From Flavobacteriales bacterium (GTDB lineage: Bacteria; Bacteroidota; Bacteroidia; Flavobacteriales_F; PHOS-HE28): 64,000 nucleotides of DNA. Every line of letters starts with the position of its first letter. Within the stretch, counting starts at the first letter, position 1. The stretch is taken from contig JAHBUK010000001.1 in NCBI GenBank assembly GCA_019638115.1, positions 512,238 through 576,237 on the forward strand, written 5' to 3'. The translations under genes and the position numbers were made by a program. This document shows, piece by piece, positions 1-64,000 of this stretch. The notes beneath the pieces were generated by a model that was given only the letters and a program-made list of their open reading frames with translations, was not told where the DNA came from and searched no databases.

Positions 1-129
1 GCGCAGCCGAGGAGGTTCAAGGTGTACGAGAAGGCGGGGACGCTACGGATCAGTGTGCAGGATGTGAAGAACGTTCAGGGGGCGAAGGCGGCGATGGAGA
101 GTGTGGTTGGGGTGAAGGAAAGCGTGTAG
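1..129 (+). CDS. 3' end of a CDS running off the window edge (…KVYEKAGTLRISVQDVKNVQGAKAAMESVVGVKESV*); function unknown
   Basis: Open frame from position 1 to TAG at 127-129, found by hand translation; not in the ORF track because it is partial. Confidence 0.3.
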   Translation, partial: AQPRRFKVYEKAGTLRISVQDVKNVQGAKAAMESVVGVKESV

Positions 130-258
130 GAGATTTGGGCGTTCCGGCGCTCAAATGCAGCGCCGTCGGGCCATTCGCTGCAAGTCCTCGCCTAAGAAGG
201 CTCCGGGCTTTCCGCTGCTGTCCCTAACGCGAAATGCCGTTCCGCACCAAGAATTGAA

Positions 259-2598
259 TTACACGACCCAACGAAGATTTCCGCATTGGCATTGTCTGCT
301 CGACCCAACTTGCGCATGCCAGATCTTCTTGCCGCAATCAACACACGCGAAAACCTTAAGCGCCGCCTCACAACTATCAAGGAGCTTTTCTGCCTCAGCA
401 TTGGTGACGTTGGTTGTGTGTGAACCACGATTGCCCCAAGTAACAAGAAGGCCGTCAGCAGTATGTAGGGTCGCCAAGCCGGCATCATCACGTATAAGCC
501 CGCTAGCAGCTTGTCGTTTCAGGGATTTCCTACCATCCGCGATTACGCGTTCAATGAACTGGTGAGCTTCGCGCATGTCATTCCTTTCCCCTCTCCGATA
601 TGGCAGTCTGAGTTCCAGCCTCTCCGCGATCATCGCGCACTCCGAGTCCATAATCTTCCGTGCATCATTCGCTGCAGAATCCGGGCGGTGAGGCAAATGG
701 TTCCTGGCGTCGGCAAATCGTGATGTTGTGTGCGACCAACGTATGCCGACAGAAGGGTTGTCGAAAGGAAGTAACATTTTGAATTGCCATTGGCTCGCGT
801 CGAGCTGGTGCTTCAGTTCAGCATACCAATCACGATCATGTGTGAAGATGATGACCTGCCGATCCTTGAACTTGGTGTTCAGTACGTCGGCTATCATTCC
901 GCGATGCTCTCGATCGAAACTCACTACCACATCGTCGAGGAAGAGCGGTTCATCCTTTCCATTGTCCGCCATGGCCATTGCGAGGAAAATACATAGCCCT
1001 AACCCATTACGATAACCCTCTGACAATGTAAGACGAGGAGACGCCTGACCAACACCATGGAACTTTAGGGCAATGTCAATTGCCTTATCGGATTCTTCCG
1101 GCATGTACAGATGAACATCCTCAATTGCCAAGCTCGGATGAATTTGCTTCCACAGGTCCTTTAGATCATTGGTAATCTGTTCAATCACCGCTACCGTTCT
1201 ATTGCGGATTTCAACACGGACTTCCTGTTCCACCCTTAAGACCATAGCCTCAAGATCATTTGCAGCCTTGAGAGTGCGTCGCCAAGTGCGCGATATCAGA
1301 AGTTCGGATATCAACTCAGCTTCTGCTTTGGCGTCGACAAGTTTCTTCACACTTGCAGGCGCAGACTCCGACGATTTCTTTGCTGCCGAGATGATAGGGG
1401 GCAAGAATTCCTCGATGCTCTTTAGGTCATCTTCGGCAATGGTTTCCCTCAGCGTTTGTATCATCAGGTCATCCACGTAGGACAAGCTGTCGCTGAGCCC
1501 GGCTTGGGTTTGTTCACCACGCCACGGTTGAAGCTCCTTCAACGCAGTAATACGTTTCACCAATGACAACGCATCGCAGAGCAACGCTCGTCCAGTTTTC
1601 AGAGCTTCATAGTCCTTTTTGACCCCTTCAAGTCGCGATTGCTCATTAGCGATGTGATTCTTGAAGGCCTCGGCGCTGACTTCTTTACCGCAAGCAGGGC
1701 AGTCCATGACCTCGATCTCGGTAGCCTCCTTTACGATGCGACTAGTAGCTGCGAGCACTTCAAGCTTCTCCACAATGAAAAACTCTCCAGAATCCACCAA
1801 CTTGTTGGCTGCTGACCGCAAGGTCAGAATCAGAGAATCGAGGTCCACACTCGCTATCTCCAACAGTCGAGCGTGGATGGTCTGCTCGAGTGTAAGGGCC
1901 TCCATCCTCTTGTCAATGGCCCGTAAAACTGCCGCACTCCGTTCCTCATCGGTTTGAACCTGGTCCTGTGCGCAGTACTCTGCAAACAGGCTCTGTAATA
2001 CGCCAAGTATCTCTGCGGCAGTTGCTGTACCAAACACCTTAGCGTTCTTGGCCTTTAGCTCATCAAGCTTCGCCTTCAATTCCGGAGTTCCAGCTTCGGT
2101 GCTGACCGCTTTGGCAAGGTGCTTAAGGTTTGTGGCTGTTGTCTCAAAATCACCGAGCCCAATGAGCGGCAATAGCGCGGAATACTTCGCTCCTTTGGTA
2201 CCATGGATGAACTGCGATACCTCGTCCTGCCGGAGAACAGTGCGTTGATAATCCCACGCTTGAATATGGGCGGTTCCATTCCCCCTGACTGACCAAGACC
2301 CATCTGGTCTAATATCGACTGTGTGAGTGGTTCCGTCTCCAAAAGCGAAGTGAAGCTGGGAGAATGTGCCAGTGGGGGCATGTGTGTTCCGTATTGAAAG
2401 AACCGACCTCGTTCCACTGTACTCGTGAGAAAGGTGCGCAATCTTGCCCGCTCTCGTAGCATGTTCGACTGCATCAATAAAGGATGACTTGCCAGCACCA
2501 TTTTGCCCATAAACGACCAATGACTTGCCGCCAGCCTCCAGCTCTACCATTTCGGCCGCCCCCCGAAACCATTCGAGGCCCAGTGTGCTCAACCTCAT
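259..2598 (-). CDS. SMC/RecN/Rad50-like ABC ATPase with a long central coiled coil, a ~190-aa C-terminal extension and a terminal CxxC…CxC zinc ribbon; putative defence-associated ATPase
   Basis: 779-aa ORF. N-terminal Walker A is GQNGAGKSS. A ~300-residue Glu/Leu/Lys-rich helical region follows. The ABC signature LSEGYRNGLGL, Walker B DEPLFLDDVVVSFD and H-loop IIFTHD come next. The C-terminus is CVDCGKK…CQCGN. The ATG overlaps the stop of the upstream small ORF (ATGA). Confidence 0.8.
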   Translation of the reverse strand: MRLSTLGLEWFRGAAEMVELEAGGKSLVVYGQNGAGKSSFIDAVEHATRAGKIAHLSHEYSGTRSVLSIRNTHAPTGTFSQLHFAFGDGTTHTVDIRPDGSWSVRGNGTAHIQAWDYQRTVLRQDEVSQFIHGTKGAKYSALLPLIGLGDFETTATNLKHLAKAVSTEAGTPELKAKLDELKAKNAKVFGTATAAEILGVLQSLFAEYCAQDQVQTDEERSAAVLRAIDKRMEALTLEQTIHARLLEIASVDLDSLILTLRSAANKLVDSGEFFIVEKLEVLAATSRIVKEATEIEVMDCPACGKEVSAEAFKNHIANEQSRLEGVKKDYEALKTGRALLCDALSLVKRITALKELQPWRGEQTQAGLSDSLSYVDDLMIQTLRETIAEDDLKSIEEFLPPIISAAKKSSESAPASVKKLVDAKAEAELISELLISRTWRRTLKAANDLEAMVLRVEQEVRVEIRNRTVAVIEQITNDLKDLWKQIHPSLAIEDVHLYMPEESDKAIDIALKFHGVGQASPRLTLSEGYRNGLGLCIFLAMAMADNGKDEPLFLDDVVVSFDREHRGMIADVLNTKFKDRQVIIFTHDRDWYAELKHQLDASQWQFKMLLPFDNPSVGIRWSHTTSRFADARNHLPHRPDSAANDARKIMDSECAMIAERLELRLPYRRGERNDMREAHQFIERVIADGRKSLKRQAASGLIRDDAGLATLHTADGLLVTWGNRGSHTTNVTNAEAEKLLDSCEAALKVFACVDCGKKIWHAQVGSSRQCQCGNLRWVV

Positions 2599-2813
2599 TG
2601 ATGGTCCGTGTTTGGCTTGTCTTTAGGTAGCATCGCGGCAAGAAGGCTCTTGGCCAGATGTGCTTGTTCTCTGGGAGTTGCTGCCCTTTTAGAGAGTATG
2701 CTCTTCACTTCCTCTACCAACAGTTCGACCACCCGGTCTGGGAGGTCGGGATTTGACTCCTTCGCTTTGGAAACAGAGCTTGATATCCAGTCCATGTTTA
2801 CGGGCTTGTACAT
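2595..2813 (-). CDS. Small hypothetical protein (72 aa, or 66 aa from the internal Met) translationally coupled to the downstream ABC ATPase
   Basis: Its TGA stop overlaps the ATG of the 779-aa gene (ATGA at 2595-2598). It has a charged helical composition. A competing plus-strand ORF at 2608-2832 has no such coupling. Confidence 0.45.
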   Translation of the reverse strand: MYKPVNMDWISSSVSKAKESNPDLPDRVVELLVEEVKSILSKRAATPREQAHLAKSLLAAMLPKDKPNTDHQ

Positions 2814-2907
2814 TATGCGAAACTACCTATGAAGCGCCACTTCTGAATGAGATCCACCGAGGCTTACTTTGCATTCCCCCGATAACTCCCATCTGAAGGA
2901 ACACCCC

Positions 2908-4320
2908 ATGAACGAGATCATCTGCCCGCACTGCGGCAAAGCCTTCAAGATCGATGAGGCCGGTTATGCGGACATCCTGAAGCAGGTGCGCGACCACGAA
3001 TTCGAGAAGACGATCCGCGAGCGACTGCAGATCGCCGAAAAGGAGAAGCGCACGGCCATCGAGCTTGCTGAAGCCAAGATCGCCGGACAGCTGCAGCAAG
3101 AAGCGGCGAAGAAGGACACGGAGATCGAGCGTTTGAAGTCCAGCTTGCACGCTGCCGAAGCGGCCAAGCAGTTGGCTCTGAAAGAGGCGCTGGGGGCGGT
3201 GGAGAAGGAGCGCGATGGCCTTGCGAACGAGTTGCAACAGATGCGACAAGCCAACAAGGCCGAAGCACAACTGGCCGAGCAGAAGCTGCTGAACGAACTG
3301 CAGAAAGCGGCAGCGACGAAGGAGGCGCAGATCCAGGAACTGAAGGCGAAGCTCGACGCGATCGAGGTGGAGAAGAAACTCGCGATCACCCAGGCGGTGA
3401 ATGCGGTGGAGAAGGAGCGCGATGAGCTGAAGAACGGACTGAAGCAAGTGGAACTAGAGAAGAAGCTGGCGGAGACGGCGCTGAAGGACAAGTACGAAAC
3501 GCAGCTCAAGGACCGGGACGATGCGATCGAACGCCTGAAGGACATGAAGGCGAAGCTGTCCACGAAGATGGTGGGCGAAACGCTGGAGCAGCACTGCGAG
3601 ATCGAGTTCGAGAAAATGCGTGCCACAGCGTTCCCGAAGGCCTTCTTCGAGAAGGACAACGATGCCAAGTCCGGCAGCAAGGGCGATTTCATCTTCCGCG
3701 ATACGGACGAGAGCGGGATCGAGGTGGTGTCGATCATGTTCGAGATGAAGAACGAGAACGATGGGACTGCCACCAAGAAGAAGAACGAGGACTTCCTGAA
3801 GGAACTGGACAAGGACCGGAATGAGAAGGGCTGCGAATACGCGGTGCTGGTATCGCTGCTGGAGCCCGAGAACGAGCTGTACAACGGGGGCATTGTGGAT
3901 GTGTCGCACCGCTTCCCGAAGATGTACGTGGTGCGCCCACAGTTCTTCATCCCGATCATCACCCTGCTGCGCAACGCCGCACAGAACTCACTGAAGTTCA
4001 AGACAGAGCTGGCACTGGTGAAGGCGCAGAACGTGGACATCACGAGCTTCGAGAGCGAATTGGAGGCCTTCAAGACCGCCTTTGGGCGGAACTATGACCT
4101 GGCCTCGCGCCACTTCCAAAAAGCCGTTGATGAGATCGACAAGTCGATCGATCATTTGCAGAAGACCAAGGACGCACTGTTGGGCACCGACCGCAACCTC
4201 CGGCTCGCGAACGACAAGGCGCAGGACGTGACGATCAAGAAGCTGACGCGCAAGAACCCGACGATGGCGGCGAAATTCGCGGAGCTGAAAAGGACCGAGA
4301 ACGAAGGTGAGGTGGGATAA
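2908..4320 (+). CDS. DUF2130 family protein: N-terminal zinc ribbon, long coiled coil, C-terminal PD-(D/E)xK nuclease-like domain
   Basis: The [13 protein letters not shown] start is typical of DUF2130. Residues ~25-230 are E/K/A/L-rich heptad-like. The C-terminus carries GDFIFRD…FEMKNE (a D…E-x-K motif). The upstream Met at 2869 is a possible alternative start. Confidence 0.8.
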
Positions 4321-4404
4321 CTTTTCCTGGGCTATACAACCCTCCGATGGCTTGGCAGTATTAAGTTGCTACCTGCACCTTGCCAGAAAGCCCGTCAACC
4401 ACCG

Positions 4405-5448
4405 ATGAACGCGTCCGACATCATCTTCTACACCACACCGCAGGGCGAGGTCCGCATCGAGGTCTACTTCGAGGAGGAGACCTTCTGGCTGAGCCAGAAG
4501 AAGATGGCCGAGCTCTTCGATGTGGAGGTGAACACGATCAATTACCACCTGAAGGAGATCTATAAAACCGCTGAGCTTCAGGAGGTGGCAACTATTCGAA
4601 AAATTCGAATAGTTCAACTGGAGGGAGGTCGCGAAGTAGCTCGGGACGTTGAGCACTACAATCTGGACGCGATCATAGCGGTGGGCTACCGGGTGAACAG
4701 CGCCCGCTCCACCAAGTTCCGGATCTGGGCCACGAACACGCTGAAGGAGTTCATCATCAAAGGTTTTGTGATGGACGATGCTCGCCTGAAGCAAGGCAAG
4801 CAATTCGGGCAGGACTACTTCGAGGAACTGCTGGAGCGCATCCGCGAGATCCGTGCGAGCGAACGGCGCTTCTATGAGAAGATCACGGACATTTACAAGG
4901 AGTGCAGTCGCGACTACGATGCCAACGATGAGGTAACGCGGCTGTTCTACAAGACGGTGCAGAACAAGTTGCATTGGGCCATTCACCACCATACCGCCGC
5001 TGAGCTGATCGCTGAACGCGCCAAGGCCGAGCTACCGCATATGGGGTTGACGACCTGGAAACATGCACCTGGAGGTAAAGTGCTGAAGAGCGATGTGACG
5101 GTGGCAAAAAACTACCTGAACGCCGAGGAGGTGACCGAGCTGGACCGCATCGTGAGCATGTATCTGGACTACGCCGAGAACCAAGCCAAACGCGGCATTA
5201 CGATGTACATGAAGGATTGGGCAGGTAAGCTGGATGCCTTCCTGCAATTCAACGATTACAATGTGCTGAAGGACGCCGGAAAGGTGAGCCATGATGTGGC
5301 TGTGAAACTGGCCGAGGGCGAGTACGAAAAGTTCCGCGTGCGTCAGGACCGAGATTACATCAGCGATTTCAACAAGGAGGTGAAGCGGCTGGAAGGTGGA
5401 AAAGCCCATCCGGACAAGAACAAGCGGGCTTCGGGTACGAAGAAGTAG
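4405..5448 (+). CDS. RhuM-family (virulence-protein RhuM-like) protein
   Basis: The block YNLDAIIAVGYRVNSARSTKFRIWATNTLKEFIIKGFVMDDARLKQG is diagnostic of the RhuM family. I placed the start at MNASDIIFY rather than the upstream Met at 4366. Confidence 0.85.
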   Translation: MNASDIIFYTTPQGEVRIEVYFEEETFWLSQKKMAELFDVEVNTINYHLKEIYKTAELQEVATIRKIRIVQLEGGREVARDVEHYNLDAIIAVGYRVNSARSTKFRIWATNTLKEFIIKGFVMDDARLKQGKQFGQDYFEELLERIREIRASERRFYEKITDIYKECSRDYDANDEVTRLFYKTVQNKLHWAIHHHTAAELIAERAKAELPHMGLTTWKHAPGGKVLKSDVTVAKNYLNAEEVTELDRIVSMYLDYAENQAKRGITMYMKDWAGKLDAFLQFNDYNVLKDAGKVSHDVAVKLAEGEYEKFRVRQDRDYISDFNKEVKRLEGGKAHPDKNKRASGTKK

Positions 5449-5548
5449 GCACCGGCATCCCAGAGCCTGGATCACTATATGGTGAGAATGGTCATTGGAC
5501 CTGACCTACGGCGCAGGGGGTGTAGTGGAGCACCCGGAACTTTACCGC

Positions 5549-6532
5549 ATGTCCACCCTCCCTTCCCACATGCGCGCCTGGACCCACCGCCGCTACGGAC
5601 CACCGGACGTGCTGCGGCTGGAGGAACTGCCCGTGCCCACGCCTGGCCCCACCGACATCTTGGTGCGCGTGCATGCCACCACGGTGAACCGCACCGACTG
5701 CGGCTTCCGCTCGGCGGAGTACGTGGTGAGCCGCTTGTTCAGCGGGCTGCTGAAGCCGAAGCGGCCGGTGCTGGGCTGCGAGTTCGCGGGCGAGGTGGTG
5801 GCCGTGGGTACGCAGGTGAAGCGCTTCAAGGTGGGCGACAAGGTTTTCGGCTACGACGACCAGCGCTTCGGTGCGTATGCGGAGTACATGGTGACCGCGG
5901 CCGATGGTGGCGTGGCGCTGCTGCCCAAGGGCTGGAGCTACACCGATGCCGCAGCACTCACCGAAGGCATCCACTACGCGTGGTGCGACCTGAAGGCTGC
6001 GCGCATCGGCACTGGGAGCCGGGTGCTGGTTTACGGTGCCACCGGAGCGATCGGATCGGGTGCGGTGCAACTGGCCGTGTCGCTGGGTGCGGAGGTGACC
6101 GCCGTTTGTACCACTCCGCATGTGGATCGCATCAAGGCACTCGGCGCACACAAGGTGATCGACCGCAACAACACCGACTTCCGCAAGGAGCCAGGGCCCT
6201 TCGAGCTGGTGTTCGATGCGGTGGGCAAGAGCCGCTTCAAGCACTGCAAGCACCTGCTCACACGCGATGGCTGCTACATCAGCACCGAACTGGGGCCGCG
6301 CGGAGAGAACGTGTTCCTCGGACTGATCGGTGGTTGGCGCAAAGGACCGCGTGTGCGCTTCCCGCTGCCCACCATCAGCCAGGCGGATGTGGAACAATTC
6401 CGAAGCATGGCCGAGGCTGGCACCCTGCGACCATTGATCGACCGCGTGGTAGGTTTCGATGAGTTGGTGGAGGCGACACGCTACGTGGAGACCGGACAGA
6501 AGATCGGGAACGTGGTGGTGCAGGTGTGCTGA
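5549..6532 (+). CDS. Medium-chain dehydrogenase/reductase family NAD(P)-dependent oxidoreductase (zinc-type alcohol dehydrogenase / quinone oxidoreductase-like)
   Basis: Has a GroES-like N-terminus and a Rossmann motif VLVYGATGAIGSGAVQLAVSLGAEV. The family is assigned from the overall pattern. The start at MSTLPSHMRAW is chosen over the upstream in-frame Met. Confidence 0.75.
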   Translation: MSTLPSHMRAWTHRRYGPPDVLRLEELPVPTPGPTDILVRVHATTVNRTDCGFRSAEYVVSRLFSGLLKPKRPVLGCEFAGEVVAVGTQVKRFKVGDKVFGYDDQRFGAYAEYMVTAADGGVALLPKGWSYTDAAALTEGIHYAWCDLKAARIGTGSRVLVYGATGAIGSGAVQLAVSLGAEVTAVCTTPHVDRIKALGAHKVIDRNNTDFRKEPGPFELVFDAVGKSRFKHCKHLLTRDGCYISTELGPRGENVFLGLIGGWRKGPRVRFPLPTISQADVEQFRSMAEAGTLRPLIDRVVGFDELVEATRYVETGQKIGNVVVQVC

Positions 6533-6583
6533 ACGCTGGAGGCATTCTGCGCGTTCCTTGACCACGGTCCTACCTTAGCCACC

Positions 6584-7348
6584 ATGCCCCAACCCGTCCG
6601 CAGTACACAACCCATCGACCTCCGCTTCCTCGCTGGCCCCCGTTCCCGTTGGAAGGAATTCCTGAGCGTGGTACACATCGCTCGTGAGTTCATCTACGGC
6701 TTCCGCAAGCTGCACTTCGTGGGGCCTTGTGTCACCTTCTTCGGCAGTGCGCGCTTTACGGAAGACCACCCCTACTACAAGGCGGCGCAGGAATTGGCCG
6801 GGCGTGTTGGTCGCGTGGGCTTCACCATCATGACCGGCGGTGGGCCGGGCATCATGGAAGCTGCCAACCGTGGAGCGCGTGATGTTGGCGCACGTAGCGT
6901 GGGCTGCAACATCGTGCTGCCCATGGAGCAGTATGCCAATCCGTACCTGGACGTGAGCCTCACCTTCGACCGCTTCTACGTGCGCAAGGTGCTGCTGCTG
7001 AAGTACAGCGTGGCCTTCGTTGTGATGCCCGGCGGCGCTGGCACGGTGGATGAGCTCTTCGAGACCGTGACGCTGATACAGACCGGCAAGGTGAAGAACT
7101 TCCCCATCCTGCTCTATGGCAAGGACTACTGGGCACCGATGCTGCAACAGATAGACCGCATGGTGGCCGAAGGGACCATAGGCCGCAAGGAGTTGGAGTT
7201 CGTCTTTGTGGCGGACAGCGTGGAAGAGGCCACCACCCTGTTGCAGGATCGTTTGGTGGCCATGTGGCAGGAAGCACACAAGCGGTCCGATGCTCCACGC
7301 TGGTGGTTCCTGGAGGATCGCGTTAACGGAACGATAAGATCCCGTTAA
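6584..7348 (+). CDS. LOG family protein (TIGR00730 Rossmann-fold; cytokinin riboside 5'-monophosphate phosphoribohydrolase-like)
   Basis: Carries the motifs GGGPGIMEAANRGA and PGGAGTVDELFE. Confidence 0.8.
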   Translation: MPQPVRSTQPIDLRFLAGPRSRWKEFLSVVHIAREFIYGFRKLHFVGPCVTFFGSARFTEDHPYYKAAQELAGRVGRVGFTIMTGGGPGIMEAANRGARDVGARSVGCNIVLPMEQYANPYLDVSLTFDRFYVRKVLLLKYSVAFVVMPGGAGTVDELFETVTLIQTGKVKNFPILLYGKDYWAPMLQQIDRMVAEGTIGRKELEFVFVADSVEEATTLLQDRLVAMWQEAHKRSDAPRWWFLEDRVNGTIRSR

Positions 7349-7444
7349 CCTGGGCAACCTTGGGTTAACGTGGGATCAAAGCCACCGTAACTCTGCCAAG
7401 GGACCTTTGCGGCGCGAAAGACCACCCAGGTCGTCGCGCACACA

Positions 7445-10276
7445 ATGAACCGGATCCTCGGCTCCCTGCTCTTTTCCATCCTTGCTCTTGGCACCTTCGC
7501 ACAGAAGGGTACCATAAGCGGTACGATAACCGGCCTCGAAGGCGGCAAGGTGCAACCCATGCCTTTCGTGAACGTGGCCTTGAAAGGCTCCTCCACCGGG
7601 GCCACAACCGACCTGGATGGCCGCTTCAGTTTCACCGCCGAGCCCGGGAGCTACACCCTATTGGTGAGTTTCGTGGGTTTCGAACCGGTGGAGCGTGCAG
7701 TGAGCGTGGTGGCCGGGCAGACCGCTCGGGTGGATATCGAACTGAAAGGACAGGCCGTGGAAATGAAAGCGGTGGAGGTGGTGACCACGCGCCGCACGGA
7801 TACCGAGTCCGCCGTGATCATGGAGACCCGCCAAAGCATGCAGGTGGTGAACGCCATCAGCAGCGAGGTCATTTCCAAGGGGCAGGACAGCGATGCGAGC
7901 GAGGTCATGAAGCGGGTGCCGGGTATCACCCTCTTCGGCAACAACTATGTAATGATCCGCGGCTTGAGCGAACGCTACAGCAATGTGCAATTGCACGATG
8001 TTTCGGCACCCAGCATGGAGCCTGATGTACGTTCCTTCGCCTTCGATATCATCCCCGCCGGTTTGATCGACCGCTTGGTGGTGTACAAAAGCCCTGCGGC
8101 CGAACTCCCCGGCGAATTCAGCGGCGGTGTGGTGAAGGTCTACACCAAGAGCATCCCCAACACCAGCTTCTTCAGTGCCAGCGTGAACACCACTTTCCGC
8201 GATGGTTCATCCATGCGCGATTTCAACCAACCCAAGCGCTCATTCCTGCACAGCCTGGGTTTGAATGACGGCTACAACGACCTGCCCGATGGGTTTCCCA
8301 CGGATGTGCGCCGCGTAAGCAACGGCAATGATCTGGGTGCCATCGATGAGGTGGGGCGTTCACTGCGCAACAACTGGTTGCCGGAGCAGGTCAACTCAAT
8401 GCTGGACCGCAGCGTGTCCATCACCAACGCTTCCAAATTCACCCTTTGGGGCAAAGAGGCAGGCAACATCACCTCCATCAATTACAGCAATGCCCGCGAG
8501 ATCTTCGATGTGAAGCGTGCCGACTACAACGCTTATGACCAGATCAACAACCGCAGCTTCCCGCTCTACGAGTTCAACGACCAGCAGTTCAACCAGCGGA
8601 TCCGTACGGGCATCATCAGCAACTTCGCATTGCGCACGGGTCGCAACAGCACCATTGAGTTCAAGAACCTCTTCACGGTGTTCAACATGACCCAGTACGT
8701 GAACCGTACGGGCATCGACTACGACTTCCAATACGTTCCGGACAACCACTCGTTCGATCAAGTTTATCGGGGCATCTACAGCGGCCAACTGACCGGCACG
8801 CACTACTGGAACGATGAGCGCACCAAACTGACCTGGACCGGCGGCTACGGTTGGAGCTACCGCGACCAACCCGACTACCGCCGTTACCGCAGCAACGTGG
8901 ATACCCTTACGGGCGAAAGCACCCTGTTCGTTGGTGTGCCCCTTTCGCCCAACTACCTCGGCCGCTTCTACAGTGAGATGCGCGAGAACAGCCAAAGCGT
9001 GAACGTGGCCCTGGAGCACCAGTTGAGCGAAGCGCACAACTTCGCACCCAAGCTGCGCACCGGGCTTTACGTGGAGAACCGGGGACGCACCTTCAGCGCC
9101 CGGAACATCGGCTACGTGCGATCCAACTTCCTGCTCTTTGATGAAGGTTTGATCGAAGCTTCCATCGACTCGCTCTTCCACCCGGCCAACATCAACCAGA
9201 CCACCGGCATCCGCATTGGCGAGCAGAGCAACCCCAGCGACAGTTACACGGCCAGCAACCTGTTGATGGCCTACTACGTGGGTGCCGACCTGCCCTTGAT
9301 CAAAGACAAGTTGATGATGAACACCGGCGTGCGTGCCGAGTACAACATGCAGCGCTTGGAGAGCGCCACTTTGGTGGGCGACCCCGTGATCGTGGACAAT
9401 CCGATCCTGAGCATTCTGCCCAGTGCGAACTTCGCCTACACCATCAACCCCAAGCAGCAGCTTCGCCTGAGCTATGGCCGCACGGTGAACCGTCCTGAGT
9501 TCCGCGAGCTGGCACCCTTCGGCTTCTACGACTTCAACTACAACCTGGTGAAGAAGGGTAGCGACAGCCTCAGAACCCCGACCATAGACAACTACGACCT
9601 GCGTTGGGAATATTACCCGAGCACCAGTGAGATGATCTCCGTGGCCTTCTTCCACAAGGAGTTCAAGGACCCCATTGAAACGCTCTTCGTTCCCGGCGGT
9701 GGATCGGGAGGCATCAAGACCTTCACCTTCGGCAACGCGCGCTTCGCCCGTAGCACGGGGGTGGAAGTGGAGCTTCGCAAGTCGCTCTTGAACATGACCA
9801 CCAACCCGGTGCTGCAGCGCTTCAGCATGCTCTTCAACGCATCGTTGATAGACAGTGAAGTGGACCTTGGCAATGAGCGTTTGGGGCAGAGCAACCAACG
9901 CCCGCTCCAAGGCCAGAGCCCATACATCGTGAATGCGGGCGTCTATTACCAGGATACCGACCGTGGGCTTCAGTTCAGTCTGCTCTACAACGTCATCGGG
10001 CGTCGCATCTTCATCATCGGCTTCGATGCCTACCCGGATATCTATGAGATGCCACGCAACATGCTGGACGCCACCGCGAACATCCGCATTACCAAGCAGT
10101 TCGACCTGAAGCTCGGTGTAGGCGATGTGTTCAACCAAGCCAATGTGTTGCTGCAGGACGCCAACAAGGATGGCGTGTTCGATCGCGTCAACGACCAGAT
10201 CATCCAGAGCTTCCGTCCGGGTCGCACCTACATGGCAGGTCTGAGCTACCGCTTGAACAGGGCGGCCAAGGAGTGA
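7445..10276 (+). CDS. TonB-dependent outer-membrane receptor with an N-terminal carboxypeptidase-regulatory-like domain
   Basis: Signal peptide MNRILGSLLFSILALGTFAQ. The segment GTISGTITGL…VNVALKGSSTGATTDLDGRFSF is a CarbopepD_reg-like fold. A plug region follows (VPGITLFGNNYVMIRGLSERYSNVQLHDV). It has a 943-aa beta-barrel length and the C-terminal AGLSYRLN. Confidence 0.85.
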   Translation: MNRILGSLLFSILALGTFAQKGTISGTITGLEGGKVQPMPFVNVALKGSSTGATTDLDGRFSFTAEPGSYTLLVSFVGFEPVERAVSVVAGQTARVDIELKGQAVEMKAVEVVTTRRTDTESAVIMETRQSMQVVNAISSEVISKGQDSDASEVMKRVPGITLFGNNYVMIRGLSERYSNVQLHDVSAPSMEPDVRSFAFDIIPAGLIDRLVVYKSPAAELPGEFSGGVVKVYTKSIPNTSFFSASVNTTFRDGSSMRDFNQPKRSFLHSLGLNDGYNDLPDGFPTDVRRVSNGNDLGAIDEVGRSLRNNWLPEQVNSMLDRSVSITNASKFTLWGKEAGNITSINYSNAREIFDVKRADYNAYDQINNRSFPLYEFNDQQFNQRIRTGIISNFALRTGRNSTIEFKNLFTVFNMTQYVNRTGIDYDFQYVPDNHSFDQVYRGIYSGQLTGTHYWNDERTKLTWTGGYGWSYRDQPDYRRYRSNVDTLTGESTLFVGVPLSPNYLGRFYSEMRENSQSVNVALEHQLSEAHNFAPKLRTGLYVENRGRTFSARNIGYVRSNFLLFDEGLIEASIDSLFHPANINQTTGIRIGEQSNPSDSYTASNLLMAYYVGADLPLIKDKLMMNTGVRAEYNMQRLESATLVGDPVIVDNPILSILPSANFAYTINPKQQLRLSYGRTVNRPEFRELAPFGFYDFNYNLVKKGSDSLRTPTIDNYDLRWEYYPSTSEMISVAFFHKEFKDPIETLFVPGGGSGGIKTFTFGNARFARSTGVEVELRKSLLNMTTNPVLQRFSMLFNASLIDSEVDLGNERLGQSNQRPLQGQSPYIVNAGVYYQDTDRGLQFSLLYNVIGRRIFIIGFDAYPDIYEMPRNMLDATANIRITKQFDLKLGVGDVFNQANVLLQDANKDGVFDRVNDQIIQSFRPGRTYMAGLSYRLNRAAKE

Positions 10277-10305
10277 TCCCCGAGAGCTCCGTGGTCATTG
10301 CATTG

Positions 10306-10338
10306 AAGAAGCCGCCTTATAGAACAGGCGGCTTCTTC
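10306..10338 (+). terminator. Rho-independent terminator hairpin after the TonB-dependent receptor gene
   Basis: GAAGAAGCCGCC-ttatagaacag-GCGGCTTCTTC followed by a T-rich run. Confidence 0.55.
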
Positions 10339-10517
10339 GTTTACTCCGCCACGCTTCGGCGTAGTTCCGCATCCGCCATGTTAAGCCAGGCTCGTCACAA
10401 TTAACGTGCACCTAAGAAAAGGTTGCGCTATTCATCACACAGGCGTAAAACCAAGGTAGCACCGGAGGAAGTGCTTTGCAGCGCAAACCGAAGCAACCCA
10501 AACAAGTTCGAAGCACC

Positions 10518-11963
10518 ATGACACACATGCACTCCAAGGTGGCAGTGATGGCCCTTTCAGCAATGGTCGTCCTCGCATCCTGCAAAAAGGACGAAAAGGA
10601 GGAACCCACTCCTCCCGTTGTTCCCCCGACCACTGAACTGATCGAAGTAAGCGGCAGCATCACCGGCACGGTGAACTGGACCGCCGACAAACAATACCGC
10701 CTGAACGGATTCGTACGCGTTCAGGATGGCGGCATCCTGAACATCGCAGCAGGCACGGTCATCCTCGGTGACTTCGAGACTAAAGGAACTCTGATCGTGC
10801 AGCGCGGTGGCAAGATCAACGCGATCGGTGAAGCGAACAACCCGATCATCATGACCAGCGAGAAGCAGCCCGGTCTGCGCCAGCCCGGCGATTGGGGTGG
10901 CTTGGTGATCTGCGGTCGTGCACGCAACAACGTGGCCGGTGGTGAAGCCGAACTCGAAGGTGGCTACGGCGCCTTCCACGGTGGAACCGACGACAACGAC
11001 AACAGCGGTGTCGTCAAATTCGTGCAGATCAACTTCGCGGGCATCCCCATCAACCCGAACGAGGAGGTGAACTCCCTGACCATGGGCAGCGTGGGCCGTG
11101 GCACCGTTATCGAGAACGTTTTCTGCGCTTACGGCCTGGACGATGCGTTCGAGTGGTTCGGTGGCACCGTGGATTGCAAGAACCTGGTGGCTTACCGTGG
11201 CTTGGACGATGATTTCGATGTGGACCTGGGCTACAGCGGGAACGTTCAATTCGGCTTGGGCATTCGCGGTGCGAGCCTTGCCGACCAGAGCGGCTCCAAC
11301 GGCTTTGAAGTGGACAACGATGGCCAGGGCTCCAACAACCAGCCTTACACCAGCGCCACCTTCAGCAACATCACCATCATCGGCCCCAAAGCCACCCGCG
11401 AAACGCCCATCAGCCTGCAATTCCAGCATGCTGCCCAGCTGCGTCGCAACAGCCGCATCAAGATCCACAACAGCTTCCTCACCGGCTACCCCGATGGCTT
11501 GTACATCAACGGTTCCGGTAGTGCTGCTGCGGCCAATGCCAACGAGCTCCGCATTCGCAACACCATCCTCTCCGGTGTGGACAACTGGGGTGGCAACGGC
11601 TACGGAAGCGCAGGCACCGTGTTCACCGAGGCTCCTGCCAACGGCGTACAGCACCCGAACAACCCTCGTGGCAACGCTCTGAAGACCGATGTGCCCGATG
11701 ACATCAACATGACCACCTGGTTCAACACCGCAGGTTGGAACAACCAGCTCATGGACAAGTGGCAGGATGCGGGCATCAACCAGAGCATCTTCGAACTGGG
11801 CACCCCCAACGTGCTGCCGAACAGCGGCTCCGTGTTGCTGAGCGGCGCCGATTTCGCTGGCATGCCTTCCTACTTCCAGCAGGTTTCCCACCGTGGTGCT
11901 TTCGGCACCACCAACTGGACCCAAGGTTGGGCCGATTGGAACTGCGCTTTGACCACGTACTAA
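10518..11963 (+). CDS. Secreted or lipoprotein with beta-helix-like Gly/Asn-rich repeats, downstream of the TonB-dependent receptor; function unknown
   Basis: The Cys-containing signal (MALSAMVVLASC) suggests a lipobox. The composition is beta-rich with a right-handed beta-helix character. The start is ambiguous (Met at 10476, 10518, 10527 or 10548). Confidence 0.65.
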   Translation: MTHMHSKVAVMALSAMVVLASCKKDEKEEPTPPVVPPTTELIEVSGSITGTVNWTADKQYRLNGFVRVQDGGILNIAAGTVILGDFETKGTLIVQRGGKINAIGEANNPIIMTSEKQPGLRQPGDWGGLVICGRARNNVAGGEAELEGGYGAFHGGTDDNDNSGVVKFVQINFAGIPINPNEEVNSLTMGSVGRGTVIENVFCAYGLDDAFEWFGGTVDCKNLVAYRGLDDDFDVDLGYSGNVQFGLGIRGASLADQSGSNGFEVDNDGQGSNNQPYTSATFSNITIIGPKATRETPISLQFQHAAQLRRNSRIKIHNSFLTGYPDGLYINGSGSAAAANANELRIRNTILSGVDNWGGNGYGSAGTVFTEAPANGVQHPNNPRGNALKTDVPDDINMTTWFNTAGWNNQLMDKWQDAGINQSIFELGTPNVLPNSGSVLLSGADFAGMPSYFQQVSHRGAFGTTNWTQGWADWNCALTTY

Positions 11964-11982
11964 GCTTGAACACGAACTTTGA

Positions 11983-12011
11983 AGCCAAGGAGAGCACAAT
12001 GCTCTCCTTGG
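11983..12011 (+). terminator. Terminator hairpin after the lipoprotein gene
   Basis: GCCAAGGAGAGCA-caat-GCTCTCCTTGGC followed by TTCTTGATTTCC. Confidence 0.5.
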
Positions 12012-12028
12012 CTTCTTGATTTCCGAAC

Positions 12029-12643
12029 ATGCGTACACTTCCCCTCCTACTGCTGATCGCATTGGCCGCCTGCCAAGCTGCTGAACCCGAGCCTACCACG
12101 GCCACGCCCGAGCCACCACAAGCGGACAATACCACCGCCTCTGCCGTGGAGCGCGCGAAGAGCCTCCATGCGGTGGACCAGTATTTCCCAGGCACGGCCA
12201 AAGACTCGCTGCTGGCCAACATGGTCACATTCATCTACAAGCGGCCAACCACGGCGATAAACCTGGACCGCACCCTGCCCCAGTTCAGAAGCTACTACCT
12301 GCAACAGCTGCCCCAATTCACGCATGCCTACCATCATATGGATGCGGACAGCATGCACTGGTTCTATGTGATACGCCCTGCGCGAAGCGTGGCAGGCGAA
12401 GAACGGGGTGTTGGCGGTCGCTTTCGCACGAACAAGGCCCTTGACATGCTGGAGTTCGAGGAGGTCTTCAACACCCGGGTAATGCCTCAACAGGAGCTTT
12501 GGGCGAAAGGACTGGACCTCTTCGAGCACCTGTTGGCCCATGGCAATGTGGACGACCATCCGCAGCGCGAAGCGTGGGTTGAATGGCCCGACGAGCGCCT
12601 GAAGTACGACCTGGACAAGCGCGAATGGCGCTATGTGGACTGA
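12029..12643 (+). CDS. Hypothetical lipoprotein
   Basis: Signal MRTLPLLLLIALAACQ with a lipobox Cys; Pro/Thr-rich linker; 204 aa. Confidence 0.6.
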   Translation: MRTLPLLLLIALAACQAAEPEPTTATPEPPQADNTTASAVERAKSLHAVDQYFPGTAKDSLLANMVTFIYKRPTTAINLDRTLPQFRSYYLQQLPQFTHAYHHMDADSMHWFYVIRPARSVAGEERGVGGRFRTNKALDMLEFEEVFNTRVMPQQELWAKGLDLFEHLLAHGNVDDHPQREAWVEWPDERLKYDLDKREWRYVD

Positions 12644-12665
12644 GCAGATCGCTGAAGGCCTTGGG

Positions 12666-13109
12666 TTACTGGCGGAGCATTGCCAACAGCACCCAATAGC
12701 GTGTTGCCTTTGCCAAGAACATCAAGATCAGCACCGGCCATGGACGTGCCCGGCCCAGGCCCAAGGCAATGGCCATGGGATCGCCTACCACGGGTAGCCA
12801 AGTGAGCAAAGCGGCCCATGCGCCATACCGTTCAATGCGCTGCTGCCAGCGAAGGGCCTTTGCGGGGTCGGTACGCAACCAGCGTGCTATCCGGTCCATG
12901 TCGCCCAGGCGACCCAAGCCATAGGAGCTCATGCCACCCAGCGTATTGCCCAAGCTCGCCACCAGCAACAACGTGCCGGTTGACCAAGGCCCCAGCGTGG
13001 CCGCTGCCAGCACCGCCTCGGAACTGAACGGCAACACGGTAGCGGCCAGGAATGCGGCCAGAAAAAGGCCCCACAGGCCCAATTCCACCCAGATCGGATC
13101 CAGCTCCAT
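12666..13109 (-). CDS. YqaA family / VTT-domain (DedA-like) small membrane protein
   Basis: 147 aa with ~4 TM segments (WGLFLAAFLAATVLPFSSEAVL…). The family call rests on pattern recognition. Confidence 0.6.
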   Translation of the reverse strand: MELDPIWVELGLWGLFLAAFLAATVLPFSSEAVLAAATLGPWSTGTLLLVASLGNTLGGMSSYGLGRLGDMDRIARWLRTDPAKALRWQQRIERYGAWAALLTWLPVVGDPMAIALGLGRARPWPVLILMFLAKATRYWVLLAMLRQ

Positions 13110-13234
13110 GGGTGCAAGGTCGGCAGCTTTGCCGTGTCCGGTGCATCAAACGGGGGCACCCCCAATGCCTATGCGCTATCTTGCGCTGCTCCGGCACGGC
13201 CTTTGAAAGCCGGGCGTGCAAAGCAATTTCCACC

Positions 13235-13945
13235 ATGCGCTCGCTGACCACCTACCTTCTACTGCTGCTGGCGGTGGCAGCGCATGCCCAGAACGACCGT
13301 CGGAACAACAACAACAATTGGAACCGCAACCGCCAAGGAACCCTGGGTGGTGGGTTGGAGATCGGCATCCCCTTGGGCGCTTTCGCAGATTCCTGGGGCC
13401 GCGAGATCGTTGGGCTCAGCGCCAACCTTTCCGTTCCCATGCGGCGTTTGCCGTTGGAAACAGGCTTCGACTTCGCGTGGGGAAACATGGGCGGTACACG
13501 GCGGAACATCGACCTGTTGGACGCTGACCAGACCATCGTGAAGGCGGACCTGAACGTGCGCAGCAATGTGTACGGCTACCATGGCTTCATCCGCTTCAAG
13601 CCCTTCAATGGTCCGATCAGCCCGTACTTCGATCTGATGGCCGGCATACGCCACTTCAGCACACGCACCACCTTGAGCACCAAAGGCCAAAGCGAACCGC
13701 TGGAAAAGGAGCGCAAGGCCAGTGATTTCACAGGTAGCAGTGGCTGGGCCGCAGGCGTGATGGTGGCACCCAAGAACCGCCCGTTCTACATTGAAGCTCG
13801 GCTTGAACGCTTGAATGGCGGCAGGGTCACCTACGTCGATCCACGCACCATCACCATCGCTCCTTCCGGTGAAGTGAGCTTCGGCACGCTGACCTCCCCC
13901 ACGCGCAATGCCAACGTGCAGTTGGGCGTGGGCATGCGCTTCTGA
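13235..13945 (+). CDS. Outer-membrane beta-barrel protein (OmpA-like beta-barrel / porin family)
   Basis: Signal peptide MRSLTTYLLLLLAVAAHAQ. The body shows alternating amphipathic beta-strand patterning and ends in aromatic GVGMRF. The start is chosen at the signal-peptide Met, not at 13052. Confidence 0.7.
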   Translation: MRSLTTYLLLLLAVAAHAQNDRRNNNNNWNRNRQGTLGGGLEIGIPLGAFADSWGREIVGLSANLSVPMRRLPLETGFDFAWGNMGGTRRNIDLLDADQTIVKADLNVRSNVYGYHGFIRFKPFNGPISPYFDLMAGIRHFSTRTTLSTKGQSEPLEKERKASDFTGSSGWAAGVMVAPKNRPFYIEARLERLNGGRVTYVDPRTITIAPSGEVSFGTLTSPTRNANVQLGVGMRF

Positions 13946-14071
13946 CCGAACCGATACTGCACGCCTGCTGTTGGTAACCTTCGCATAACCCAGCGAAGTA
14001 GCCACTGCAAGCCGCGTTCGTGTGCTGTAAACTTGCCCCGGAAATAGGGCCAACACAGCATACATACCACT

Positions 14072-15667
14072 TTGGACGGGCAAAAACGCATCCATAGCGC
14101 ACTCATTTCGGTCTTCCATAAGGATGGGCTGGAACCCATCATCCGCGAACTGGACCGCTTGGGCGTGCACCTTTATTCCACCGGAGGTACCCAGAGCTTC
14201 ATCGAGGGCCTGGGCATCGCGGTAACCCCGGTGGAGGACATCACCACCTACCCCAGTATCCTTGGTGGCCGTGTGAAGACCCTGCACCCCAAGGTCTTCG
14301 GCGGTATCCTGGGCCGCCGCGACCTGGCCAGTGATGTGGCGCAGTTGGAGGAGTATGAGATCCCGCCCATCGATCTGGTGATCGTGGACCTCTACCCCTT
14401 CGAGGCCACCGTAGCGGCCGGCGGAAGCGATCCGGAGATCATCGAGAAGATCGATATCGGCGGCATCAGCTTGATACGCGCCGGGGCGAAGAACCACGCC
14501 GATGTGGTAATCGTGCCGGCACAGGACCAGTATGCCGAGCTGCTGCGCCTCTTGCAAGAGCAGAATGGACACACCACGCTGGAACAGCGCCGCCGATTCG
14601 CGACCGCAGCTTTTGCTGTGAGCAGCCACTATGACGGTGCCATCCACAACTGGTTCAGCCAGGGACAGGGTGCGTTGCGCGTGAGCGCCGGCCCCACCAC
14701 CGTGCTGCGCTATGGGGAGAACCCCCACCAGAAAGGCGCCTTCCACGGCGATCTGCATGGGATGTTCGAGCAGCTCAACGGCAAGGAACTGAGCTACAAT
14801 AACCTGCTGGACCTCGACGCCGCAGTGGAACTGATCGACGATCTGGCCACCCTTCTGCCCCTCGACTTCACTCGGGACCGCTCAGGGCAGGCCAGCTCAG
14901 AGGCGTTTGCCATCCTCAAGCACAACAACGCCTGCGGTGCTGCCGTACGCCCCACGGTGAAGGAGGCTTGGGACGCGGCATTGGCCGGTGACCCGGTGAG
15001 CGCCTTCGGCGGTGTACTGATCACAACGGCGCGCATCGACAAGGCCACGGCCGAGGCCATCGACACCATCTTCTTCGAGATCATCGCCGCACCGGACTAC
15101 GATGCCGATGCCTTGGAGGTGCTGATGAAGAAGAAGAACCGGATGATCCTGAAGCGCAAGACCCTCACCCCCCATCCCCCTCTCCAGGGGAGAGGAGGAG
15201 TGCGGATGAAGGTGCGCACCGCCCTCAACGGATACCTGAGCGAGGATGCGGACCATGTGGTGGCCAACGCCGCCTCCATGAAGCCCGCCACCACCAAGGC
15301 CCCCAGCGCGCAGGAAGTATCGGACATGGTCTTCGCCACGATCCTGGTGAAACACACCAAGAGCAACGCCATCGTGCTGGCCAAGAACGACCAGTTGCTG
15401 GCCAGCGGCACCGGCCAGACCAGCCGCGTGGATGCCTTGGAACAGGCTATCGCCAAAGCCGGCAAGTTCAACTTCGACCTGAAGGGCGCCGTGATGGCCA
15501 GCGACGCCTTCTTCCCCTTCCCGGATTGCGTGGAGATCGCCGACAAGGCCGGCATCACCGCCGTGGTGCACCCTGGCGGCAGCATCCGCGACCAGGACAG
15601 CATTGACTATTGCAACGCACACGGTATGGCCATGTGCATCACCGGACACCGCCACTTCAAACACTGA
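14072..15667 (+). CDS. purH: Bifunctional AICAR transformylase / IMP cyclohydrolase
   Basis: KRIHSALISVFHKDGL…LYSTGGT (MGS-like IMPCH domain) and a C-terminal AICARFT domain. Confidence 0.9.
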   Translation: MDGQKRIHSALISVFHKDGLEPIIRELDRLGVHLYSTGGTQSFIEGLGIAVTPVEDITTYPSILGGRVKTLHPKVFGGILGRRDLASDVAQLEEYEIPPIDLVIVDLYPFEATVAAGGSDPEIIEKIDIGGISLIRAGAKNHADVVIVPAQDQYAELLRLLQEQNGHTTLEQRRRFATAAFAVSSHYDGAIHNWFSQGQGALRVSAGPTTVLRYGENPHQKGAFHGDLHGMFEQLNGKELSYNNLLDLDAAVELIDDLATLLPLDFTRDRSGQASSEAFAILKHNNACGAAVRPTVKEAWDAALAGDPVSAFGGVLITTARIDKATAEAIDTIFFEIIAAPDYDADALEVLMKKKNRMILKRKTLTPHPPLQGRGGVRMKVRTALNGYLSEDADHVVANAASMKPATTKAPSAQEVSDMVFATILVKHTKSNAIVLAKNDQLLASGTGQTSRVDALEQAIAKAGKFNFDLKGAVMASDAFFPFPDCVEIADKAGITAVVHPGGSIRDQDSIDYCNAHGMAMCITGHRHFKH

Positions 15668-15678
15668 TCGCTAGGACC

Positions 15679-16704
15679 ATGAGCTGGTTCAACTTTTTCA
15701 CCCAAGAGATCGCCATCGACCTCGGCACGGCCAACACCTTGATCATCCACAACGACAAGGTGGTGGTGGATGAGCCCAGCATCGTGGCCGTGGACCGCAC
15801 CACCGGCAAAGTGATCGCCGTTGGCCGCCAGGCACAGCAGATGCATGGCAAGACCCACGAGAACATCAAGACCATCCGCCCCCTGCGCGATGGGGTGATC
15901 GCGGATTTCAAAGCCGCCGAGGACATGATCAAGGGCATGATCCGCATGATCAACCCCGGCAGGCGCCTGTTCACCCCCAACCTGCGCATGGTGATCTGCA
16001 TCCCCAGCGGCATCACCGAAGTGGAGAAGCGCGCGGTGAAGGACAGCAGTGAGCACGCCGGCGCCAAGGAGGTGTACCTGATCCACGAGCCCATGGCCGC
16101 CGCCATCGGCATCGGCATCGATGTGGAGGAGCCCATGGGCAACATGATCATCGACATCGGTGGTGGTACCAGCGAGATCGCCGTTATCGCGCTGGGCGGT
16201 ATCGTGTGCGACAAGAACATCCGTGTGGCGGGCGATGAATTCACCAGCGATATTGAGGAATACATGCGCCGCCAGCACAACATCCTGGTGGGTGAGCGCA
16301 CGGCCGAGCAGATCAAGATCGAAGTGGGTGCGGCCATGACCGAGCTGGACAGCCCCCCACCCGACTATGCCGTGCGTGGCCGCGACCTGATGACGGGCAT
16401 CCCCAAGGAGATCACCGTCACCTACACCGAGATCGCCCAGGCCCTGGACAAGAGCATCAGCAAGATCGAGGAGGCCATCCTCAGCGCACTGGAGGCCACC
16501 CCACCCGAACTGAGCGCAGACATTTACAAGACCGGCATCTACCTGGCCGGCGGTGGTGCCTTGCTGCGTGGCCTGGACAAGCGCATCAGCATAAAGACCA
16601 AGCTGCCCGTACACGTTGCCGATGACCCCCTGCGCGCCGTGGCACGCGGCACCGGCATCGCCCTGAAGAACATCGACCGCTTCCAGTTCCTAATGAGGGA
16701 GTAA
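15679..16704 (+). CDS. mreB: Rod-shape-determining actin homologue MreB
   Basis: Has EIAIDLGTANTLI, EPMAAAIGIGIDV and IDIGGGTSEIAV. The start is chosen at MSWFNFF. Confidence 0.92.
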   Translation: MSWFNFFTQEIAIDLGTANTLIIHNDKVVVDEPSIVAVDRTTGKVIAVGRQAQQMHGKTHENIKTIRPLRDGVIADFKAAEDMIKGMIRMINPGRRLFTPNLRMVICIPSGITEVEKRAVKDSSEHAGAKEVYLIHEPMAAAIGIGIDVEEPMGNMIIDIGGGTSEIAVIALGGIVCDKNIRVAGDEFTSDIEEYMRRQHNILVGERTAEQIKIEVGAAMTELDSPPPDYAVRGRDLMTGIPKEITVTYTEIAQALDKSISKIEEAILSALEATPPELSADIYKTGIYLAGGGALLRGLDKRISIKTKLPVHVADDPLRAVARGTGIALKNIDRFQFLMRE

Positions 16705-16794
16705 TGAGTGGCGGGTGGTGAGTGGCGAGTGCTCCAATAGCTGGAGGGTGGAGCACTCGCCACTCACCACTCGGTACTCGCCACTCATCTTACC
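16705..16794. repeat. REP-like imperfect inverted-repeat hairpin element with a GAGTGGCGAGT core, immediately 3' of mreB
   Basis: AATGAGTGGCGGGTGGTGAGTGGCGAGTGCTCCA-atagc-TGGAGGGTGGAGCACTCGCCACTCACCACTCGGTACTCGCCACTCAT. A related copy is at 39214-39290. Confidence 0.6.
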
Positions 16795-17625
16795 ATGCGC
16801 GAACTCTTCCGCTTTCTCTTCCGGATCAGGGAGTTGCTGCTCTTCCTGCTGCTCATGGGCTTTTCCTTCTTCCTGCTGTTCAATGGCAACCACCACCACC
16901 GCGGCCAGGCCATCAGTTCCAGCAATGCACTGATCGGAACGCTCTACCAGTGGCGCACCAACGTTACCGACTACACCTCCCTGCGTGAGGAGAACCTGCG
17001 GCTGGCCGAAGAGAACACCCGCCTGCGCAACCAGCTCGACACCGTACAGCTACCGGACAGCGTCCCTGCCCCTCCGCAGGTGGACAGCCTGGCCACACAG
17101 CGTTTCGCCTTCTTCAGCGCCAAGGTCATAAACAACACCTGGCAGAAGCAGAAGAACTACCTGACCCTGGACAAGGGGCGGTTGGACGGGATCGAACCGG
17201 ACATGGGCGTGATCGGTCCCGGTGGCATAGTTGGCGTGGTGAATGCGGCCAGTGACCGTTTCGCCACGGTGATCAGTGTGCTGAGCCCGGATGTGAAGCA
17301 CAGCGTGCAGGTGAAACGCACCGGCCATTTCGGGCTGCTCTTCTGGGATACCCGCGATCCCCGCACCGCGTCGCTCACCGATGTGGCCAAACACGTGCGT
17401 GTGGCCGAGGGTGACACGGTGGTGACCCTCGGGGCCGACGGCATTTTCCCGCCGGGCATTCCGGTGGGCATCGTGGAACAGGTGGACCGCGATGCGCCGG
17501 GCATCTACCTGAAGATCACCCTGCGCCTTACCGAGGATATGACCCGCAGCGGCTATGTGCACGTGGTGAAGGACCTGCAACGTGCCGAACGGGATTCCCT
17601 GCAACTGTTGAACATCGCACCATGA
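16795..17625 (+). CDS. mreC: Rod-shape-determining protein MreC
   Basis: N-terminal TM helix, coiled coil (LREENLRLAEENTRLRNQL), C-terminal beta domain; sits in mreBCD order. Confidence 0.85.
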   Translation: MRELFRFLFRIRELLLFLLLMGFSFFLLFNGNHHHRGQAISSSNALIGTLYQWRTNVTDYTSLREENLRLAEENTRLRNQLDTVQLPDSVPAPPQVDSLATQRFAFFSAKVINNTWQKQKNYLTLDKGRLDGIEPDMGVIGPGGIVGVVNAASDRFATVISVLSPDVKHSVQVKRTGHFGLLFWDTRDPRTASLTDVAKHVRVAEGDTVVTLGADGIFPPGIPVGIVEQVDRDAPGIYLKITLRLTEDMTRSGYVHVVKDLQRAERDSLQLLNIAP

Positions 17626-18146
17626 TCAACACCCTGCTCGCCAACATTCTCCGCCTGGTCACGCTGGTGCTCATCCAGGTGCTGCTACTGGACCATTTGG
17701 ACGTGGCCAACGGTTACATGGTGCCCTACCTCTACGTGCTCTTCCTGCTCATGCTGCCCTTCGAGCTACCCGGCTGGGCGCAGATGCTGATCGGCGCCGC
17801 CACCGGCTTGATCCTCGATGCCTTCAGCAGCACCCCCGGCATGCACATGGGTGCCAGCACGGTGATGATGTTCGGACGTGTACACCTGCTGAAATTGCTC
17901 GCGCCGCGCGAAGGCTATGAATTCGGCATGCGCCCCACGGCGGCCAGCATGGGGCTTGCGTGGTTCATCACCTACGCCGGCCTGCTCATCCCCCTGCACC
18001 ACCTCTGGCTGTTCTTCACGGAGATCTACCGCTTCGACAGTTTCTTCCCCACCCTGCTGCGGGCCTTGCTCAGCGCCGCATTCACCTTGGCGCTCTGCCT
18101 GCTCGCCCAATTCCTCACGACGCGCCCCGAACGCGCCCGGGCATGA
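17622..18146 (+). CDS. mreD: Rod-shape-determining protein MreD
   Basis: 174-aa polytopic membrane protein. It overlaps the mreC stop and the mrdA start. Confidence 0.75.
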   Translation: MINTLLANILRLVTLVLIQVLLLDHLDVANGYMVPYLYVLFLLMLPFELPGWAQMLIGAATGLILDAFSSTPGMHMGASTVMMFGRVHLLKLLAPREGYEFGMRPTAASMGLAWFITYAGLLIPLHHLWLFFTEIYRFDSFFPTLLRALLSAAFTLALCLLAQFLTTRPERARA

Positions 18147-19999
18147 ATTTCGAGTCGCGCAAATACGTGCTCATCGCGGCGGTGCTCTTCATCGCCGTGG
18201 TCTTCCTGATCCGGCTCTTCTACGTCCAGGTGATCGATGGATCGTGGAAAGCCGTGGCGGCGAACATGGCCGAACGGCGCATCACCGATTACCCTTCGCG
18301 GGGCTTCATCTACGACCGCAAGGAACGCCTGCTGGTGGCCAATACACCGGTATACGACCTGATGATGGTGCCGCGCGAAGTGAAGCCCTTCGACACACTG
18401 GCGTTCGCGGCGCTGATCAGTGTGCCACCGGCGGAGGTGCGCAAGCGGATGGCCGAAGCACGCGCCTATTCGCTCTACAAACCGAGCGTGATCGAGAAGC
18501 AGATCCCCGCCGACCAGTTCGCGGCGATCAGCGTACACCTGCACAAGTACCCCGGCATCTATGGGCAAAGCCGGACCCTGCGCACCTATCCACCCCGAAC
18601 GGCCGCACACCTGCTGGGCTACCTAAGCGAGGTAAGCCCTGCGAAAGTGGCCGCAGACCCCTACTACAAGGCCGGTGACGTGATCGGTGTGGGTGGCCTG
18701 GAGCAATCGTACGAGGAGCAGCTCAGAGGCCGGCGCGGCGTGCGTTATGTTCTGGTGGACGTGCACAACAACATCAAGGGCTCCTTCAAGGACCAGCTCT
18801 ACGATACGCTCGCTGTTGAAGGCTTGGACCTCTTCACGGGCCTGGATATTGAGTTGCAGCAGCTGGGTGAGCGTTTGATGAAGAACAAGAAGGGAAGCAT
18901 CGTGGCCCTGGACCCAAAGACCGGTGAAGTACTCACCCTGGTCAGCAGCCCCACCTACGACCCCGAACTGTTGGTGGGCCGGGTACGGAACACCAACTAC
19001 CGCATCCTTCAGCAAGACCCCATAAAACCGCTCTTCGATCGCGCATTGCAAGCCCAGTACCCGCCCGGGTCCATCTTCAAGATCCTGCAATCGCTCATCG
19101 CCTTGGAGGAGGGCGTGATCACACCCAACACCACCTTTCCATGTAATCGGGCCCTTGTGGGCTGCCACAACCACCCTACGGCCACCGACATTGAAAAGGC
19201 CATCCAGTTCTCCTGCAACCCCTATTACTACATGGTGTTCAAGCGCATGGTGGAGCGCGACATCGACAAGAAGAGCCGCTTCCGTGATGCTGCGTTGGGC
19301 CTGGCGATCTGGGAAGACCACATGAAGAGCTTCGGGATGGGCCGTAAACTGGGCATCGACCTGCCCTCTGAAAAGAGCGGGAACCTGCCTGGACCAGCCT
19401 ACTACGACCGCAAGTACGGACAGGCCCGCTGGGCGTTCAGCACCATTTACTCCGCCAGCATCGGGCAGGGTGAAGTACTGGTGGCACCCCTGCAGATGGC
19501 CAATTTCGCCGCCATTTTCGCGAACAAGGGTTGGTACATAGAGCCGCATGTGGTGCGTGCCGTAGGCCACCCGGACAGCATACAGGCCCGGTATACCGAG
19601 AAGCACTTCACCAGCGTGGACCCCAAGTGGTACGACCTGATCCACGAAGGCATGCGGCGCGTGGTGCATGAGGCCGGCGGCACGGCGCGGCAGGCACGCA
19701 TACCCGGCATCAACATGGCCGGCAAGACCGGCACCGCAGAGAACCCCCATGGCAAGGACCACGCGGTGTTCATCGCCTTCGCACCCATCGAGGACCCCAA
19801 GATCGCGATCGCGGTGTATGTGGAGAACTCCGGTTTCGGTGGCACCTGGGCAGCACCGATCGCCAGCCTCATCATTGAGCAATACCTCACCGGCAAGATC
19901 GAGCGGCAGGATGTGGTGAAGCGCATGGAAGAGGCCGACCTGATCGCCGCCGAGAAGAACTTCGTGAAACCACCGAAGAAACCGCGTCGCAGACCATGA
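18143..19999 (+). CDS. mrdA: Penicillin-binding protein 2 (peptidoglycan D,D-transpeptidase MrdA)
   Basis: TM anchor followed by the transpeptidase motifs SIFK, SCN and KTGT. The start at MNFESRKYVL overlaps the mreD stop. Confidence 0.9.
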   Translation: MNFESRKYVLIAAVLFIAVVFLIRLFYVQVIDGSWKAVAANMAERRITDYPSRGFIYDRKERLLVANTPVYDLMMVPREVKPFDTLAFAALISVPPAEVRKRMAEARAYSLYKPSVIEKQIPADQFAAISVHLHKYPGIYGQSRTLRTYPPRTAAHLLGYLSEVSPAKVAADPYYKAGDVIGVGGLEQSYEEQLRGRRGVRYVLVDVHNNIKGSFKDQLYDTLAVEGLDLFTGLDIELQQLGERLMKNKKGSIVALDPKTGEVLTLVSSPTYDPELLVGRVRNTNYRILQQDPIKPLFDRALQAQYPPGSIFKILQSLIALEEGVITPNTTFPCNRALVGCHNHPTATDIEKAIQFSCNPYYYMVFKRMVERDIDKKSRFRDAALGLAIWEDHMKSFGMGRKLGIDLPSEKSGNLPGPAYYDRKYGQARWAFSTIYSASIGQGEVLVAPLQMANFAAIFANKGWYIEPHVVRAVGHPDSIQARYTEKHFTSVDPKWYDLIHEGMRRVVHEAGGTARQARIPGINMAGKTGTAENPHGKDHAVFIAFAPIEDPKIAIAVYVENSGFGGTWAAPIASLIIEQYLTGKIERQDVVKRMEEADLIAAEKNFVKPPKKPRRRP

Positions 20000-21318
20000 G
20001 CGCCCGCGAGAACGTTGCCACCAACCTGGACAAGCCCATCCTTGTGATGTACCTGGCCCTCATGTTCATGGGCTGGGCCAACATCTATTCGGCCGCCTTC
20101 GATGCGGACCACCCCAGCATCTTCGACCAAAGCCGGGAGTATGGCAGGCAGGCCGTGTGGATGGGCATCAGCCTCATGCTCGGCATGGGCATCCTCCTGA
20201 TCAGGGGTCAGCTCTTCCGGGACTCGGCATATGGCGTTTACGCCGTGGTGCTGGTGCTGCTCATAGCCGTGCTGCTCTTCGGCAAGGAGGTGAAGGGCGC
20301 CAAGGCCTGGTTCGCCATTGGTGGTTTCGGTATTCAGCCTGCGGAATTCGCCAAGTTCGCCACTTCGCTCGCCCTTAGTCGCTACCTCAGTGGCTTGAAG
20401 GCCTTGGCCGATATGCGATCCCGGGTGATGAGCGGCATCATCATCCTGCTTCCCGTGGCATTCATCATGCTGCAACCGGATACCGGCACGGCCCTCGTTT
20501 CCGGTGCCTTCATTCTGGTGCTTTACCGCGAAGGGCTATCCGGCAACGTGTTGCTGCTCGCCATCCTGGCCGCCATACTCTCCGTGTTGTCGCTCATCCT
20601 GCAGGAGAGCAGCTTCGGTCTCCCCTTCACCGAAACACGCGTTTCCGGCCAGTATTTCCTGATGCTGTTGATCGTGGTCTTCTGTGTGTTGGGCTGGCTG
20701 GTGGTGCGGAACTTCGTGGCCAAGCGTCTGCGAAAGCCGCTCTACGGCTACATCGTTGTGGGCCTGTTGAGCTCTGCCGCGTTCATCGGTAGTGTGGACT
20801 ATGCCTTCGAGAAGGTGCTGGCGCAACACCAGCGTGACCGGATCCTGGTGATGCTCGGTCAGATGGAAGACCCCCAAGGCTTGGGCTACAACGTGAAACA
20901 AAGCCAGACCGCGATCGGCTCCGGCGGCTTCTCCGGCAAGGGCTACCTGCAGGGTACGCTCACCAAGTTCAAGTACGTCCCCATGCAGAGCACGGACTTC
21001 ATCATCTGCACCGTGGGCGAGGAATGGGGCTTCCTGGGTACGGCCTTCGTGGTGCTGCTGCTCACCGCGCTCATCCTGCGCATCATCCAGATCAGCGACC
21101 GACAGCGATCGCGATTCACGCGGATCTATGCGTATTGCGTGGCCAGCATCTTCTTTCTGCACCTCACCATCAATGTGGGCATGGCCATCGGTCTGGCTCC
21201 GGTGATCGGCATCCCGCTCCCCTTCTTCAGCTATGGTGGTAGCAGCATGATCTCTTTCACCATCCTGCTTTCCATTCTCCTGCGCCTGGATGCTGAGCGG
21301 CTGAGCCAGTTGCGTTGA
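19996..21318 (+). CDS. rodA: Rod-shape-determining protein RodA (FtsW/RodA/SpoVE family)
   Basis: Ten-TM SEDS protein with AKFA and PDTGTA-like motifs; overlaps the mrdA stop. Confidence 0.88.
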   Translation: MSARENVATNLDKPILVMYLALMFMGWANIYSAAFDADHPSIFDQSREYGRQAVWMGISLMLGMGILLIRGQLFRDSAYGVYAVVLVLLIAVLLFGKEVKGAKAWFAIGGFGIQPAEFAKFATSLALSRYLSGLKALADMRSRVMSGIIILLPVAFIMLQPDTGTALVSGAFILVLYREGLSGNVLLLAILAAILSVLSLILQESSFGLPFTETRVSGQYFLMLLIVVFCVLGWLVVRNFVAKRLRKPLYGYIVVGLLSSAAFIGSVDYAFEKVLAQHQRDRILVMLGQMEDPQGLGYNVKQSQTAIGSGGFSGKGYLQGTLTKFKYVPMQSTDFIICTVGEEWGFLGTAFVVLLLTALILRIIQISDRQRSRFTRIYAYCVASIFFLHLTINVGMAIGLAPVIGIPLPFFSYGGSSMISFTILLSILLRLDAERLSQLR

Positions 21319-21544
21319 ACAACGCTGCGAGATTGAACCGCAGGACCATGGGCGAGCTGCTGTTGCAAGTGCTTGGGCCAGGGATCACTAGGCGTGTCCG
21401 GGGCGGTCCATAACGGTCGCTTGCACCGCATAGCGGGCCGCAATACGAAGCAGATCGATCATTGGGGCACCCAACACGCTGTCCCGCACCTCTTCACAGG
21501 GCCATGCAGCAGTAGTCCCCGACGAGACCTGATCATTGCTGAAA

Positions 21545-21579
21545 GCAGAACGCCGGACCATGTGGTCCGGCGTTCTGCT
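21545..21579. terminator. Perfect 35-nt palindrome, probably a bidirectional terminator between convergent rodA and ppiD
   Basis: AGCAGAACGCCGGACCA-TG-TGGTCCGGCGTTCTGCT. Confidence 0.6.
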
Positions 21580-21596
21580 CACTGGGCTTGTCGTGC

Positions 21597-23681
21597 TCAG
21601 TAGTATTTCGAGCGGTGGTCCTTCACGCCCATGGCCTCGCGCATGGCCGCATAAACGGCATTGTCCACACGGGACTGGAGGCGCTGGAGGAGGATGTCAC
21701 GATCGGCACCCAGATCAGTAGCCTCGGGCGCTTCGGCCAGGTTGGTCACTTGAGCCACGTACACGGCGGTCTCCCCTTTCATGGGCACGCTGGTGTTGCC
21801 ATTGCCCAAGGCGAAGAGTTTGCCGATCACTTCGAACTCACTGTAACCGCCAGGGATGGCGAAGGTGCTGAACTGCATGTCCGATGCGGTCTGCACGCCC
21901 AGGCCCAACTCCGAAGCCAATGCGGAAAGATCCGTCTTGCCTTTCATCTGGCCCATGAAGTGTTCCGCTTTCTTCTCCTTCACCACTTCGCGGGTGAAGA
22001 GCTCACGCACATCCTCCAACTCGGGAGCACCTTCTTCACGGATACCCGTGATGATCGCCACCACATAGTTGTCGCCGGATACCTTGGGGGCACTGACCTC
22101 GCCGAGCTTGCTCTGGTTCACCCAGCGGATCACTTCGGCGGCGTCCTGCAGACCAACAACGGAACGCGCATCGGGGCGCAGATCCTCAACAGGTGTAAGT
22201 GGCAGACCCAGTTCTTCGGCGCCAGCGCGGAAAGCCTCAGCGCTCTTGCGGTAGCGCAGGGAGAATTCGTTGGCCTTCTTGTACACCAACTTGAAGGTGG
22301 CGGGGCTCGGTTTCATGGTGCGCTCCACGGTGGCGATGCGGCGCTCGTTGCGGGTGCGCTTCTCCATCACTTCGATCACGTGGAAACCGAAATCGGTCTT
22401 CACCACGCCGATCCAACCCACCGGGTTCTTGAAACCGGCGTCCTTGAACTCCTGCACGAAGCTCTTGTCCTTGTCGAAGAACCCATAGTCGCCGCCGTTG
22501 GATTTCCCTCCGGGGTCATCGGTGAACTGCGTGTTGAGGTCGTCGAACTTCTTGCGGTCGCGCTTGATCACCACCACCAGGCTGTCGGCACGCTTCTTCT
22601 GGGCTGCTTCTTCCTGGCCGCTCTGGGTACCGAGCAGAATGTGGCGCACGCGCACTTCGGGGATATCCACGAGCTCAAGCACCTTGGCCAACTTCCAGTT
22701 ATCGCCTTCGCGGTAGGGGCCTACCACATCGCCGACCTCGGCACTGGTGATGAGTGCATCGTTCGTTGCATCGGCGGTGCCTGCCACATATGGTGCCTTG
22801 TTGAAGAAGCGCGCTTCACTGTTGCGCACCACGAACGTGGAGTCGTTGTCCGTGGTCTCAAAGGCGGTACGCAAACCGTCCAGCTCCTTGGCCATTGCCG
22901 CCACATCCGCTTCGGAAGGTGCAACAGGGAAGGTGACGAACTCGAATCGGCGGCCGGGCTTCTGCTTGTAGCGCGCATCGCTGCGGTGCTGGTCGTAATA
23001 GCGGCGCAGGTCCTTCTCGCCCACGGTGAACAGGCTATCGGGCTCGCTATCGTAGCGCTTGGCAACGAAGTTGAAGGAAACACGGTCGTTCTTGGCCAGG
23101 TACTCGGCGTTGGCTTGTGCACTGTTGATGAAGACGCTCTTCTTCACCAAGGTGGTGTACTTGGCGTAAAGGCGGTTCTCAATGATGCGGCGCTTCACGA
23201 TCTCGTTCCACACCGGGGCCTTGAGCTGGATGTTCTCGAAATATTGCTGCAGACCCTGACGGTTCGGACGCCCATCGGGGTTCTGGAACTGCTGTTGGTT
23301 GCGATACTCCGGAATGATGTTCTCCCCGAAGCGGATGTCATCATATTCGCCCTTTGTGAGGGAGAAGCCAGCGTCACGCACTTTGCCGAGCATGGCCAGC
23401 TCCTTCACCATTTCACCCCAAACAGTGCTGCGCACCTGCTCGGTGATCTGGTTGTTGATGGTTTGGCCGAAATCCACGCGGTAGGTCTCGAGCTCCATGT
23501 CCACCCGGCGCTCGAACTCGCGCATGCCGATCTCATTTCCGCCCACCTCACCGATCACCGGGTCGGTCGGGCCGCTGCCCCTTCCTGCAAAAAGGTCCGT
23601 AAGGATGAATGCCGCCAAGGCACCACCGATGATGAGGAGGAGCAGGCCGCTGCGTTCGCGGATCTTGCCGATTACTGCCAT
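21597..23681 (-). CDS. ppiD: Periplasmic chaperone / peptidyl-prolyl cis-trans isomerase PpiD (SurA-like)
   Basis: N-terminal TM anchor (LLLLIIGGALAAFIL), SurA_N-like region, and a parvulin PPIase (FGFHVIEV). The start is chosen at MAVIGKIRE. Confidence 0.8.
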   Translation of the reverse strand: MAVIGKIRERSGLLLLIIGGALAAFILTDLFAGRGSGPTDPVIGEVGGNEIGMREFERRVDMELETYRVDFGQTINNQITEQVRSTVWGEMVKELAMLGKVRDAGFSLTKGEYDDIRFGENIIPEYRNQQQFQNPDGRPNRQGLQQYFENIQLKAPVWNEIVKRRIIENRLYAKYTTLVKKSVFINSAQANAEYLAKNDRVSFNFVAKRYDSEPDSLFTVGEKDLRRYYDQHRSDARYKQKPGRRFEFVTFPVAPSEADVAAMAKELDGLRTAFETTDNDSTFVVRNSEARFFNKAPYVAGTADATNDALITSAEVGDVVGPYREGDNWKLAKVLELVDIPEVRVRHILLGTQSGQEEAAQKKRADSLVVVIKRDRKKFDDLNTQFTDDPGGKSNGGDYGFFDKDKSFVQEFKDAGFKNPVGWIGVVKTDFGFHVIEVMEKRTRNERRIATVERTMKPSPATFKLVYKKANEFSLRYRKSAEAFRAGAEELGLPLTPVEDLRPDARSVVGLQDAAEVIRWVNQSKLGEVSAPKVSGDNYVVAIITGIREEGAPELEDVRELFTREVVKEKKAEHFMGQMKGKTDLSALASELGLGVQTASDMQFSTFAIPGGYSEFEVIGKLFALGNGNTSVPMKGETAVYVAQVTNLAEAPEATDLGADRDILLQRLQSRVDNAVYAAMREAMGVKDHRSKYY

Positions 23682-23702
23682 GTCTGGTTGAAAATAGGGG
23701 TG

Positions 23703-23710
23703 CAAATATA
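23703..23710 (-). promoter_or_regulatory. Putative Bacteroidota -7 promoter element (TATATTTG, matches TAnnTTTG) upstream of ppiD
   Basis: Read on the minus strand it is TATATTTG, about 21 nt upstream of the ppiD ATG. Confidence 0.3.
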
Positions 23711-23796
23711 GGCGAGTGCCCCGTACGTGACCCGATCCACCGGAAGTATTGATATTCAGCAACTTGCAACACCATCCGTGTGGTGCGTGCCGGACC

Positions 23797-25074
23797 TCAG
23801 GCCAAGTAGCCGCGCTCCGTGTCCAATACCTCCACCCGCACCAGGTCTATGCGGCTGTGCACCACCATGGCCACGGTAATGCGGAACGGGGGTAGCTCAA
23901 GCACCTCGTTCTGTTCGGGCAGTTCGCCCGTGCTGTGCAGAATGAAACCGGCCAGTGTATCGTACTCATCGCTCTCCGGAATGGCCAAGCGCAGATCCTC
24001 TCGCAGCCGCTCCACTTCCATGCGGGCACTAAGCAGGAAGGTATTGGGCCCTACCTGCTCGTGCACCTCTTCAGGAATATCGTGTTCATCCTCTATGTCG
24101 CCAACAATGGTCTCCACCACATCCTCGGTGGTGAGCATGCCTGCCGTGCCACCGAACTCGTCCACCACCACGGCCACGTGCGCGCGCTGCTTGATGAAGA
24201 GCTGCAAGACCTCGTCGGCGCGCATGGTGCCCGGTATGAAGCTCACCGGCCGCATGACCGAGCGGATGCTTCGCGGGCGGCGGAACAGCTCGTAGCCATG
24301 CACATAGCCGATCATGTTATCGATGCCGTCCTTGTAGACCAGCAACTTACTGAGGCCGGTGGAGATGAACTTGTCGCGCAGCTCGGACACGGGATCATCC
24401 ACTTCAATGGCCTCGATCCTTGCCCTGGGCACCATTACATCGCGCACCTTGATGCTGTTGAGAGCGAGGGTGTTGCGGAAGTACTCCACCTCGGCATCCA
24501 TGTTGTGCTCCTTGGGCTTGTTGGTACTGGCTTGTTTGATGAACTCATCGAGGTCGACTCGACCGAAGGCCAGATCGCCGGGTTTGGTGCGCACACCGAA
24601 CACGCGCAGCACCAACTCACTGATGCCGGTCATGAGCATGGTGGGCAACCAAAGCACCACATAGAGCACTTGCAAGGGCACGGCGAACACACCCAGCGCA
24701 CCGCTCGGGTTGATCCGGAACAGGGCTTTGGGCAGGAATTCCGCCACTACCAGGATCAGCAACGTACTAAGCACGGTTTGGGCGGACAGTACGAACGCCT
24801 CTCCCCATCCCAGGGTCCTTAGCCAGGGCTCCAGCACACGGGCCATGGTTACGCCATAGACCACCAAGGCAATGTTGTTGCCGACAAGCAGGGCACCGAT
24901 GACCTGTGCCGGGCGCTTGAGCAGGCCAGCCACCAAGCGTGCCCATACCGCTCCCCGCTTCCGCTCCAGCTCTATGTAGAGTTTGTTGCTGCTTACGAAG
25001 GCGATCTCCAATCCCGAACAAAGGGCGGATAGCGCAATGGAAACAATGATCAGGATAAGGTCGGAGCCGTTCAC
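23797..25074 (-). CDS. gldE: CNNM/CorC-HlyC family transporter (GldE-like): DUF21, tandem CBS domains and a CorC_HlyC domain
   Basis: 425 aa with an N-terminal 4-TM DUF21 (LILIIVSIALSALCSGLEIAF), a CBS pair and a C-terminal transporter-associated domain. This is the GldE family of Bacteroidota. Confidence 0.8.
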   Translation of the reverse strand: MNGSDLILIIVSIALSALCSGLEIAFVSSNKLYIELERKRGAVWARLVAGLLKRPAQVIGALLVGNNIALVVYGVTMARVLEPWLRTLGWGEAFVLSAQTVLSTLLILVVAEFLPKALFRINPSGALGVFAVPLQVLYVVLWLPTMLMTGISELVLRVFGVRTKPGDLAFGRVDLDEFIKQASTNKPKEHNMDAEVEYFRNTLALNSIKVRDVMVPRARIEAIEVDDPVSELRDKFISTGLSKLLVYKDGIDNMIGYVHGYELFRRPRSIRSVMRPVSFIPGTMRADEVLQLFIKQRAHVAVVVDEFGGTAGMLTTEDVVETIVGDIEDEHDIPEEVHEQVGPNTFLLSARMEVERLREDLRLAIPESDEYDTLAGFILHSTGELPEQNEVLELPPFRITVAMVVHSRIDLVRVEVLDTERGYLA

Positions 25075-25128
25075 GGATGGTTCGGCCGGAGGCCAGCAGG
25101 GCAGTGATGCGAATATAACGGCACAGGC

Positions 25129-25365
25129 TCAGCCATGGCGCTCCTTGTGGCGATCGTCCATCGCCTCCAGTTTGCGGCGCGTAATGCGTCTGAACACGAA
25201 CATCATGGAAGCGATGGCCGGGAACCAAAGCCAGCGCAAGCCTTCGTTCAGGCTCTCGGCGTACATCACCCAAAGAGCGGCAAGCAGGGTTCCGATGGCC
25301 ACTGCCAACCAGAAATGCTCCATAAGACGATTGATCTTGCGCATTGGCTCTGCTCTTAACTCCAA
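25129..25365 (-). CDS. Small hypothetical membrane protein (78 aa)
   Basis: Two predicted TM helices (FWLAVAIGTLLAALWVMY; WFPAIASMMFVF). It fills the gap between flanking genes. Confidence 0.4.
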   Translation of the reverse strand: MELRAEPMRKINRLMEHFWLAVAIGTLLAALWVMYAESLNEGLRWLWFPAIASMMFVFRRITRRKLEAMDDRHKERHG

Positions 25366-25367
25366 GA

Positions 25368-25946
25368 TCAGTCCTTGGAGGTTGCCAAGGTATCATCCGT
25401 TGACAGGCTGAAGGAGCCTTTGGGCCTGCGGATGGTGTACCAGCTCATGTCTTCGGCAGCCAACAAGCCTTCACCGATGATGACATCATCCTTGCGCTGC
25501 ACACGCACAGGGCGGTCGGTGTATACCCGGGCACTGTCCTGGTCCCACACCAGGTGCTCGGTTTCCAAGCGCTCCCCTTTCGCATTGATGAACACCACGT
25601 TCTCGCTCACTTCCATCCGCTTATCCTTGGGTACGATGACACCGCGGCGGGCCGTGAGCACACTGGTCACCTGTGCGACGGTATCCAGGAATTGCAGTTC
25701 CAGGCCCTCGCTCAGCTCAGTGCGGGGGTCGGCGCTCCACTCGGCCACTTTGGTTGCCGTTAGCCTGTTGCGCACATGGCCACTCTCGGAAAAGTCGTAG
25801 ACCGCGTTAGTGGTCAAACGGTCCGGTGCGGAGCGCGGCACCTCCACCGCCGCGACCTTGTCCAGATCGTTCCGGCAGGAAAGCAGCATACCCGCCCCCA
25901 ATAGGGCGGGTATGCTCCAGGTGATCCACGGCCGAAGCCCTTTCAT
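25368..25946 (-). CDS. Membrane-anchored periplasmic beta-rich protein, possibly LptC-like
   Basis: 192 aa with an N-terminal signal/anchor MKGLRPWITWSIPALLGAGMLLSC. The size, topology and position upstream of the CNNM and ppiD genes fit LptC-like proteins of Bacteroidota. The LptC call is tentative. Confidence 0.35.
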   Translation of the reverse strand: MKGLRPWITWSIPALLGAGMLLSCRNDLDKVAAVEVPRSAPDRLTTNAVYDFSESGHVRNRLTATKVAEWSADPRTELSEGLELQFLDTVAQVTSVLTARRGVIVPKDKRMEVSENVVFINAKGERLETEHLVWDQDSARVYTDRPVRVQRKDDVIIGEGLLAAEDMSWYTIRRPKGSFSLSTDDTLATSKD

Positions 25947-25950
25947 GCTG

Positions 25951-27294
25951 TTATTTGCGGGTGCGCACCGTGGTGCTCTCGCTCAGGCTGCCGCAGGTGA
26001 ATTGGAAGGTCTGGCCTTCGGTCAGCTGGTAGAAGAAGGCATCGGCGGAAGTGGGGAAGTGCGGCGTGGTCCGGTTCATCCGGTCGTTGGCCTTGTCCGC
26101 CACGGAAGGATCGACGCTCTTGGCGCGGGCATAGTTGTCGTAGGCCGACCAGTACACACCCCACATTTCGGGCTTTTCGCAACTGCCGGTCTGCGTGGTG
26201 ATGGCATCCCCGATCAGGATGTACGCCTCGCCGTTCTTGGCATCCACTTGCAGGATCTGGTTGGCGATGCTGCGCGCCAGACCGGAATTGCTCATGCTGG
26301 CGGCCAATTGGCCCTGGGTCTGCAGGTATTTCACACGATCAGGGCAGCTGGGGCAAAGCTCAACGGCCTCCTTGAAGTACTTGGCAGCACCGGCCTTGTC
26401 GCCACGCTTGAGCAAGTACATGCCCAAGCTGTATGCGCTTTCGGAACTGGGGCTGGCCTTGTGCACCTCTTCAGCAAGTGTGCGGTAGATGGCCTCGTCG
26501 GTGCATTCCTTGCCATTCAGCACACGCAGCAAACGCACCTTGAGGTCGATATCGTCCGGACGCTCCTTCACCATATCGCCCACGATGCGACCGATGTCAC
26601 TGCATTCCGCGATCTTGAAGAACTGCGTGTTCACGTAGTCGCGTGCTTTCACCGTGAAATCGCGATCGGCAGGCTTCATCTCGTTCTCCAAGGCAGCATC
26701 GATGTGCCCCATGATCATCACATAGTCGGCCAACATCTGGTCCTTGGTGGCACTGCCCTTGGCATAGAGGCATCCCAACGCCTGGTAATAGGAACTGAAG
26801 ACACCAGCATCGGTGTTCGGGCCGGTCAACTTGATCGCCTCCTTCAACACATCATAAGCTTCCTGGCAGGCCTCCGGACGGTAGTACACCATGTCAACGC
26901 CCTTCACGCCCAGCACGAATCCTTGCTCACCGAAGTGCTGGATCCGCATATCGTGGATAACGAGCAGGGAGTCGATGTACACGTTGCGGCGGGCGGCGTC
27001 CTTCTCCTTGCCAATGAATTCGCGGAGCATCTTGGCGCCGGTCACGTACGCGCTTTTGCTGGAGGCCGGGCACAGGCGCATCACCTCCTGCCAGTAGGGG
27101 TAGGCTTCGGTGTAGTTGCCATTGCGGGCAGGCTCACCATAGAGTGACTGGTTGCGCACGCAGAGCACGCTGTCTTCCGGTGTTGCGCCGTATTTGCCTC
27201 CCTGAGCAGCAGCGGGAAGCGCCAACAAGACAAGGGCGATCGCTGTGAGGGCTTGGTACATGGTCTTCATTCGATCCTTCTTTTTTGCATCCAT
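25951..27294 (-). CDS. Secreted tetratricopeptide-repeat protein
   Basis: Signal peptide MKTMYQALTAIALVLLALPAAAQ followed by a helical TPR-like repeat composition. The start is at 27294 or 27270. Confidence 0.65.
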   Translation of the reverse strand: MDAKKKDRMKTMYQALTAIALVLLALPAAAQGGKYGATPEDSVLCVRNQSLYGEPARNGNYTEAYPYWQEVMRLCPASSKSAYVTGAKMLREFIGKEKDAARRNVYIDSLLVIHDMRIQHFGEQGFVLGVKGVDMVYYRPEACQEAYDVLKEAIKLTGPNTDAGVFSSYYQALGCLYAKGSATKDQMLADYVMIMGHIDAALENEMKPADRDFTVKARDYVNTQFFKIAECSDIGRIVGDMVKERPDDIDLKVRLLRVLNGKECTDEAIYRTLAEEVHKASPSSESAYSLGMYLLKRGDKAGAAKYFKEAVELCPSCPDRVKYLQTQGQLAASMSNSGLARSIANQILQVDAKNGEAYILIGDAITTQTGSCEKPEMWGVYWSAYDNYARAKSVDPSVADKANDRMNRTTPHFPTSADAFFYQLTEGQTFQFTCGSLSESTTVRTRK

Positions 27295-28751
27295 GGTTCT
27301 CGCAGGTCGGGAGTTATGGTGATCCCGAAGAACAGGTTGGTGAACCGTTCCCGCACCAATCCATTGGAGGTGGTTCCCCGTTCGCCGAACTCGGCGCCCA
27401 GATTGAAGCGGCTGCGTGTTGTGCTGTTCCATAACGGCAGCGACATGCCAAACGACATGCCGATCTCTTGCAGCTGCGATCCGGAGACCACCAGGTAATC
27501 TTGGGAAACACGCACCCCACTTCGGTAAACGATGTTCTCATGGAATTTGCCTTGCAGCTGACCGGCGGGCCTGAAACTGGCCCCCACCACCCAGTTGCTG
27601 GCCAACGCCACCTGGTCTTGGAACTTCACGTTCTCCAGGTTCACACGCAAATTGGTCCAGTCCCTGCGGCGATGCTCCATGGTCACTTGCCATCGCGAAT
27701 TGTAGAACGTAAGGCCGAGCGCCAGTTGCACGGGCAGATCCAACGTACCGCGATCGCCTTCCAGGAACCGCGCTGTATCCTGGTTGATCTCCACCCCACT
27801 TCCACCTACTATGTAGCTGTTCACCAATTCATTGCGGCGCACTCCTATCGCCGACGGGCTCTCCAAGGCAGCACCAAGGCGGAAGCGCAATGGATCCACT
27901 TCGCGTCGGTCCCACTTCAAGGCAACGCGTTCCGCGGGGTCGTTACCCGCAGCGGTCCAAGCAGCAGCAGCCAGTGAATCGCGGCGTGCAAGGTCCTCCT
28001 TCAACCGCGCGTGGCGCTTCTTCAAGCGCTCCTCTCCGAACACGGTCCCGTTCACATGCAGGCCCAGATCGAACACGCTACCACCAACATAGAAGGTGGT
28101 CCGCGCCAAGCTGTTGTAGTAGCCTTGGTTGGCCGGGTACAAAGCCCTGCGCGTGGCATCCAACGAACCGAAGAGGTATCCGTAATTGAGACCCACCGCA
28201 ACACTTGCAGGAGCTTTCAGGGTATCCTTCTGCACCCAGATCCGACGACCCACCCCGGCAAACACCCGGTTAAGACCGCCATCCCCACTGTACTTGTAGG
28301 TTACCGCACCACTGCCGTCCGGCAGCGCTTGTGGGTCACTGATGGAATAACCCACTTCGGACTCCGGGTTGAGGCCCAAGGCAAGCCCCCAACGATTGCC
28401 GCCAAAGGGGATCCCCATATTGAAGCCCAGCAGGTCGGTGCGTTGCCCATTGGCCGATCGGTTGTCCGAATCGAACCGCAAGAAGCGCATGGCCAGACCG
28501 GTCTCGAAGGTGGTACGGCCCAGCGACACGTAGGACGCCGGGTTCATGCGGACCACGCTGAAGGGATCGTGGATGGCTACGCTGGCGCCCCCCATAAGTG
28601 CTTGGGACACCTGTACGTTGCCGGTAAGGTCCCCGAGGCCGTATGCGGAGTAGGGTGTACCGCTACCCTGTTGCTCCTGGGCCCTGGCCAGGTGAGGCAA
28701 CACCATCAGCAGTATCGCGAGGCAGCGCACGGTGATGGGCAAGTATTGCAT
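27267..28751 (-). CDS. Putative outer-membrane beta-barrel protein, family unassigned
   Basis: Signal peptide MQYLPITVRCLAILLMVLPHLARAQ. The body is Gly/aromatic-rich with alternating strand patterning and a C-terminal aromatic residue. It overlaps neighbours at both ends, so the start is uncertain. Confidence 0.55.
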   Translation of the reverse strand: MQYLPITVRCLAILLMVLPHLARAQEQQGSGTPYSAYGLGDLTGNVQVSQALMGGASVAIHDPFSVVRMNPASYVSLGRTTFETGLAMRFLRFDSDNRSANGQRTDLLGFNMGIPFGGNRWGLALGLNPESEVGYSISDPQALPDGSGAVTYKYSGDGGLNRVFAGVGRRIWVQKDTLKAPASVAVGLNYGYLFGSLDATRRALYPANQGYYNSLARTTFYVGGSVFDLGLHVNGTVFGEERLKKRHARLKEDLARRDSLAAAAWTAAGNDPAERVALKWDRREVDPLRFRLGAALESPSAIGVRRNELVNSYIVGGSGVEINQDTARFLEGDRGTLDLPVQLALGLTFYNSRWQVTMEHRRRDWTNLRVNLENVKFQDQVALASNWVVGASFRPAGQLQGKFHENIVYRSGVRVSQDYLVVSGSQLQEIGMSFGMSLPLWNSTTRSRFNLGAEFGERGTTSNGLVRERFTNLFFGITITPDLREPWMQKRRIE

Positions 28752-29463
28752 GCAGTCCTTGGAGGGTCAGAAAAGGGTGGGCAAAGATGCCATTTTTCAA
28801 GGTGCCCATGAACCTTGGGGCATCTCCTCCCGTGAGCACAACGACCATAGCTGGATTTTGGTACCCATGTGCCGCCACAGCACCGGCCAGTTCATCGGCT
28901 ATGCCGTGGAAAAGACCCGACCAGATGGAGTCCTGCGTGCTGGTGCCTGTTCGTGCAGGCATGGCACCGGGGTCTTCCACCAAGGGCAGCCTTGCGCTGA
29001 AGGCATGCAAGGCCTTGGCGCGCATGGCCAAACCAGGGCTGATCGAACCGCCCAGGTATTTCCCCCGGTCCGAAAGGAGATCATACGTGATGCAGGTCCC
29101 CAGGTCGATGACCAAGGCGGCACGGCCTGGAAACAAACAGGCAGCACCAACCACATTGGCCAGCCTGTCCGCTCCCAGGGTCAGTGGCGTGCTGTAGGCG
29201 CTTTCAATGGGCGCAGGCGTGTTGCCGGATACCACCAGAAGGGGTGCTAACGTCTCCAATGCCGCCAGGTACACCGGGTCGTTGGCGGCCACCGAACCCA
29301 CCACCACCCCACGCAGCGCCTGTGTGCCCACGAATTCCTTTACGGCGGTGATGTCGTTATTGGCCACGGCAGACCAACGCACCGGTCCTTGCCGATCGAA
29401 AAGCGCCACTTTGGTGCGGGAATTCCCCACATCCAGAACGAGATCCACAACATCCTGCTCCAT
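28663..29463 (-). CDS. coaX: Type III pantothenate kinase
   Basis: N-terminal LVLDVGNSRTK (actin-fold ATPase) and C-terminal GGDA. Confidence 0.8.
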   Translation of the reverse strand: MEQDVVDLVLDVGNSRTKVALFDRQGPVRWSAVANNDITAVKEFVGTQALRGVVVGSVAANDPVYLAALETLAPLLVVSGNTPAPIESAYSTPLTLGADRLANVVGAACLFPGRAALVIDLGTCITYDLLSDRGKYLGGSISPGLAMRAKALHAFSARLPLVEDPGAMPARTGTSTQDSIWSGLFHGIADELAGAVAAHGYQNPAMVVVLTGGDAPRFMGTLKNGIFAHPFLTLQGLHAILAHHRALPRDTADGVASPGQGPGATG

Positions 29464-29479
29464 CGTATTGCTACTTCAT

Positions 29480-29487
29480 TATATTTG
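29480..29487 (+). promoter_or_regulatory. Putative -7 promoter element (TATATTTG) about 47 nt upstream of tRNA-Phe
   Basis: Matches the Bacteroidota TAnnTTTG consensus. Confidence 0.3.
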
Positions 29488-29534
29488 CCGCCCCGTTAAC
29501 CGGCAACGGGCACCGCAACCGCGGTCAATGAACT

Positions 29535-29607
29535 TGGTGCCTTAGCTCAGCTGGTAGAGCAATGGATTGAAAATCCATGTGTCCCCAGTTCGATTCTGGG
29601 AGGCACC
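29535..29607 (+). tRNA. tRNA-Phe (anticodon GAA)
   Basis: 73-nt cloverleaf: acceptor GGTGCCT/AGGCACC, anticodon stem ATGGA/TCCAT, loop TTGAAAA (GAA), T-arm GTTCGATTC. Confidence 0.9.
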
Positions 29608-29613
29608 ACCGAG

Positions 29614-29641
29614 AGAACCCCGCCCCAAGGCGGGGTTTTTT
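29614..29641 (+). terminator. Rho-independent terminator after tRNA-Phe
   Basis: AACCCCGCCCC-aag-GCGGGGTT followed by TTTTTT. Confidence 0.75.
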
Positions 29642-29658
29642 CATGCACCCCACCCGGC

Positions 29659-30243
29659 TCAATGGGATGCGAGCCACGCCCGGATATCGTTCAAGTGTTG
29701 CTGTTTCACCGGCTCACGCAGGGCTTTATTGGTGTCCGTGAAGTAGGTGTGCCTTTCGAGGAACTGCACCTGTAGTTCGTTCCACTCCCGTTCCGTGCGC
29801 AACACGCCATAGGCCAGGAACTCGGCGAACAAGGTGTCTCCGATGCGGCGGAAATCGCCCCTGCCCAGATAGTCGAGGTCCGCGTCGCACAGGATGCGGC
29901 CTAAATGATCTTCGGGCGACTGCGGTATACGCGTCCCCATGATCATGCGGCAGATCTTCTCCACCTGCTCTTCCGTGAAACCAAAGCCGGGCAAATGCTC
30001 GCGAACGATCCCACAGCCCACCACCTCATGATCCTGGCCCTGAATGATGAAACCCGAATCGTGGTAAAGCGCGGCGATCTTGAGCAAGGCCAGGTCTTCA
30101 CCCACCACGCCCTCCTTCTCCGCTATCTCAATGGTGCTGGCGTACACATCCAAGGTATGCGCCAGCGAATGATAGGTGCGGTCAAGCGGCAACTCGGCCT
30201 TCAACTTGGCTAAAATGTATGACCGGGCCGCTTGGGTATCCAT
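29659..30243 (-). CDS. HD-domain metal-dependent phosphohydrolase
   Basis: H…HD motif (SLAHTLDV…ALYHDSG) and a downstream conserved Asp. The start is at MDTQAARS. Confidence 0.75.
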   Translation of the reverse strand: MDTQAARSYILAKLKAELPLDRTYHSLAHTLDVYASTIEIAEKEGVVGEDLALLKIAALYHDSGFIIQGQDHEVVGCGIVREHLPGFGFTEEQVEKICRMIMGTRIPQSPEDHLGRILCDADLDYLGRGDFRRIGDTLFAEFLAYGVLRTEREWNELQVQFLERHTYFTDTNKALREPVKQQHLNDIRAWLASH

Positions 30244-30300
30244 TGCGTGCGGCCAATATAAGCACGTGCCTGAATGCACCCCTCCATACCTTTGCCCATC

Positions 30301-31254
30301 ATGACGGACCGCGGCTCACGACGAACCATGCTACTGTTCGCGGGGCTTTCCGTTTACATCGTTCTCCAATTCATCTGGTGGGGGGTGCTGCTTTTGCGGA
30401 AAGACCGCGAAGTGACCGCTCTGGCCATTGAGGTGACCGCTTTGGGTGGTAACACCACCGCCGACCTGGAGGGGCTGCGTGGCTGGAGAATGGTGATGGG
30501 CGAAGGCACGGTGCTGCTGATCCTGCTGCTGACGGGCCTGCTGCTGACCTACCGCGCCATACGCAGAGACCTGGCCATGGCACGCGCGCAGCGCAATTTC
30601 CTGCTTGCGGTAACCCACGAACTGAGGACACCTATCGCCGCGATCAAACTGCAGTTGCAGACCCTCAGTAGGGAGGCACTAGCCCCCGAGCAACAGCAGC
30701 AACTGCGGCTGGGGGCCATAGACGAGGCCGATCGCCTGGCCAGCCTAACGGACAAGGTGCTGCTCGCCACCCAGGCGGATGAAGGACTACTGCGGCTGGA
30801 GAGCGTGCAAGTTGATGTGGCCGCCACGTTGGCGAGTTTGTTGGAACAGGTTCGCACACGCTGTGCGGGATCGCACATGTTGCACTACACCGGGCCGGCC
30901 TCGCACTTTGCCAACACCGACCCGGAAGCTCTCCGGAGCATTGCCAGCAATCTGCTGGAGAACGCCATCAAGTATGCGCCTGCAGGAAGCACGGTGCAGT
31001 TGCAACTGATGGCGGGCAAGGACGGTTGGCGCATAAGCATCTCCGACCAAGGCCCCGGCATTCCGGAGAACGAGCGGGAACGCATCTTCGAGCGCTTCTT
31101 CAGAGGCGGGCATGAAGAGACCCGCCAGACCAAAGGCACGGGCCTTGGCTTGTACATCGTAAAACGCTTGGTGGAAGCCTTGGGCGGCAACATCCTTGTC
31201 CTACAACAAAAACCAACGGGGACTATTTTCACGCTCTCCTTCCCACAACATTGA
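30301..31254 (+). CDS. Sensor histidine kinase with two N-terminal TM helices; no response regulator nearby
   Basis: H-box HELRTPIAAIKLQLQTL, N-box LLENAIKYAP, G-boxes DQGPGIP and GTGLGL. Confidence 0.85.
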   Translation: MTDRGSRRTMLLFAGLSVYIVLQFIWWGVLLLRKDREVTALAIEVTALGGNTTADLEGLRGWRMVMGEGTVLLILLLTGLLLTYRAIRRDLAMARAQRNFLLAVTHELRTPIAAIKLQLQTLSREALAPEQQQQLRLGAIDEADRLASLTDKVLLATQADEGLLRLESVQVDVAATLASLLEQVRTRCAGSHMLHYTGPASHFANTDPEALRSIASNLLENAIKYAPAGSTVQLQLMAGKDGWRISISDQGPGIPENERERIFERFFRGGHEETRQTKGTGLGLYIVKRLVEALGGNILVLQQKPTGTIFTLSFPQH

Positions 31255-31258
31255 ATCC

Positions 31259-32779
31259 ATGAAAAAGGCGGTATTGATGGTGCTCGACGGTTGGGGTATT
31301 GGTGCAGGCGACCGCACTGATGCCGTTGCCATGGCCAACACCCCTTTTGTGGACGGCCTGTATGCCCATGCACCGCACGCCACCCTGCTTACCCATGGCG
31401 AGCATGTGGGGCTGCCGTTCGGGCAAATGGGCAACAGTGAGGTGGGGCACCTGAACATCGGTGCGGGCCGCGTGGTCCACCAGGACCTTGTTCGCATTGA
31501 CAATGCCATTGCAGACGGCAGCCTTGCACAACTACCCGAATTGCGTGAAGCGCTCCGCAAAGCCGCCGCACCGGGTATCAAGTTGCACTTGATCGGTCTG
31601 CTTTCCGATGGAGGTGTGCACAGCATGCGCACCCATGCTGAAGCGCTGGCCGAACTGGCGCAAGACGCCGGACTGCAAGATGTGTTCCTGCATGCTTTCA
31701 CGGACGGCCGTGATGCCGATCCGCGCAGCGGCAAAGGCTACCTGGAAACGTTCCTGAACAATGTGCAGGGCACCTCCCTGCGCGTTGCCACTGTGGTGGG
31801 CCGCTATTTCGCCATGGACCGGGATAAGCGATGGGACCGGGTGGCTCGGGCCTATGCGCTACTCGTGAACGGCCAGGGCATCGCCATCAAGGACCCGATC
31901 GAAGCGTTCGATAGTAGTTATGCCGCAGGCAAGACCGATGAGTTCATCGACCCACATGTGGTGGTGGATGACCAAGGGCGACCACTGGCCACCATACGGC
32001 CCGGCGATGTGGTGATCTGTTTCAACTTTCGCACGGACCGTTGCCGAGAGATCACCCAAGCGCTTACCCAGCAGGCATTCCCCGAGCAGGGTATGGAGCC
32101 CTTGCCACTGCACTATGTGACCATGACGGAGTATGACTCCACGTACAATGGCGTGCATGTGCTTTTCCGCAAGGACGACCTTTCCATGACCTTGGGCGAA
32201 GTGGTATCGCGTGCCGGCGGCAGGCAGATCCGCATAGCTGAAACCGAGAAATATCCCCACGTCACCTTCTTCTTCAGTGGTGGAATGGAGGCCCCTTTCC
32301 CCGGAGAGGAGCGTGCCATGCTGCCTTCGCCCAAAGTGGCCACCTATGACCTGCAGCCCGAAATGAGCGCCCAAGGCGTTGCCGACGCTGCCGTAACGGC
32401 CATACGCGAAAACGCGGTGGACTTGGTGGTGATGAATTTTGCCAATCCCGACATGGTGGGACATACCGGTGTTTTCGATGCCGTTGTAAAAGCCGTGGAA
32501 ACCACCGACCGCTGCGCAGCACAGGTGGTGGAAGCGGCCCGCCAAGGAGGATATGCTTGTGTGATCATTGCCGACCACGGCAATGCCGATAAGGCGTTGA
32601 ACCCGGATGGCTCGCCGAATACAGCGCACAGTACCAATCCGGTACCGGTGTTCGTACTGAGCGACGCTCCCATGCACTTGCGCAGCGGCATCCTCGCCGA
32701 TGTGGCACCTACCGTTCTGGCGCTTATGGACATGGAAAAGCCCGCCGAAATGACGGGCTCTTCCCTGATCTTGGGGTAG
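31259..32779 (+). CDS. gpmI: 2,3-bisphosphoglycerate-independent phosphoglycerate mutase
   Basis: MKKAVLMVLDGWGIG, the catalytic Ser region and ADHGNAD. The start is chosen after the upstream in-frame Met. Confidence 0.9.
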   Translation: MKKAVLMVLDGWGIGAGDRTDAVAMANTPFVDGLYAHAPHATLLTHGEHVGLPFGQMGNSEVGHLNIGAGRVVHQDLVRIDNAIADGSLAQLPELREALRKAAAPGIKLHLIGLLSDGGVHSMRTHAEALAELAQDAGLQDVFLHAFTDGRDADPRSGKGYLETFLNNVQGTSLRVATVVGRYFAMDRDKRWDRVARAYALLVNGQGIAIKDPIEAFDSSYAAGKTDEFIDPHVVVDDQGRPLATIRPGDVVICFNFRTDRCREITQALTQQAFPEQGMEPLPLHYVTMTEYDSTYNGVHVLFRKDDLSMTLGEVVSRAGGRQIRIAETEKYPHVTFFFSGGMEAPFPGEERAMLPSPKVATYDLQPEMSAQGVADAAVTAIRENAVDLVVMNFANPDMVGHTGVFDAVVKAVETTDRCAAQVVEAARQGGYACVIIADHGNADKALNPDGSPNTAHSTNPVPVFVLSDAPMHLRSGILADVAPTVLALMDMEKPAEMTGSSLILG

Positions 32780-32788
32780 TTACCGGAC

Positions 32789-35023
32789 CTACCAGCGGTT
32801 ACGCAGTATCGTCAAGTGCCCGGTCATGGGCTTCAGTCCGTCCTTGGAAACGATGACTTCGTAGTAGTACGTACCGTCGGGCACATCCAAGGCGCTCCAC
32901 GTGTTGCGGTAGTTGTTCACGTCAAGTACGATTTGACCCCACCGGTTGAATACACGTACCGTGTTCGGGCGATTCGCGAGACCATCGATCACCCAGAAAT
33001 CGTTCAGGCCATCGCCGTTCGGGGTGAACACGTTCGGGATGATGATGTCGCAGTCCACATCCACCTGAACACTCGCATAAGCAACACGGCCGCAGGCATC
33101 CGTGGCGGTCACGTAGTAGATGCCTTCCGTCTGCATGGTAACATAGGTACTGCTGCCGGTGTAACCCGTGGACCACTCATAGCTGAGCTGACCACCATAT
33201 CCACCGGAACCAGCAACCGAAATGAGCATGCTATCAGGAGCACATTCGATCTGGATGTTCTCGGTGAACAACACGATCTCCGGTGCATCCACTATGGTGA
33301 AGGTGACGGAAGCATCCACCGAGCGCCCACAATCATCCGTGAAGGTGGCCGTGATGATGGCGGTCTCGTCGCCTTCAGCCTCCTCATCGCCCAACGGCTG
33401 GAAGGGAAACAGAATGTTGAGAGTCCCATCCGGGATCACCGTGGAAGCAGGCAGTTGGTAGTCGCTGCCATTCTGGGCTGTACCTGCGGTGGAGAAATTG
33501 ATGGTCAGGTCACCCGGCACACCTTGCGGACGGATGATGTTGATCTGTGCACTTTCACAGCCCTCCACCAGTGTGTTGGAACCGATGATGGACATGTTCA
33601 ACGGAGGTAGTTCGATAAGCCCGACGATGAAATCCGCGGACGCGGTCTGCAAGCAGTCGTCGGTAACCGTTGCCGTATAGACGGTCAGAGCGGTTGGGCT
33701 TACCGTTAACGAGGGACCCGCGGCTCCGGTACTCCAAGTAATGGACAAGGGCTCATAGCCACCGCCGTATTGGGGTACCAGCTCGGTTGAGGCTCCGCAC
33801 TGGATGTTCACATTGTTGCCGGAAATGACCACTGGAGGCGCCTGTTCTATGAAGAAGATGAACTCATTGGTGATATCGACACCCGAGCATGGCGACTCGG
33901 AGACCAGTGTTAGGATCACCGTTTCCGTTCCATCCGGATCGATGGGCACGTTGAAGATGAACGGGATGGTCTCCTCGCCAGGACCGAAAACCAAGGAATC
34001 CGGGAACGGGGGGAAATAATCCACACCCGGCGTAGCGGTCCCGCTGGCCGATATCAGCACCACCGACCCGACCGTTGTATCACCCGTGCGGGTAAAGTCG
34101 ATCTGCACGGGATAGCAGCTTTCCAAGATCGTGTTCAAGCCTACGATGCCCGGGCCAGGAGTAAGACTGGGAATGAAAGGCGTGCTGGAGAAACTGCTGG
34201 ACTCCAGGAACACAGCGGAATCAAATGCCGTGTCGCCACCATCCGCAATGGCCAGCTTGATGTGGTAGGTCTGATTGCACTGAACGGCAGCGCGGGCGGT
34301 GAGCACCACGGTCTGACCATCGAACTGGATGGTGGTGCTACCGGCATTGCTAACGTAATAGATGTTGTTCGCCTGCCAGTTGGGGTCCAGGCTGGAGCAG
34401 TTGGAGGCAATGCCATTAGTGCCAACAACGCCAGGATTGACGGTATTGATGGAGACGGGCACATTGGTGCCGGGCACCACGGCCAGGTTTACGGCATTGT
34501 TCTGAAAGGGGCCAACAATGCCCGGCCCGCTCAGGAAAAACCCGAACGCATCGTTCACGGAACCACAGACGTATTCGGGGTATTCTTCCGAAGCAAACAC
34601 GAACCGGAAGGAAATGGAGTCACCTGAAGGAACGAAGTCGAACTCAAGCACTGCGCGATCGTTGGTGGCAACGCCTGCCAACATGGTCAGGTCCGGGTCG
34701 CCGGCACCAAAGTTTCCACCTCCGAGTGTGGCGCTCGGTGAATTGTTCGGACCAAGAGCAACGTTCACGGAACCAGTAGCAAGGATCACCCCGTTCGGGA
34801 TACCGATGTCGGTATTCGTACCATCAAAAGTCCCGGCCTGTTCATTCACGGAAGTACCCGGACCACCGTTGAAGGTGATGTTACTGACGGTAACGCCGGA
34901 ACCCAACAACACGTCCTGCACCAGCTGTTGCGGGGTTAGCGTATTGCCCACTACCAATTGGCCATGGGCGGCACCCAGACAGGCGGCAACACCCACTGTA
35001 CTAAGAAGGATCCTGATGTTCAT
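32789..35023 (-). CDS. T9SS C-terminal-sorting-domain protein with an N-terminal choice-of-anchor-L domain (secreted adhesin/surface protein)
   Basis: Signal peptide, then choice-of-anchor-L motifs (FVFASEEYPEYV, FGFFLSGPG). The C-terminal CHU_C/T9SS type-B domain reads NVFTPNGDGLNDFW…RWGQ…YYY. Confidence 0.85.
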   Translation of the reverse strand: MNIRILLSTVGVAACLGAAHGQLVVGNTLTPQQLVQDVLLGSGVTVSNITFNGGPGTSVNEQAGTFDGTNTDIGIPNGVILATGSVNVALGPNNSPSATLGGGNFGAGDPDLTMLAGVATNDRAVLEFDFVPSGDSISFRFVFASEEYPEYVCGSVNDAFGFFLSGPGIVGPFQNNAVNLAVVPGTNVPVSINTVNPGVVGTNGIASNCSSLDPNWQANNIYYVSNAGSTTIQFDGQTVVLTARAAVQCNQTYHIKLAIADGGDTAFDSAVFLESSSFSSTPFIPSLTPGPGIVGLNTILESCYPVQIDFTRTGDTTVGSVVLISASGTATPGVDYFPPFPDSLVFGPGEETIPFIFNVPIDPDGTETVILTLVSESPCSGVDITNEFIFFIEQAPPVVISGNNVNIQCGASTELVPQYGGGYEPLSITWSTGAAGPSLTVSPTALTVYTATVTDDCLQTASADFIVGLIELPPLNMSIIGSNTLVEGCESAQINIIRPQGVPGDLTINFSTAGTAQNGSDYQLPASTVIPDGTLNILFPFQPLGDEEAEGDETAIITATFTDDCGRSVDASVTFTIVDAPEIVLFTENIQIECAPDSMLISVAGSGGYGGQLSYEWSTGYTGSSTYVTMQTEGIYYVTATDACGRVAYASVQVDVDCDIIIPNVFTPNGDGLNDFWVIDGLANRPNTVRVFNRWGQIVLDVNNYRNTWSALDVPDGTYYYEVIVSKDGLKPMTGHLTILRNRW

Positions 35024-35036
35024 TTCATCAATGCGT

Positions 35037-37676
35037 TTAGTCCACCGTTCCTTTCAACAACGTCACATGGCCGAAGCCTTCAATGGCAGGGAAGTAGTGC
35101 CCCACTGCACGGTACTTGTAAACATACACGTCAGTTTTGGCTGTGCCACTTCCGTTCACTCGTCCATCCCACATCACTTGCATGTCCGTAGTGCGGAACA
35201 CTTCCATGCCCCAGCGGTCAAAGATGGACATTTCGAATTCACTTATGGAATGTCCAACCGGACCGAAAAAGTCGTTCACGCCATCCCCATCCGGTGAGAA
35301 CGCATTGGGGAAGTAGAGGTGGGCCGGTGCTTCGAGCTTCACTGAATCCACTGCTGCGCATCCGTTCGGTGTAGTAATGCTCAGGGTGACCCAATGGTCC
35401 TCCAAATTCAAGTAGCTGTGCACCACCTCATTGCCACGGTACATGGTACCATCACCCATGTCCCACAACCAGGTCTCGGCATAGGGCAAAGTAGCCGCCT
35501 GCAGGTACCAATCATCCTGCCCTCTATTGGTGACCACAATGTCTATGTACACATGCTCCACATCGTAGGTGGCGCTTGCACTGCGCTGTTCACCGCACTG
35601 GTCCGTTACCGTAACTACATATTGGGTCATTTCCCATGGCTGCATCCACAACATGGGGTCTGTGAAGTCCATGTCATGCCAGTCCACGAAGTAGTAGCCG
35701 GACCCTCCGTTTACAACTGCATGCAGCAGGATGCTATCCCCAGCACATATGGTCCTGCCTGGTGCAAGGCTGAGAACAAAGGGAGCGTATACCGGTGTAA
35801 GCGTGGAAACCGCTGCCGTGCCAATATTCCCACATTGGTCCTGAACAGTTATCGTGTAAGTCTGATCTGCCGGAACGGGTACCGTTATGGAGGAATTGGT
35901 GCCGACGGTCTGGCCCGCTGCATTGGTCCAGGTCAAACTGTAAACCCCATTACCACCAACGACATCCACCACCCCCACGGTTCCCTCGTCCCCCGTGCAT
36001 ATCACGGTAGTATTGCCCGTGGTGGTGATCTGGATCGGGTCCAAAGGCACGGTGGTCACCAGCACACTATCCTGGATGGAACTGCCACAACCCTCGGTAA
36101 CAGTGACCACATACCAAGTGGGTGGACCTGCAGGTACCGTGATCGTTGGTGTATTGCCCACGTTCACGCCGTTCAAGGTCCACTGGTAGGTGAACACGTT
36201 ATTACCACCGGTTACATCCAGCACGGAGATCGGGCCTGACGCCAAACAATCGATCGCCGTGGGTGGGCTGGCGCTGATGGTCATGGGCGGATAGATCGGC
36301 AGGGTCACGTTGAACTCCACCGTTACGGGCTCCACCGCACAGATATCGCTCACCGTAACGCTGTAAGTGGTGGTCACACCAGGAGAGACACTGATGGTAG
36401 GCGTGGTCTCACCGGTACTCCAGAGGTAGGAGTACTGACCCATACCACCAGAAACAGTGGGTGCCAACACGTTCACTTGGCCACAAACGCTGTTCAGGTT
36501 GTTGGATGTGACCGTTAGCGGTGGTGGGCTGTCGATGGTAAAATTGAAGATGGTCTGTAGGATGGAGCCGGCACACTGTATCAACTGCTCTACCATGATC
36601 ACTACAGTTTCCGGGCCATCGGGATCGGGAGGCACATCCAAGAAGATGCTTACGAATTCCTGCCCCGGGGCATAATAAATTGTGCTTGGTAGCGCCGGCA
36701 CGTAGTCTACACCGGGCGTAGCGGTTCCGCCAATGATCAACTCCACCGTAGCTTCTTCACTGAGGTCCCCAAGGCGCTGGAAAACCAATTCAAAGGGACC
36801 ACACCCTTCCAACATGGTGTTACCGAACACCCCTGGGCTAGGCTCCAAATAAGGAAGGACCTGGCCCGAACTGGTAAAACTTCCCGCCTCAAGAAAAACG
36901 CCCGAATCATAGGCTGAATCACCGGCATCGCCGATCGCCATTTTTATGTGGTATGTCTGACCACACTCCACCAAGGCGAACGCAGTAAGCACAACCGTGA
37001 AGCCGTTGTATGCCACTGTGGTGCCCCCTGTGTTGTTCACATAATATTGGGGGTTCACGGCTGGGCAGAACGGATCGTTCGGGTTATTACCCTGACCGTT
37101 GTTAACCGTGTAGATGCCTACAGGCGTGGTGGTGCTAGGTAGAAGCGCAATATTGATGGCACCGTTGGAGAAGGGACCGGCAATACCCGGACCGCTCAGG
37201 AAGAAGCCGAACACGTCATTGAAGGAGCACACGAAACTGGGATACTCTTCCGAGCCGAACACGTAGCGGAACCGCAGGGTGTCTCCGGTGGGGATGAAGT
37301 CGAACTCAAGGACCGAACGATCGTTGATGTTGCCCCCCGAGATCGTGACCAGATCGGGGTCGGACCCACTGCTCAGTGTTTCACTGGCGAAGTTGGCCGC
37401 AGGACCTGCAGCAGCTGTTACCGAACCGGATGAAAGGATCACTCCTGCGTCCAGTCCGAGGTTTGAATTCACAGCCGTGAAACTCCCCCTTCCCAACTGA
37501 CCCGCTGGCGGGTTCGCTTGGCCATTGTAGGTGACATTGCTGGCTGTAACACCACCACCCAGTAGCACATCCTGCACCAACTGATTGGGGGTGGGTGCAT
37601 TTGTCACGGTCAACTGAGCTTGCACATGACCGAGCAGGAGAGCGGCCACCAATGCGGGAAGAGTGCGGAGTAACAT
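35037..37676 (-). CDS. T9SS C-terminal-sorting-domain protein with choice-of-anchor-L domain; tandem paralogue of 32789-35023
   Basis: YVFGSEEYPSFV and FGFFLSGPG. The C-terminal domain reads NAFSPDGDGVNDFF…RWG…YVY. The start is at MLLRTLPALVAALLLG (alternative 37733). Confidence 0.85.
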   Translation of the reverse strand: MLLRTLPALVAALLLGHVQAQLTVTNAPTPNQLVQDVLLGGGVTASNVTYNGQANPPAGQLGRGSFTAVNSNLGLDAGVILSSGSVTAAAGPAANFASETLSSGSDPDLVTISGGNINDRSVLEFDFIPTGDTLRFRYVFGSEEYPSFVCSFNDVFGFFLSGPGIAGPFSNGAINIALLPSTTTPVGIYTVNNGQGNNPNDPFCPAVNPQYYVNNTGGTTVAYNGFTVVLTAFALVECGQTYHIKMAIGDAGDSAYDSGVFLEAGSFTSSGQVLPYLEPSPGVFGNTMLEGCGPFELVFQRLGDLSEEATVELIIGGTATPGVDYVPALPSTIYYAPGQEFVSIFLDVPPDPDGPETVVIMVEQLIQCAGSILQTIFNFTIDSPPPLTVTSNNLNSVCGQVNVLAPTVSGGMGQYSYLWSTGETTPTISVSPGVTTTYSVTVSDICAVEPVTVEFNVTLPIYPPMTISASPPTAIDCLASGPISVLDVTGGNNVFTYQWTLNGVNVGNTPTITVPAGPPTWYVVTVTEGCGSSIQDSVLVTTVPLDPIQITTTGNTTVICTGDEGTVGVVDVVGGNGVYSLTWTNAAGQTVGTNSSITVPVPADQTYTITVQDQCGNIGTAAVSTLTPVYAPFVLSLAPGRTICAGDSILLHAVVNGGSGYYFVDWHDMDFTDPMLWMQPWEMTQYVVTVTDQCGEQRSASATYDVEHVYIDIVVTNRGQDDWYLQAATLPYAETWLWDMGDGTMYRGNEVVHSYLNLEDHWVTLSITTPNGCAAVDSVKLEAPAHLYFPNAFSPDGDGVNDFFGPVGHSISEFEMSIFDRWGMEVFRTTDMQVMWDGRVNGSGTAKTDVYVYKYRAVGHYFPAIEGFGHVTLLKGTVD

Positions 37677-37836
37677 GGGCGAAACGATGTCTGAAGTGCT
37701 AAAAATAGGTGCCTTGCACACATCCTTGACCACCCACTATGCAGAAAGGTTGCCCCGCACTTGGAAAGAACATGTTCTCAGGCGGGAACGATCGCCCAAT
37801 ACCCCCTCCCTATCTTCGTCGCCCATCCAAGGAACC

Positions 37837-39213
37837 ATGCAGCACCTCGACACCTACATCGAATCCAACAAGGACCGCTTCCTCAACGAACTGCTCGACC
37901 TGCTCCGCATACCCAGCGTGAGCGCAGACCCCAAGTACAAGGCCGATGTGGCCCGCTGTGCCGAGGCCGTGAAGCAGCGCATGGAGGAAGCCGGCTTGGA
38001 CAAGGTGGAGGTGTGCCCCACCGCCGGGCATCCCATCGTGTACGGCGAAAAGATCATCGACCCCACCCTGCCCACCGTGCTGGTGTATGGCCACTATGAC
38101 GTACAACCGCCTGACCCTTTGGACCTTTGGCATAGCGGCCCCTTCGACCCGGTGATCAAGGACGGCATGATCTACGCCCGCGGCAGCGCCGATGACAAGG
38201 GCCAGTTCTACATGCACGTGAAGGCCGTGGAGACCATGATGCAGAACGGCGGCCTGCCCTGCAACGTGAAGGTGATGATCGAGGGTGAGGAGGAAGTGGG
38301 CAGCGACAACCTGGGCCTCTTCGTGAGCGCCAACAAGGAGAAACTGGCCGCCGACGTGGTGCTGATCAGCGACACCAGCATGATCGCCAACGATGTGCCC
38401 AGCATCAACACCGGCCTGCGCGGACTGAGCTACCTGGAGGTGGAGGTGACCGGCCCCAACCGCGACCTGCACAGCGGGGTATATGGCGGTGCCGTGGCCA
38501 ACCCGATCAATGCCCTGTGCGAGATGATCGCCAGCCTTCACGATGCCGACCGTCGCATCACCATCCCCGGTTTCTACGATGCCGTGGTTGAACTGAGCGC
38601 CACCGAGCGTGCAGCCCTGGCCGAAGCCCCCTTCGACGAGGAGGACTACAAAAAGGACCTGCAGATCGATGCCGTGCGCGGTGAGAAAGGCTACACCAGC
38701 GAGGAGCGCAGCAGTATCCGGCCCACGCTGGACGTGAACGGCATTTGGGGCGGCTACATCGGCGAAGGCGCCAAGACCGTGCTGCCCTCCAAGGCCTACG
38801 CCAAGATCAGCATGCGCCTGGTGCCCAACCAAAAGAGCGATGCCATCACGAAGCTCTTCCAGGACCACTTTGTGAAGATCGCGCCGCCCGGCGTGAAGGT
38901 GGTGGTGAAGCCCCACCACGGTGGCGAAGCGGCCGTTACCCCGATCGACAGCCCCGCCTACCTGGCCGCCAGCAAGGCCATGGAAGAGACCTTCGGCAAG
39001 AAGCCCATCCCCACCCGTGGCGGTGGCAGCATCCCCATCGTGGCGCTATTCGAAGCTGAACTGGGCCTGAAGACCGTGCTCTTCGGTTTCGGCCTGGACA
39101 GCGACAACATCCACAGCCCCAACGAGAAGTACGGCGTGTTCAACTATTTCCAGGGCATCCGCTCCATCCCGCGTTTCTTCCACCACTATGCGGGGATGAT
39201 GAACGGGAAATAG
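37837..39213 (+). CDS. M20/M25/M40 family metallopeptidase (dipeptidase-like)
   Basis: Metal-binding motifs HYDVQP and GSADDKG, and a C-terminal dimerisation domain. The start is at MQHLDTY. Confidence 0.85.
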   Translation: MQHLDTYIESNKDRFLNELLDLLRIPSVSADPKYKADVARCAEAVKQRMEEAGLDKVEVCPTAGHPIVYGEKIIDPTLPTVLVYGHYDVQPPDPLDLWHSGPFDPVIKDGMIYARGSADDKGQFYMHVKAVETMMQNGGLPCNVKVMIEGEEEVGSDNLGLFVSANKEKLAADVVLISDTSMIANDVPSINTGLRGLSYLEVEVTGPNRDLHSGVYGGAVANPINALCEMIASLHDADRRITIPGFYDAVVELSATERAALAEAPFDEEDYKKDLQIDAVRGEKGYTSEERSSIRPTLDVNGIWGGYIGEGAKTVLPSKAYAKISMRLVPNQKSDAITKLFQDHFVKIAPPGVKVVVKPHHGGEAAVTPIDSPAYLAASKAMEETFGKKPIPTRGGGSIPIVALFEAELGLKTVLFGFGLDSDNIHSPNEKYGVFNYFQGIRSIPRFFHHYAGMMNGK

Positions 39214-39290
39214 TGGCGAGCGGTGTGATGAGTGGCGAGTACCGCATGCTGGTACTCGCCACTCATCACACACCGCTCATCACTCGCATT
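39214..39290. repeat. REP-like hairpin element with a GAGTGGCGAGT core, 3' of the dipeptidase gene (same family as 16705-16794)
   Basis: GGCGAGCGGTGTGATGAGTGGCGAGTACC-gcatgc-TGGTACTCGCCACTCATCACACACCGCTCATCACTCGCC. Confidence 0.6.
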
Positions 39291-39303
39291 CAGCTTGGAT
39301 CTC

Positions 39304-39762
39304 ATGCGTAACTTCTTGACCGGCCTGTTGCTGCTGGGCACGCTCCTCCTAACCAGCTGCCTTTCCTACAAAGAGGTGGTGATGCACGATGTCGAGGACG
39401 TGCAAGTTCGCAGGCTGGACCTGAAAGGCGTTGACCTAACGGCCCATGTGCGTCTGGAAAATCCAAACGGTTACCGGATCCAAGTAAAGGACCCCGATGT
39501 GGACCTGTATCTCAACGGCACCTTCGTTGGCAAGGGTATGCTGGATAGCACACTCGTGCTGGACAGACGCAGCACACGGATCTATGAAATACCGCTTCAC
39601 GCGGAATTCAAAGGGGCCAACCTGCTGATGATGATGTTGGGCGGCGCGCTCTCCGGGGAACTGAAGATCGGCGCTAAGGGTACTGTTGTTGGGCAGGCTG
39701 GATTACTGCGGAAGCGCTTTCCGTTCGAGGTGGAGGAGACGGTGGATCTGAGGAACCAATGA
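39304..39762 (+). CDS. LEA type-2 / water-stress hypersensitive-response domain lipoprotein
   Basis: Lipoprotein signal MRNFLTGLLLLGTLLLTSC. The ~150-aa body resembles the LEA14-like beta-sandwich (pattern recognition only). Confidence 0.55.
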   Translation: MRNFLTGLLLLGTLLLTSCLSYKEVVMHDVEDVQVRRLDLKGVDLTAHVRLENPNGYRIQVKDPDVDLYLNGTFVGKGMLDSTLVLDRRSTRIYEIPLHAEFKGANLLMMMLGGALSGELKIGAKGTVVGQAGLLRKRFPFEVEETVDLRNQ

Positions 39763-39780
39763 GCCTCGAGGAACGCACCT

Positions 39781-39804
39781 AATCATTTGCTTGTACAAGC
39801 AAAT
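39781..39804. repeat. Copy A of a 24-nt motif containing a perfect 20-bp palindrome (ATTTGCTTGTACAAGCAAAT)
   Basis: AATCATTTGCTTGTACAAGCAAAT, identical to 39949-39972. Confidence 0.7.
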
Positions 39805-39948
39805 GGGATTCAAGTCAATTGCCTGACCCTCTGGCAGATACTTATCGGATGTATGCATCCAACGCTACCGAACCCCGCCTCATTTTCCACCTCATTATGC
39901 TGTCAATCAGAACGTTATACCCATAACCGCTTAGTGATCAACCGGATC

Positions 39949-39972
39949 AATCATTTGCTTGTACAAGCAAAT
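39949..39972. repeat. Copy B of the same 24-nt palindromic motif
   Basis: AATCATTTGCTTGTACAAGCAAAT, 168 bp from copy A in a low-GC convergent intergenic region. Confidence 0.7.
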
Positions 39973-40179
39973 TACCCGCAATTGGTGAAGCAATCCGACC
40001 ATCAGCATTCCCTGCCCCTATCACACTACCTCCTCCCCATCACTCCATTCACTCTGAACATCCCTGTGCTTGCATGATCCTGATGGTGCTACCGACCTGA
40101 TCACCGTTTTCACGGTAGGCAGCGCGGAAAGGCGGAGTTGACGCGGAGGAACCTCCCGTTCAAGAGGAAATACGGGGAT

Positions 40180-40650
40180 CTACCGCAGCCGTACGGCGCG
40201 ATATGGTTCCTTCCGAACCAATACCGGCACCCCGAACAGTCCATCTGCCGTGGTAATGCGCAGATGGTTGCCCATCTCAGTAGCCTGCGACCAAGGTACC
40301 GCAAGGGCAAAAGGGTGTTCTGCAAGAAAGCCATCCGCCAATTCGTAATAGAGGAAGCCCCCCCGAACAGCTGTGCTATATACCGCATGCTCTGTTACGG
40401 TTACTGTTCCATGGAAGACGAAATTCGCCCATAGCAACAGGCCCATTCCCAGGGGGCCCACTGCCAACAAGTTGAAGAGGAACCACTCCAGCCGTTCCAT
40501 GCCGAGCACCAGACCAGAGCGTAGATAGGGGACCAGATTTCCCGCAAAACAGAGTAATAGCAACCCACGCAGCAGCCACTGGGCATCAATAAGCGTCCAG
40601 GGGACCACTGTCACCAAACCGAAAATGGCGGAGAACACTCCAACTGCCAT
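40180..40650 (-). CDS. Hypothetical 3-TM membrane protein
   Basis: GC is modestly lower than its surroundings. TM helices are AVGVFSAIFGLVTVVPW, LLLLCFAGNLVPYL and WFLFNLLAVGPLGMGLLLWANFVF. The start is placed at the internal Met; longer N-extended forms (to 40800) would overlap the divergent gene. Confidence 0.45.
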   Translation of the reverse strand: MAVGVFSAIFGLVTVVPWTLIDAQWLLRGLLLLCFAGNLVPYLRSGLVLGMERLEWFLFNLLAVGPLGMGLLLWANFVFHGTVTVTEHAVYSTAVRGGFLYYELADGFLAEHPFALAVPWSQATEMGNHLRITTADGLFGVPVLVRKEPYRAVRLR

Positions 40651-40762
40651 CAGGGTACTCGGCCAACTCTGCTCCCGCGCAATGCCCTTCACTTCGGACT
40701 GTTGATGCACATTGTCCGACCGCTGTCGGTAGCGCACCAGCTCCTGTTTCCTTTGAACTCGC

Positions 40763-42796
40763 ATGTCGGCCACGCAAGATACCGCTACCCGCCCCACCAA
40801 CCGCCTGGCCCGCGAAAGCAGCCCCTATTTGCTGCAGCATGCGCACAATCCGGTGGACTGGTACCCCTGGGGCGAGGAAGCCTTCGCCAAGGCGCGCGAC
40901 GAGGGCAAGCTGGTGTTGGTGAGCGTGGGCTACAGCAGCTGCCACTGGTGCCACGTGATGGAGCGTGAGTGCTTCGAGGACGAGGACGTGGCCCGGCTAA
41001 TGAACGAGCGCTTTGTGTGCATCAAGGTGGACCGCGAGGAACGGCCCGACGTGGACCAGGTGTACATGACCGCTGTGCAGCTGATGACCCAGCGCGGGGG
41101 CTGGCCGTTGAACTGCTTCACCCTGCCCGACGGCCGGCCCGTGTTCGGAGGCACCTACTTCCCGCCCGCCGCCTGGAGCAAGGTGCTCACCGAACTGCAC
41201 GATACCTGGGAGCGCGAGCCCGAACGCGTGATGGAATACGCCACGCGCCTCACCAAGGGCATCGCCGCCTCAGCACTGGTGGAAGCTCCCCTGGAGCCGG
41301 CCGCGTTCGATCGCCGCATGCTCGAGCGCATGCTCGCCAACTGGGAGCCGCACTTCGATCGCGTGCATGGCGGGCCGGACAAGGCGCCCAAGTTTCCGCT
41401 GCCCAACAACTACCTGTTCCTGCTGCGCTACGGAACCCTTACGGCCGACCGAGACCTGCTGAAACACGTGGAACTCACGCTGGACAAGATGGCCCTCGGC
41501 GGCATCTTCGACCAGGTGGGCGGTGGCTTCGCCCGCTACAGTACCGATGTGCTTTGGAAGGTGCCGCACTTCGAGAAAATGCTGTACGACAACGCGCAGC
41601 TCGTCTCGCTCTACAGCCAAGCCTATCAGGCCTTCAAGAAGCCTCTGTACCGCGACACCGTGGAGCGCACGCTGGACTTTGTGTTCCGCGAGATGACCGG
41701 CGCGGACGGGGCCTTCTTCAGTGCGCTGGATGCCGATACCGAAGGCGAGGAAGGCCGCTACTACGTGTGGACCAAGAACGAGTTGATGGCCATGCTGGGG
41801 GCCGACTACGACCTGGCGGCGGCCTACTACAACGTGAATGAGCGCGGCCACTGGGAGCGCGGCAACCACATCCTGCTGCGCCATGCGGACGATGCGGCAT
41901 TCGCGGCGGAGTTCGGCATCGGCGAGGCGGAACTGCGCCAACGCGTGTCGTCCATCAACGTGCGCCTGCTGCAGGCGCGCAACAAGCGGGCACGGCCGGG
42001 GTTGGACGACAAGGCCCTCACCAGCTGGAACGCGCTGATGGTACACGGCCTTTGCGATGCCTACGAGGTCTTCGGAAGGGCGGAATGGCTGGCCGCCGCC
42101 GAACGCACCATGGAACTGCTGCTGGGCACCTGCCGGCGCCCCAATGGTGGCCTGTGGCACAGCCTGAAGGACGGCAAGGCCACCATCAACGGCTACCTGG
42201 AGGACTACTGCTTCACCATCGAGGCGCTGCTGGCGCTGTACGGCGTCACCTTCAACGAGCGCTGGATCACCGAGGCACAGGCCCTGGCCGAACACGCCAT
42301 CCGCCACTTCCACGACGAAGCCACCGGGCTGTTCCACTTCACCAGCGACCTGGACCCGCCGCTGATCACCCGACCGCGCGAAATGCACGACAACGTGATC
42401 CCCGCCTCCAACAGCAGCATGGCCAAGGGCCTTCATCTGCTGGGCACTCTGCTCGATGAGGAGCGCTACCGGGCCATCGCGGCACGCATGCTGGCGGCCG
42501 TGGCGGACGATCTGGCAGGCTACCCCAGCGGCCACAGCAACTGGGCGCAATTGCTGCTGATGCATGTGTTCCCCTGCCCGGAGATCGCCATCACCGGACC
42601 GGAGGCGCTACGCCTGCGCAGGGAGTTCGCGGAGCACTACTTGCCCAACCGCATCTTCCTGGGCGGTACCACGCGCAGTGGATTGCCGTTGTTGAAGGAC
42701 AAATTCCTGCCTGCCAGCACGATCTTTGTGTGCGTGGACAAGGCTTGCCAACTGCCCGTACCCACCGTTGCCGAAGCCCTGAACCAATTGCCATGA
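40763..42796 (+). CDS. Thioredoxin-domain protein of the DUF255/YyaL family, with a C-terminal six-hairpin glycosidase-like (N-acylglucosamine-epimerase-like) domain
   Basis: N-terminal [29 protein letters not shown]…SCHWCHVME (thioredoxin-like CxxC). Confidence 0.85.
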
Positions 42797-43689
42797 AGCG
42801 CCTCCTCATCCTACTTGCCTTTGCCGCCACCTTCGGCGCCGAGGCTCAGGTGCTGCTGATCCAACCCGGCACGGACGACCCCGGCGAGTTGCGCTTCAAC
42901 CCGCAGTTCATCGCGCGCAACCGCATTGCCAGCATGGTGGGCGAGCAAAGCGTGAAGCGCGACAACCGTCCCATGCTTGCCCGACCGGAGAAGCACGTAT
43001 ACCGCTTTGATGAGCAGGGTCGCACCATCTACGCCAACCACAGCTTCGGGCAGCCCGGCACCGGTCGTGATACGGCCTCCACCCTGTACACCTTCAACGA
43101 TCAAGGCGCTGTGACGCGCCGCCTCCGAAATGACCTCAGCGGCTACTTCGGCTACGATGTGGTGCGCGATGAGCAGGGGCGGCCCATCCGGGAAACCTTC
43201 ACCCGCATCGAGAACCTCAGCACCAACCGCTACGAACTGAACCCCGGCGCGGTGACCGAGATCAGCGACGAGCACTTCCGCTACGAAACGGTGAACGACA
43301 CCGTGTGGAAGCGTGTGTACATCAACAGCCTGGGCCTGCCCTACCGCGAGCAGGTGCATACCAGCGACCACTTGGGCTACCTGCGCAGCATCGAGGATCG
43401 CTACCTGGTGAATAGCCGCCGTTCACGCATCACCTTCGGCTACGATGAAAAGGGCCGCTTGGCCGAGCGCATCGAACAGCCCGACCTTGCGCAGCAGCGC
43501 TACCTTCGACGCACTTGGAGGTACGATGCCTCGGGAAATGTTGTGGAAGGAAGTCTCTTCCACGACGAACGCCAGATCAACCGGGACGAGTTTCTCTACG
43601 ATGAGAACGGCCTGCTGAAAGCGAGGCTCACGCTCGATATCGCAACGAACAACATCGAGGTGCTGAAGTTCCGGACGGAGCGTCGCTGA
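42793..43689 (+). CDS. Secreted YD/RHS-repeat protein (short, ~300 aa)
   Basis: Signal peptide [19 protein letters not shown]. Repeated Y-x-(F/Y)-D-E-x-G-R units ([60 protein letters not shown]). The ATG overlaps the upstream stop. Confidence 0.65.
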
Positions 43690-43842
43690 TCCCACGGGAC
43701 GCATCGCCTGTGGATCACCAGAGCGACTGACCGGTAGGCATACCGTTGTGCCTTTCTCCGCATCGCAAGCAGCCCATGCCCATCGTGCTGATCTGTAGCG
43801 TGGCACAATAGGTGGAGCACCTGACGGACGTACCTTTCCTCC

Positions 43843-44358
43843 ATGCGCCCGATCCTCCTTCTCGCCTTCCTCCTCCCCTTCACGCTCCACGCCCAACCGG
43901 TCGTAGTGCATTGGGCCTATGGTTCTTTCGGCCAGCAGGGCGACGCCGCCTTCGTCGTGGAGCGCGGACGCATCCACCAAGCCTCCGGGCCATTCGGCCA
44001 GAAAGGACCGTGCATCTACGTGTTCAATGAAACCGAGGTGTTCCACAGCTCCGATGCCTTCGGCACCAAGGGGCAGGGCGCTTTCAAGGCGGAAGGAGAG
44101 CTGAACGGCAGCAACATCAAGCTGTTCCGGTGCCAAGGCACATTTTGCAATAAAGGGAGTTGCGTGCTCCTGATGGAAGGCAACAAGGTCTTCCGCGCGG
44201 AAGGACCGTTCTGCACCAAGGGTGATGCGGCGTTCGTTATTGAAGGCAACACCGTTTTCCTTGCGGAAGGCGCGTTCGCGCGCAAAACGGATGCGATCCT
44301 ACAGGTGCACGGAGAACTTCCCATGCTGGCCCTTTTGGCCATCCTTGCCGGTTTGTAA
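43843..44358 (+). CDS. Secreted tandem-repeat protein: six ~23-aa G-x-F-(G/C)-x-K-G…E-G-N-x-V-F repeats and a hydrophobic C-terminal tail
   Basis: Signal peptide MRPILLLAFLLPFTLHAQ. Repeats: SFGQQGDAAFVVERG / GPFGQKGPCIYVFNE / AFGTKGQGAFKAEGE / GTFCNKGSCVLLMEGNKVFRAE / GPFCTKGDAAFVIEGNTVFLAE / GAFARKTDAILQVHGE. The C-terminus is MLALLAILAGL. Confidence 0.6.
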   Translation: MRPILLLAFLLPFTLHAQPVVVHWAYGSFGQQGDAAFVVERGRIHQASGPFGQKGPCIYVFNETEVFHSSDAFGTKGQGAFKAEGELNGSNIKLFRCQGTFCNKGSCVLLMEGNKVFRAEGPFCTKGDAAFVIEGNTVFLAEGAFARKTDAILQVHGELPMLALLAILAGL

Positions 44359-44401
44359 GCTCCCTTGGATCGCCCATCTTTGTGTCATCACCATCTGCCC
44401 C

Positions 44402-44887
44402 ATGAAGACCTGCACCTCCTTGCTCCTTGCATCGGCGCTTATCTTGAGTTCGTGCAGCGATAAAGAGGGTGGCCCTCCCCGCCCGATCGGGAACGCCGAA
44501 GACCTTGTTGGCGAGACCTTCCACTTCAAAGTGAAAAGCGAGAACTGGATCGTGAACGGCATCGCCGGTGACGACACGTATGGATTCGCTGCGAAAAGCA
44601 ACGTTGCCATCCTCACGAACGCGACCATCAACCAAGGGCACGTGCGCGTCTACCTGAAGCGGGGTAGCAACAACTGGCACGAACTCCCGAGCCAAGCCCA
44701 CCAAGGTGCGCCCTACGGTGTCAACTGGCGCTTCTCACTGCATCCGGGACTGATCCGCATCCTCATCGACCGGAACGGCGAGAGCTTCGAGCCACCTGCC
44801 GACCTGTGCACCTTCAAGATCGTAGCTTACATGAGCGGTGGCATGGGCACCGATGATGCTCAGTCTTTCGAGACCCCGCATCAATAG
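44402..44887 (+). CDS. Hypothetical lipoprotein (161 aa)
   Basis: Lipoprotein signal MKTCTSLLLASALILSSC. The start is chosen at the signal-peptide Met, not the upstream ORF start at 44222. Confidence 0.6.
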   Translation: MKTCTSLLLASALILSSCSDKEGGPPRPIGNAEDLVGETFHFKVKSENWIVNGIAGDDTYGFAAKSNVAILTNATINQGHVRVYLKRGSNNWHELPSQAHQGAPYGVNWRFSLHPGLIRILIDRNGESFEPPADLCTFKIVAYMSGGMGTDDAQSFETPHQ

Positions 44888-44922
44888 GCGCCAGAACACT
44901 CCACTTCTTGGATCCAACCGCT

Positions 44923-45606
44923 TCAATTCGCCTTGATGGCGACATTGACATTCGCCCCCTTCCCATACTCCGGCACCAAGTACGCCAAGTCATCAAAGTG
45001 CTGTGCTTGGTAGCGCTCCAGTGCCCCTGCCAGCATGAACGCAGCTGAAGGACGGACACCCTCCATTTGTGTGATGCCAGACTGCTTCGTCCAGAGTTGT
45101 GCGGCCTTGTCCGCACCATCCCCGAACACCACACGGGCTTCCGGTAACGCTGCCCAGGCCTCGTCCAGGATCAAGGGTGCGGCATCGGCCATGGCTTGGC
45201 CATCGGGCTTGTAGGGCTGCGCGAAGACCTCCATGCGGCGGGCATCGATCATTGGCCAAAGCGTGCCGGTGAAAGGGCCATGCTGCTGGCGTGCGGCAGC
45301 CACCAGCGTGCCCAAGGTGGAGAGACCGATGATGGGCTTTTCCAGCGCGTAGCACAGGCCCTTGGCGGCGCTGAGGCCGATGCGCAGGCCGGTGTAGCTG
45401 CCCGGCCCGATGCCCACGGCCACGGCATCGAGGTCCTTCAGCGGCAAGCCCGCCTCTTCCATCACCTCGGCAATGAAGACGTTGACCTTCTCGGCGTGCG
45501 CGAGCTTCTCGCTGTCGATCTCGCGGATGGCCAGGAGCTGCTCCCCACGGCCCAGGGCCACGGAGCAGAGCTTGGTGGCGGTCTCGATGGTGAGGAGGAG
45601 CGGCAT
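44923..45606 (-). CDS. tsaB: tRNA threonylcarbamoyladenosine biosynthesis protein TsaB (YeaZ)
   Basis: MPLLLTIETATKLCSVAL…VGIGPGSYTGLRIGLSAAKG is the inactive Kae1/YgjD-like fold typical of TsaB. Confidence 0.85.
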   Translation of the reverse strand: MPLLLTIETATKLCSVALGRGEQLLAIREIDSEKLAHAEKVNVFIAEVMEEAGLPLKDLDAVAVGIGPGSYTGLRIGLSAAKGLCYALEKPIIGLSTLGTLVAAARQQHGPFTGTLWPMIDARRMEVFAQPYKPDGQAMADAAPLILDEAWAALPEARVVFGDGADKAAQLWTKQSGITQMEGVRPSAAFMLAGALERYQAQHFDDLAYLVPEYGKGANVNVAIKAN

Positions 45607-45681
45607 GGTGCGCGAAGCTATGCAGCTTGGTCGCAGCAAGACCCCTATCTACCCGATATCAAGCGGGACGTCTTCCAGTGT

Positions 45682-47514
45682 TCAACGGCAGTAGCTGGCG
45701 ACCGCTTCTGCAGCACGTGGGTGCCCAAGGCCAGCAGCGCGTGCAAGGGAAGCACAACCATCAGCCCCCGTCCGCTCTTCGCTGAGCCCCAGAATGAACC
45801 AGGCCTCGGCATTGTCCGGCTCCTGCTGCATCACTGCGCGAGCGTAATTCAAGCTCAGATCGAAGTTGGCCAACCAGCCATGGCTGATGGCCAGGTTGAG
45901 CTTCACTTGTGCTGCGGTCTCACCCTGCTTCAAGGAACGCTCGAAGTACTGCACGGCACTCGCATGATCATTGAGCATAGCGAAGCAGAGACCAAGCAGA
46001 TGATCCCGTTCACCCCGTTTCTCCATGGGCACCTCTGCAACGCGGAGATCTTCCAAAGCGCCGTTGGCATTGCCTCGTGCTATGTTCAGTTTGGCCCTGG
46101 CCATTCGTGCGCGCCAGACACCACGCCAATCCTTTCCCCGTGAAATAACCTGCGAGTAAGCCAGGAAGGCTTCCTCCGATCGCCCGCTCTTGTTCAAGAG
46201 GTCGGCTTGCAGTTGGCGTGCTTCCAAGAGCCCTGGATCCAAAGCCAAGGCTGCACTCAGGTGAACAGCAGCTTGCTCTGGATCGCCGTTCGCCACAAGT
46301 TGCGCTGCCATGTTCATGTGCGCCATTTCGCTATTGGGGTAGCGCTCCAGGGCATGGGCAAATAGCTGCTGCGGTTCGCACCAATCCTGGACCCGCTGCA
46401 CGGTGAGGATGACCAGCGGTACACTGATGGCGAATAGCGGCCAAGGCGCATACCGATATCGCTGGGCCACACCCACTGTGATCACCACAAGCGCCGCAAT
46501 TGGCAAGTACGCATAGCGGTCCGCACTGACCATGGAGCCAAAGGGTACCAGTTGTGCGACCGGCAACACCAAAGCGGCCAGGACCAGGCCCATGCCCACT
46601 GCTTTCCATCGCCTTTGCCATAGTGCAAATGACCACAGCAGCATGCACGCGATGAACGCCGCCACCCAAGCCCATACCACAGGATCATCCATACGCGGCA
46701 AGGGTTTCACGATGGACACGCTCCATGGCCACAACGCGGTATAGTATGGCATCAGCGCTGCTTGTGCAACCACAACGAAGCGTGCTAACACAGCACCATC
46801 GCGCTGGGCATGCACGTAGCTGCCTTCCACCTGTCCTTGCAGGCCGAACCACGCAGCGGCAACGGCGAACAGGAACACCGGTAAAAGTTCGAGCCAACGC
46901 TTGCGCTGCACGGGCCAGCCGCTCTGCACTACCAGCAAACCAAACAGCACGACCGGCAGTGACACCGCCTGAACCTTGGATAGCATTGCGGCCAAGGAGG
47001 CCAACAACACCAGCGGATAGTGGGTCCACCCCGCACTGCGTAGGTGGTTCACGTAAGCCCAACAAGCCAATAGGATGAAGCCAGCGAAGAGCAGGTTCTT
47101 CCGCTCAGAGATCCAGGCCACACTTTCCACCTGTGCGGGATGCACCAGGAAGAGCACCGCACCCGCCACCAACAACCACGCTGACGCATTGGTGAAGAGC
47201 GATCGTAAAAGCAGGAAGAGCAGGAACGCATTGATGCCATGCAACGCCACGTTGGTAACGTGATGAAGCTGTGCTTCACCGCTGCCAAAGTGCTCGTCCA
47301 CTGCGAGCGAGAGCATGGTGAGCGGATGGTAGTTGCCTTGTACCTGGTGAAAGGCAGAGGAGACGCTAACAAGCACCTCGCGTGCCGCAGAACGATACGC
47401 TGCATCGTCCCACGGGAACTCAGCGCATGGTAGCACGTGCCAGTACAACAAGAACGCGATGCCCGCGAAAGCGATGAGCGCGCCGGTGTTGTCCAGCCAG
47501 TTGAGCCGTTTCAT
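45682..47514 (-). CDS. Polytopic membrane protein with C-terminal TPR repeats (TMTC/PMT_2-like, DUF1736-type putative glycosyl/mannosyltransferase)
   Basis: About 10 N-terminal TM helices with a conserved region HPLTMLSLAVDEHFG, then a C-terminal ~200-aa TPR region. Confidence 0.65.
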   Translation of the reverse strand: MKRLNWLDNTGALIAFAGIAFLLYWHVLPCAEFPWDDAAYRSAAREVLVSVSSAFHQVQGNYHPLTMLSLAVDEHFGSGEAQLHHVTNVALHGINAFLLFLLLRSLFTNASAWLLVAGAVLFLVHPAQVESVAWISERKNLLFAGFILLACWAYVNHLRSAGWTHYPLVLLASLAAMLSKVQAVSLPVVLFGLLVVQSGWPVQRKRWLELLPVFLFAVAAAWFGLQGQVEGSYVHAQRDGAVLARFVVVAQAALMPYYTALWPWSVSIVKPLPRMDDPVVWAWVAAFIACMLLWSFALWQRRWKAVGMGLVLAALVLPVAQLVPFGSMVSADRYAYLPIAALVVITVGVAQRYRYAPWPLFAISVPLVILTVQRVQDWCEPQQLFAHALERYPNSEMAHMNMAAQLVANGDPEQAAVHLSAALALDPGLLEARQLQADLLNKSGRSEEAFLAYSQVISRGKDWRGVWRARMARAKLNIARGNANGALEDLRVAEVPMEKRGERDHLLGLCFAMLNDHASAVQYFERSLKQGETAAQVKLNLAISHGWLANFDLSLNYARAVMQQEPDNAEAWFILGLSEERTGADGCASLARAAGLGHPRAAEAVASYCR

Positions 47515-47658
47515 TCCGCCTTCAAGCATTGGGTTCCCGGTCTTGTCGCCATGCCTTCAAAGATGATGAACCCACTGACAAAACACACGAAGGCACGATG
47601 GGTGCAGGAAGCACTGCTCCCCTCCCATCGTGCCAACGCACTTGTACGGTGGACCAGC

Positions 47659-47958
47659 TCAGCTGTTGAAGATGGCCGGCAGCTTCATGGCCACGCTCAT
47701 GTCGCCACCGATCTTCACCTGGCCGCTCATCACGGCGGCCATGGGGTTCTGCTCGCCGGTAAGGAGCGCGTGGAACACCTCGGGTGATACGGTCACGATG
47801 CAGTCGGCGTCCTTCTTCTCCGTGGAGACGACGTTGCCGCTGCCGGTGCCGTCCACGTGGACGCTGTCGTCACCGAGGTCGAAGCGGATGGTGTTGCCCA
47901 GGGCGGCAGCGTTGGCGGCCTTCTGGTTCACGAGGGGGAGAATGTCGTTCAGGGTCAT
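47659..47958 (-). CDS. SCP2 sterol-carrier domain protein (standalone, 99 aa)
   Basis: Closely related to the C-terminal ~100 aa of the adjacent ACAD (…VKISGDMSVAMKLPAIFNS vs …LKISGDMGVAMKLQTVFG). Confidence 0.75.
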   Translation of the reverse strand: MTLNDILPLVNQKAANAAALGNTIRFDLGDDSVHVDGTGSGNVVSTEKKDADCIVTVSPEVFHALLTGEQNPMAAVMSGQVKIGGDMSVAMKLPAIFNS

Positions 47959-48000
47959 TGGAATGGTTGGGGTTTCAGGTTAGCACTACGGTTGCAAAAA

Positions 48001-48075
48001 CGCACCGGCAGCGTCGACCCTCCGGGTCGACATACCGGTGCGTAAGAGGCTGGCAGGTCGACCCAATGGGTCGAC
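48001..48075. repeat. Two GTCGACCC-N-GGGTCGAC palindromic hairpins (the first nested in a CGCACCGG…CCGGTGCG outer stem), between the ACAD-SCP2 and SCP2 genes
   Basis: 48013-48031 GTCGACCCTCCGGGTCGAC and 48057-48075 GTCGACCCAATGGGTCGAC. Same GACCC-N-GGGTC family as the array at 54076-55156. Confidence 0.65.
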
Positions 48076-48124
48076 GGTACAGGTGCAAGGAAGGAAGGTG
48101 GTGCATTGTTGGGATCGCAGCATC

Positions 48125-49672
48125 CTATCCGAACACCGTCTGCAGTTTCATGGCCACGCCCATGTCGCCGCTGATCTTCAGCTTGCCGGTCATCATGGCG
48201 GTCATGGGGTTGAGTTCGCCTTTGGTGAGGGCGAGGAAGTCCTCCAGGCTCACCTTCACAGTGCAGTCGGCGTCCTTGTCGTCGGCGGTGGCGATGTTGC
48301 TGTCGCCAGTGCCGTCGAGGAAGAGCTTGTGCTCCCCGAAGTCGAACTTGAGGGTCTTGCCGAGCGGCTTCTTCTGGCCGGCACGCTCGCGCACACCTTC
48401 CAGCAGGCGGTTGAAGTCGACGCCATTGCCATTGGATGCGGGTGCGGGCGCGGGAACCGCTTCCACAGCGGGCATGGCCTTGGGCGCGGCCGCCTTGGGG
48501 GCCTTCTCGCTGGCACTGGCATAGCTCACCTCGTCGATCACCATCTTGGCGATGATGTCGCGCATGATCTCGCTGGTGCCGCCGCCGATGGTGCCCACAC
48601 GGCTGTCGCGGAACATGCGGGCGATCTTGTACTCCTCCATGAAGCCGTAGCCGCCGAAGTGTTGCAGGCAGGTGGTCATCACCTTGTCGCTGAGCTCGGT
48701 GGCGAGCAGCTTGGCCATGGAACACTCCTTCACGGCATAGTGGCCATCGGCGTGCATGCGGCTGCAGTGGCGCACGAACTGCTTGGTGCTCTCGATCTCG
48801 GAGGCCATCTGCGCCACGCGGTGACGCAGTACTTGGAACTTGTTGATCGGACGCCCGAAGGCTTCGCGGGCGGCCATGTATTCCAGCGTGTAGGTCAGCG
48901 CGCTCTCGCAGGCCGCGTAGGCGCTGATGGCACCGGCCAGGCGCTCCAACTGCAGGCCACCCATCAGGTAGTAGAAGCCCTGCCCCTCTTCCCCGATGAG
49001 GTTCTCTGCGGGCACCTTCACGTTGTCGAAGCCCAGTTCGGCGGTGTCGCTGGCGTGCCAGCCCAGCTTCTTCAGCTTGGTGGTGGTGATGCCCGGCAAC
49101 GCCTTATCGACCACCAGCAGGCTCACGCCACCGGCGCCGGCCTTGGGGTCGGTCTTCACCACGGCCACGATGAAGTCGCCGTACACGCCGTTGGTGATGA
49201 AGGTCTTGCTGCCGTTCACCACGTAATGGTCGCCCTGGCGCACGGCTGTGGTCTGGATGTTGGCCACATCGCTGCCGGCACCGGGTTCGCTGATGCCGAT
49301 GCAACCCACCAGCTCACCGCTGATGATGCCCGGCAGGTACTTCTTCTTCAGCGCTTCGGTGCCGTACTTCAGGATGTACGGGCTGCTCATGTACTGCACC
49401 ACCAGTTGGCTGATGGTGAAGCCGCCGGAGAAGACGCGCGAGGTCTCCTCGCAGAAGACGACGTCGTAGAAGAAGTCGAGCTCCAGCCCGCCATATTCCT
49501 TCGGGTATCCCAAGCCCAGGAAGCCCATGTCGCCCATCTTCTTCCAGATGTCGCGCGGGATGCGGCCCTGTTCTTCCCAGGTCTCGATGTGTGGCACCAC
49601 TTCCTTTTGGAGGAAGGAGCGGAGGCTTTCGCGGAAGAGTTCGTGTTCTTCGGTGAAGTAGTAGGCATCCAT
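48125..49672 (-). CDS. Acyl-CoA dehydrogenase with a fused C-terminal SCP2 sterol-carrier domain
   Basis: ACAD N-terminal, middle and C-terminal domains (GISEPGAGSD; the catalytic Glu in YEGTSEI-like GGTSEIMRDII), a ~40-aa Ala/Pro linker, then an SCP2 domain. Confidence 0.85.
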   Translation of the reverse strand: MDAYYFTEEHELFRESLRSFLQKEVVPHIETWEEQGRIPRDIWKKMGDMGFLGLGYPKEYGGLELDFFYDVVFCEETSRVFSGGFTISQLVVQYMSSPYILKYGTEALKKKYLPGIISGELVGCIGISEPGAGSDVANIQTTAVRQGDHYVVNGSKTFITNGVYGDFIVAVVKTDPKAGAGGVSLLVVDKALPGITTTKLKKLGWHASDTAELGFDNVKVPAENLIGEEGQGFYYLMGGLQLERLAGAISAYAACESALTYTLEYMAAREAFGRPINKFQVLRHRVAQMASEIESTKQFVRHCSRMHADGHYAVKECSMAKLLATELSDKVMTTCLQHFGGYGFMEEYKIARMFRDSRVGTIGGGTSEIMRDIIAKMVIDEVSYASASEKAPKAAAPKAMPAVEAVPAPAPASNGNGVDFNRLLEGVRERAGQKKPLGKTLKFDFGEHKLFLDGTGDSNIATADDKDADCTVKVSLEDFLALTKGELNPMTAMMTGKLKISGDMGVAMKLQTVFG

Positions 49673-49815
49673 TGTTCTGGGGTAAGGGAGGTGAAGGAGG
49701 TGAGGGTGGTGAAGGAGGAGGGCTCTCGTGATGGGGAAGCACCTGTTCCCTCAATCACCATTCTCGCTTTCTCTCCATTTGTTGTTCGCGTTGTGCTTGG
49801 TCGTTCGTAACGGTT

Positions 49816-50604
49816 CTATGTAGTGGCCGTTTCCCGGCGCACCAGCCACTGTTGCAGGCCGTAGGGGATCAGGCGGCGCATGCCGAAGAGGAACCGCATG
49901 CGGGCGCCGGTAACGATGAAGTCGCGCCCGCTGGTGTAGGCGTTCCACACATCGTCGGCTACCTCTTCCGCCGTGGTGGTGGCCAGACCCTTGAAGGTGC
50001 GCACGCCGTCCAATCCGTTGGCGCTCTTGAAGGCGGTATCACTGATGGCGCTGGGGCACACTGTGAGGCAGCGCACCTTGCTCTTGCGCAGTCGCAGTTC
50101 CTCCTGCAGCGCACGACTGAACTGGTACACGAAGGCCTTGGTGGCCGCGTAGGTGTTCATGCGGGCCACGGGTTGGAAGGCGCTGTTGGAGGCGATCTGG
50201 ATGATGGTGCCCGCGTCGCGCTTCAGCATGTCGTCCAAGAAGAGGCGCGTGAGGCGGTAGGTGGCCTCCACGTTGGTGCGGATCATCGCCACCTCGCGCT
50301 CCACGGGGATATCGCTCACGTAGCCGTAGGTGCCGAAGCCAGCATTGTTCACCAGGGTATCCACAGACCAACCGTTGCTGGTGACCCAGTCGTACACGGC
50401 CTGTGCGCTTTCGGCCTTGGAAAGGTCGATGGCCAGGATCTCCACCTGCGCCTGGTTGAACTCGGTCTGCAAGGCGGCCTTGGCTTTGATGAGCTCGTTC
50501 TGGTCCAGCGCCACCCACAGCAGCTTGTACCCGCCACGCGCAAAACGACGCGACATGGCGTAGCCGATGCCGCTGGAACCTCCGGTGATTAGCGCTGTCC
50601 TCAT
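49816..50604 (-). CDS. Short-chain dehydrogenase/reductase family oxidoreductase
   Basis: TGGSSGIGYA (Rossmann) and Y-x3-K. The start is at MRTALITG. Confidence 0.8.
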   Translation of the reverse strand: MRTALITGGSSGIGYAMSRRFARGGYKLLWVALDQNELIKAKAALQTEFNQAQVEILAIDLSKAESAQAVYDWVTSNGWSVDTLVNNAGFGTYGYVSDIPVEREVAMIRTNVEATYRLTRLFLDDMLKRDAGTIIQIASNSAFQPVARMNTYAATKAFVYQFSRALQEELRLRKSKVRCLTVCPSAISDTAFKSANGLDGVRTFKGLATTTAEEVADDVWNAYTSGRDFIVTGARMRFLFGMRRLIPYGLQQWLVRRETATT

Positions 50605-52034
50605 AGGCGTGCGATGCGCTTGGCCCATTGCATGAGCGTGCTGTTATAGGGCGGGAATATCATGCTGAGCGTACCCCAGCTGCGTTTCAGCACACCGCGT
50701 TCGTTGCTGAACTCCACGAAGCCGTGGCGGCCGTTGCTCTTGCCGATGCCGCTGTTGTTCACGCCACCGAAAGGCAGCAAGGGATTCGATGCGGTGACCA
50801 TCACATCGTTGATCGCGGTACCGCCCGCAGTGGTGTTGTGCAGCAGGAACTCGGTGTTGCGGCGGCTGTTGCTCATGATGTAGAGCGCGAGGGGGCGTTC
50901 CAGCCGGGCGATCAGCGCGGGTACTTCCTTCAGGTCGGTGAAGGTGATCACGGGCAGCACCGGCCCGAAGATCTCCTCGCGCATGATGGCCATGTCGGCC
51001 GTGACATCGATGAGCACGTGCGGGGCGATGAACTTCTCGTCCTCCACCAGCTCGCCGCCAATGGCCACGCGAGCGCCCTTGGCCACGGCATCGTCGATCA
51101 GGCCTTTCACCCGCTGGAAGTTGCGCGTGTTGATGATGCGGCCGTACTCCTGCGAGGCGCGCACACCCTTGCCCTGCGTGTCGTACATGCGCTCCACGCG
51201 CTCCGCGAAGGCCTTCAGGAAGGGTTCCAGGCGGCTTTGGTGGATGAGCAGGTAATCCGGCGCGATGCAGGTCTGGCCCGCGTTCACGCACTTGCCCCAG
51301 GTGATCTTCTCGGCGGCCTTGGCGGCATCGCAGGTGTCGTCCACGATCACGGGCGACTTGCCGCCCAGCTCCAACGTGACGCTGGTGAGGTGCTCGGAAG
51401 CGGCCTTCATCACCACCTTGCCCACGGCCGGACTGCCCGTGAAGAAGATGTGGTGCCAGGGCTTGGCCAGCAGCGCGGTGGTGGTGGGCACATCGCCTTC
51501 CACCACGGCCACTTCGCGCTCCTCGAAGAGCTCGCCGATCATCTTCTTGAGGAAGGCGGAGGTGTGCGCAGCCACTTCGGAAGGCTTCAGCAGCACCACG
51601 TTGCCTGCGGCGATCGCGTGGATGAGCGGGTTGATGGCCAGTTGCAGCGGATAGTTCCACGGCGCGATCACCAGCACGTGGCCCTTGGGTTCGTGGCGCA
51701 CGAAGGCCTTCAGACCGGCCATGGCCAGCGGCACGCCGGTGGGACGGTCCTTCACCCAGTCGTGCAGCTCGTCGTAGATGTGCTTCATGCACGCGAGCAC
51801 GGGCAGCAGCTCGGTGGCGATGGCCTCTTCGCGGCACTTGTGCAGGTCGTGCCACAGCGCTTCGGTCCACTCCTGCTGGTGCTTCTCGTCCAGCAGGTAG
51901 CGCTCGACCTTGCGGATGCGGGCGATCCGCTCCTTCTCGCTGGTGCCCTTCGCCAGTTGCAGGTTGGCATCGGTGTGCTGCAGCGCGAAGAGCCGTTCGG
52001 CCTCGGCGATGTTGTGGAATCGGTCGTTGCTCAT
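50601..52034 (-). CDS. Aldehyde dehydrogenase (class-3 / fatty-aldehyde-dehydrogenase-like)
   Basis: ELGGKSP (catalytic Glu region) and GQTCIAPDY (catalytic Cys). The start at MSNDRF overlaps the upstream stop. Confidence 0.85.
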   Translation of the reverse strand: MSNDRFHNIAEAERLFALQHTDANLQLAKGTSEKERIARIRKVERYLLDEKHQQEWTEALWHDLHKCREEAIATELLPVLACMKHIYDELHDWVKDRPTGVPLAMAGLKAFVRHEPKGHVLVIAPWNYPLQLAINPLIHAIAAGNVVLLKPSEVAAHTSAFLKKMIGELFEEREVAVVEGDVPTTTALLAKPWHHIFFTGSPAVGKVVMKAASEHLTSVTLELGGKSPVIVDDTCDAAKAAEKITWGKCVNAGQTCIAPDYLLIHQSRLEPFLKAFAERVERMYDTQGKGVRASQEYGRIINTRNFQRVKGLIDDAVAKGARVAIGGELVEDEKFIAPHVLIDVTADMAIMREEIFGPVLPVITFTDLKEVPALIARLERPLALYIMSNSRRNTEFLLHNTTAGGTAINDVMVTASNPLLPFGGVNNSGIGKSNGRHGFVEFSNERGVLKRSWGTLSMIFPPYNSTLMQWAKRIARL

Positions 52035-53725
52035 GGCTGCTCCCAGATCACGGTTGAAGGTTCTTCGTGCCAACGCAGGTAGTGGTCCGCATAGCGCGCA
52101 TCGATGCGTTCGCGGCGCACCTTCAGCGTGGGCGTGAGCAGTTGGTTGTCCTCGCTCCAGACTTCTTGCGTTATGACAATGGTCGACACGCGCTCGTGGT
52201 TCGCGCAGCCGGTGTTGACCTTGTTCAAGTGTTCGTTCAATTCGATCAGCATGATACCGCGCTCGGCCTTCAGGGCATCGGCGTTCAGGTTGACCAGTGC
52301 GATCGGCTGCGGACAGGTCATGCCCACCAGGCACACCTGCTCGATGTGCGGACAGGTGGACAAGCGCTCCTCGATGGGGTTGGGCACGATGAACTGGCCC
52401 TTGGCGGTCTTGAACGCGTCGTTGATCCGGCCGGTGAGGTACAGGTAGCCCTTGTCGTCCATGTGGCCCTTGTCGCCGCTGTGGATCCAGCCATCGGGCA
52501 GCACCTGGGCCGTCATCTCCGGCTCCTTGTAGTAGCCCATAATGGCGTGCGGCGTTTTCATGAGGATCTCGCCGTTGCTGGGGTCAATGCGCACTTCGCA
52601 GAAGGGCACCACACGGCCCACGCTGTTCTCCGGCGTATCCGGATCCACGCCGTTGCTGATGGAACCGCAGGCCTCGGTCATGCCGTAGCTCTCGATCAGG
52701 TGGATGCCCAGCTTGCGGAAGAAGCGCTTGATGTGCTTTGGCGTGATCGCCGCGCCGGTGGCCACGGTGCGCACATCACGCATGCCGAGGCCCGTGCGGA
52801 TCTTGTTGCGCACGATGCCACCGATCACAGGCAGCGACAGCAGCAGGTTCAGCCGCTTCTCCGGCATCCGCGCCAGCACGCCCTGGTGGAACTTGGTCCA
52901 GATGCGCGGCACCGCGAAGAGCATGGTGGGCTGCGTGTCCTGCAAGTTGTAGATGAAGGTGTCGATGCTTTCGCCGAAGGAGATGGTGCCGCCGGATGCG
53001 AGGCAGCTGACCTCCACGCCAATGCGTTCGCCCACGTGGTTCAGCGGCAGGAAGCTGAAGTACTTCTGGTGCGGCACTTTGAAGATGCCGATGAAGTTGG
53101 TGAGCTTCTCCCCGCGGATGATCAGCGCTGGCGTGCGGTAGCGATGCATCACGCCTTTCGGGCTGCCCGTGGTGCCGCTGGTGAAGAGGATGGTCCAGAG
53201 CTCGTCCAGCCCGGGTTTGTGGATGTCCTGCACCGGTTCATGCGCGGCGAGGAGCATATCCCAGTCGTGGCCGATGTCCACCTGTGCATTGCCCGGGTAG
53301 TGCGGGAAGCGGATGCAGGTGACGCCCTCAGGGATCACCTCGGATTTGTCCCCCCACTGCTCCAGCTTGCCGATGAAGAGCGCCTTCACATCGCTACGGC
53401 GCAGCAGGTCGGCAAGCGAAGCCTTGGGGGTGCTGGCGTAGAAGGGCACCGATACGTGCCCGCCCATCATGATCGCGAGGTCGGCGAGGATCCAGTGATG
53501 GCAGTTCTTGGAGAGGATGCCGATGTGGTCGCCCTTCCGCAGCCCCAGTGCGCGCAGGGCACCCACCATGCGTCGTGCGATTGTGCCCGCTTCCGCGTAG
53601 GTCCACGTACGCCATTCGCGGCCATAGGGTTGGCGCAGGAACACCGCGTCGGGCGTGATGCGCTCCCAGTGGAGGAAGTCGTCCAGCGGGGTGCGGAGGT
53701 CCTGGTATAGGGCGTCGGTGTTCAC
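52031..53725 (-). CDS. AMP-dependent acyl-CoA synthetase/ligase (long-chain fatty-acid-CoA-ligase-like)
   Basis: AMP-binding motif ILFTSGTTGSPKGV and a C-terminal lid. The true start is uncertain (a GTG at 53725 avoids overlap with the 53754-54029 ORF; the annotated Met is at 53806). Confidence 0.8.
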   Translation of the reverse strand: MNTDALYQDLRTPLDDFLHWERITPDAVFLRQPYGREWRTWTYAEAGTIARRMVGALRALGLRKGDHIGILSKNCHHWILADLAIMMGGHVSVPFYASTPKASLADLLRRSDVKALFIGKLEQWGDKSEVIPEGVTCIRFPHYPGNAQVDIGHDWDMLLAAHEPVQDIHKPGLDELWTILFTSGTTGSPKGVMHRYRTPALIIRGEKLTNFIGIFKVPHQKYFSFLPLNHVGERIGVEVSCLASGGTISFGESIDTFIYNLQDTQPTMLFAVPRIWTKFHQGVLARMPEKRLNLLLSLPVIGGIVRNKIRTGLGMRDVRTVATGAAITPKHIKRFFRKLGIHLIESYGMTEACGSISNGVDPDTPENSVGRVVPFCEVRIDPSNGEILMKTPHAIMGYYKEPEMTAQVLPDGWIHSGDKGHMDDKGYLYLTGRINDAFKTAKGQFIVPNPIEERLSTCPHIEQVCLVGMTCPQPIALVNLNADALKAERGIMLIELNEHLNKVNTGCANHERVSTIVITQEVWSEDNQLLTPTLKVRRERIDARYADHYLRWHEEPSTVIWEQP

Positions 53726-53753
53726 GAGAGTGCAACCAATGGATGAATGCGCT

Positions 53754-54029
53754 TCATTCTTTCGATGCGATGTACTCGGATAGGTGCAACTCCACTCCTG
53801 CCTCAAGCAGTTGCTTCATCATATCGAGCGTGATAACAGCACCACCACCGCTGGCATCCTCTCGGACCATGAAGCCGATATCCGCGACGTAGGGCCCATT
53901 TGTAAGTGAAGAGCTATTGGCCTTCAACCACTGCTCCAATTGGAACACTTGTGAAGCTAGGTCCCAGGTCTCAACATCGAGTCCTGGAATAGGGCTCCTG
54001 TCTTCCGCTCGGTATAGGTAGATGGGCAT
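53754..54029 (-). CDS. Small hypothetical protein (91 aa) at the edge of a lower-GC islet
   Basis: ~50% GC against ~62% in the flanks; no recognisable motif. Confidence 0.35.
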   Translation of the reverse strand: MPIYLYRAEDRSPIPGLDVETWDLASQVFQLEQWLKANSSSLTNGPYVADIGFMVREDASGGGAVITLDMMKQLLEAGVELHLSEYIASKE

Positions 54030-54075
54030 TGCAGTTGCTTGTCTTTAGGCCTTGTTACTCGGTACGAGATGCTCT

Positions 54076-54412
54076 ATGACCCCGCTGGGGTCATGAACAA
54101 CGCGGTGGCGAACGGGGCTATGCTCTGCGACCCCTCCGGGGTCGGATCCCACGCCGGGGCGATCCGGACTAATATCTGTGACCCCTCCGGGGTCATGCGC
54201 ATCATCACAGTGCTCCCTTGAACTGCTCTGATCAACGACCCTGACAGGGTCAACCGTGCCACCAGCTTCTTTCGGACAAATATCCGTGACGCTTAAGGGG
54301 TCATGCGGATCCATATAGTACCACCTACCATGGCTCGCATCATCGACCCTGAAAGGGTCGCAGACATTGGCAACGAAACGCCACGCAGGAAGCCCGACCC
54401 CGGAGGGGTCGC
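54076..54412. repeat. Array of seven GACCC(C)-N3-5-(G)GGGTC palindromic (REP-like) repeats
   Basis: 54076-54094 ATGACCCCGCTGGGGTCAT; 54128-54144 CGACCCCTCCGGGGTCG; 54179-54195 TGACCCCTCCGGGGTCA; 54237-54251 GACCCTGACAGGGTC; 54287-54304 TGACGCTTAAGGGGTCA (imperfect); 54345-54361 CGACCCTGAAAGGGTCG; 54396-54412 CGACCCCGGAGGGGTCG. Confidence 0.75.
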
Positions 54413-54453
54413 AGAGCAAAGAAGCTGACTCCGAACTCAAATGCAGACTCATG

Positions 54454-55017
54454 TCAATCAGCAATTCTTTGAAGCTCAACGGCGGCGTTACCCTGTCTCA
54501 AACGAATTCCATCGGTGCCGACCCACTCAACCTCGACGGTCGTTTGTCTCGGATCGATCGCATCAAGTATCGTCAGATCGTCTCGACGATAGTTGTACTC
54601 CGTCAGGATAAGGGAGCCCAATGGATCCATGAAATAGTCGTAGACGTTGCTCCCGTGCTCACTGAAATAGACCTGGAAAGGATGCTCGTACACCAACTTG
54701 CCCCAACCACTCATGGTAGCCTTGGCACTGTCCCCAACTACAATTCGTCGCCCTGGCTGGAGGACCGCTCCATGAATGATCATCTTACCATCCTGCACCA
54801 ACCAAACACCTGTCAATCGGCTCATGGCACCAAGATCAAAGAGCGATGTATCGTAGGTCATTCGAAACTCACGGCTCTTATGATCCTTCGAGACCAGAAC
54901 GGAATCTGGAAGGTTCGTCAAGGCTTCCCAAACCTTCTCACCAAGTTCAGCTTCCTGTCTTTCATTAGATGCACCGCATCCCTGAAGAAGCACTAGCGCT
55001 ATGAGTGCGTAGGTCAA
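54454..55017 (-). CDS. Hypothetical lipoprotein (~188 aa) in the low-GC islet, flanked by palindromic repeats on both sides
   Basis: Lipobox (R)LTYALIALVLLQGCGAS. The best start is a TTG at 55015-55017; the longer ORF to 55575 is just read-through across repeats and the ACAD 3' end. ~50% GC. Confidence 0.5.
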   Translation of the reverse strand: MTYALIALVLLQGCGASNERQEAELGEKVWEALTNLPDSVLVSKDHKSREFRMTYDTSLFDLGAMSRLTGVWLVQDGKMIIHGAVLQPGRRIVVGDSAKATMSGWGKLVYEHPFQVYFSEHGSNVYDYFMDPLGSLILTEYNYRRDDLTILDAIDPRQTTVEVEWVGTDGIRLRQGNAAVELQRIAD

Positions 55018-55091
55018 ACGAACCTTGAGCAGATCCGAATACCTGGCCCATTTCGAACTAAGATGTGCGCCATGTACAGTGTTCGAGCGAA

Positions 55092-55156
55092 CGACCCCAT
55101 GGGGGTCGCAGAGCTTAGAAACGTCACGAACAGGCATTTCGACCCCGGAGGGGTCG
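55092..55156. repeat. Two further GACCCC-N-GGGGTC palindromes upstream of the islet lipoprotein
   Basis: 55092-55108 CGACCCCATGGGGGTCG and 55140-55156 CGACCCCGGAGGGGTCG; both are followed by GCAGA. Confidence 0.75.
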
Positions 55157-55184
55157 CAGAACACCACTATGCGCTCTCCCGTTC

Positions 55185-56972
55185 TCACAGCTCGTATCCG
55201 TTGCGTGCGATGAAATGCGCGGCGATCGTGCGGCGCGTCTCCTTCAGGTCGTGCGGGGGCAGGCCGAGGAGGCGTGTGAGGGCCTTCACGGTCATGGCGG
55301 CCATGTCGCCCTGGGCACTGGCGTACACCACCTCGCGGGAGCAGCGGCGCAGCACCTCGGCGCTGTCGTGCATCAGCACGAGCACCATGGCGGCGGTGAT
55401 CGGCGCGGAGGGCTTGTCGCCGTGCTTGATGGCCCGCAGCAGCGCGCTCTCGAAGAGGTAGACCTGCGTGAGCATGTCCGCCAGTTCCATCAGCACTTCC
55501 TGTTCGTCCTTGATCGCCTCCTGGAAACGCTGCATGGCCTGCCCGGCGGCGAGGATGGTGACGGTCTTCGCGCACTGCAGGAAGGCGCGCTCCAGCCCGA
55601 AGGCCTCGCCGTTGTCGGTGGCGGGGTTCAGCTTGCCGCCTTGCAGGTCCTGGAACGCCTGCATGGCGGCGGGCATCAGGGCCACCTCGCCCTTCATGGC
55701 CTTGCGCAGCAGCGTGGTGGGCATCAGCAGGCGGTTGATCTCGTTGGTGCCCTCGTAGATGCGGTTGCCGCGGATGTTGCGGTACAGCGTGCTCACCTCG
55801 CTCTCAGCGCTGTAGCCCATGCCGCCGTGGATCTGCAGCGCTTCGTCCACCACAAGCTGCTCCATCTCGGAACCGTACACCTTGGTCATGGCGCACTCCA
55901 GCGCGAACTCGGCCACGCTGCGCTGTTTGGCCTCCAGCTCCGGCATGCCACCGGCGAGCATGTGCTCCAGCGCCTGATCCACCTGGTGGGCCGCACGGTT
56001 CCATGCGCTGTCGTTGGCGTAGATGCGCACGGCCATGTTGGCGATCTTCCGCTGGATGGCACCGAACGCGGCGATGGGTTTGCCGAACTGCACACGCTGG
56101 TTGGCATAGCGCACACCCAGTCCGAAGGCGCGCTTGGCGATGGCGCTGTTGGCCACTGCGATCTTGATGCGCCCGGCGTTCAGCGCGTTCATGGCGATCT
56201 TGAAGCCTTTGTCGCGCTCCCCGAGCAGGTTCTCCACGGGCACCTTCACATCCTCGAAGAAGACCTGCCGCGTGCTGCTGCCGTGGATGCCCAGCTTACG
56301 CTCCTCGGCGCCGAGCTTCACGCCGTACTCCTTGTGGACGATGAGGCACGAGAGGTTCTGGTCGTCCCCGATCTTGCAGAAGACGAAGAACACATCGGCG
56401 AAGCCCGAGTTGGTGATCCACATCTTCTGGCCGTTGAGCACGTAGTGGCTGCCATCGGCGCTAAGGACAGCGCGGGTGCGGGCGGCGTTGGCATCGCTGC
56501 CGCTGCCGGGTTCGGTAAGGCAGTAGCTGCACTTGATCTTCGCCGCGATGATGTCAGGCAGGTACTTCGCCTGCTGCTCGGGCGTGCCGTAGTAGAGCAC
56601 GGGATAGATGCCCAGGCCGGTGTGTACGCCGATGCTCTGCGCGAAGGCGAAGCTGTCCGAGGCGATCTCCCCGAAGGCCAGCTCGGTCTTGAAGTCGGCG
56701 CCGAGACCGCCGTACGCTTCGGGTACGCCGATGCCGTGGAAGCCCAGTTCGCCCATCTGTTCCAGCAGGCCCGGCGCGATGGTGGTGCCCTCCACGGTAT
56801 CGAACTTCTCCTTGATCGGCTCCACCTCCTTGTCGAGGAAGTCGCGCATGCTCTTGCGGAACATCAGCTGCTCCTCGGTGTAGTCTTCGGGAGTGAAGAT
56901 GTCCGCCGCGTCGCTGTCCTTGATGAGGAACTCGCCGCCTTTGACGGGGGATGTGGTTTGGGTGGTCGTCAT
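55185..56972 (-). CDS. Acyl-CoA dehydrogenase (long, ~595 aa, FadE-like with a C-terminal extension)
   Basis: CLTEPGSGSD, the catalytic region YEGTNEI and a ~200-aa C-terminal helical domain. Confidence 0.85.
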   Translation of the reverse strand: MTTTQTTSPVKGGEFLIKDSDAADIFTPEDYTEEQLMFRKSMRDFLDKEVEPIKEKFDTVEGTTIAPGLLEQMGELGFHGIGVPEAYGGLGADFKTELAFGEIASDSFAFAQSIGVHTGLGIYPVLYYGTPEQQAKYLPDIIAAKIKCSYCLTEPGSGSDANAARTRAVLSADGSHYVLNGQKMWITNSGFADVFFVFCKIGDDQNLSCLIVHKEYGVKLGAEERKLGIHGSSTRQVFFEDVKVPVENLLGERDKGFKIAMNALNAGRIKIAVANSAIAKRAFGLGVRYANQRVQFGKPIAAFGAIQRKIANMAVRIYANDSAWNRAAHQVDQALEHMLAGGMPELEAKQRSVAEFALECAMTKVYGSEMEQLVVDEALQIHGGMGYSAESEVSTLYRNIRGNRIYEGTNEINRLLMPTTLLRKAMKGEVALMPAAMQAFQDLQGGKLNPATDNGEAFGLERAFLQCAKTVTILAAGQAMQRFQEAIKDEQEVLMELADMLTQVYLFESALLRAIKHGDKPSAPITAAMVLVLMHDSAEVLRRCSREVVYASAQGDMAAMTVKALTRLLGLPPHDLKETRRTIAAHFIARNGYEL

Positions 56973-57249
56973 GGGAATTCGGTCGTTCCTGGGGTGAAGA
57001 AGGTGAAGGAAGTAAGGGAGGCGGGCGTAGTGCTTTCATTACCTCCCTCACCTCCCTTTCCATCCTCACCATGCGGGACGTTCATGCTTGGAAGATCGAA
57101 CCTTCCTTGAGTGAAGAATGGCAAGCGGCTGCGAGATGAGGGCATTTTACCTCCCTTGCCTCCCTCGCCTCCTTTACCTCCTTTACCTCCTTTACCAATG
57201 GACCCGCTCAGCCCATCGATCAACCGTTCGCTCATGGTAGGAAGTTTCA

Positions 57250-58053
57250 TCACAGGAACGATTTCAACACATTAGGCAAACCCATCTTGTCGTAGTTCAG
57301 GTGCTGGGCACCGTCCACGTAGAGGGTGATGCCAGTGATGTAGCTGGCGAGCGGACTGGCGAGGAAGCACACGGCGTTGGCGATGTCCTGCGGGTCGCCG
57401 AAACGCTTGAGGGGGATGGCCGCGCGTGCGGCATCGAACATCTCCTGCACCTGCGGTGGGTAGGTGCTGAGGCCCGACGATTCGATGATGCCCGGCGCCA
57501 CGCAGTTGAGGCGGATGTTGTGGCCGCTCCACTCCTGCGCGAGGGTCTTGGTCATGTTCTCCACGCCGGCCCGTGCCGCACCGGTGTGTACCATGCCGGG
57601 GAAGCCGCGCAGCATGTCCACCACGATGTTCACCACAGTGCCGTTGTTCTGCGGGATGAAGAAGGCCTTCGCCATGTCGCGTGTCATGAAGAAGGTGCCG
57701 TTGAGGTTGTTCTCGATCACGGCCTTCCAGCCCTTGTCGCTGATGTACTCGGCCAGCGCAGGGAACTGTCCGCCGGCGTTGTTCACCAGGATGTCCAGCC
57801 GGCCGTGCTTCTGCTTGATGTGCTCCACCAGCACGGCGATGCGCTCGGTGTCGCGGATGTCGCAGGCCAAGGCATCGCAGGGGCCGAAGGCGGACAGTTC
57901 CTGCTGCGCCTTCAGCAGTGGCTCCTCCTTGCGCGACACGATGATCACCGTGGCACCCAGCTGCAGCAGTTGCTTGGCGATGGCGTAGCCGATGCCGGAA
58001 CGGCCGCCTGTGACCAACGCTATTTTTCCCTGGAAGGTGGTTTCGTGGAACAT
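57250..58053 (-). CDS. SDR-family oxidoreductase (2,4-dienoyl-CoA-reductase-like)
   Basis: VTGGRSGIGYA, NNAG, and a modified catalytic tetrad. Confidence 0.8.
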   Translation of the reverse strand: MFHETTFQGKIALVTGGRSGIGYAIAKQLLQLGATVIIVSRKEEPLLKAQQELSAFGPCDALACDIRDTERIAVLVEHIKQKHGRLDILVNNAGGQFPALAEYISDKGWKAVIENNLNGTFFMTRDMAKAFFIPQNNGTVVNIVVDMLRGFPGMVHTGAARAGVENMTKTLAQEWSGHNIRLNCVAPGIIESSGLSTYPPQVQEMFDAARAAIPLKRFGDPQDIANAVCFLASPLASYITGITLYVDGAQHLNYDKMGLPNVLKSFL

Positions 58054-58086
58054 GGATGCCAGTTGTCCGTTGTCAGTTGTCAGTTG

Positions 58087-58962
58087 TCAGGGCGCCACCG
58101 TATCACGCAACGGGATGTTCAGCATGGCGCGCGTTTCGGCGATGGTGGCGGGTTCGCGGCCCATCATGCGCGCCAGCTTCACGCCCCATTCCACGCATTC
58201 GCCGTTGCTCTTGGCCATCTCGTTGTTGGGCAGGTAGAAATTGTCCTCCAGGCCCACGCGGAAGTTGCCGCCCATAGTGCAGGCGATGGCGGCCATCTGC
58301 CATTGCTTGCGGCTGATGGCGATCACCTGCCAGAACTCGCCCTTGGGCACTTGGCTGATCTGGTGCATGAGGTTCTCCGGCGTGGCGGGGATGCCGCCCA
58401 GCACGCCCATCACCAGGCTGTAGCAGGCGTTGGCGGGCAGCAGGCCCATCTCACGCAGCGGCTCGGCGTTGCGGATGTGGCCCGTGTCGAAGCACTCCAT
58501 CTCGGGCGTGATGCCGTTCTCGTTCATGCACTTCACCACCTCCATCATGGTGTCGAAGCTGTTCTCGAACACACCGTTCCAGAAGAACTGCTTGGCCTTC
58601 TTGCTGAAGATCGCGTAGTTCATGCTGCCCATGTTGAAGGCGGCCATGTCGGGCTTCGTGGCGGGCAGGTGCTTGATGCGATCGGCCGTGCTGAGGCCGA
58701 TGGCACCCGTGCTGTAGTTGATGATCACGTCCGGGTAACGCTCACGCACCTCTTTGCTGATGGCCTCGAAGACCTCCGTGCGCCAGCTGGGCATGCCGTT
58801 GTCCTCGCGGGCATGGATGTGTACGATGGCGGCCCCGGCGTCCACCGCACGCTTGGCCTCCTCGGCGATCTCCACCGGCGTGTAGGGTATGTGCGGGCAG
58901 TGGCTGCGGTTGGTGGCGGCCCCGGTGAGGGCGGCGCTGATGATGACCTTGTCGGTTGCCAT
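58087..58962 (-). CDS. BKACE family (3-keto-5-aminohexanoate cleavage enzyme-like, DUF849) beta-keto acid cleavage enzyme
   Basis: TIM-barrel signature VIISAALTGA…HIHARE…; family assignment by pattern. Confidence 0.7.
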   Translation of the reverse strand: MATDKVIISAALTGAATNRSHCPHIPYTPVEIAEEAKRAVDAGAAIVHIHAREDNGMPSWRTEVFEAISKEVRERYPDVIINYSTGAIGLSTADRIKHLPATKPDMAAFNMGSMNYAIFSKKAKQFFWNGVFENSFDTMMEVVKCMNENGITPEMECFDTGHIRNAEPLREMGLLPANACYSLVMGVLGGIPATPENLMHQISQVPKGEFWQVIAISRKQWQMAAIACTMGGNFRVGLEDNFYLPNNEMAKSNGECVEWGVKLARMMGREPATIAETRAMLNIPLRDTVAP

Positions 58963-59225
58963 TGGGATGGTTTCGTTGGGTGGTGACGGTCTCGTTAGTG
59001 GGTAGTAATGTGAAGATGTGAATATGAGAGGATGTGGCCTCGGCAGGACAGGACAAGGTTGGAATGTCCCAACTCATGGTGGGCACTACTGCACTTCAAT
59101 GCGATGGCTGGCTTACACTTCATCTCTTCTCTGCATTCACTCATTTCCACATCCTCTCATTCCCTCATTTCCACATCTCCTCTTCCCCCATTTCCACATC
59201 TCCACATTCTCTCATTTCCACATTC

Positions 59226-60044
59226 TCACTCCCCCGTCCACTTCGGAGCGCGCTTCTCGCGGAAGGCAGAGAGGCCCTCCATACCGTCCTTGGTGCCCAC
59301 GGTCTTCTGGAGCATCTGCAGCAGGTAGGCGTGTTGGGCTTCGGCGGGACGGATATGGTCGAAGGCTTCCAGGCCCATGCGGATGGCGGTGGGCGAGTTG
59401 GCCAGCAGTTCATCGAGGAGGCCCTGCACGGTGCCGTCGAGTTCGTCGCGCTTCACGCAGTGCGTCACCAGGCCCAGTTCCTGCGCGCGTTCCACGGGCA
59501 GATCGTAGCCGCGGATGCACCAGTCGATCACGGTGCGGGGCGGCATCACGTTCAGCAGGGCGGCCATCACCTGGTAGGGGAAAAGGCCACGCTTCACTTC
59601 GGGCAATCCGAAGCGCAGGCCCTCGGCGGCCACCACGTAGGTGCTACCCGCCAGGAAGAGGAACCCGCCCGCGAACACGTCACCGCCCACCTTGGCGATC
59701 ACCGGCTTGTACACCTTGTTGAAGAGCTCGCCGATGAGCACTTCGCCGTTGGGCGCAGGGATGGTGGAAGTGAAGTCCTTGTCTCCGCCCATGAAGGCTT
59801 TCAGATCTGCACCCGCGCAGAACACATCGCCCTTGGCCTCAAGCACCACGGCCCACACGCTCTTCTCGTACTTGGCATAGCTCATCGCGAAGGCCAGCTC
59901 GTTCACCATGTGCGGGTGAAGGGCGTTCTTCTTTTCGGCCCTGTTCAGGCGGATGGTGAGCACCTGCCCGCTCTGCTGCACCTCCAGGAAGGCGTAGGTC
60001 TCGGAGAGGGCGTTGGTGAGTTGGTCGGGGGAGTAGAGGGACAT
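59226..60044 (-). CDS. Enoyl-CoA hydratase/isomerase family protein (methylglutaconyl-CoA-hydratase-like)
   Basis: Crotonase fold (FCAGADLKAF, GGDVFAGGFLFLAGSTY). Confidence 0.8.
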   Translation of the reverse strand: MSLYSPDQLTNALSETYAFLEVQQSGQVLTIRLNRAEKKNALHPHMVNELAFAMSYAKYEKSVWAVVLEAKGDVFCAGADLKAFMGGDKDFTSTIPAPNGEVLIGELFNKVYKPVIAKVGGDVFAGGFLFLAGSTYVVAAEGLRFGLPEVKRGLFPYQVMAALLNVMPPRTVIDWCIRGYDLPVERAQELGLVTHCVKRDELDGTVQGLLDELLANSPTAIRMGLEAFDHIRPAEAQHAYLLQMLQKTVGTKDGMEGLSAFREKRAPKWTGE

Positions 60045-60235
60045 CGGGCAGTGGATTTCAACGCAGAGTCACAGAGGACGCAAAGGACGCGGAGCTATTG
60101 GGCGGATCATCAAGACCAAGAGCCGCTGAGGGTTCGCGCAAGCGCGAAGGCCATCGTGATTATTGGATCCGGCGGTGTGATCTGGCATCGTGTCAGGTCA
60201 TTTTCTGATCATCTGATCGTCTCATCTTCTGATCC

Positions 60236-62215
60236 TCACGTGCTCAGTTTCAACAACATCGTCCCCGCCTCCACGCTGCTGCCCTCGGTGGCGTACACCT
60301 CCTCCACCACACCTTCCTCGGCGGCGGAAACGGTGCTCTCCATCTTCATGGAACTGAGGACGAGCAGCCCATCGCCGGGCTTCACTTGCTGGCCCTTGAT
60401 CACCAGCACTTTCACCACCTGCGAGGGGATCGGTGCGGTGTAGCCGCCCTTCACGCGCTCGGCTTCCTTGCGGGGGAAACGCTCCTGCTCCACCAGCCGC
60501 AGCGGACCGGTGCGTTCACCCTGCACGAACCGTTCGTTGCCGCGCTCCACCACGTGCATGCGGTGCTGCAGGCCGTCCATCTCGAAACGGACCACATCGC
60601 CCTCCACGGCGCGCAACATCACCTCGTGGCGTGCTTCTCCGACCAACACCTCGAAGCGATCACCGAGGAAGCGGTAGCCCAGCGTCCAGCCTTCATCACT
60701 GGTGGTGTAGCCGATCTGCTGGTGGGCGTAGAAGCTGTTGCGCCAGCCGCTGGGCAGCGAACGCAGCAGTGTGCGGCCTTCCTCGCGCTGTTGCCAGCCC
60801 TTGAGCATGGCGGTGATGGAGGCCAGGTGCAGGGCTTCCGCAGTGGGCTGCAACGAAGCCAGGTCGAAGCGGTCGCGGATGAAGTGCGTGTCGTACTTGC
60901 CGGCCTGGAACTCGGGATGCTCCAGCAGTTTCAGCAGGAAGGCCTGGTTGGTGGTGGTGCCCAGGCACACCAAGTGGCGCAGCACATAGGCCATGCGGCG
61001 TTGCGCCGTGGTCCGGTCATCGCCCCACACCACCAGCTTGGCGATCATGGGGTCGTAGTGTACGGTGATGGCCGAGCCGCTCTCGATGGCGGTCTCCACG
61101 CGCAAACCGTCCACCTCTGGCCAACTGAAGCGCTCCACCGTGCCGGTCACAGGCATGAAGTCGTTGGAAGCGTCCTCGGCATACAAACGACATTCGATGG
61201 CGTAGCCCCTGCCCTTCACCTCCTCCTGCTTCACGCGCAGCGGCATACCCTGCGCGCTTTCGATCTGCAGTTGCACCAGGTCCAGCCCAGTGACCTCCTC
61301 GGTCACAGGGTGCTCCACCTGCAGGCGCGTGTTCACCTCCAGGAAGTAGAAGTCGCCGGTCTTGTCGTCGTAGATGAACTCCACGGTGCCGGCGTTGTCG
61401 TAACGCAGTGCTTTGGCGGCGTTCACGGCCACTTCACCCATGCGTGCGCGTAGGTCGTCCCCCATCACGGGCGAGGGGCTCTCCTCGATCACCTTCTGGT
61501 AGCGGCGCTGGATGGTACACTCGCGCTCCAACAGGTGGATGGCGTTGCCGTGCTGGTCGCCGAAGATCTGGAACTCGATGTGGCGGCCGCTGGCGATGTA
61601 CTTCTCCACGATCAGCTCATCGTCCCCGAAGGCGCTCTTCGCCTCGCGCTTGGCGGCATCGATCGCCGCCTGCACGCCGGCCGCTTCATGCACGATGCGC
61701 ATGCCCTTGCCACCGCCGCCCGCTGCGGCCTTCAGCAGCACGGGGAAACCCATGGCCGTGGCCTCCTTCACCAGCCGTTCGTTGCTCTGGTCCTCGCCCT
61801 GGTAGCCGGGCACCACGGGCACACCGGCCTGCTTCATCAGGGACTTGGCCTCGCTCTTGGAGCCCATGGCGCGGATCGCCTCGGGGTGCGGACCGATGAA
61901 AGCGATGCCCTCCCTGGCGCAACGCGTCGCGAAGGCGGCGTTCTCGCTGAGGAAACCGTAGCCCGGATGGATCGCATCGGCGCCGGTGCGTTTGGCCGCA
62001 GCGATGATCTTCTCCACATCGAGGTAGCTCTCGCTGGGCGCGCTTCCACCGAGGAAGACGGCCTCGTCCGCCTGGGCCACGAAGGGTGCATGGCGGTCGG
62101 CCTCGCTGTACACGGCGATGGCCTTGATGCCCATCTTCCGGCAGGTGCGGATCACCCGGCTGGCGATCTCGCCGCGGTTGGCGATGAGGATGGCGGTTAT
62201 CACGCGCGGTGTCAT
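60236..62215 (-). CDS. Biotin-dependent acyl-CoA carboxylase alpha subunit (biotin carboxylase + BCCP; 3-methylcrotonyl-CoA carboxylase alpha-like)
   Basis: ATP-grasp biotin carboxylase (ILIANRGEIA, GGGGKGMRIV), a central BT domain and a C-terminal biotinyl motif SMKME. The start is at MTPRVITAIL. Confidence 0.9.
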   Translation of the reverse strand: MTPRVITAILIANRGEIASRVIRTCRKMGIKAIAVYSEADRHAPFVAQADEAVFLGGSAPSESYLDVEKIIAAAKRTGADAIHPGYGFLSENAAFATRCAREGIAFIGPHPEAIRAMGSKSEAKSLMKQAGVPVVPGYQGEDQSNERLVKEATAMGFPVLLKAAAGGGGKGMRIVHEAAGVQAAIDAAKREAKSAFGDDELIVEKYIASGRHIEFQIFGDQHGNAIHLLERECTIQRRYQKVIEESPSPVMGDDLRARMGEVAVNAAKALRYDNAGTVEFIYDDKTGDFYFLEVNTRLQVEHPVTEEVTGLDLVQLQIESAQGMPLRVKQEEVKGRGYAIECRLYAEDASNDFMPVTGTVERFSWPEVDGLRVETAIESGSAITVHYDPMIAKLVVWGDDRTTAQRRMAYVLRHLVCLGTTTNQAFLLKLLEHPEFQAGKYDTHFIRDRFDLASLQPTAEALHLASITAMLKGWQQREEGRTLLRSLPSGWRNSFYAHQQIGYTTSDEGWTLGYRFLGDRFEVLVGEARHEVMLRAVEGDVVRFEMDGLQHRMHVVERGNERFVQGERTGPLRLVEQERFPRKEAERVKGGYTAPIPSQVVKVLVIKGQQVKPGDGLLVLSSMKMESTVSAAEEGVVEEVYATEGSSVEAGTMLLKLST

Positions 62216-62368
62216 GCGTATCGTGCTTTGAGGGACATCACGTCCGCTTGGAACTGGTTCACTGGTGGAAAGGTGGAAGGGTGCAAGAGTGCCGTGACGT
62301 GGCGCACTCTTGCACCTTTCCACTCTTCCACTGCTATAGTCTGCCTTCTGCTCATGGAACTCACTGGA

Positions 62369-63970
62369 TCACATGCGGAACACACCGTAGCCGTCGGTGC
62401 CTTGGAATGAACTGTTGTACACGATGGCCAGCGCCATGCCCAAGTAGTTACGGGTCTCGCGCGGGTCGATGATGCCATCATCCCACAGCTCGCTGGTGCT
62501 GTGCCAGGCATTGGCCTTCTTCTCGGCCTCCTGGATCAGCATGGCCTTGATCATCTGGCCCTGCTGCTCGTCGTACTCCCTGCCCGCAGCAGCCGCGCTC
62601 TGGCGTTGGATGATCTCCATCACACCGGCCATCTGCTCGCTGCCCATGACGCCGATCTTGCTGTTGGGGTACGCGAAGAGGAAGCGCGGGTGGTAGCTGC
62701 GGCCGTTCATGCCATAGTTGCCGGCGCCGTAGCTGCTGCCGATCATCAGCGCCAGGTGGGGCACGGTGCTGTTGCTCACCGCGTTGATCAGCTTGGCGCC
62801 ATGCTTGATGATGCCGCCCTCCTCGTAGGCCTTGCCCACCATGTAGCCGGTGGTGTTGTGCAGGAAGAGCAGCGGGATGTTGTTCTTGTTGCTGAGCTGG
62901 ATGAACTGCGTGCCCTTGTTGGCGCTCTCGCTGAAGATGACGCCGTTGTTCGCCAGGATGCCCACGGGATAGCCGTGGATCTTGGCCCAGCCGCACACCA
63001 TGGTGCCGCCGTACTCGGGCTTGAACTCGGTGAACTCGCTGCCGTCCACCACACGCATGATCAGCTCGCGCACATCGAAGGGCGTCTTCACGTTGGCAGG
63101 CACCACGCTCAGGATCTCCTCCGGATCGAACTTCGGTTCGGCGATGGGGCCCTGCGGCACCAGTTGCGATGCATCCACGCGCACCCACTGCATCAGCTCG
63201 CGGGCGATGCGGATGCCGTCCAGTTCATCTTCGGCGAGGTAATCGCTCACGCCTGACACGCGGCTGTGCATCTCGGCGCCGCCCAGTTCCTCATCGGTGC
63301 TCTCCTCGTTGGTGGCCATCTTCACCAACGGCGGACCGGCCAGGAAGACCTTGGCGGCCTTCTTCTGGAAGATGGCGAAGTCGCTCATGCCCGGCACGTA
63401 GGCCCCGCCGGCCGTGGCATTGCCGAATACGACACTGATCGTCGGCAGGCCCATCTTGCTGCGCTGCGTGATCTGCCTGAACGTCTCGCCGCCGTAGTTG
63501 AAGACCTTGTCCTGGTCGGTGAGGTTGGCGCCGCCGCTCTCCACCATGTTGATCGTGGGCAGGCGGTTCTCCTCGGTGATCTTGCCGATGCGCAGGGCTT
63601 TCAGCAATGTCGCCTGATCCACCGAGCCGCCCTTGCGCGTACCCACGTTGGCGTTGATCATGCACAGCTTGCCTTGCACGATGCCGATGCCGCTCACGTT
63701 GGTGCCGCCCGCGCCGAAACCGCCCTTCACGCCCATACCTGCGAGTGGCAGTAGTTCCAGGAAAGGGCTGTCGCGGTCCAGCAGCAGTTCGATGCGTTCG
63801 CGGGCCAGGAGCTTGCCGCGCTTGCGGGCCTTCTCCAGCGTTTCGGGCTTGCCTTGGAAGCGGCTCTCCTCCATGTGGCCGCCGAGCTTCTCCAGCAGCT
63901 TCAACATCTCCGCGCGGTTGGCACGGGCGCTCTCGGCGGCGGTGTTCACGGTGCTGTGCAGGACGGGCAT
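62369..63970 (-). CDS. Acyl-CoA carboxylase carboxyltransferase (beta) subunit (3-methylcrotonyl-CoA carboxylase beta-like)
   Basis: Tandem carboxyltransferase domains (ESGGANL, NATAGGAYVPGMSD, SYGAGNYGM). Confidence 0.9.
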   Translation of the reverse strand: MPVLHSTVNTAAESARANRAEMLKLLEKLGGHMEESRFQGKPETLEKARKRGKLLARERIELLLDRDSPFLELLPLAGMGVKGGFGAGGTNVSGIGIVQGKLCMINANVGTRKGGSVDQATLLKALRIGKITEENRLPTINMVESGGANLTDQDKVFNYGGETFRQITQRSKMGLPTISVVFGNATAGGAYVPGMSDFAIFQKKAAKVFLAGPPLVKMATNEESTDEELGGAEMHSRVSGVSDYLAEDELDGIRIARELMQWVRVDASQLVPQGPIAEPKFDPEEILSVVPANVKTPFDVRELIMRVVDGSEFTEFKPEYGGTMVCGWAKIHGYPVGILANNGVIFSESANKGTQFIQLSNKNNIPLLFLHNTTGYMVGKAYEEGGIIKHGAKLINAVSNSTVPHLALMIGSSYGAGNYGMNGRSYHPRFLFAYPNSKIGVMGSEQMAGVMEIIQRQSAAAAGREYDEQQGQMIKAMLIQEAEKKANAWHSTSELWDDGIIDPRETRNYLGMALAIVYNSSFQGTDGYGVFRM

Positions 63971-64000
63971 GGCTCAGAAGGTGAAGTTGTGGGCCGTTTC

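Follow-up and report, generated by a model that had tools for sequence, protein, structure and literature searches.

What is encoded by two overlapping genes at the beginning of a 64,000-nucleotide stretch of Flavobacteriales DNA (contig JAHBUK010000001.1, positions 512,238 to 576,237; hereafter the window), and do they constitute a known defence system or another one? In systems like Lamassu, Wadjet and RloC, SMC- and Rad50-like ATPases are now seen as innate detectors of foreign DNA, and how this detection and the ATPase cycle lead to the activation of an effector is a matter of ongoing work. The first-pass annotation of the window described a small protein translationally coupled to a coiled-coil ABC ATPase and considered the pair a candidate defence system that recalls several of those already described but matches none of them recognisably. 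In the analysis presented here the module emerges as a probable relative, so far without a name, of two anti-phage systems, RloC and Lamassu.

Both ORFs and the ATGA sequence, in which the stop codon of the small ORF and the start codon of the ATPase share 4 nt, are present on the minus strand as had been annotated (Table 1). The coupled small ORF lies upstream of the ATPase in all 64 intact homologous loci, which come from many bacterial phyla, CPR and archaea, and no intact ATPase devoid of the small ORF was found among them. The overlap with the ATPase start equals 4 nt in 33 and 11 nt in 21 loci, i.e., one of these two lengths occurs in 54 of the 64. The small protein and the ATPase co-evolve (Mantel r = 0.74, a value that 0 of 2000 permutations reached), and the same two-gene layout is seen in the RefSeq annotation of a sister subfamily that resides on plasmids. 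That the two-gene module is real, conserved and obligately paired is confirmed by these data, in agreement with the co-translated partner that had been proposed. Comparison with the closest relative, L001, points to M7 (ATG at 2795, 66 aa) as the probable true start of the small ORF.

Table 1. Features of the two-gene module and of its neighbours (positions within the window).
Feature	Positions	Strand	Residues and motif	Basis or remark
Small partner gene	2595..2813	-	72 aa from first ATG	stop overlaps ATPase ATG (ATGA)
ATPase gene	259..2598	-	779 aa; stop codon included (259-261)	Rad50/SMC/LmuB-class ABC ATPase with predicted HEPN domain and zinc ribbon
N-terminal ABC lobe	2161..2598	-	aa 1-146, including Q-loop Q124	Pfam SMC_N, AAA_23, AAA_29; AF2 model
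Walker A	2485..2508	-	GQNGAGKS, G31-S38	
Ascending coiled-coil arm	1717..2154	-	aa 149-294	AF2 helices
Zinc-hook hairpin	1675..1710	-	aa 297-308	NCBIfam Rad50_Sulf; AF2 apex beta-hairpin
Zinc hook	1690..1701	-	C300-P-A-C303-G304	invariant in alignment
Descending coiled-coil arm	1141..1674	-	aa 309-486	AF2; spanned by Pfam AAA_13 and PADLOC LmuB alignments
C-terminal ABC lobe	766..1125	-	aa 492-611	signature, Walker B, H-loop
ABC signature	994..1026	-	LSEGYRNGLGL, L525-L535	
Walker B	931..948	-	LFLDD, 552-556	'hhhhDD' type
H-loop	832..843	-	THDR, H587	
HEPN-fold domain (predicted)	355..717	-	aa 628-748	four helices and beta-hairpin insert
Zinc ribbon	262..354	-	aa 749-779, C752-x2-C755-x14-C770-x-C772 and W777	conserved cysteines
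DUF2130 protein gene	2869..4320	+	N-terminal CxxC, coiled coil, DUF2130 domain	Pfam E 3e-88
RhuM-family gene	4366..5448	+		PADLOC candidate PDC-S05; E 3e-114; same low-GC stretch

One may ask if the small ORF encodes a functional partner at all, or is a regulatory uORF, a leader or a chance ORF. Such a view could be based on the lack of any credible match to the small protein in Pfam, PADLOC, PHROGs and PDB profile searches, on a first word-based homology search that returned the query alone, and on the NCBI record, in which the ATPase is given a start codon different from the coupled ATG. However, the small ORF of the window matches the profile of the 62 other loci with 52 bits (E 5e-15) and the best of 2000 shuffles reaches 11 bits, hence chance does not account for it. 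Apart from the co-evolution with the ATPase, its amino-acid pattern is kept across phyla and domains, and between the window and L001 the changes are synonymous only in 20 of the 66 codons and non-synonymous in 28. A database-wide profile search retrieved nine stand-alone proteins of uniform size (65–72 aa) and no fusions. The non-coding reading is therefore hardly credible, and by their sequences the small proteins of the various loci form one real, so far unnamed family of ~66 aa, predicted to be helical and mildly acidic.

The large protein is, on sequence grounds, an SMC/Rad50-like ABC ATPase, for which more than 500 homologues were retrieved. The Walker A, signature, Walker B and H-loop motifs are all in place as annotated, and the AF2 model of the full-length protein (pLDDT 79.8) contains two long helical arms with a hairpin at the apex. 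The first-pass annotation did not record that this apex bears a Rad50-type zinc hook: the NCBIfam model Rad50_Sulf is aligned there (residues 280–335 to model positions 406–461), and C300, P301, C303 and G304 of the CPxCG hook at residues 300–304 are invariant in 64/64 sequences. Within the ATPase, conservation is lowest in the ascending arm (~30% identity). Since all ABC motif residues and hook cysteines are invariant in the 64 aligned ATPases, whose median identity is 43%, the ATPase is predicted to be active. Pfam assigns SMC_N (E 8e-13) and AAA_13 (41.6 bits at a cut-off of 36 bits), the latter alignment (profile positions 389–587 of 713) ending at residue 605, before the C-terminal domain. 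Foldseek with the ATPase model returns SMC, Rad50 and LmuB structures (E 5e-13 to 1e-9). Neither a Toprim nor an HNH domain was found in the ATPase, as had been noted before. Gabija GajA/OLD, Septu PtuA and Wadjet JetC give matches to the N-terminal P-loop only (E 1e-3 to 1e-6), and neither the HNH protein PtuB of Septu nor JetABD of Wadjet is a conserved partner gene in the 64 loci.

The nearest solved structures by sequence are Rad50 heads (PDB profile search, E 2e-7), the top PHROG match is SbcC-like and homologues are annotated at source as RecF or SbcC, which may suggest that the protein is a housekeeping ATPase of DNA repair or recombination, i.e., a divergent Rad50, SbcC or RecN. Like Rad50 and SbcC, it has an ABC head and an antiparallel coiled coil with a CxxC zinc hook at the apex. 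It differs from them in a much shorter coiled coil (~340 aa), in the Walker B DD in place of DE, in the fused HEPN domain and zinc ribbon, in being outside the core genome, and in the lack of an Mre11/SbcD partner, since no Mre11/SbcD gene is a conserved neighbour in the 64 loci and no metallophosphatase appears among the top neighbour Pfam families. The distribution argues against a housekeeping role as well. At least 85 relatives were detected among 185,579 species, sporadically in bacteria, CPR and archaea, with 32–49% identity irrespective of phylum and ~45% across domains; neighbourhoods vary from locus to locus, so that the conserved synteny expected of RecN or SbcC is not seen. Some copies reside on plasmids, those of the plasmid sister subfamily adjoining Tn7-like and IS genes, and in the window the GC content of the module is atypically low (49–53% vs >60% in the rest). 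A housekeeping function is thus very improbable. The module is horizontally mobile and patchily distributed, and no copies of it were found in phage and viral collections.

Does the neighbourhood tell more about its function? Both neighbours named in the first-pass annotation, the DUF2130 and RhuM proteins, were identified (Table 1), but the defence-island context deduced from them does not generalise: in other genomes the genes around the module are mostly housekeeping ones, and when the 114 nearest neighbours were scanned with Pfam and PADLOC models, defence genes turned up only scattered among them. Defence-island enrichment was consequently dropped as support, the neighbour picture being mixed and too weak to count as evidence. 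The divergent DUF2130 gene is adjacent in 3 of the 64 loci and probably lies outside the module; the RhuM-family gene lies outside it. A third component was ruled out, as clustering of 2,861 neighbour ORFs from the 64 loci gave no third conserved gene, the best cluster covering 5 loci and the recurrent clusters representing generic families (transporters, dehydrogenases, transposases). Rfam, tRNA and promoter/terminator scans of the locus gave nothing above background, the promoter scan being one that does not include Bacteroidota promoter types, and past the start codon no upstream sequence can be aligned between the window and L001.

The C-terminal part of the ATPase had been described as a domain with no recognisable effector that ends in a zinc ribbon. 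The cysteines of the ribbon are there and are kept in 63–64 of the 64 sequences, with weak matches to the Pfam Zn-ribbon families DUF1922, LysW and GRF; the spacer between CxxC and CxC is, however, 14 and not 15 residues. As to the effector, a HEPN fold is predicted for the domain, and due to this fold the domain is a predicted RNase, of the metal-independent kind. The assignment is made at the fold level only, and four-helix bundles are easily over-interpreted: Pfam HEPN_Swt1 and DUF4145 match weakly at the motif region, and the best Foldseek match of the domain is a HEPN protein at a non-significant E 0.36. Across the 64 sequences R647, D651, N673, R676, H727 and E735 are invariant and N723 nearly so. 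The canonical Rx4-6H motif is absent from the domain in the same alignment; in its place stands N723-[R/K]724-x-[S/T]726-H727, with two residues between R/K and H, and the invariant R647 and R676 lie outside this motif. Variant HEPN families with displaced residues have been described (PMC3710099). The conserved R647-x3-D651...H727 pattern, which in the plasmid sister subfamily is exactly R-x3-E, parallels the experimentally validated triads of PrrC (R320, E324, H356) and RloC (R692, E696, H737) (PMC2610378). Exhaustive HMMER searching of 1.84 billion representatives detected the domain in no other architecture and gave no link to RloC or PrrC; the shorter database matches are collinear fragments of the ATPase and not PrrC-like short forms.

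The missing Rx4-6H motif and the non-significant Foldseek match leave room for a reading in which the HEPN-like domain is non-catalytic and acts in nucleic-acid binding or dimerisation, with a contribution of the zinc ribbon, so that the ATPase would be a Rad50- or Lamassu-like DNA sensor or clamp that recruits a nuclease in trans, e.g., DUF2130 or RmuC. Some HEPN domains are indeed non-catalytic binders (PMC3710099), and a DUF2130 or RmuC gene is adjacent in 6 of the 64 loci. Yet, such a neighbour is lacking in the other 58, where no other conserved partner gene replaces it, and seven polar or charged invariants in 64 bacterial and archaeal sequences, among them the PrrC/RloC-triad-like R-x3-D/E...H, fit an enzyme better than a scaffold. 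We regard this alternative as quite improbable.

RloC was reportedly described, by Davidov and Kaufmann in 2008 and by Klaiman et al. in 2012, as a Rad50-like anticodon nuclease. It is a tRNase that excises the wobble nucleotide and is stimulated by ATP and DNA. Its likeness to the module is extensive, as in both an ABC head is split by a CxxC-hook coiled coil and followed by a HEPN-class RNase domain (a predicted one in the module) in one polypeptide of ~800 aa, both match Pfam AAA_13 and both are sporadic and laterally transferred; the R-x3-[D/E]...H pattern parallels the RloC triad. There are differences, too. RloC is described as autonomous and as transferred with no 'external silencer', whereas the module always comes with its coupled ~66-aa partner; the R-to-H spacing is 80 residues in the module vs 45 in RloC, and at i+4 the E of RloC is replaced by D in the main family. 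The additional C-terminal CxxC...CxC zinc ribbon and the presence in archaea and CPR also set the module apart. In RloC, activation of the nuclease by the ATPase depends on DNA, and mutations in the hook bypass that switch (PMC3458546). RloC genes at times adjoin RhuM-like genes (PMC3710099). The anti-phage role of RloC is, in the literature, mostly inferred.

The second relative is Lamassu, and the notion that the module matches no known system holds only as far as names are concerned: none of the PADLOC, Pfam and NCBIfam models identifies it as such a system, but it comes close to both RloC and LmuB, a resemblance that rests on the HEPN domain and the Rad50-type zinc hook, both missed in the earlier annotation. 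The best PADLOC matches are LmuB models, PDLC03865 (E 4e-23) and PDLC03859 (E 3e-21), the coverage of the LmuB HMM being partial (residues 122–594 aligned to positions 154–590 of 611 in PDLC03859), and Foldseek matches the LmuB structures 9hqu and 9hqx at about E 1e-9. By sequence, the relation of the ATPase to LmuB is one of homology, not orthology. Likewise, the single CxxC hook and the hhhhDD Walker B are those of long LmuB, the latter being the consensus of long Lamassu LmuB (PMC12663957). LmuB and LmuC sense DNA ends, and the LmuC gene stands just before that of LmuB (PMC12663957), which is the position of the small gene directly upstream of the SMC-like gene in the module. The logic may be similar as well, namely a toxic nuclease under the control of an SMC-like sensor of DNA. 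In contrast to Lamassu, the module has no separate LmuA gene, the effector being fused to the C-terminus of the ATPase, and this effector is a predicted RNase and not Cap4, Mrr, Sir2 or a protease; the ~66-aa partner has no detectable homology to LmuC models. To our knowledge, all LmuC proteins are far larger than this partner.

Control of a C-terminal HEPN RNase by an ABC ATPase in the context of biological conflict is also found in PrrC, APECO1_4465 and ERFG_01251, the latter two being ABC-HEPN fusion families that Anantharaman et al. are said to have reported in 2013. PrrC differs from the module in having neither coiled coil nor hook and in being embedded in a type Ic R-M locus, and no hsd linkage was seen in the neighbourhoods of the 64 loci. 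Looser is the likeness to HEPN/MNT and RnlA/RnlB, in which a HEPN-fold effector is combined with a small co-transcribed, possibly neutralising protein; here the small gene does not encode an MNT nucleotidyltransferase, its product shows no detectable resemblance to any known antitoxin, and the toxin-like protein carries a complete SMC-like sensor.

This likeness leads to the question whether the module is a toxin–antitoxin or addiction module without a dedicated anti-phage role, in which an RNase toxin and a labile small antitoxin would stabilise mobile elements or answer DNA-damage stress. The gene order is type II-like, with the small gene first and overlapping the large one, and protein antitoxins frequently accompany HEPN toxins (PMC3710099). 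The absence of any intact ATPase without the small ORF fits this concept, as does the roughly twofold faster evolution of the small protein (mean identity 22% vs 44% for the ATPase); plasmid copies are found near rep/par genes, recombinases and another antitoxin gene. Nevertheless, a 600-aa sensor-like ATPase with fully conserved motifs and hook would be superfluous in a simple toxin–antitoxin pair, and RloC and Lamassu, its nearest analogues, sense infection or DNA damage. This explanation is unlikely on the whole, with a low but appreciable probability, and as toxin–antitoxin action and abortive infection are compatible, it overlaps with the explanation that we prefer.

HEPN RNases usually need dimerisation, and since they are mostly dimer-dependent, the engagement of the ATPase heads offers itself as the obvious route to join two HEPN domains. 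We hold it to be slightly more probable than not, by analogy with RloC and Lamassu, that the module is a self-contained mobile DNA-sensing switch in which the SMC-like ATPase gates the fused HEPN RNase and is obligately regulated by the small protein. The ATPase would dimerise via the hook and the ATP-engaged heads, the heads would sense abnormal DNA, e.g., free DNA ends or phage replication intermediates, and ATP binding or hydrolysis would then activate the RNase. Cleavage of tRNA or other RNA could stop translation and lead to aborted infection or growth arrest. The small protein may act as an antitoxin-like inhibitor of the RNase or of the switch; alternatively, it may be a minimal adaptor that tunes DNA sensing, given its gene position like that of LmuC before LmuB, a position that can also be likened to that of the SbcD C-terminal domain before SbcC. 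More tentatively, with slightly less than an even chance, the module may be viewed as an autonomous two-gene immune or abortive-infection system of bacteria, CPR and archaea, that is a 'one-polypeptide Lamassu' in which a Rad50-like zinc-hook DNA sensor would directly gate an RNA-targeting effector on its own head, with a ~66-aa protein of an undescribed family as obligate brake or adaptor.

With the effector fused to the head and one tiny obligate partner, the module would be a minimal system of just two proteins. Its reconstitution should be simpler than that of the three-protein Lamassu complex, and it could reveal whether head engagement activates a dimerisation-dependent nuclease. If the HEPN domains are dimerised by the engaging heads, a compact and tractable model of how the SMC-type cycle is converted into enzymatic output would be available, and the C-terminal domain might become a useful tool enzyme, should it prove to be an RNase that acts on a defined tRNA. 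The module also adds an unnamed small-protein family and takes RloC-like logic into archaea and CPR. Finally, it would close a gap in annotation, because its members currently go under the names 'AAA family ATPase', 'RecF', 'EcfA2' or 'hypothetical', and genome annotations frequently omit the small gene.

The ATPase gene and the small open reading frame before it lie on the minus strand. As the first-pass annotation had claimed, the stop codon of the small frame overlaps the ATG of the large one (caATGAgg). The convergent gene beside the ATPase end of the operon ends at about position 129, so that the operon comprises two genes only. In the alignment with the closest relative of the window pair (locus L001), the conserved start of the small frame is M7 (ATG at 2795), which is probably the true start and would yield a 66-aa protein. 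The ATPase is 100% identical to a protein of a Flavobacteriales MAG; in the public NCBI record (P0001, 777 aa) its start is placed at a TTG codon 6 nt downstream of the ATG, and thus the ATGA overlap is hidden there, while the comparative data favour the ATG. The sole source of the small frame in the protein collection is a Logan assembly (entry P0121).

Positions of the two-gene module, the elements of its ATPase, related pairs and recurrent neighbours (L numbers denote fetched genomic loci of ATPase homologues; window positions unless stated)
Feature	Position	Strand	Remark
ATPase ORF	259..2598	minus	779 aa
Small ORF	2595..2813	minus	72 aa
Walker A	ATPase residues 31-38		
Q-loop	ATPase Q124		
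Ascending helices	ATPase residues 149-294		AlphaFold model
Beta-hairpin carrying CPAC	ATPase residues 297-308		AlphaFold model
Descending helices, back to C-terminal ABC lobe	ATPase residues 309-486		AlphaFold model
C-terminal ABC lobe	ATPase residues 492-611		AlphaFold model
ABC signature LSEGYRNGLGL	ATPase residues 525-535		
Walker B LFLDD	ATPase residues 552-556		
H-loop	ATPase H587		
Zinc-ribbon cysteines	ATPase C752-x2-C755-x14-C770-x-C772		
DUF2130 neighbour	2869-4320	+	Pfam E 3e-88
RhuM-family gene	4366-5448	+	two genes from pair; E 3e-114; PADLOC candidate PDC-S05, E 3e-160
DUF2130/RmuC neighbour, L001	4466-5767		
DUF2130/RmuC neighbour, L021	6186-7589		
DUF2130/RmuC neighbour, L016	10400-11872		
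DUF2130/RmuC neighbour, L043 and L069			
SF1-helicase/RNase_H_2 neighbour, L009	20-3349		
SF1-helicase/RNase_H_2 neighbour, L020, L025, L027 and L053			
L083, Aliiroseovarius crassostreae plasmid NZ_CP080785.1	4398-7005		sister-subfamily pair
L084, Brucella anthropi plasmid NZ_CP008817.1	4203-6813		sister-subfamily pair

An initial word-based homology search with the small frame returned the query alone. A same-strand frame ending just inside the ATPase gene was found in all 64 loci with an intact ATPase, overlapping its start by 4 nt in 33 loci and by 11 nt in 21, and the encoded proteins align into a clear family with the approximate pattern W-[IV]-x3-[IV]-x2-A...P-x-V-x3-V-x3-L-x2-LL-x-G-x-LSE-x2-L-x4-L-x3-A-x2-LI-x2-M, followed by a variable, often acidic tail. 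The window frame matched a profile built without its own copy and its closest relative at 52 bits (E 5e-15), against at most 11 bits for 2000 shuffles and at most 6 bits for the other 851 six-frame segments of the window. The small protein and the ATPase are correlated in their pairwise identities (r = 0.74, reached by 0 of 2000 permutations), the small protein diverging about twice as fast (22% vs 44% mean identity). The small frame is therefore an obligate, co-evolving and translationally coupled partner of the ATPase, which upholds the earlier suggestion of a co-translated partner. A database-wide profile search returned stand-alone proteins of 65-72 aa only and no fusions, and no match to the small protein was found in Pfam, PADLOC, PHROGs or PDB. 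With a median pI of about 5.2 in the family and no evident conservation of basic residues, DNA binding by the small protein seems unlikely.

The large protein is a Rad50/LmuB-class ATPase, in which all ABC motifs are intact. It matches Pfam SMC_N (E 8e-13), AAA_13 (41.6 bits vs the 36-bit cut-off) and further P-loop families; among solved chains it is closest by sequence profile to Rad50 heads (E 2e-7), and Foldseek with a full-length AlphaFold model (30-sequence alignment, pLDDT 79.8) retrieved the heads with coiled coil of SMC, Rad50 and Lamassu LmuB (E 5e-13 to 1e-9). The coiled coil had been described earlier with no mention of a zinc hook; the NCBIfam Rad50 model aligns its hook region to residues 280-335, where the ATPase reads C300-P-A-C303-G, and with the hairpin modelled at this place the coiled coil is of the Rad50 zinc-hook type. 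The window ATPase is also matched by PADLOC mad3 of the MADS system (E 2e-11) and, over the C-terminal ABC lobe only, by PDC-S06 (E 2e-14), whose profiles span about 850 positions and place the ABC lobe at about 620-700, a layout that resembles the RloC-like one. Four neighbour proteins (neighbour set A3) match PADLOC mad2.

No effector had been recognised in the C-terminal domain before. When modelled separately (pLDDT 77.7, pTM 0.76), residues 600-779 form four long helices, the second and third of which are separated by a beta-hairpin, and then a small zinc ribbon. The HEPN protein TM0613 ranks first by Foldseek (prob 0.89, with a non-significant E of 0.36), and HEPN_Swt1 and DUF4145 match weakly in Pfam, exactly at the motif region; at the level of fold, the domain is thus quite likely a HEPN domain. 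The ribbon carries the terminal cysteines noted in the first-pass annotation, with a spacer of 14 residues rather than 15. The Rx4-6H motif of canonical HEPN RNases is absent from the domain, which instead has N-[R/K]-x-[S/T]-H at H727 and invariant arginines elsewhere; HEPN variants with arginines elsewhere in place of the canonical motif were described (PMC3710099). An exhaustive search of 1.84 billion representatives with the domain profile matched only 198 proteins, namely 58 full-length clusters of the same layout and collinear fragments, so that the HEPN and zinc-ribbon module is exclusive to this architecture; no PrrC-like short form was among them.

Among the 64 intact ATPase sequences (median pairwise identity 43%), every ABC motif residue, the hook residues C300, P301, C303 and G304, the C-terminal residues R647, D651, N673, R676, H727 and E735 and the four ribbon cysteines are invariant or nearly so; N723 is kept in 62 sequences, and 61 carry R or K at position 724. 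Conservation is lowest in the coiled-coil arms (about 30% identity). More than 500 homologues are present in the protein collection; among the matches listed they are remarkably uniform, at about 785 aa and about 45% identity, and bear no other labels than 'AAA family ATPase', 'RecF', 'EcfA2', 'SbcC/S27AE' or 'hypothetical'. A scan of 185,579 species, with one genome each, gave at least 85 relatives, which span many bacterial phyla, CPR and several archaeal lineages (Methanophagales, Bathyarchaeia, Hadesarchaea, Thermoplasmatota), with 32-49% identity irrespective of taxonomy. The ATPase frame is interrupted in about 11 of 80 fetched loci (L014, L033, L047, L048, L049, L067, L071, L072, L077, L078, L080), which could be pseudogenes, a frequent fate of toxic defence genes, or could reflect frameshifts introduced by MAG assembly errors.

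The plasmids of Aliiroseovarius and Brucella anthropi carry a sister subfamily, which aligns with the ATPase profile over the full length (E ~1e-85), with about 26% identity over the C-terminal half. It shares the layout of a small frame and an ATPase of about 799 aa, with a CPFC hook, an LVLDD Walker B, the motifs R-K-L-L-E, N-E-K-R and N-L-D-S-H, and a CxxC...CxC ribbon. A 71-73-aa gene that overlaps the ATPase start is annotated in RefSeq, and no homology of these small proteins to the main small-protein family was detectable. The plasmid copies adjoin Tn7-like TniQ/TniB/transposase genes, recombinases, a Phd-type antitoxin gene and repAB. The inheritance of the ATPase-small-protein pair is patchy and mobile.

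In its working the module would resemble RloC and Lamassu, yet it departs from each in a defining feature. Its R647-x3-D651...H727 pattern (R-x3-E in the sister subfamily) recalls the RloC triad R692, E696 and H737, validated by mutation (PMC2610378); however, RloC is autonomous, whereas the module has a coupled small partner, and the profile of the C-terminal domain, which retrieved this family only, gave no sign of homology to the RloC nuclease domain. As in long LmuB, which has one CxxC and an hhhhDD Walker B (PMC12663957), the module ATPase has both features, and the small gene directly precedes it as LmuC precedes LmuB, an order also seen for the SbcD C-terminal domain and SbcC (PMC12663957). 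Yet Lamassu employs a separate LmuA effector, while the effector-like domain of the module is fused to the ATPase. The pair does not belong to Rad50/SbcC, as it lacks an Mre11/SbcD partner and is not distributed as a core gene; Gabija, OLD, Septu and Wadjet, none of which the first-pass annotation had recognised in the ATPase, were excluded, since Toprim and HNH domains and the partner genes are lacking. No name for the pair was found in the searchable literature or in Pfam, NCBIfam and PADLOC v2 (2023); the RloC model of DefenseFinder might capture it. The proposal of an unnamed defence system was upheld in part: the pair is real and unnamed, but the effector and the hook had been overlooked, and a defence function is putative. 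The pair is classified as an RloC/Lamassu-type SMC sensor with a fused predicted HEPN effector and a new obligate small partner, widespread but rare.

The anticodon nuclease of RloC is activated by its ATPase in dependence on DNA, a switch that hook mutations bypass (PMC3458546), and in Lamassu DNA ends are detected by LmuB and LmuC, which release the effector (PMC12663957). Based on these precedents, we infer that the ATPase would dimerise through hook and heads, the heads would recognise DNA ends or some other aberrant state of DNA, and the ATPase cycle would switch on the predicted HEPN RNase, leading to translation shutdown. The small protein may be, with about equal likelihood, an antitoxin-like brake, as gene order, coupling, faster evolution and its constant presence with an intact ATPase suggest, or a minimal LmuC-like adaptor, in view of where its gene lies and of the relatedness of the ATPase to LmuB.

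The DUF2130 and RhuM neighbours, named earlier as typical of a defence island, were confirmed, but the argument does not generalise. The loci share no conserved third gene; the best neighbour cluster occurs in 5 of 64 loci and the recurrent clusters are generic, RhuM being absent from them and from the listed neighbour families of the other 63 loci. Among the nearest neighbours, housekeeping enzymes are mixed with scattered genes of defence or mobility (among them BrxC/D, BrxH, DrmA/D, methyltransferases, HEPN_AbiV, RmuC and transposases), and defence-island enrichment was therefore dropped as evidence. It was reported that RhuM-like genes often accompany PrrC- and RloC-type ABC-HEPN genes (PMC3710099). 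Within window positions 1-5400, GC content is 49-53% in the module and 55-58% in the DUF2130/RhuM stretch; within 5400-64000, it is 60-67% in the following genes and about 60% across the rest; this composition is consistent with acquired DNA and suggests a horizontally acquired island, the left edge of which lies outside the window. No tRNA was found within the first 20 kb, nor any copies of the pair in the phage or viral collections searched.

In 6 of 64 loci the pair adjoins a coiled-coil gene of the DUF2130 (3 loci) or RmuC (3 loci) family, both PD-(D/E)xK-type nuclease families; the orientation of this gene varies, and the association is weak but may not be random; the DUF2130 frame of L001 gives weak LmuB coiled-coil matches in PADLOC. 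Five loci, of which one is archaeal, encode a protein of about 1,100 aa with an SF1 helicase (AAA_11/AAA_12) and an RNase_H_2 domain at most about 4 kb from the pair.

Follow-up and report, generated by a model that had tools for sequence, protein, structure and literature searches.

A probable exported six-fold beta-flower protein with a core C-terminal helix, encoded next to a YD/Rhs-like gene in uncultured Flavobacteriales

The protein of 171 residues encoded at 43843..44358 of the window, the 64,000-nucleotide stretch of a Flavobacteriales contig analysed here, is best explained as a whole as an exported six-fold beta-flower protein with a core C-terminal helix, an explanation that we regard as highly probable. 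Profile comparisons place it, with homology at the profile level, in the 6-fold beta-flower family, as a divergent member so far lacking annotation. The beta-flower fold was described from AlphaFold models by Durairaj et al. (2023, Nature; PMC10584680). It comprises 12 strands with sixfold symmetry, and many members enclose a C-terminal hydrophobic helix; the longer loops hold Lys/Arg and Phe, some members carry export or lipoprotein signals, and a semi-conserved [DNEQ]xxG motif lies at the hairpin tip (PMC10584680). The gene and the parts of its product are as follows.

43843..44358, + strand: coding sequence of the beta-flower protein, 171 aa, stop codon included (ORF list, homologues, dN/dS)
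43843..43893, + strand: signal peptide, aa 1-17, MRPILLLAFLLPFTLHA (n-, h- and c-regions, predicted signal peptidase I cleavage before Q18, conservation)
43900..43920, + strand: N-terminal half-unit VVVHWAY, aa 20-26 (DSSP strand 20-26; W24, A25 and Y26 nearly invariant)
43921..43986, + strand: repeat unit 1, aa 27-48, GSFGQQGDAAFVVERGRIHQAS (autocorrelation, DSSP, unit-pair scores)
43987..44052, + strand: repeat unit 2, aa 49-70, GPFGQKGPCIYVFNETEVFHSS (autocorrelation, DSSP, unit-pair scores)
44053..44136, + strand: repeat unit 3, aa 71-98, 28 aa, with a 6-aa insertion (LNGSNI, aa 87-92) at the hairpin turn
44137..44202, + strand: repeat unit 4, aa 99-120, GTFCNKGSCVLLMEGNKVFRAE (autocorrelation, DSSP, unit-pair scores)
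44203..44268, + strand: repeat unit 5, aa 121-142, GPFCTKGDAAFVIEGNTVFLAE (autocorrelation, DSSP, unit-pair scores)
44269..44322, + strand: repeat unit 6, limited to its first strand, aa 143-160, GAFARKTDAILQVHGELP (DSSP strand 147-156, then a G-E-L-P linker)
44323..44355, + strand: C-terminal hydrophobic helix, aa 161-171 (MLALLAILAGL; DSSP helix 161-170, block pLDDT 95)

A database search returned 26 homologues at 49-93% identity, nearly all of them 171-172 residues long, and scanning of species-representative genomes revealed orthologues in 65 of them, representing at least 65 species. Judged from their record titles, all these genomes are uncultured Flavobacteriales or Bacteroidota MAGs. 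The window contains no paralogues of the protein. Its exact sequence (43843-44355) is absent from a 15-billion-protein collection. The same collection contains the YD-like neighbour described below as MBX2978136.1 (Flavobacteriales bacterium MAG); in that record, the flower gene may be called differently or differ by one residue.

The initial annotation had not assigned the protein to a named repeat family. This holds as far as cut-offs are concerned, as the window protein gave nothing above them in Pfam or NCBIfam and no match to PF21786 at E<=1, but profile-level evidence does allow its assignment to that family. In a Pfam scan, PF21786 (Bflower_3, 6-fold beta flower protein, placed in the Tubby-like clan CL0395) was matched by 19 of the 27 family members. 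The best scorer in the subfamily, P0022, obtained 32.2 bits over profile positions 8-125 of 125, and the others obtained 13-21 bits or nothing. The subfamily is unannotated because every member falls under the gathering cut-off of 34 bits.

The link to the beta-flowers was corroborated by profile searches in both directions. Exhaustive searching of 1.84 billion representatives with the family profile (A1) yielded only 34 proteins (representatives at 50% identity). The A1 profile retrieves P0045 with an E-value of 5.5e-8 (1.84 billion proteins), and P0045 passes PF21786 with 58.4 bits versus the cut-off of 34. We aligned A1 with A2, a set of distant relatives that includes P0045, using hhalign, which returned a probability of 99.45% and an E-value of 4.4e-22 over 162 columns spanning signal peptide, repeats and terminal helix. 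Conversely, an HMM built from the distant set A2 alone scored the window protein at 76.8 bits. The distant relatives (P0040, P0042, P0044, P0045, P0048, P0049 and P0052) harbour a signal peptide, six units of ~22 aa and an LLAILA-like C-terminal helix.

The A1 profile also matches 22-aa repeats in P0043 (3798 aa, FHA-like beta-helix, E 1.7e-9) and in phage-fibre-like proteins. Periodicity alone can therefore give good E-values. What appears to set the beta-flower link apart from such matches is the end-to-end architecture, terminal helix included. On inspection, we set aside P0043 and the phage-fibre-like P0046 and P0050 as periodicity-driven matches to other 22-aa repeats. The repeats of the latter two read TTGAFxLSGSNAxLL. 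Either these three matches reflect pure periodicity, or hairpin and coil repeats of such a length share sequence rules.

The subfamily shares with PF21786 proteins the signal peptide, six units of ~22 aa, 12 short antiparallel strands, the C-terminal hydrophobic helix and a length of 155-175 aa, as well as longer loops with Phe/Tyr and Lys/Arg, shorter loops with a [DE]-G-[ND] turn and a mostly bacterial distribution. In the window protein, [ED]-G-[ND] occurs at short turns and x-G-x-F-G at long loops; the literal [DNEQ]xxG motif is found in unit 3 only (D-A-F-G). The Flavobacteriales subfamily differs from other beta-flowers by its low scores (at most 32.2 bits versus 34), its small size (34 representatives), its loop Cys residues and its YD-like partner gene. 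None of the 27 members matched MORN or MORN_2 (PF02493, PF07661) at E<=1.

The tie of the flower protein to clan CL0395, which also comprises the Tubby, scramblase, LURP1 and DUF567 proteins, rests on the assignment made by the Pfam curators. Neither Foldseek against the PDB nor a profile search of PDB sequences revealed significant structural or sequence similarity to the solved members 2FIM and 1ZXU. The top Foldseek match in the PDB, 1zxu, a Tubby/scramblase-like protein that Durairaj et al. mention by name, is not significant (E 0.07, probability 0.51, TM 0.24), the PDB profile search gave no match at E<=10, and Foldseek against BFVD returned no significant match for the flower protein. 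To our knowledge, no beta-flower protein has an experimental structure. The Tubby, scramblase and LURP1 relatives are eukaryotic and cytoplasmic, whereas the flower protein is bacterial and exported. Compared with Tubby-like proteins, beta-flowers have much shorter strands and loops and a circularly permuted first strand (PMC10584680).

We next consider the repeats themselves. The autocorrelation profile (BLOSUM62, residues 21-160, 1000 shuffles) has a single dominant peak at a lag of 22 residues (z = 11.6) and none at 23, so that the period of ~23 aa given in the initial annotation has to be corrected to 22. Minor peaks at lags 6, 8 and 14 (z 3.4-4.7) correspond to the spacing of Phe residues within a unit (8, 8, 6). 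The units start at aa 27, 49, 71, 99, 121 and 143. After removal of the 6-aa insertion of unit 3, 13 of the 15 unit pairs scored at or above the 99.9th percentile of shuffled 22-mers. Together with the autocorrelation, these scores bear out the six regular tandem repeats that had been noticed initially. There is no tandem repeat at the DNA level in the gene, indicating that the repeats are old and diverged.

Each of the six units contains the motif G-x-F-(G/C/A)-x-(K/Q)-(G/T), in line with the G-x-F-(G/C)-x-K-G pattern described at the outset; the downstream E-G-N of that description is clean in units 4 and 5 only, the remaining units having E-R-G, N-E-T, E-G-E and H-G-E. In an alignment of 66 sequences, the G-x-F-G-x-K-G-D loops are near-invariant and the opposite turns variable. 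In each unit, the conserved face carries one aromatic residue, one basic residue and an Asp; in the subfamily, units 4 and 5 also have conserved Cys residues in their loops. The LNGSNI insertion of unit 3 is lineage-specific, being present in 6 of the 66 aligned sequences. More generally, length differences between the proteins come down to indels in three places, the E-G-N-type turns of units 1, 3 and 5. Repeat number, whose variation across strains had been suggested as a check, does not vary: there are six units in 65 of 65 species, which suggests a closed fold that requires six hairpins exactly.

An AlphaFold2 model was obtained from a shallow input alignment (27 sequences, Neff 1.9) with a pLDDT of 89.6 and a pTM of 0.83. 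According to DSSP, it consists of 12 beta-strands and a C-terminal helix (161-170), the signal peptide forming a low-pLDDT N-terminal helix. The half-unit VVVHWAY provides the first strand (aa 20-26). It resembles the second strand of each repeat and supplies the twelfth of the set. Two strands per 22-aa unit follow (10 and 6 residues), with 2-residue turns within units and 4-residue G-x-F-x loops between them. This yields six complete hairpins, in each of which the G-x-F-G/C-x-K/R-G loop links the second strand of a unit to the first strand of the one after it. In the model, the twelve antiparallel strands would form six beta-hairpin petals, a predicted layout that fits the description of the beta-flower. 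That the barrel is closed and the helix buried is deduced from DSSP, pLDDT and the homology to the family as described.

The flower gene lies in a conserved neighbourhood, with the following features.

40763..42796, + strand: YyaL/DUF255 thioredoxin-domain protein, 677 aa, without signal peptide (PF03190, E 5e-70)
42793..43689, + strand: YD/Rhs-like partner, 298 aa, putatively exported (RHS_repeat, E 4.7e-4; AlphaFold2 and Foldseek)
43690-43842: spacer of 153 nt between the YD-like and flower genes, unlike the overlap in most relatives
44402-44887, + strand: predicted lipoprotein, 161 aa, LSSC lipobox (no match in Pfam, NCBIfam, PADLOC or PHROGs)

The order yyaL/DUF255, 298-aa YD-like gene, flower gene and convergent tsaB is found in nearly all 65 genomes, and the YD-like gene is directly upstream of the flower gene wherever the contig extends that far. 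The stop of the former overlaps the start of the latter by 4 nt in 33 of the 65 loci and by 1 nt in 13 (46 in total), and the gap is at most 2 nt in 50 of 65. These arrangements indicate that the two genes are co-transcribed and probably translationally coupled in most relatives. The 153-nt spacer of the window has no copy elsewhere in it, no Rfam match and no unusual RNA fold (z = +0.94). Across 42700-45000, Rfam gave nothing relevant, and a promoter and terminator scan gave no sites, the sigma-70 consensus being inappropriate for Bacteroidota.

The yyaL stop overlaps the start of the YD-like gene (ATGA, 42793-42796). YyaL is syntenic in nearly all relatives but is missing upstream in two loci (L017 and L022), where the pair of YD-like and flower genes persists. 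Its C-terminal half is GH88-like, and a cytoplasmic redox-fold protein coupled to two exported ones makes an odd combination.

The YD-like protein has a signal peptide ending A|Q. We collected 217 homologues of ~300 aa, all from Flavobacteriales and many with PF05593. Its AlphaFold2 model (pLDDT 90.8) has 18 antiparallel strands. Foldseek gave local matches to the YD shells of Rhs proteins and teneurins (E ~2e-8) and weaker ones to Bacteroides 'porin-like' curved sheets (4ghb, TM 0.37-0.42) and LolA/LolB-like proteins. Rhs cocoons are all far longer than this protein of ~300 aa. No defence-system or phage family emerged for the flower protein, the YD-like partner or the lipoprotein from PADLOC and PHROGs.

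The pairing of YD-like and flower genes seems specific to this Flavobacteriales clade, the distant relative P0042 having no YD-like neighbour. Because the whole neighbourhood is syntenic in the clade, the linkage provides only moderate evidence for a shared function and may partly reflect relatedness. The lipoprotein gene was rejected as a candidate functional partner, as it occurs only in the closest relatives. In relatives, small cassettes of mobile appearance, with a PIN_3 toxin-antitoxin pair or AAA_14/DUF4143, occupy the variable position downstream of the flower gene (L001, 6574-7310; L002, 3459-4589). A gene for a ParE toxin is found near a distant flower relative (L068, 840-1303).

From these data we propose the following working model. 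The Sec signal peptide would be removed by signal peptidase I before Gln18, and the N-terminal half-unit and six 22-aa units would form 12 antiparallel strands arranged as six hairpins, or petals. The petal tips would correspond to the conserved G-x-F-(G/C)-x-(K/R)-G loops and the petal bases to the variable E-G-N-type turns. The C-terminal helix (aa 161-171) would pack as a core in the channel of the shallow barrel, not spanning the membrane, and the mature protein would stay in the periplasm. There, the ring of six Phe and Lys/Arg loops might serve as a binding face for an anionic ligand of the membrane or envelope, perhaps jointly with the YD-like partner. This last part, periplasmic ligand binding by the conserved ring, is put forward tentatively: it stems from an analogy with Tubby, which binds phosphoinositides (PMC10584680, PMC2639001), and from the published remarks on the loops of beta-flowers.

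The same fold might instead use its six F/Y-x-x-K/R-G-D loops as a multivalent, lectin-like or cell-wall-binding face, directed at peptidoglycan, an envelope polysaccharide or an exo-polysaccharide rather than at a lipid. Symmetric repeat lectins are common, and the combination of aromatic, basic and Asp side chains on the conserved face of every unit would suit such a role, as would the presence of Tyr as the aromatic residue in all six units of P0045. In the window protein, however, this residue is Phe, which is less typical for sugar stacking than Trp or Tyr. Moreover, no carbohydrate- or cell-wall-binding family was matched at E<=1, and the conserved gene trio comes without glycan-processing genes. 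We regard glycan or cell-wall binding as a serious competitor, though with less than even odds and rated slightly below the binding of a membrane or envelope ligand.

Beyond ligand binding, the flower protein and the mini YD/Rhs-like sheet protein could form an obligate exported two-protein module, a scenario that we rate as rather unlikely. By analogy, a curved YD sheet might cradle the six-fold barrel or be capped by it, like a miniature plugged Rhs/Tc cocoon, or the two proteins might be a lipid-handling pair. If true, such a module would for the first time place the orphan beta-flower fold in a functional context.

The closed barrel has to be weighed against an open surface module, a right-handed beta-helix, solenoid or beta-roll in which each 22-aa unit makes one coil, close to the beta-solenoid or beta-roll envisaged in the initial annotation. 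Right-handed parallel beta-helices (PF13229; FHA/TpsA-type coils of 20-22 aa) do share with the flower protein a repeat of ~22 aa, alternating hydrophobic residues, Gly/Asn/Asp turns and weak reciprocal profile matches. These include the hits of the family profile to FHA-like beta-helix and phage-fibre-like repeat proteins and a match of the flower protein to Pfam Beta_helix (E 0.13), and the 8-, 8- and 6-residue spacing of Phe within a unit could be read in the same way. Yet the Beta_helix score of 12.3 bits is far under the cut-off of 25.9, and in the AlphaFold2 model each unit contributes two strands with a 2-residue turn between them, which makes antiparallel hairpins. The number of coils commonly varies in open solenoids, in contrast with the strict six units of this family. 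The conserved N-terminal half-unit and the terminal core helix round out a 12-strand set in a mature protein of only ~150 aa, and the homology to beta-flower proteins runs end to end. An open solenoid is accordingly very unlikely. The AlphaFold prediction that had been suggested as a check for a solenoid gave six antiparallel hairpins, and the profile-level match to a known family, a kind of match named initially as a refutation, removes the novelty that had been surmised for the module.

For the C-terminus, the model and the conservation favour a role as core of the closed barrel. The protein ends with a run of 13 hydrophobic residues (LPMLALLAILAGL), without flanking basic residues; the hydrophobic tail mentioned in the initial annotation is therefore present, as is the signal peptide, which has the expected appearance (M-R, a hydrophobic run, then H-A|Q). 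The tail might be taken for a membrane anchor or a PEP-CTERM/GlyGly-CTERM-like sorting signal that tethers the repeat domain to the membrane or cell surface, given that the run is uncharged, located at the extreme C-terminus and preceded by G-E/D-x-P. Thirteen residues are nevertheless too few to cross a bilayer, no basic cluster follows and no sorting-signal family was matched in NCBIfam. Conservation is residue-specific beyond plain hydrophobicity, with L164 and L168 invariant and A163, L165 and I167 conserved in at least 90% of sequences, and the pLDDT of 95 of the helix implies that it packs against the domain in the model. This helix also aligns with the C-terminal helix of the distant beta-flower proteins. 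There is a precedent in the scramblase/Tubby-like proteins, in which a helix first presumed to be transmembrane sits buried in the 12-stranded barrel (Bateman et al., PMC2639001). We therefore hold an anchor or sorting signal to be highly improbable; judging from the model, the tail most probably forms the core helix of the barrel.

Regarding export, A17 is conserved in 58 and Q18 in 64 of the 66 sequences, which fits the Q-rule described for signal peptidase I substrates of Bacteroidetes (PMC5837995) and the predicted cleavage before Gln18. The organism exports surface proteins by type IX secretion, as shown by two large proteins with CHU_C domains encoded in the window (32789-35023 and 35037-37733, both on the - strand), one with Calx-beta and one with PKD. 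The flower protein has no C-terminal domain of this type (~80 aa; CHU_C PF13585, Por_Secre_tail, TIGR04183) at E<=1 in Pfam and NCBIfam, only 11 residues follow its last strand and it has no lipobox. Lacking both a type IX domain and a lipobox, the protein is more likely to reside in the periplasm than at the surface. The cell-surface neighbourhood evoked initially is weak: the YD-repeat and lipoprotein neighbours are present, but the lipoprotein is confined to the closest relatives and the type IX domain is missing.

Lastly, the 171-aa ORF is a real gene under purifying selection. Among the 65 species, the most frequent length of the protein is 166 aa, which corresponds to a unit 3 of 22 aa, and the indels are always multiples of three nucleotides. 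The dN/dS ratios between the window gene and 13 orthologues range from 0.06 to 0.34, with dS near saturation. The gene has a GC3 of 0.74 in DNA of 59.9% GC, and it is also called in independent assemblies. DNA of such composition yields long shadow ORFs on both strands, and one of them, of 237 aa, lies on the opposite strand at 43423..44136; that it is the real gene and the flower ORF spurious is effectively refuted by the conserved length and frame with in-frame indels only, by dN/dS ratios far below 1, by the GC3 value and the confident structure prediction, and by the choice of gene callers in independent assemblies. A spurious ORF, which the initial annotation had considered in case no relatives were found, is at odds with conservation in 65 species.

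The protein is otherwise an ordinary hypothetical protein of uncultured Flavobacteriales. Its interest lies in its fold, whose recognition dates only from 2023 and rests on predicted structures. The locus adds to the beta-flowers a well-conserved subfamily that is below the Pfam cut-off. It also illustrates a pitfall: when a small protein of beta-repeats ends in a short hydrophobic helix, this helix may form the core of a barrel instead of anchoring the protein in a membrane. Handles for a first functional test of the fold come from the ring of Phe/Lys loops, which is conserved, and from the tightly coupled mini YD-repeat partner, found across 65 species.

Follow-up and report, generated by a model that had tools for sequence, protein, structure and literature searches.

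The window (the whole stretch of DNA analysed, 64 kb) carries a fatty-acid-degradation (β-oxidation) operon in which a 1.43-kb segment, 53754-55184, forms an islet between the acyl-CoA dehydrogenase (ACAD) and acyl-CoA ligase genes. The islet comprises nine hairpins, a gene for a 187-aa lipoprotein and an open reading frame of 91 codons (ORF91), and all nine hairpins sit between ORFs that are supported as genes (Table 1). The first-pass annotation had listed nine palindromes, a lipobox lipoprotein and a 91-aa ORF, with seven palindromes downstream and two upstream of the lipoprotein gene, and all of these are present where it placed them. The lower GC content that it estimated (~50% against ~62%) is borne out by measured values of 0.538 for the islet and 0.632-0.636 for the flanks. 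Judged by codon usage, the islet is compositionally foreign: GC3 is 0.54 in the lipoprotein gene and 0.59 in ORF91, compared with 0.88-0.91 outside the islet.

Table 1. Features of the islet and its neighbourhood, with scores from the covariance model of the islet hairpins
Feature	Position	Strand	Sequence and remarks	Score (bits)
Two host-type hairpins	48013..48075	.	GTCGACCC-N3-GGGTCGAC; intergenic spacer of the same gene cluster	
Spacer before ligase start codon (GTG at 53725)	53726..53753	-	contains CCATTGGTTGC	
ORF91, small orphan gene	53754..54029	-	at this locus in the window lineage only	
ORF135, open frame of 135 aa	54045..54452	-	reads the seven downstream hairpins as DPxGV; called by a gene caller in L002	
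Copy 1	54069..54094	-	ATGACCCCGCTGGGGTCAT, 8-bp stem; minus-strand foot ATAGAG	35.5
Copy 2	54123..54144	-	TCTGC-GACCCCTCCGGGGTC-G	39.2
Copy 3	54174..54195	-	TGACCCCTCCGGGGTCA; minus-strand foot ACAGA, then TATTAGTCCGGATCGCCCC	41.3
Copy 4	54236..54251	.	CGACCCTGACAGGGTC; no foot	20.8
Copy 5, decayed	54282..54303	-	TGACGCTTAAGGGGTCA; minus-strand foot ACGGA	27.5
Copy 6	54344..54364	+	CGACCCTGAAAGGGTCG + CAGA; apical stem pair C-G -> T-A	
Copy 7	54395..54415	+	CGACCCCGGAGGGGTCG + CAGA	37.1
Lipoprotein gene, 187 aa	54454..55017	-	TTG start; signal peptide, lipobox LLQGC	
Copy 8	55092..55112	+	CGACCCCATGGGGGTCG + CAGA foot	35.8
Copy 9	55140..55160	+	CGACCCCGGAGGGGTCG + CAGA foot; between ACAD stop codon and lipoprotein gene	36.0

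The TTG start of the lipoprotein gene corresponds in alignment to an ATG in its two close homologues. The N-terminus reads MTYALIALVLLQGC; the window protein and P0001 share Cys14, and the lipobox position is a Cys in nearly all of 20 aligned family members, mostly as ..SC; by its signal peptide and lipobox Cys, the predicted product qualifies as a bacterial lipoprotein. With 21 proteins found among 1.84 billion representatives, the family is very small, and the protein matches no Pfam or NCBIfam family. Its fold is predicted to be a lipocalin-like β-barrel, and its identity to Escherichia coli Blc, Bacteroides lipocalin-like proteins and Tannerella potempin E is at most 15%. Fatty-acid binding is suggested only by the predicted fold and the neighbouring genes. 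ORF91, which likewise has no Pfam or NCBIfam family, has six homologues, and an identical protein is listed as NCBI KF905_02535; its structure model (pLDDT 85.6) gives only weak fold matches.

Scans of 53400-55400 for intrinsic terminators and σ70 promoters found no promoter-like or terminator-like site, and the Bacteroidetes -7 motif (TAnnTTTG) has no site within or near the islet. Since the surrounding genes are co-oriented and the scans gave no such site, the array is probably transcribed together with the operon. An Rfam scan of 53000-56000 at E <= 1 returned only a chance snoRNA match.

Structure and local growth of the array

The islet element has the form GACCC(C/T)-N3-(G/A)GGGTC, with a GC stem of 7 bp (8 bp in copy 1) and a loop of 3 nt. 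A foot stands on one side only, 5'-TCTGC-hairpin on one strand being hairpin-GCAGA on the other, and the GCAGA tail is exact after five copies and degenerate after three more. Because this tail is one-sided each palindrome has an orientation, which is undefined for the footless copy 4; copies 1, 2, 3 and 5 point one way and copies 6-9 the opposite way, in blocks and not in strict alternation. At two stem pairs C-G alternates with T-A through changes in both arms (in four and three of 14 copies, respectively), with zero one-sided changes at these positions, and two other stem positions show one unpaired cell each, both in the decayed copy 5. The latter (GACGCTTAAGGGGTC, 54288-54302) was recovered by the covariance model and has lost its folding (-1 kcal/mol). 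Single copies fold as DNA at -7 to -8.6 kcal/mol, and the 421-nt array at -202.7 kcal/mol (z = -7.4). Copies 7 and 2, like copies 6 and 3, are partners in long inverted repeats, copy 7 being an exact inverted copy of copy 2 with arms of 28 nt that are 96% complementary.

The hairpin evolves under constraint, its conservation exceeding the neutral level. For the three downstream copies with orthology between lineages, divergence amounts to 5-14% of sites in hairpin plus foot and 22-36% in the spacers, compared with about 40% at third codon positions of the neighbouring genes; across three related lineages the hairpins are two to four times better conserved than their own spacers. Perfect palindromes of 15-17 bp in a catabolic operon could also be operators to which a dimeric transcription factor binds to control the fatty-acid genes, and a symmetric protein-binding site would give compensatory changes as well. 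This is nevertheless very unlikely: seven tandem copies lie downstream of a gene instead of at a promoter, only one side bears a foot, and the orthologous operon of lineage L004 lacks the element, which elsewhere is found in contigs whose GC content spans 37-72%, amid unrelated genes as well as around transposase genes.

Clustering of the islet-type hairpins within the window is extreme. The pattern GACCCN{2,8}GGGTC has 10 matches in 64 kb compared with 0.78 expected (maximum 4 in 100 shuffles), eight of them within 54078-55155, and a covariance model built from the islet copies finds nine copies within 1.4 kb but no other over the remaining 62.6 kb. The same model found nothing in 85 other Bacteroidota loci (1.1 Mb). 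The two hairpins at 48013-48075 reach only 9-11 bits with it and by their sequence represent a related but distinct repeat family, common to the window and L004. Such lack of dispersal over 64 kb is not typical of active REP families and agrees with the copies having been inherited along with the islet.

In the sense of the mRNA, the seven copies downstream of the lipoprotein gene are spaced start to start by 51, 51, 57, 51, 57 and 51 nt and the two upstream copies by 48 nt. The array contains duplications of 51-nt and 108-nt units (copy 4 belongs to the 108-nt tandem duplication D2) together with an inverted doublet, and its spacers are homologous to one another (71-74% identity in D2 and D3) and are also kept between lineages. 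Upstream and downstream of the lipoprotein gene there are 2 + 7 copies in the window, 2 + 3 in L003 and 3 + 3 in L214. Both L003 and L214 have the doublet GACCCCTCYGGGGTC-36 nt-ccaatgtctgcGACCCTTTCAGGGTC on the upstream side of the gene; in the window it is downstream, its homologue there being formed by copies 7 and 6; the flank of copy 3, with its foot and the adjoining sequence, is kept in both lineages. Local duplication, both tandem and inverted, accounts for the different copy numbers of the lineages, and the spacing in multiples of three is explained by duplication of one 51-nt unit with indels of +6 and -3 nt. A CRISPR array is ruled out, as the repeats vary and occur in both orientations and the spacers are mutually homologous and kept between lineages.

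The open frame through the seven downstream hairpins, ORF135, is spurious and not a gene, as judged from its comparison with L003. Its substitutions are even over the codon positions (10/45, 8/46 and 13/47), in contrast to those of the lipoprotein gene (28/157, 21/158 and 64/158), and its conserved parts are exactly the palindromes. A true gene, encoding a protein of seven DPxGV repeats translationally coupled to the lipoprotein gene, could be argued from the frame that stays open across all seven copies with every spacing a multiple of three, from an ATG 1 nt past the lipoprotein stop codon, from the L003 counterpart ORF105, which overlaps both the stop codon (ATGAGTGA) and the start of the ligase gene (GTGA), and from the gene call itself. 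It is scarcely credible, however, given also that ORF135 and ORF105 have unrelated N-terminal halves, that an antisense ORF of 136 aa in L003 is equally open across the same stretch and that ORF135 has no Pfam or NCBIfam match. The multiples-of-three spacing and the open frame stay coincidences if the repeats are REP elements, and were counted against that reading.

History of the islet

The first-pass annotation had proposed looking for relatives without the insert, and the comparison did yield one: the site is occupied in three related lineages, and the fourth, L004, has no islet. L004 is a genome-collection MAG assembled across the ACAD-ligase junction, with an ACAD 91% identical; in place of the islet its spacer holds one hairpin, GCGACCCAATGGGTTGC. 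The sequence CCATTGGTTGC, which precedes the ligase start codon in the window, resembles the 3' half of this hairpin when compared by eye, and the homology of the two is tentative. Deletion of the islet in L004 by recombination between REP copies was considered and is unsupported, the L004 hairpin resembling the ligase-side remnant of the window and not the islet element. The window, L003 and L004 lineages are related in a mosaic fashion, with conflicting signals from the ACAD and ligase segments, and hence gain or loss of the islet cannot be polarised.

At third codon positions the lipoprotein gene differs from its L003 orthologue by 40% and the flanking genes differ by 38-42%, so the islet has co-diverged with the operon, which indicates vertical descent at its present site and no recent mobility. 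ORF91 is, by its distribution, a separate addition limited to the window lineage: it is absent from the islet in L003 and L214, and its homologues (L208-L212) are located in another operon, a pyrimidine-catabolism cluster, with no GACCC hairpins found beside them.

The first-pass annotation likened the arrangement to a small mobile cassette or MITE cluster with a cargo gene. Part of that picture stands, namely the foreign GC3 and the absence from L004; mobility as a unit does not. A cassette bounded by REP or MITE ends, with the lipoprotein gene and ORF91 as its cargo, would account for the foreign codon usage, for L004, for the two unrelated orphan genes in one spacer and for the outermost copies, which are inverted and face each other. 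Against it stand the divergence of the lipoprotein gene, which matches that of its flanks, the filling of the same site in three lineages with no second islet copy known, and the lack of ORF91 in two of them. The homologues of ORF91 elsewhere belong to a hairpin-free operon, and a distant homologue of the lipoprotein gene at another location (L213) has no adjoining GACCC hairpins. The feet upstream of the lipoprotein gene also point away from it, unlike those around transposase genes. With no transposase gene in the window and with local duplication within the array, we regard the cassette as improbable.

The same element beside Y1 transposase genes

An identical 21-nt element (pattern CGACCCCNNNGGGGTCGCAGA) is carried by at least 120 metagenome contigs ranging from 37 to 72% GC; these matches were picked with the exact pattern, so their count is not comparable to a computed chance expectation, and the taxonomic breadth is based on the GC range and a few organism names. 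Four single matches in viral contigs were not informative. Among the matches listed, 93 of 131 copies are preceded at 14-34 nt by CC(N)GG, many within ...TGAGCGCAGCGACACCCCCGG. Elsewhere the element often forms part of a multi-hairpin module composed of hairpin A, CAGA-n-ATTAG, hairpin B (CCGGTGGT...ACCACCGG), a linker of ~20 nt and a second hairpin A; in L094, for example, CGACCCC comes 11 nt after CCCCCGGATCGCCC. The window spacer ACAGATATTAGTCCGGATCGCCCC-N-CGACCCC fits the canonical order A-CAGA-ATTAG-CCGG...CCGG-AT-linker-A.

In several of these organisms the element accompanies a Y1 transposase gene. In L175 it brackets a gene for a 148-aa Y1_Tnp protein (PF01797, E = 1e-18) with the motifs DHVH, WQ and YIADQEEHH, and the hairpin adjoins such a gene at 46 nt in L139 and L193 and at about 32 nt in L104. 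Loci L216-L219, which were chosen by protein similarity alone, give the same picture as the pattern-selected ones: the Y1 gene is flanked by inverted GACCCC hairpins in L218/L219 (Thermoguttaceae) and by variant hairpins with the ATTAGCCGGTGGT module in L216/L217 (Verrucomicrobiae). This 148-aa family is very large and strongly conserved; its best 120 members are 76-97% identical although they carry names from Verrucomicrobiota, Planctomycetota and Sumerlaeota. A search for a REP-associated transposase (RAYT), also advised by the first-pass annotation, succeeded in part: Y1/RayT-type genes flanked by the same 21-nt element exist in other organisms. In the 64-kb window tblastn found no Y1 transposase gene, so that a cognate enzyme in the source organism is hypothetical.

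The islet copies share with the REP/BIME/REPIN elements of E. coli and Pseudomonas, which are associated with RAYTs, the form of short GC-rich extragenic hairpins with a one-sided conserved foot of 4-5 nt, occurring in both orientations, in clustered arrays and as inverted doublets in operon spacers. Their spacing of 48-57 nt, inverted copies and potential to form long hairpins correspond to a BIME or REPIN arrangement. In other organisms (L175, L139, L193, L104 and L218/L219) the same element is found with a Y1 gene as in a REPtron, in inverted orientation around a single small HUH/Y1 transposase gene. They differ from REP/BIME elements with RAYTs in a stem of only 7 bp, in a foot that reads 5'-(T)CTGC and not GT[AG]G, although the architecture of a foot beside a hairpin is the same, in the confinement of the window copies to one islet instead of dispersal, and in the lack of a RAYT gene in 64 kb. 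The call of REP/BIME-like elements and not CRISPR repeats made in the first-pass annotation agrees with the two orientations, the homologous spacers, the two compensatory stem positions and the Y1/RayT genes flanked elsewhere.

The associated enzyme bears the Y-x3-Q-x2-HH signature of IS200-like subclass 1.2 and not that of class 2 RAYTs. Subclass 1.2 TnpA-Y1 proteins have the motifs DH[IV]H, WQ and YIKNQKEHH and a mean length of 148 aa (PMC6006769), and the L175 protein matches them in motifs and length (Quentin et al., 2018; PMC6006769). The subclass was described as lacking REPs and as occurring mostly in Cyanobacteria and Bacteroidetes (Quentin et al., 2018; PMC6006769). Hairpins of the class 3 REPtron-like type (CAGAGCCGCGACCGTCAGGGAGCG, foot CnGA) differ in sequence from the GACCCC element (PMC6006769), which neither the REP tables of Quentin et al. 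(2018; PMC6006769) nor the text of Di Nocera et al. (2013) lists. Its absence from those tables, the CTGC foot, the subclass 1.2 signature of the enzyme and the lack of a Y1 gene in the window speak against the reading as REP elements.

The L175 module also matches, on the opposite strand, the Rfam model RF01687 of Acido-Lenti-1 (Weinberg et al., 2010; PMC2864571), with a hairpin, a CUAAU linker and a short UUCG-type hairpin (32 bits, E = 5e-5). This is the best of the matches, all of which fall below the gathering score of 37 bits. In the window, CCGGACTAATATCTGT-GACCCCTCCGGGGTC has the linker and 3' hairpin in the same order as Acido-Lenti-1, but the window copies lack its 5' hairpin and give no RF01687 match at E <= 1. 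Acido-Lenti-1 has been reported near retroelements and integrases and not near Y1 transposases.

Origin and possible role of the hairpins

We consider it likely that the nine palindromes are REP-type elements, linked to a Y1 transposase elsewhere, whose array has grown locally within a foreign islet. They would thus represent a known kind of selfish repeat with a new sequence family, and not a new kind of system. The E. coli enzyme TnpA-REP has been shown to nick and copy single-stranded REP hairpins; in other bacteria the Y1 transposase presumably nicks and copies the single-stranded hairpins of the present element in a similar, transposase-dependent manner. The 51-nt unit of the window looks like a canonical module in which hairpin B may have collapsed to CCGG. 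The array was then enlarged and rearranged in place, as 51-nt and 108-nt units were duplicated in tandem and the REP doublet was copied in inverted form, and was probably not built by ongoing transposition.

Origin in place, with the hairpins serving as RNA or DNA structures of the operon (stabilizers, processing sites or attenuators) and resembling the transposase-linked element by convergence, would agree with their better conservation relative to spacers and silent sites, with the host-type hairpins in other spacers of the same gene cluster in both the window and L004, and with the absence of a transposase gene nearby. We give it only a slim chance, since the identity extends beyond the stem to the 5-nt foot and to the ATTAG-CCGG-AT linker context in unrelated contigs, the scores between islet and host types are only 9-11 bits, and no hairpin is followed by a U-tract.

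The stable stem-loops of the array would act as REPs within operons do, blocking 3' exonucleases or modulating expression locally, and the genes affected at the RNA level would be those for the dehydrogenase, the lipoprotein, ORF91 and the ligase. A bolder proposal, possible though doubtful, is that the GACCCC hairpin, together with the CTGC foot and the ATTAG/CCGG modules, is the cognate REP of the 148-aa Y1 family, whose subclass 1.2 signature is listed as REP-less, the two forming an undescribed REPtron that crosses phyla, and that the orphan array in Flavobacteriales, with no enzyme close by and with conservation exceeding the neutral level throughout the divergence of the lineages, is kept by the host as an RNA or DNA element tuning the β-oxidation operon.

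Recognition of the element has a practical consequence, as the hairpin array yields a convincing-looking ORF of 135 aa, which at least one pipeline calls, and lengthens the lipoprotein ORF upstream; spurious DPxGV or TPEGSQ proteins would be cleared from databases. The array would also exemplify REP-type repeats in Bacteroidota without the canonical GTAG foot, and tie them to a very abundant, little-studied family of Y1 transposases. The locus illustrates how an intergenic spacer of a core catabolic operon can gather small foreign genes, here a lipocalin-like lipoprotein gene and an orphan ORF, and repeats that then stay put for a long time and, if the hairpins affect mRNA stability, they would determine in what proportion the enzymes and a possible lipid-binding lipoprotein are made.

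Anatomy of the islet and its surroundings

The low-GC islet lies between the genes for an acyl-CoA dehydrogenase (ACAD) and an AMP-binding acyl-CoA ligase, and every gene of the region is carried by the minus strand. Its GC content is 0.538 against 0.63 in the flanks, and the GC3 of its genes is 0.54–0.59 against 0.88–0.91 in neighbouring genes. The TTG start of the lipoprotein gene aligns with an ATG start in two close homologues. The pattern GACCCN{2,8}GGGTC matches ten times in the 64 kb window (0.78 expected); eight matches and one decayed copy fall inside the islet, with two hairpins upstream and seven downstream of the lipoprotein gene in the mRNA sense, spaced by 48–57 nt. The first-pass annotation, which had described a low-GC segment with these genes and nine repeats, was therefore accurate. 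The copies are strongly clustered: a covariance model built from 14 copies detected none in the 64 kb beyond the nine of the islet, and none in 85 other Bacteroidota loci (1.1 Mb). Within the window and its relatives, the islet-type hairpin is local.

Coordinates of features in the window and in compared loci
Feature	Locus	Position	Strand	Remarks
ACAD gene, 595 aa	window	56972..55185	minus	Pfam Acyl-CoA_dh_N, _M, _1
Islet	window	53754-55184		
Lipoprotein gene	window	55017..54454	minus	TTG start, lipobox LLQGC
ORF135, 135 aa	window	54452..54045		begins 1 nt past lipoprotein stop codon; gene call on identical public contig
ORF91	window	54029..53754	minus	
Acyl-CoA ligase gene	window	53725 (GTG) to 52031	minus	AMP-binding (Pfam)
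Host-type hairpins	window	48013-48031, 48057-48075		48013-48075: 9–11 bits with islet covariance model
Host-type hairpins	L004	6008-6026, 6919-6937, 14380-14398, 14427-14445		
9 nt/24 nt repeats	window	49681-49718, 57147-57196, 59129-59227		
Long palindromes	window	39223-39271, 21544-21579, 11981-12015, 25885-25916		stems 13–21 bp
Y1 transposase	L175	4785-5228		
Y1 transposase	L139	3567-4007		
Y1 transposase	L193	6478-6918		
Y1 transposase	L218/L219	10001-10447		

Each unit comprises a 7 bp stem, (C/T)GACCC(C/T), a 3 nt loop and a GCAGA foot (degenerate variants ACAGA, ATAGA and ACGGA) conserved on one side only, which gives the palindrome an orientation. With copies numbered by rising coordinate, the foot points one way in copies 1, 2, 3 and 5 and the opposite way in copies 6–9, and is missing from copy 4. 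Across 14 copies from the window and the related locus L003, the basal and apical stem pairs each alternate between C-G and T-A, both sides changing in concert (in four and three copies, respectively), with no one-sided change at either pair. Single copies fold as DNA at −7 to −8.6 kcal/mol, and copy 5 is decayed. The array contains tandem duplications of 51 nt (copies 1 and 2) and 108 nt (copies 3+4 and 5+6) and an inverted duplication pairing copy 7 with copy 2 (28 nt, 96% complementary) and copy 6 with copy 3; the RNA fold of the 421 nt array reaches −202.7 kcal/mol (z = −7.4).

ORF135, which translates every hairpin as DPxGV, is judged to be spurious on comparison with L003. Substitutions are even over codon positions (10/45, 8/46 and 13/47; the lipoprotein gene has the expected third-position excess of 28/157, 21/158 and 64/158), the palindromes are conserved instead of the reading frame, the N-terminal parts of ORF135 and its counterpart are unrelated, and L003 has a 136-residue antisense ORF open across the corresponding region. 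The spacing of hairpins in multiples of three is attributable to duplication of one 51 nt unit. ORF91 matches NCBI KF905_02535, from a Flavobacteriales MAG, without any difference and has five further homologues; its structural model gave weak fold matches only. The homologues P0003 and P0004 (loci L208–L212) have a dihydropyrimidine-dehydrogenase-like gene on one side and a cytidine/dCMP deaminase gene on the other, and no GACCC hairpins were found at these loci.

A separate host-type hairpin, GTCGACCC-N3-GGGTCGAC with a CACCTGTACC flank that often precedes it, occupies other spacers of the beta-oxidation gene cluster in the window and in the related locus L004, at positions conserved between the two. 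The spacers immediately upstream of the ACAD-SCP2 and ACAD genes, and sequence near 59.1 kb, contain tandem 9 nt repeats (GGAGGTGAA / TTACCTCCC) and a 24 nt repeat; read in the direction of the mRNA, these are rich in CACCTCC or AAGGAGG, resembling anti-Shine–Dalgarno or Shine–Dalgarno sequences, which is odd in a Bacteroidota genome. The SDR-ACAD spacer of L004 has a host-type hairpin in their place. The window also has long perfect palindromes, possible terminators or elements of another kind, that have no relation to the GACCC family.

History of the islet within the operon

Two Flavobacteriales MAGs (L004 and L005) encode ACAD proteins with 91% identity to that of the window, the next relatives being other Bacteroidota. 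Comparison of orthologous loci, as the first-pass annotation had proposed, found the islet absent in L004, where the ACAD–ligase spacer is ∼75 nt with one different hairpin (GCGACCCAATGGGTTGC), and the site occupied in L003 and L214. L003 has two hairpins, the lipoprotein gene (66% identical) and three hairpins, and L214, a second contig from the MAG of L005, has three hairpins on either side of the gene; ORF91 is absent from both. A REP doublet found downstream of the lipoprotein gene in the window lies on its upstream side in L003 and L214. The assembly of the MAG that comprises L005 and L214, JTS-RE253, is interrupted within the 3′ portion of the ACAD gene, immediately upstream of the hairpins, so that the islet is split between L005 (contig end at 8614) and L214 (contig start).

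Measured at third codon positions, the window and L003 have diverged by 42% in ACAD, by 38% in the ligase and by 40% in the lipoprotein gene, which indicates that the islet diverged in step with the operon; the earlier suggestion of a mobile cassette is not supported by these values. Despite this shared divergence, the islet genes retain their low GC3. In the three orthologous downstream copies the hairpin and foot differ at 5–14% of sites against 22–36% in the spacers, so the elements are conserved above the neutral level.

The element beside Y1 transposase genes

The exact pattern CGACCCCNNNGGGGTCGCAGA is present in at least 120 metagenome contigs (37–72% GC) and four viral contigs. The matches have common flanks: 93 of 131 copies are preceded at a distance of 14–34 nt by CC(N)GG, which in many of them forms the 3′ half of ...TGAGCGCAGCGACACCCCCGG, and several contigs have CAGA-n-ATTAG-CCGGTGGT...ACCACCGG after the hairpin. 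As the window spacer, ACAGATATTAGTCCGGATCGCCCC-N-CGACCCC, follows this module order with the second hairpin shrunk to CCGG, we infer that the 51 nt unit is a collapsed multi-hairpin module. On the opposite strand, the module of contig L175 scores 32 bits against Rfam Acido-Lenti-1, under the gathering score of 37; the window has no Rfam match. A far bigger version of the window array occurs in L197 (5083-7640; 41% GC contig), where 25 hairpins of the form GACCCC(T)-N3-(A)GGGTC make up tandem arrays at 52/103 nt spacing.

In L175 the element brackets a 148-residue ORF with a match to Pfam Y1_Tnp (E = 1e-18) and a score just below the NCBIfam IS200 cut-off (54.6 versus 55 bits). A hairpin with a GCAGA foot lies 46 nt upstream of the ATG of a homologous transposase gene in L139 and L193 and ∼32 nt from one in L104; L158 and L167 contain partial copies. 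A threshold of E ≤ 1e-20 gives the family a size of at least 4416 proteins, which JGI frequently names 'REP element-mobilizing transposase RayT'; the best 120 share 76–97% identity, yet are named from Verrucomicrobiae, Sumerlaeota, Thermoguttaceae and Gemmataceae. As an independent test of the link, loci were picked by protein similarity alone: inverted GACCCC hairpins flank the Y1 gene in L218/L219 (Thermoguttaceae), and variant hairpins together with the ATTAGCCGGTGGT module do so in L216/L217 (Verrucomicrobiae). In L175, L139, L193 and L218/L219, the flanking GACCCC hairpins lie inside multi-hairpin ATTAG/CCGG modules. The DHVH, WQ and YIADQEEHH motifs of the 148-residue protein fit subclass 1.2 (signature Y-x3-Q-x2-HH), which is described as lacking REPs (Quentin et al., 2018; PMC6006769), whereas here GACCCC hairpins flank the gene; the element is missing from the REP tables of that study. 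A tblastn search of the window with the Y1 protein found no such transposase.

Nature and probable role of the array

The one-sided foot, both orientations, the paired stem changes and the transposase link elsewhere make a BIME-like array of REP-type hairpins, as first proposed, the best-supported reading. The repeat differs from canonical REPs in having no GT[AG]G foot and its cognate transposase in the source genome is only putative; for these reasons it is classed as a known kind of repeat in a new sequence family, a putative and not a proven RAYT-dependent REP. The family would be mobilized in other organisms by the small Y1 transposase, and the window array represents a local, duplicated and partly decayed set occupying spacers in an old islet of foreign composition within a beta-oxidation operon. 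Scans found no promoter-like or terminator-like sites for the array, which therefore probably belongs to the operon transcript. Work in Escherichia coli has associated intra-operon REPs with local regulation of mRNA decay or of expression. By analogy, the array would likely exert local control of this kind (a further reference on the intra-operon REP effect is bioRxiv 10.64898/2026.03.23.713779).
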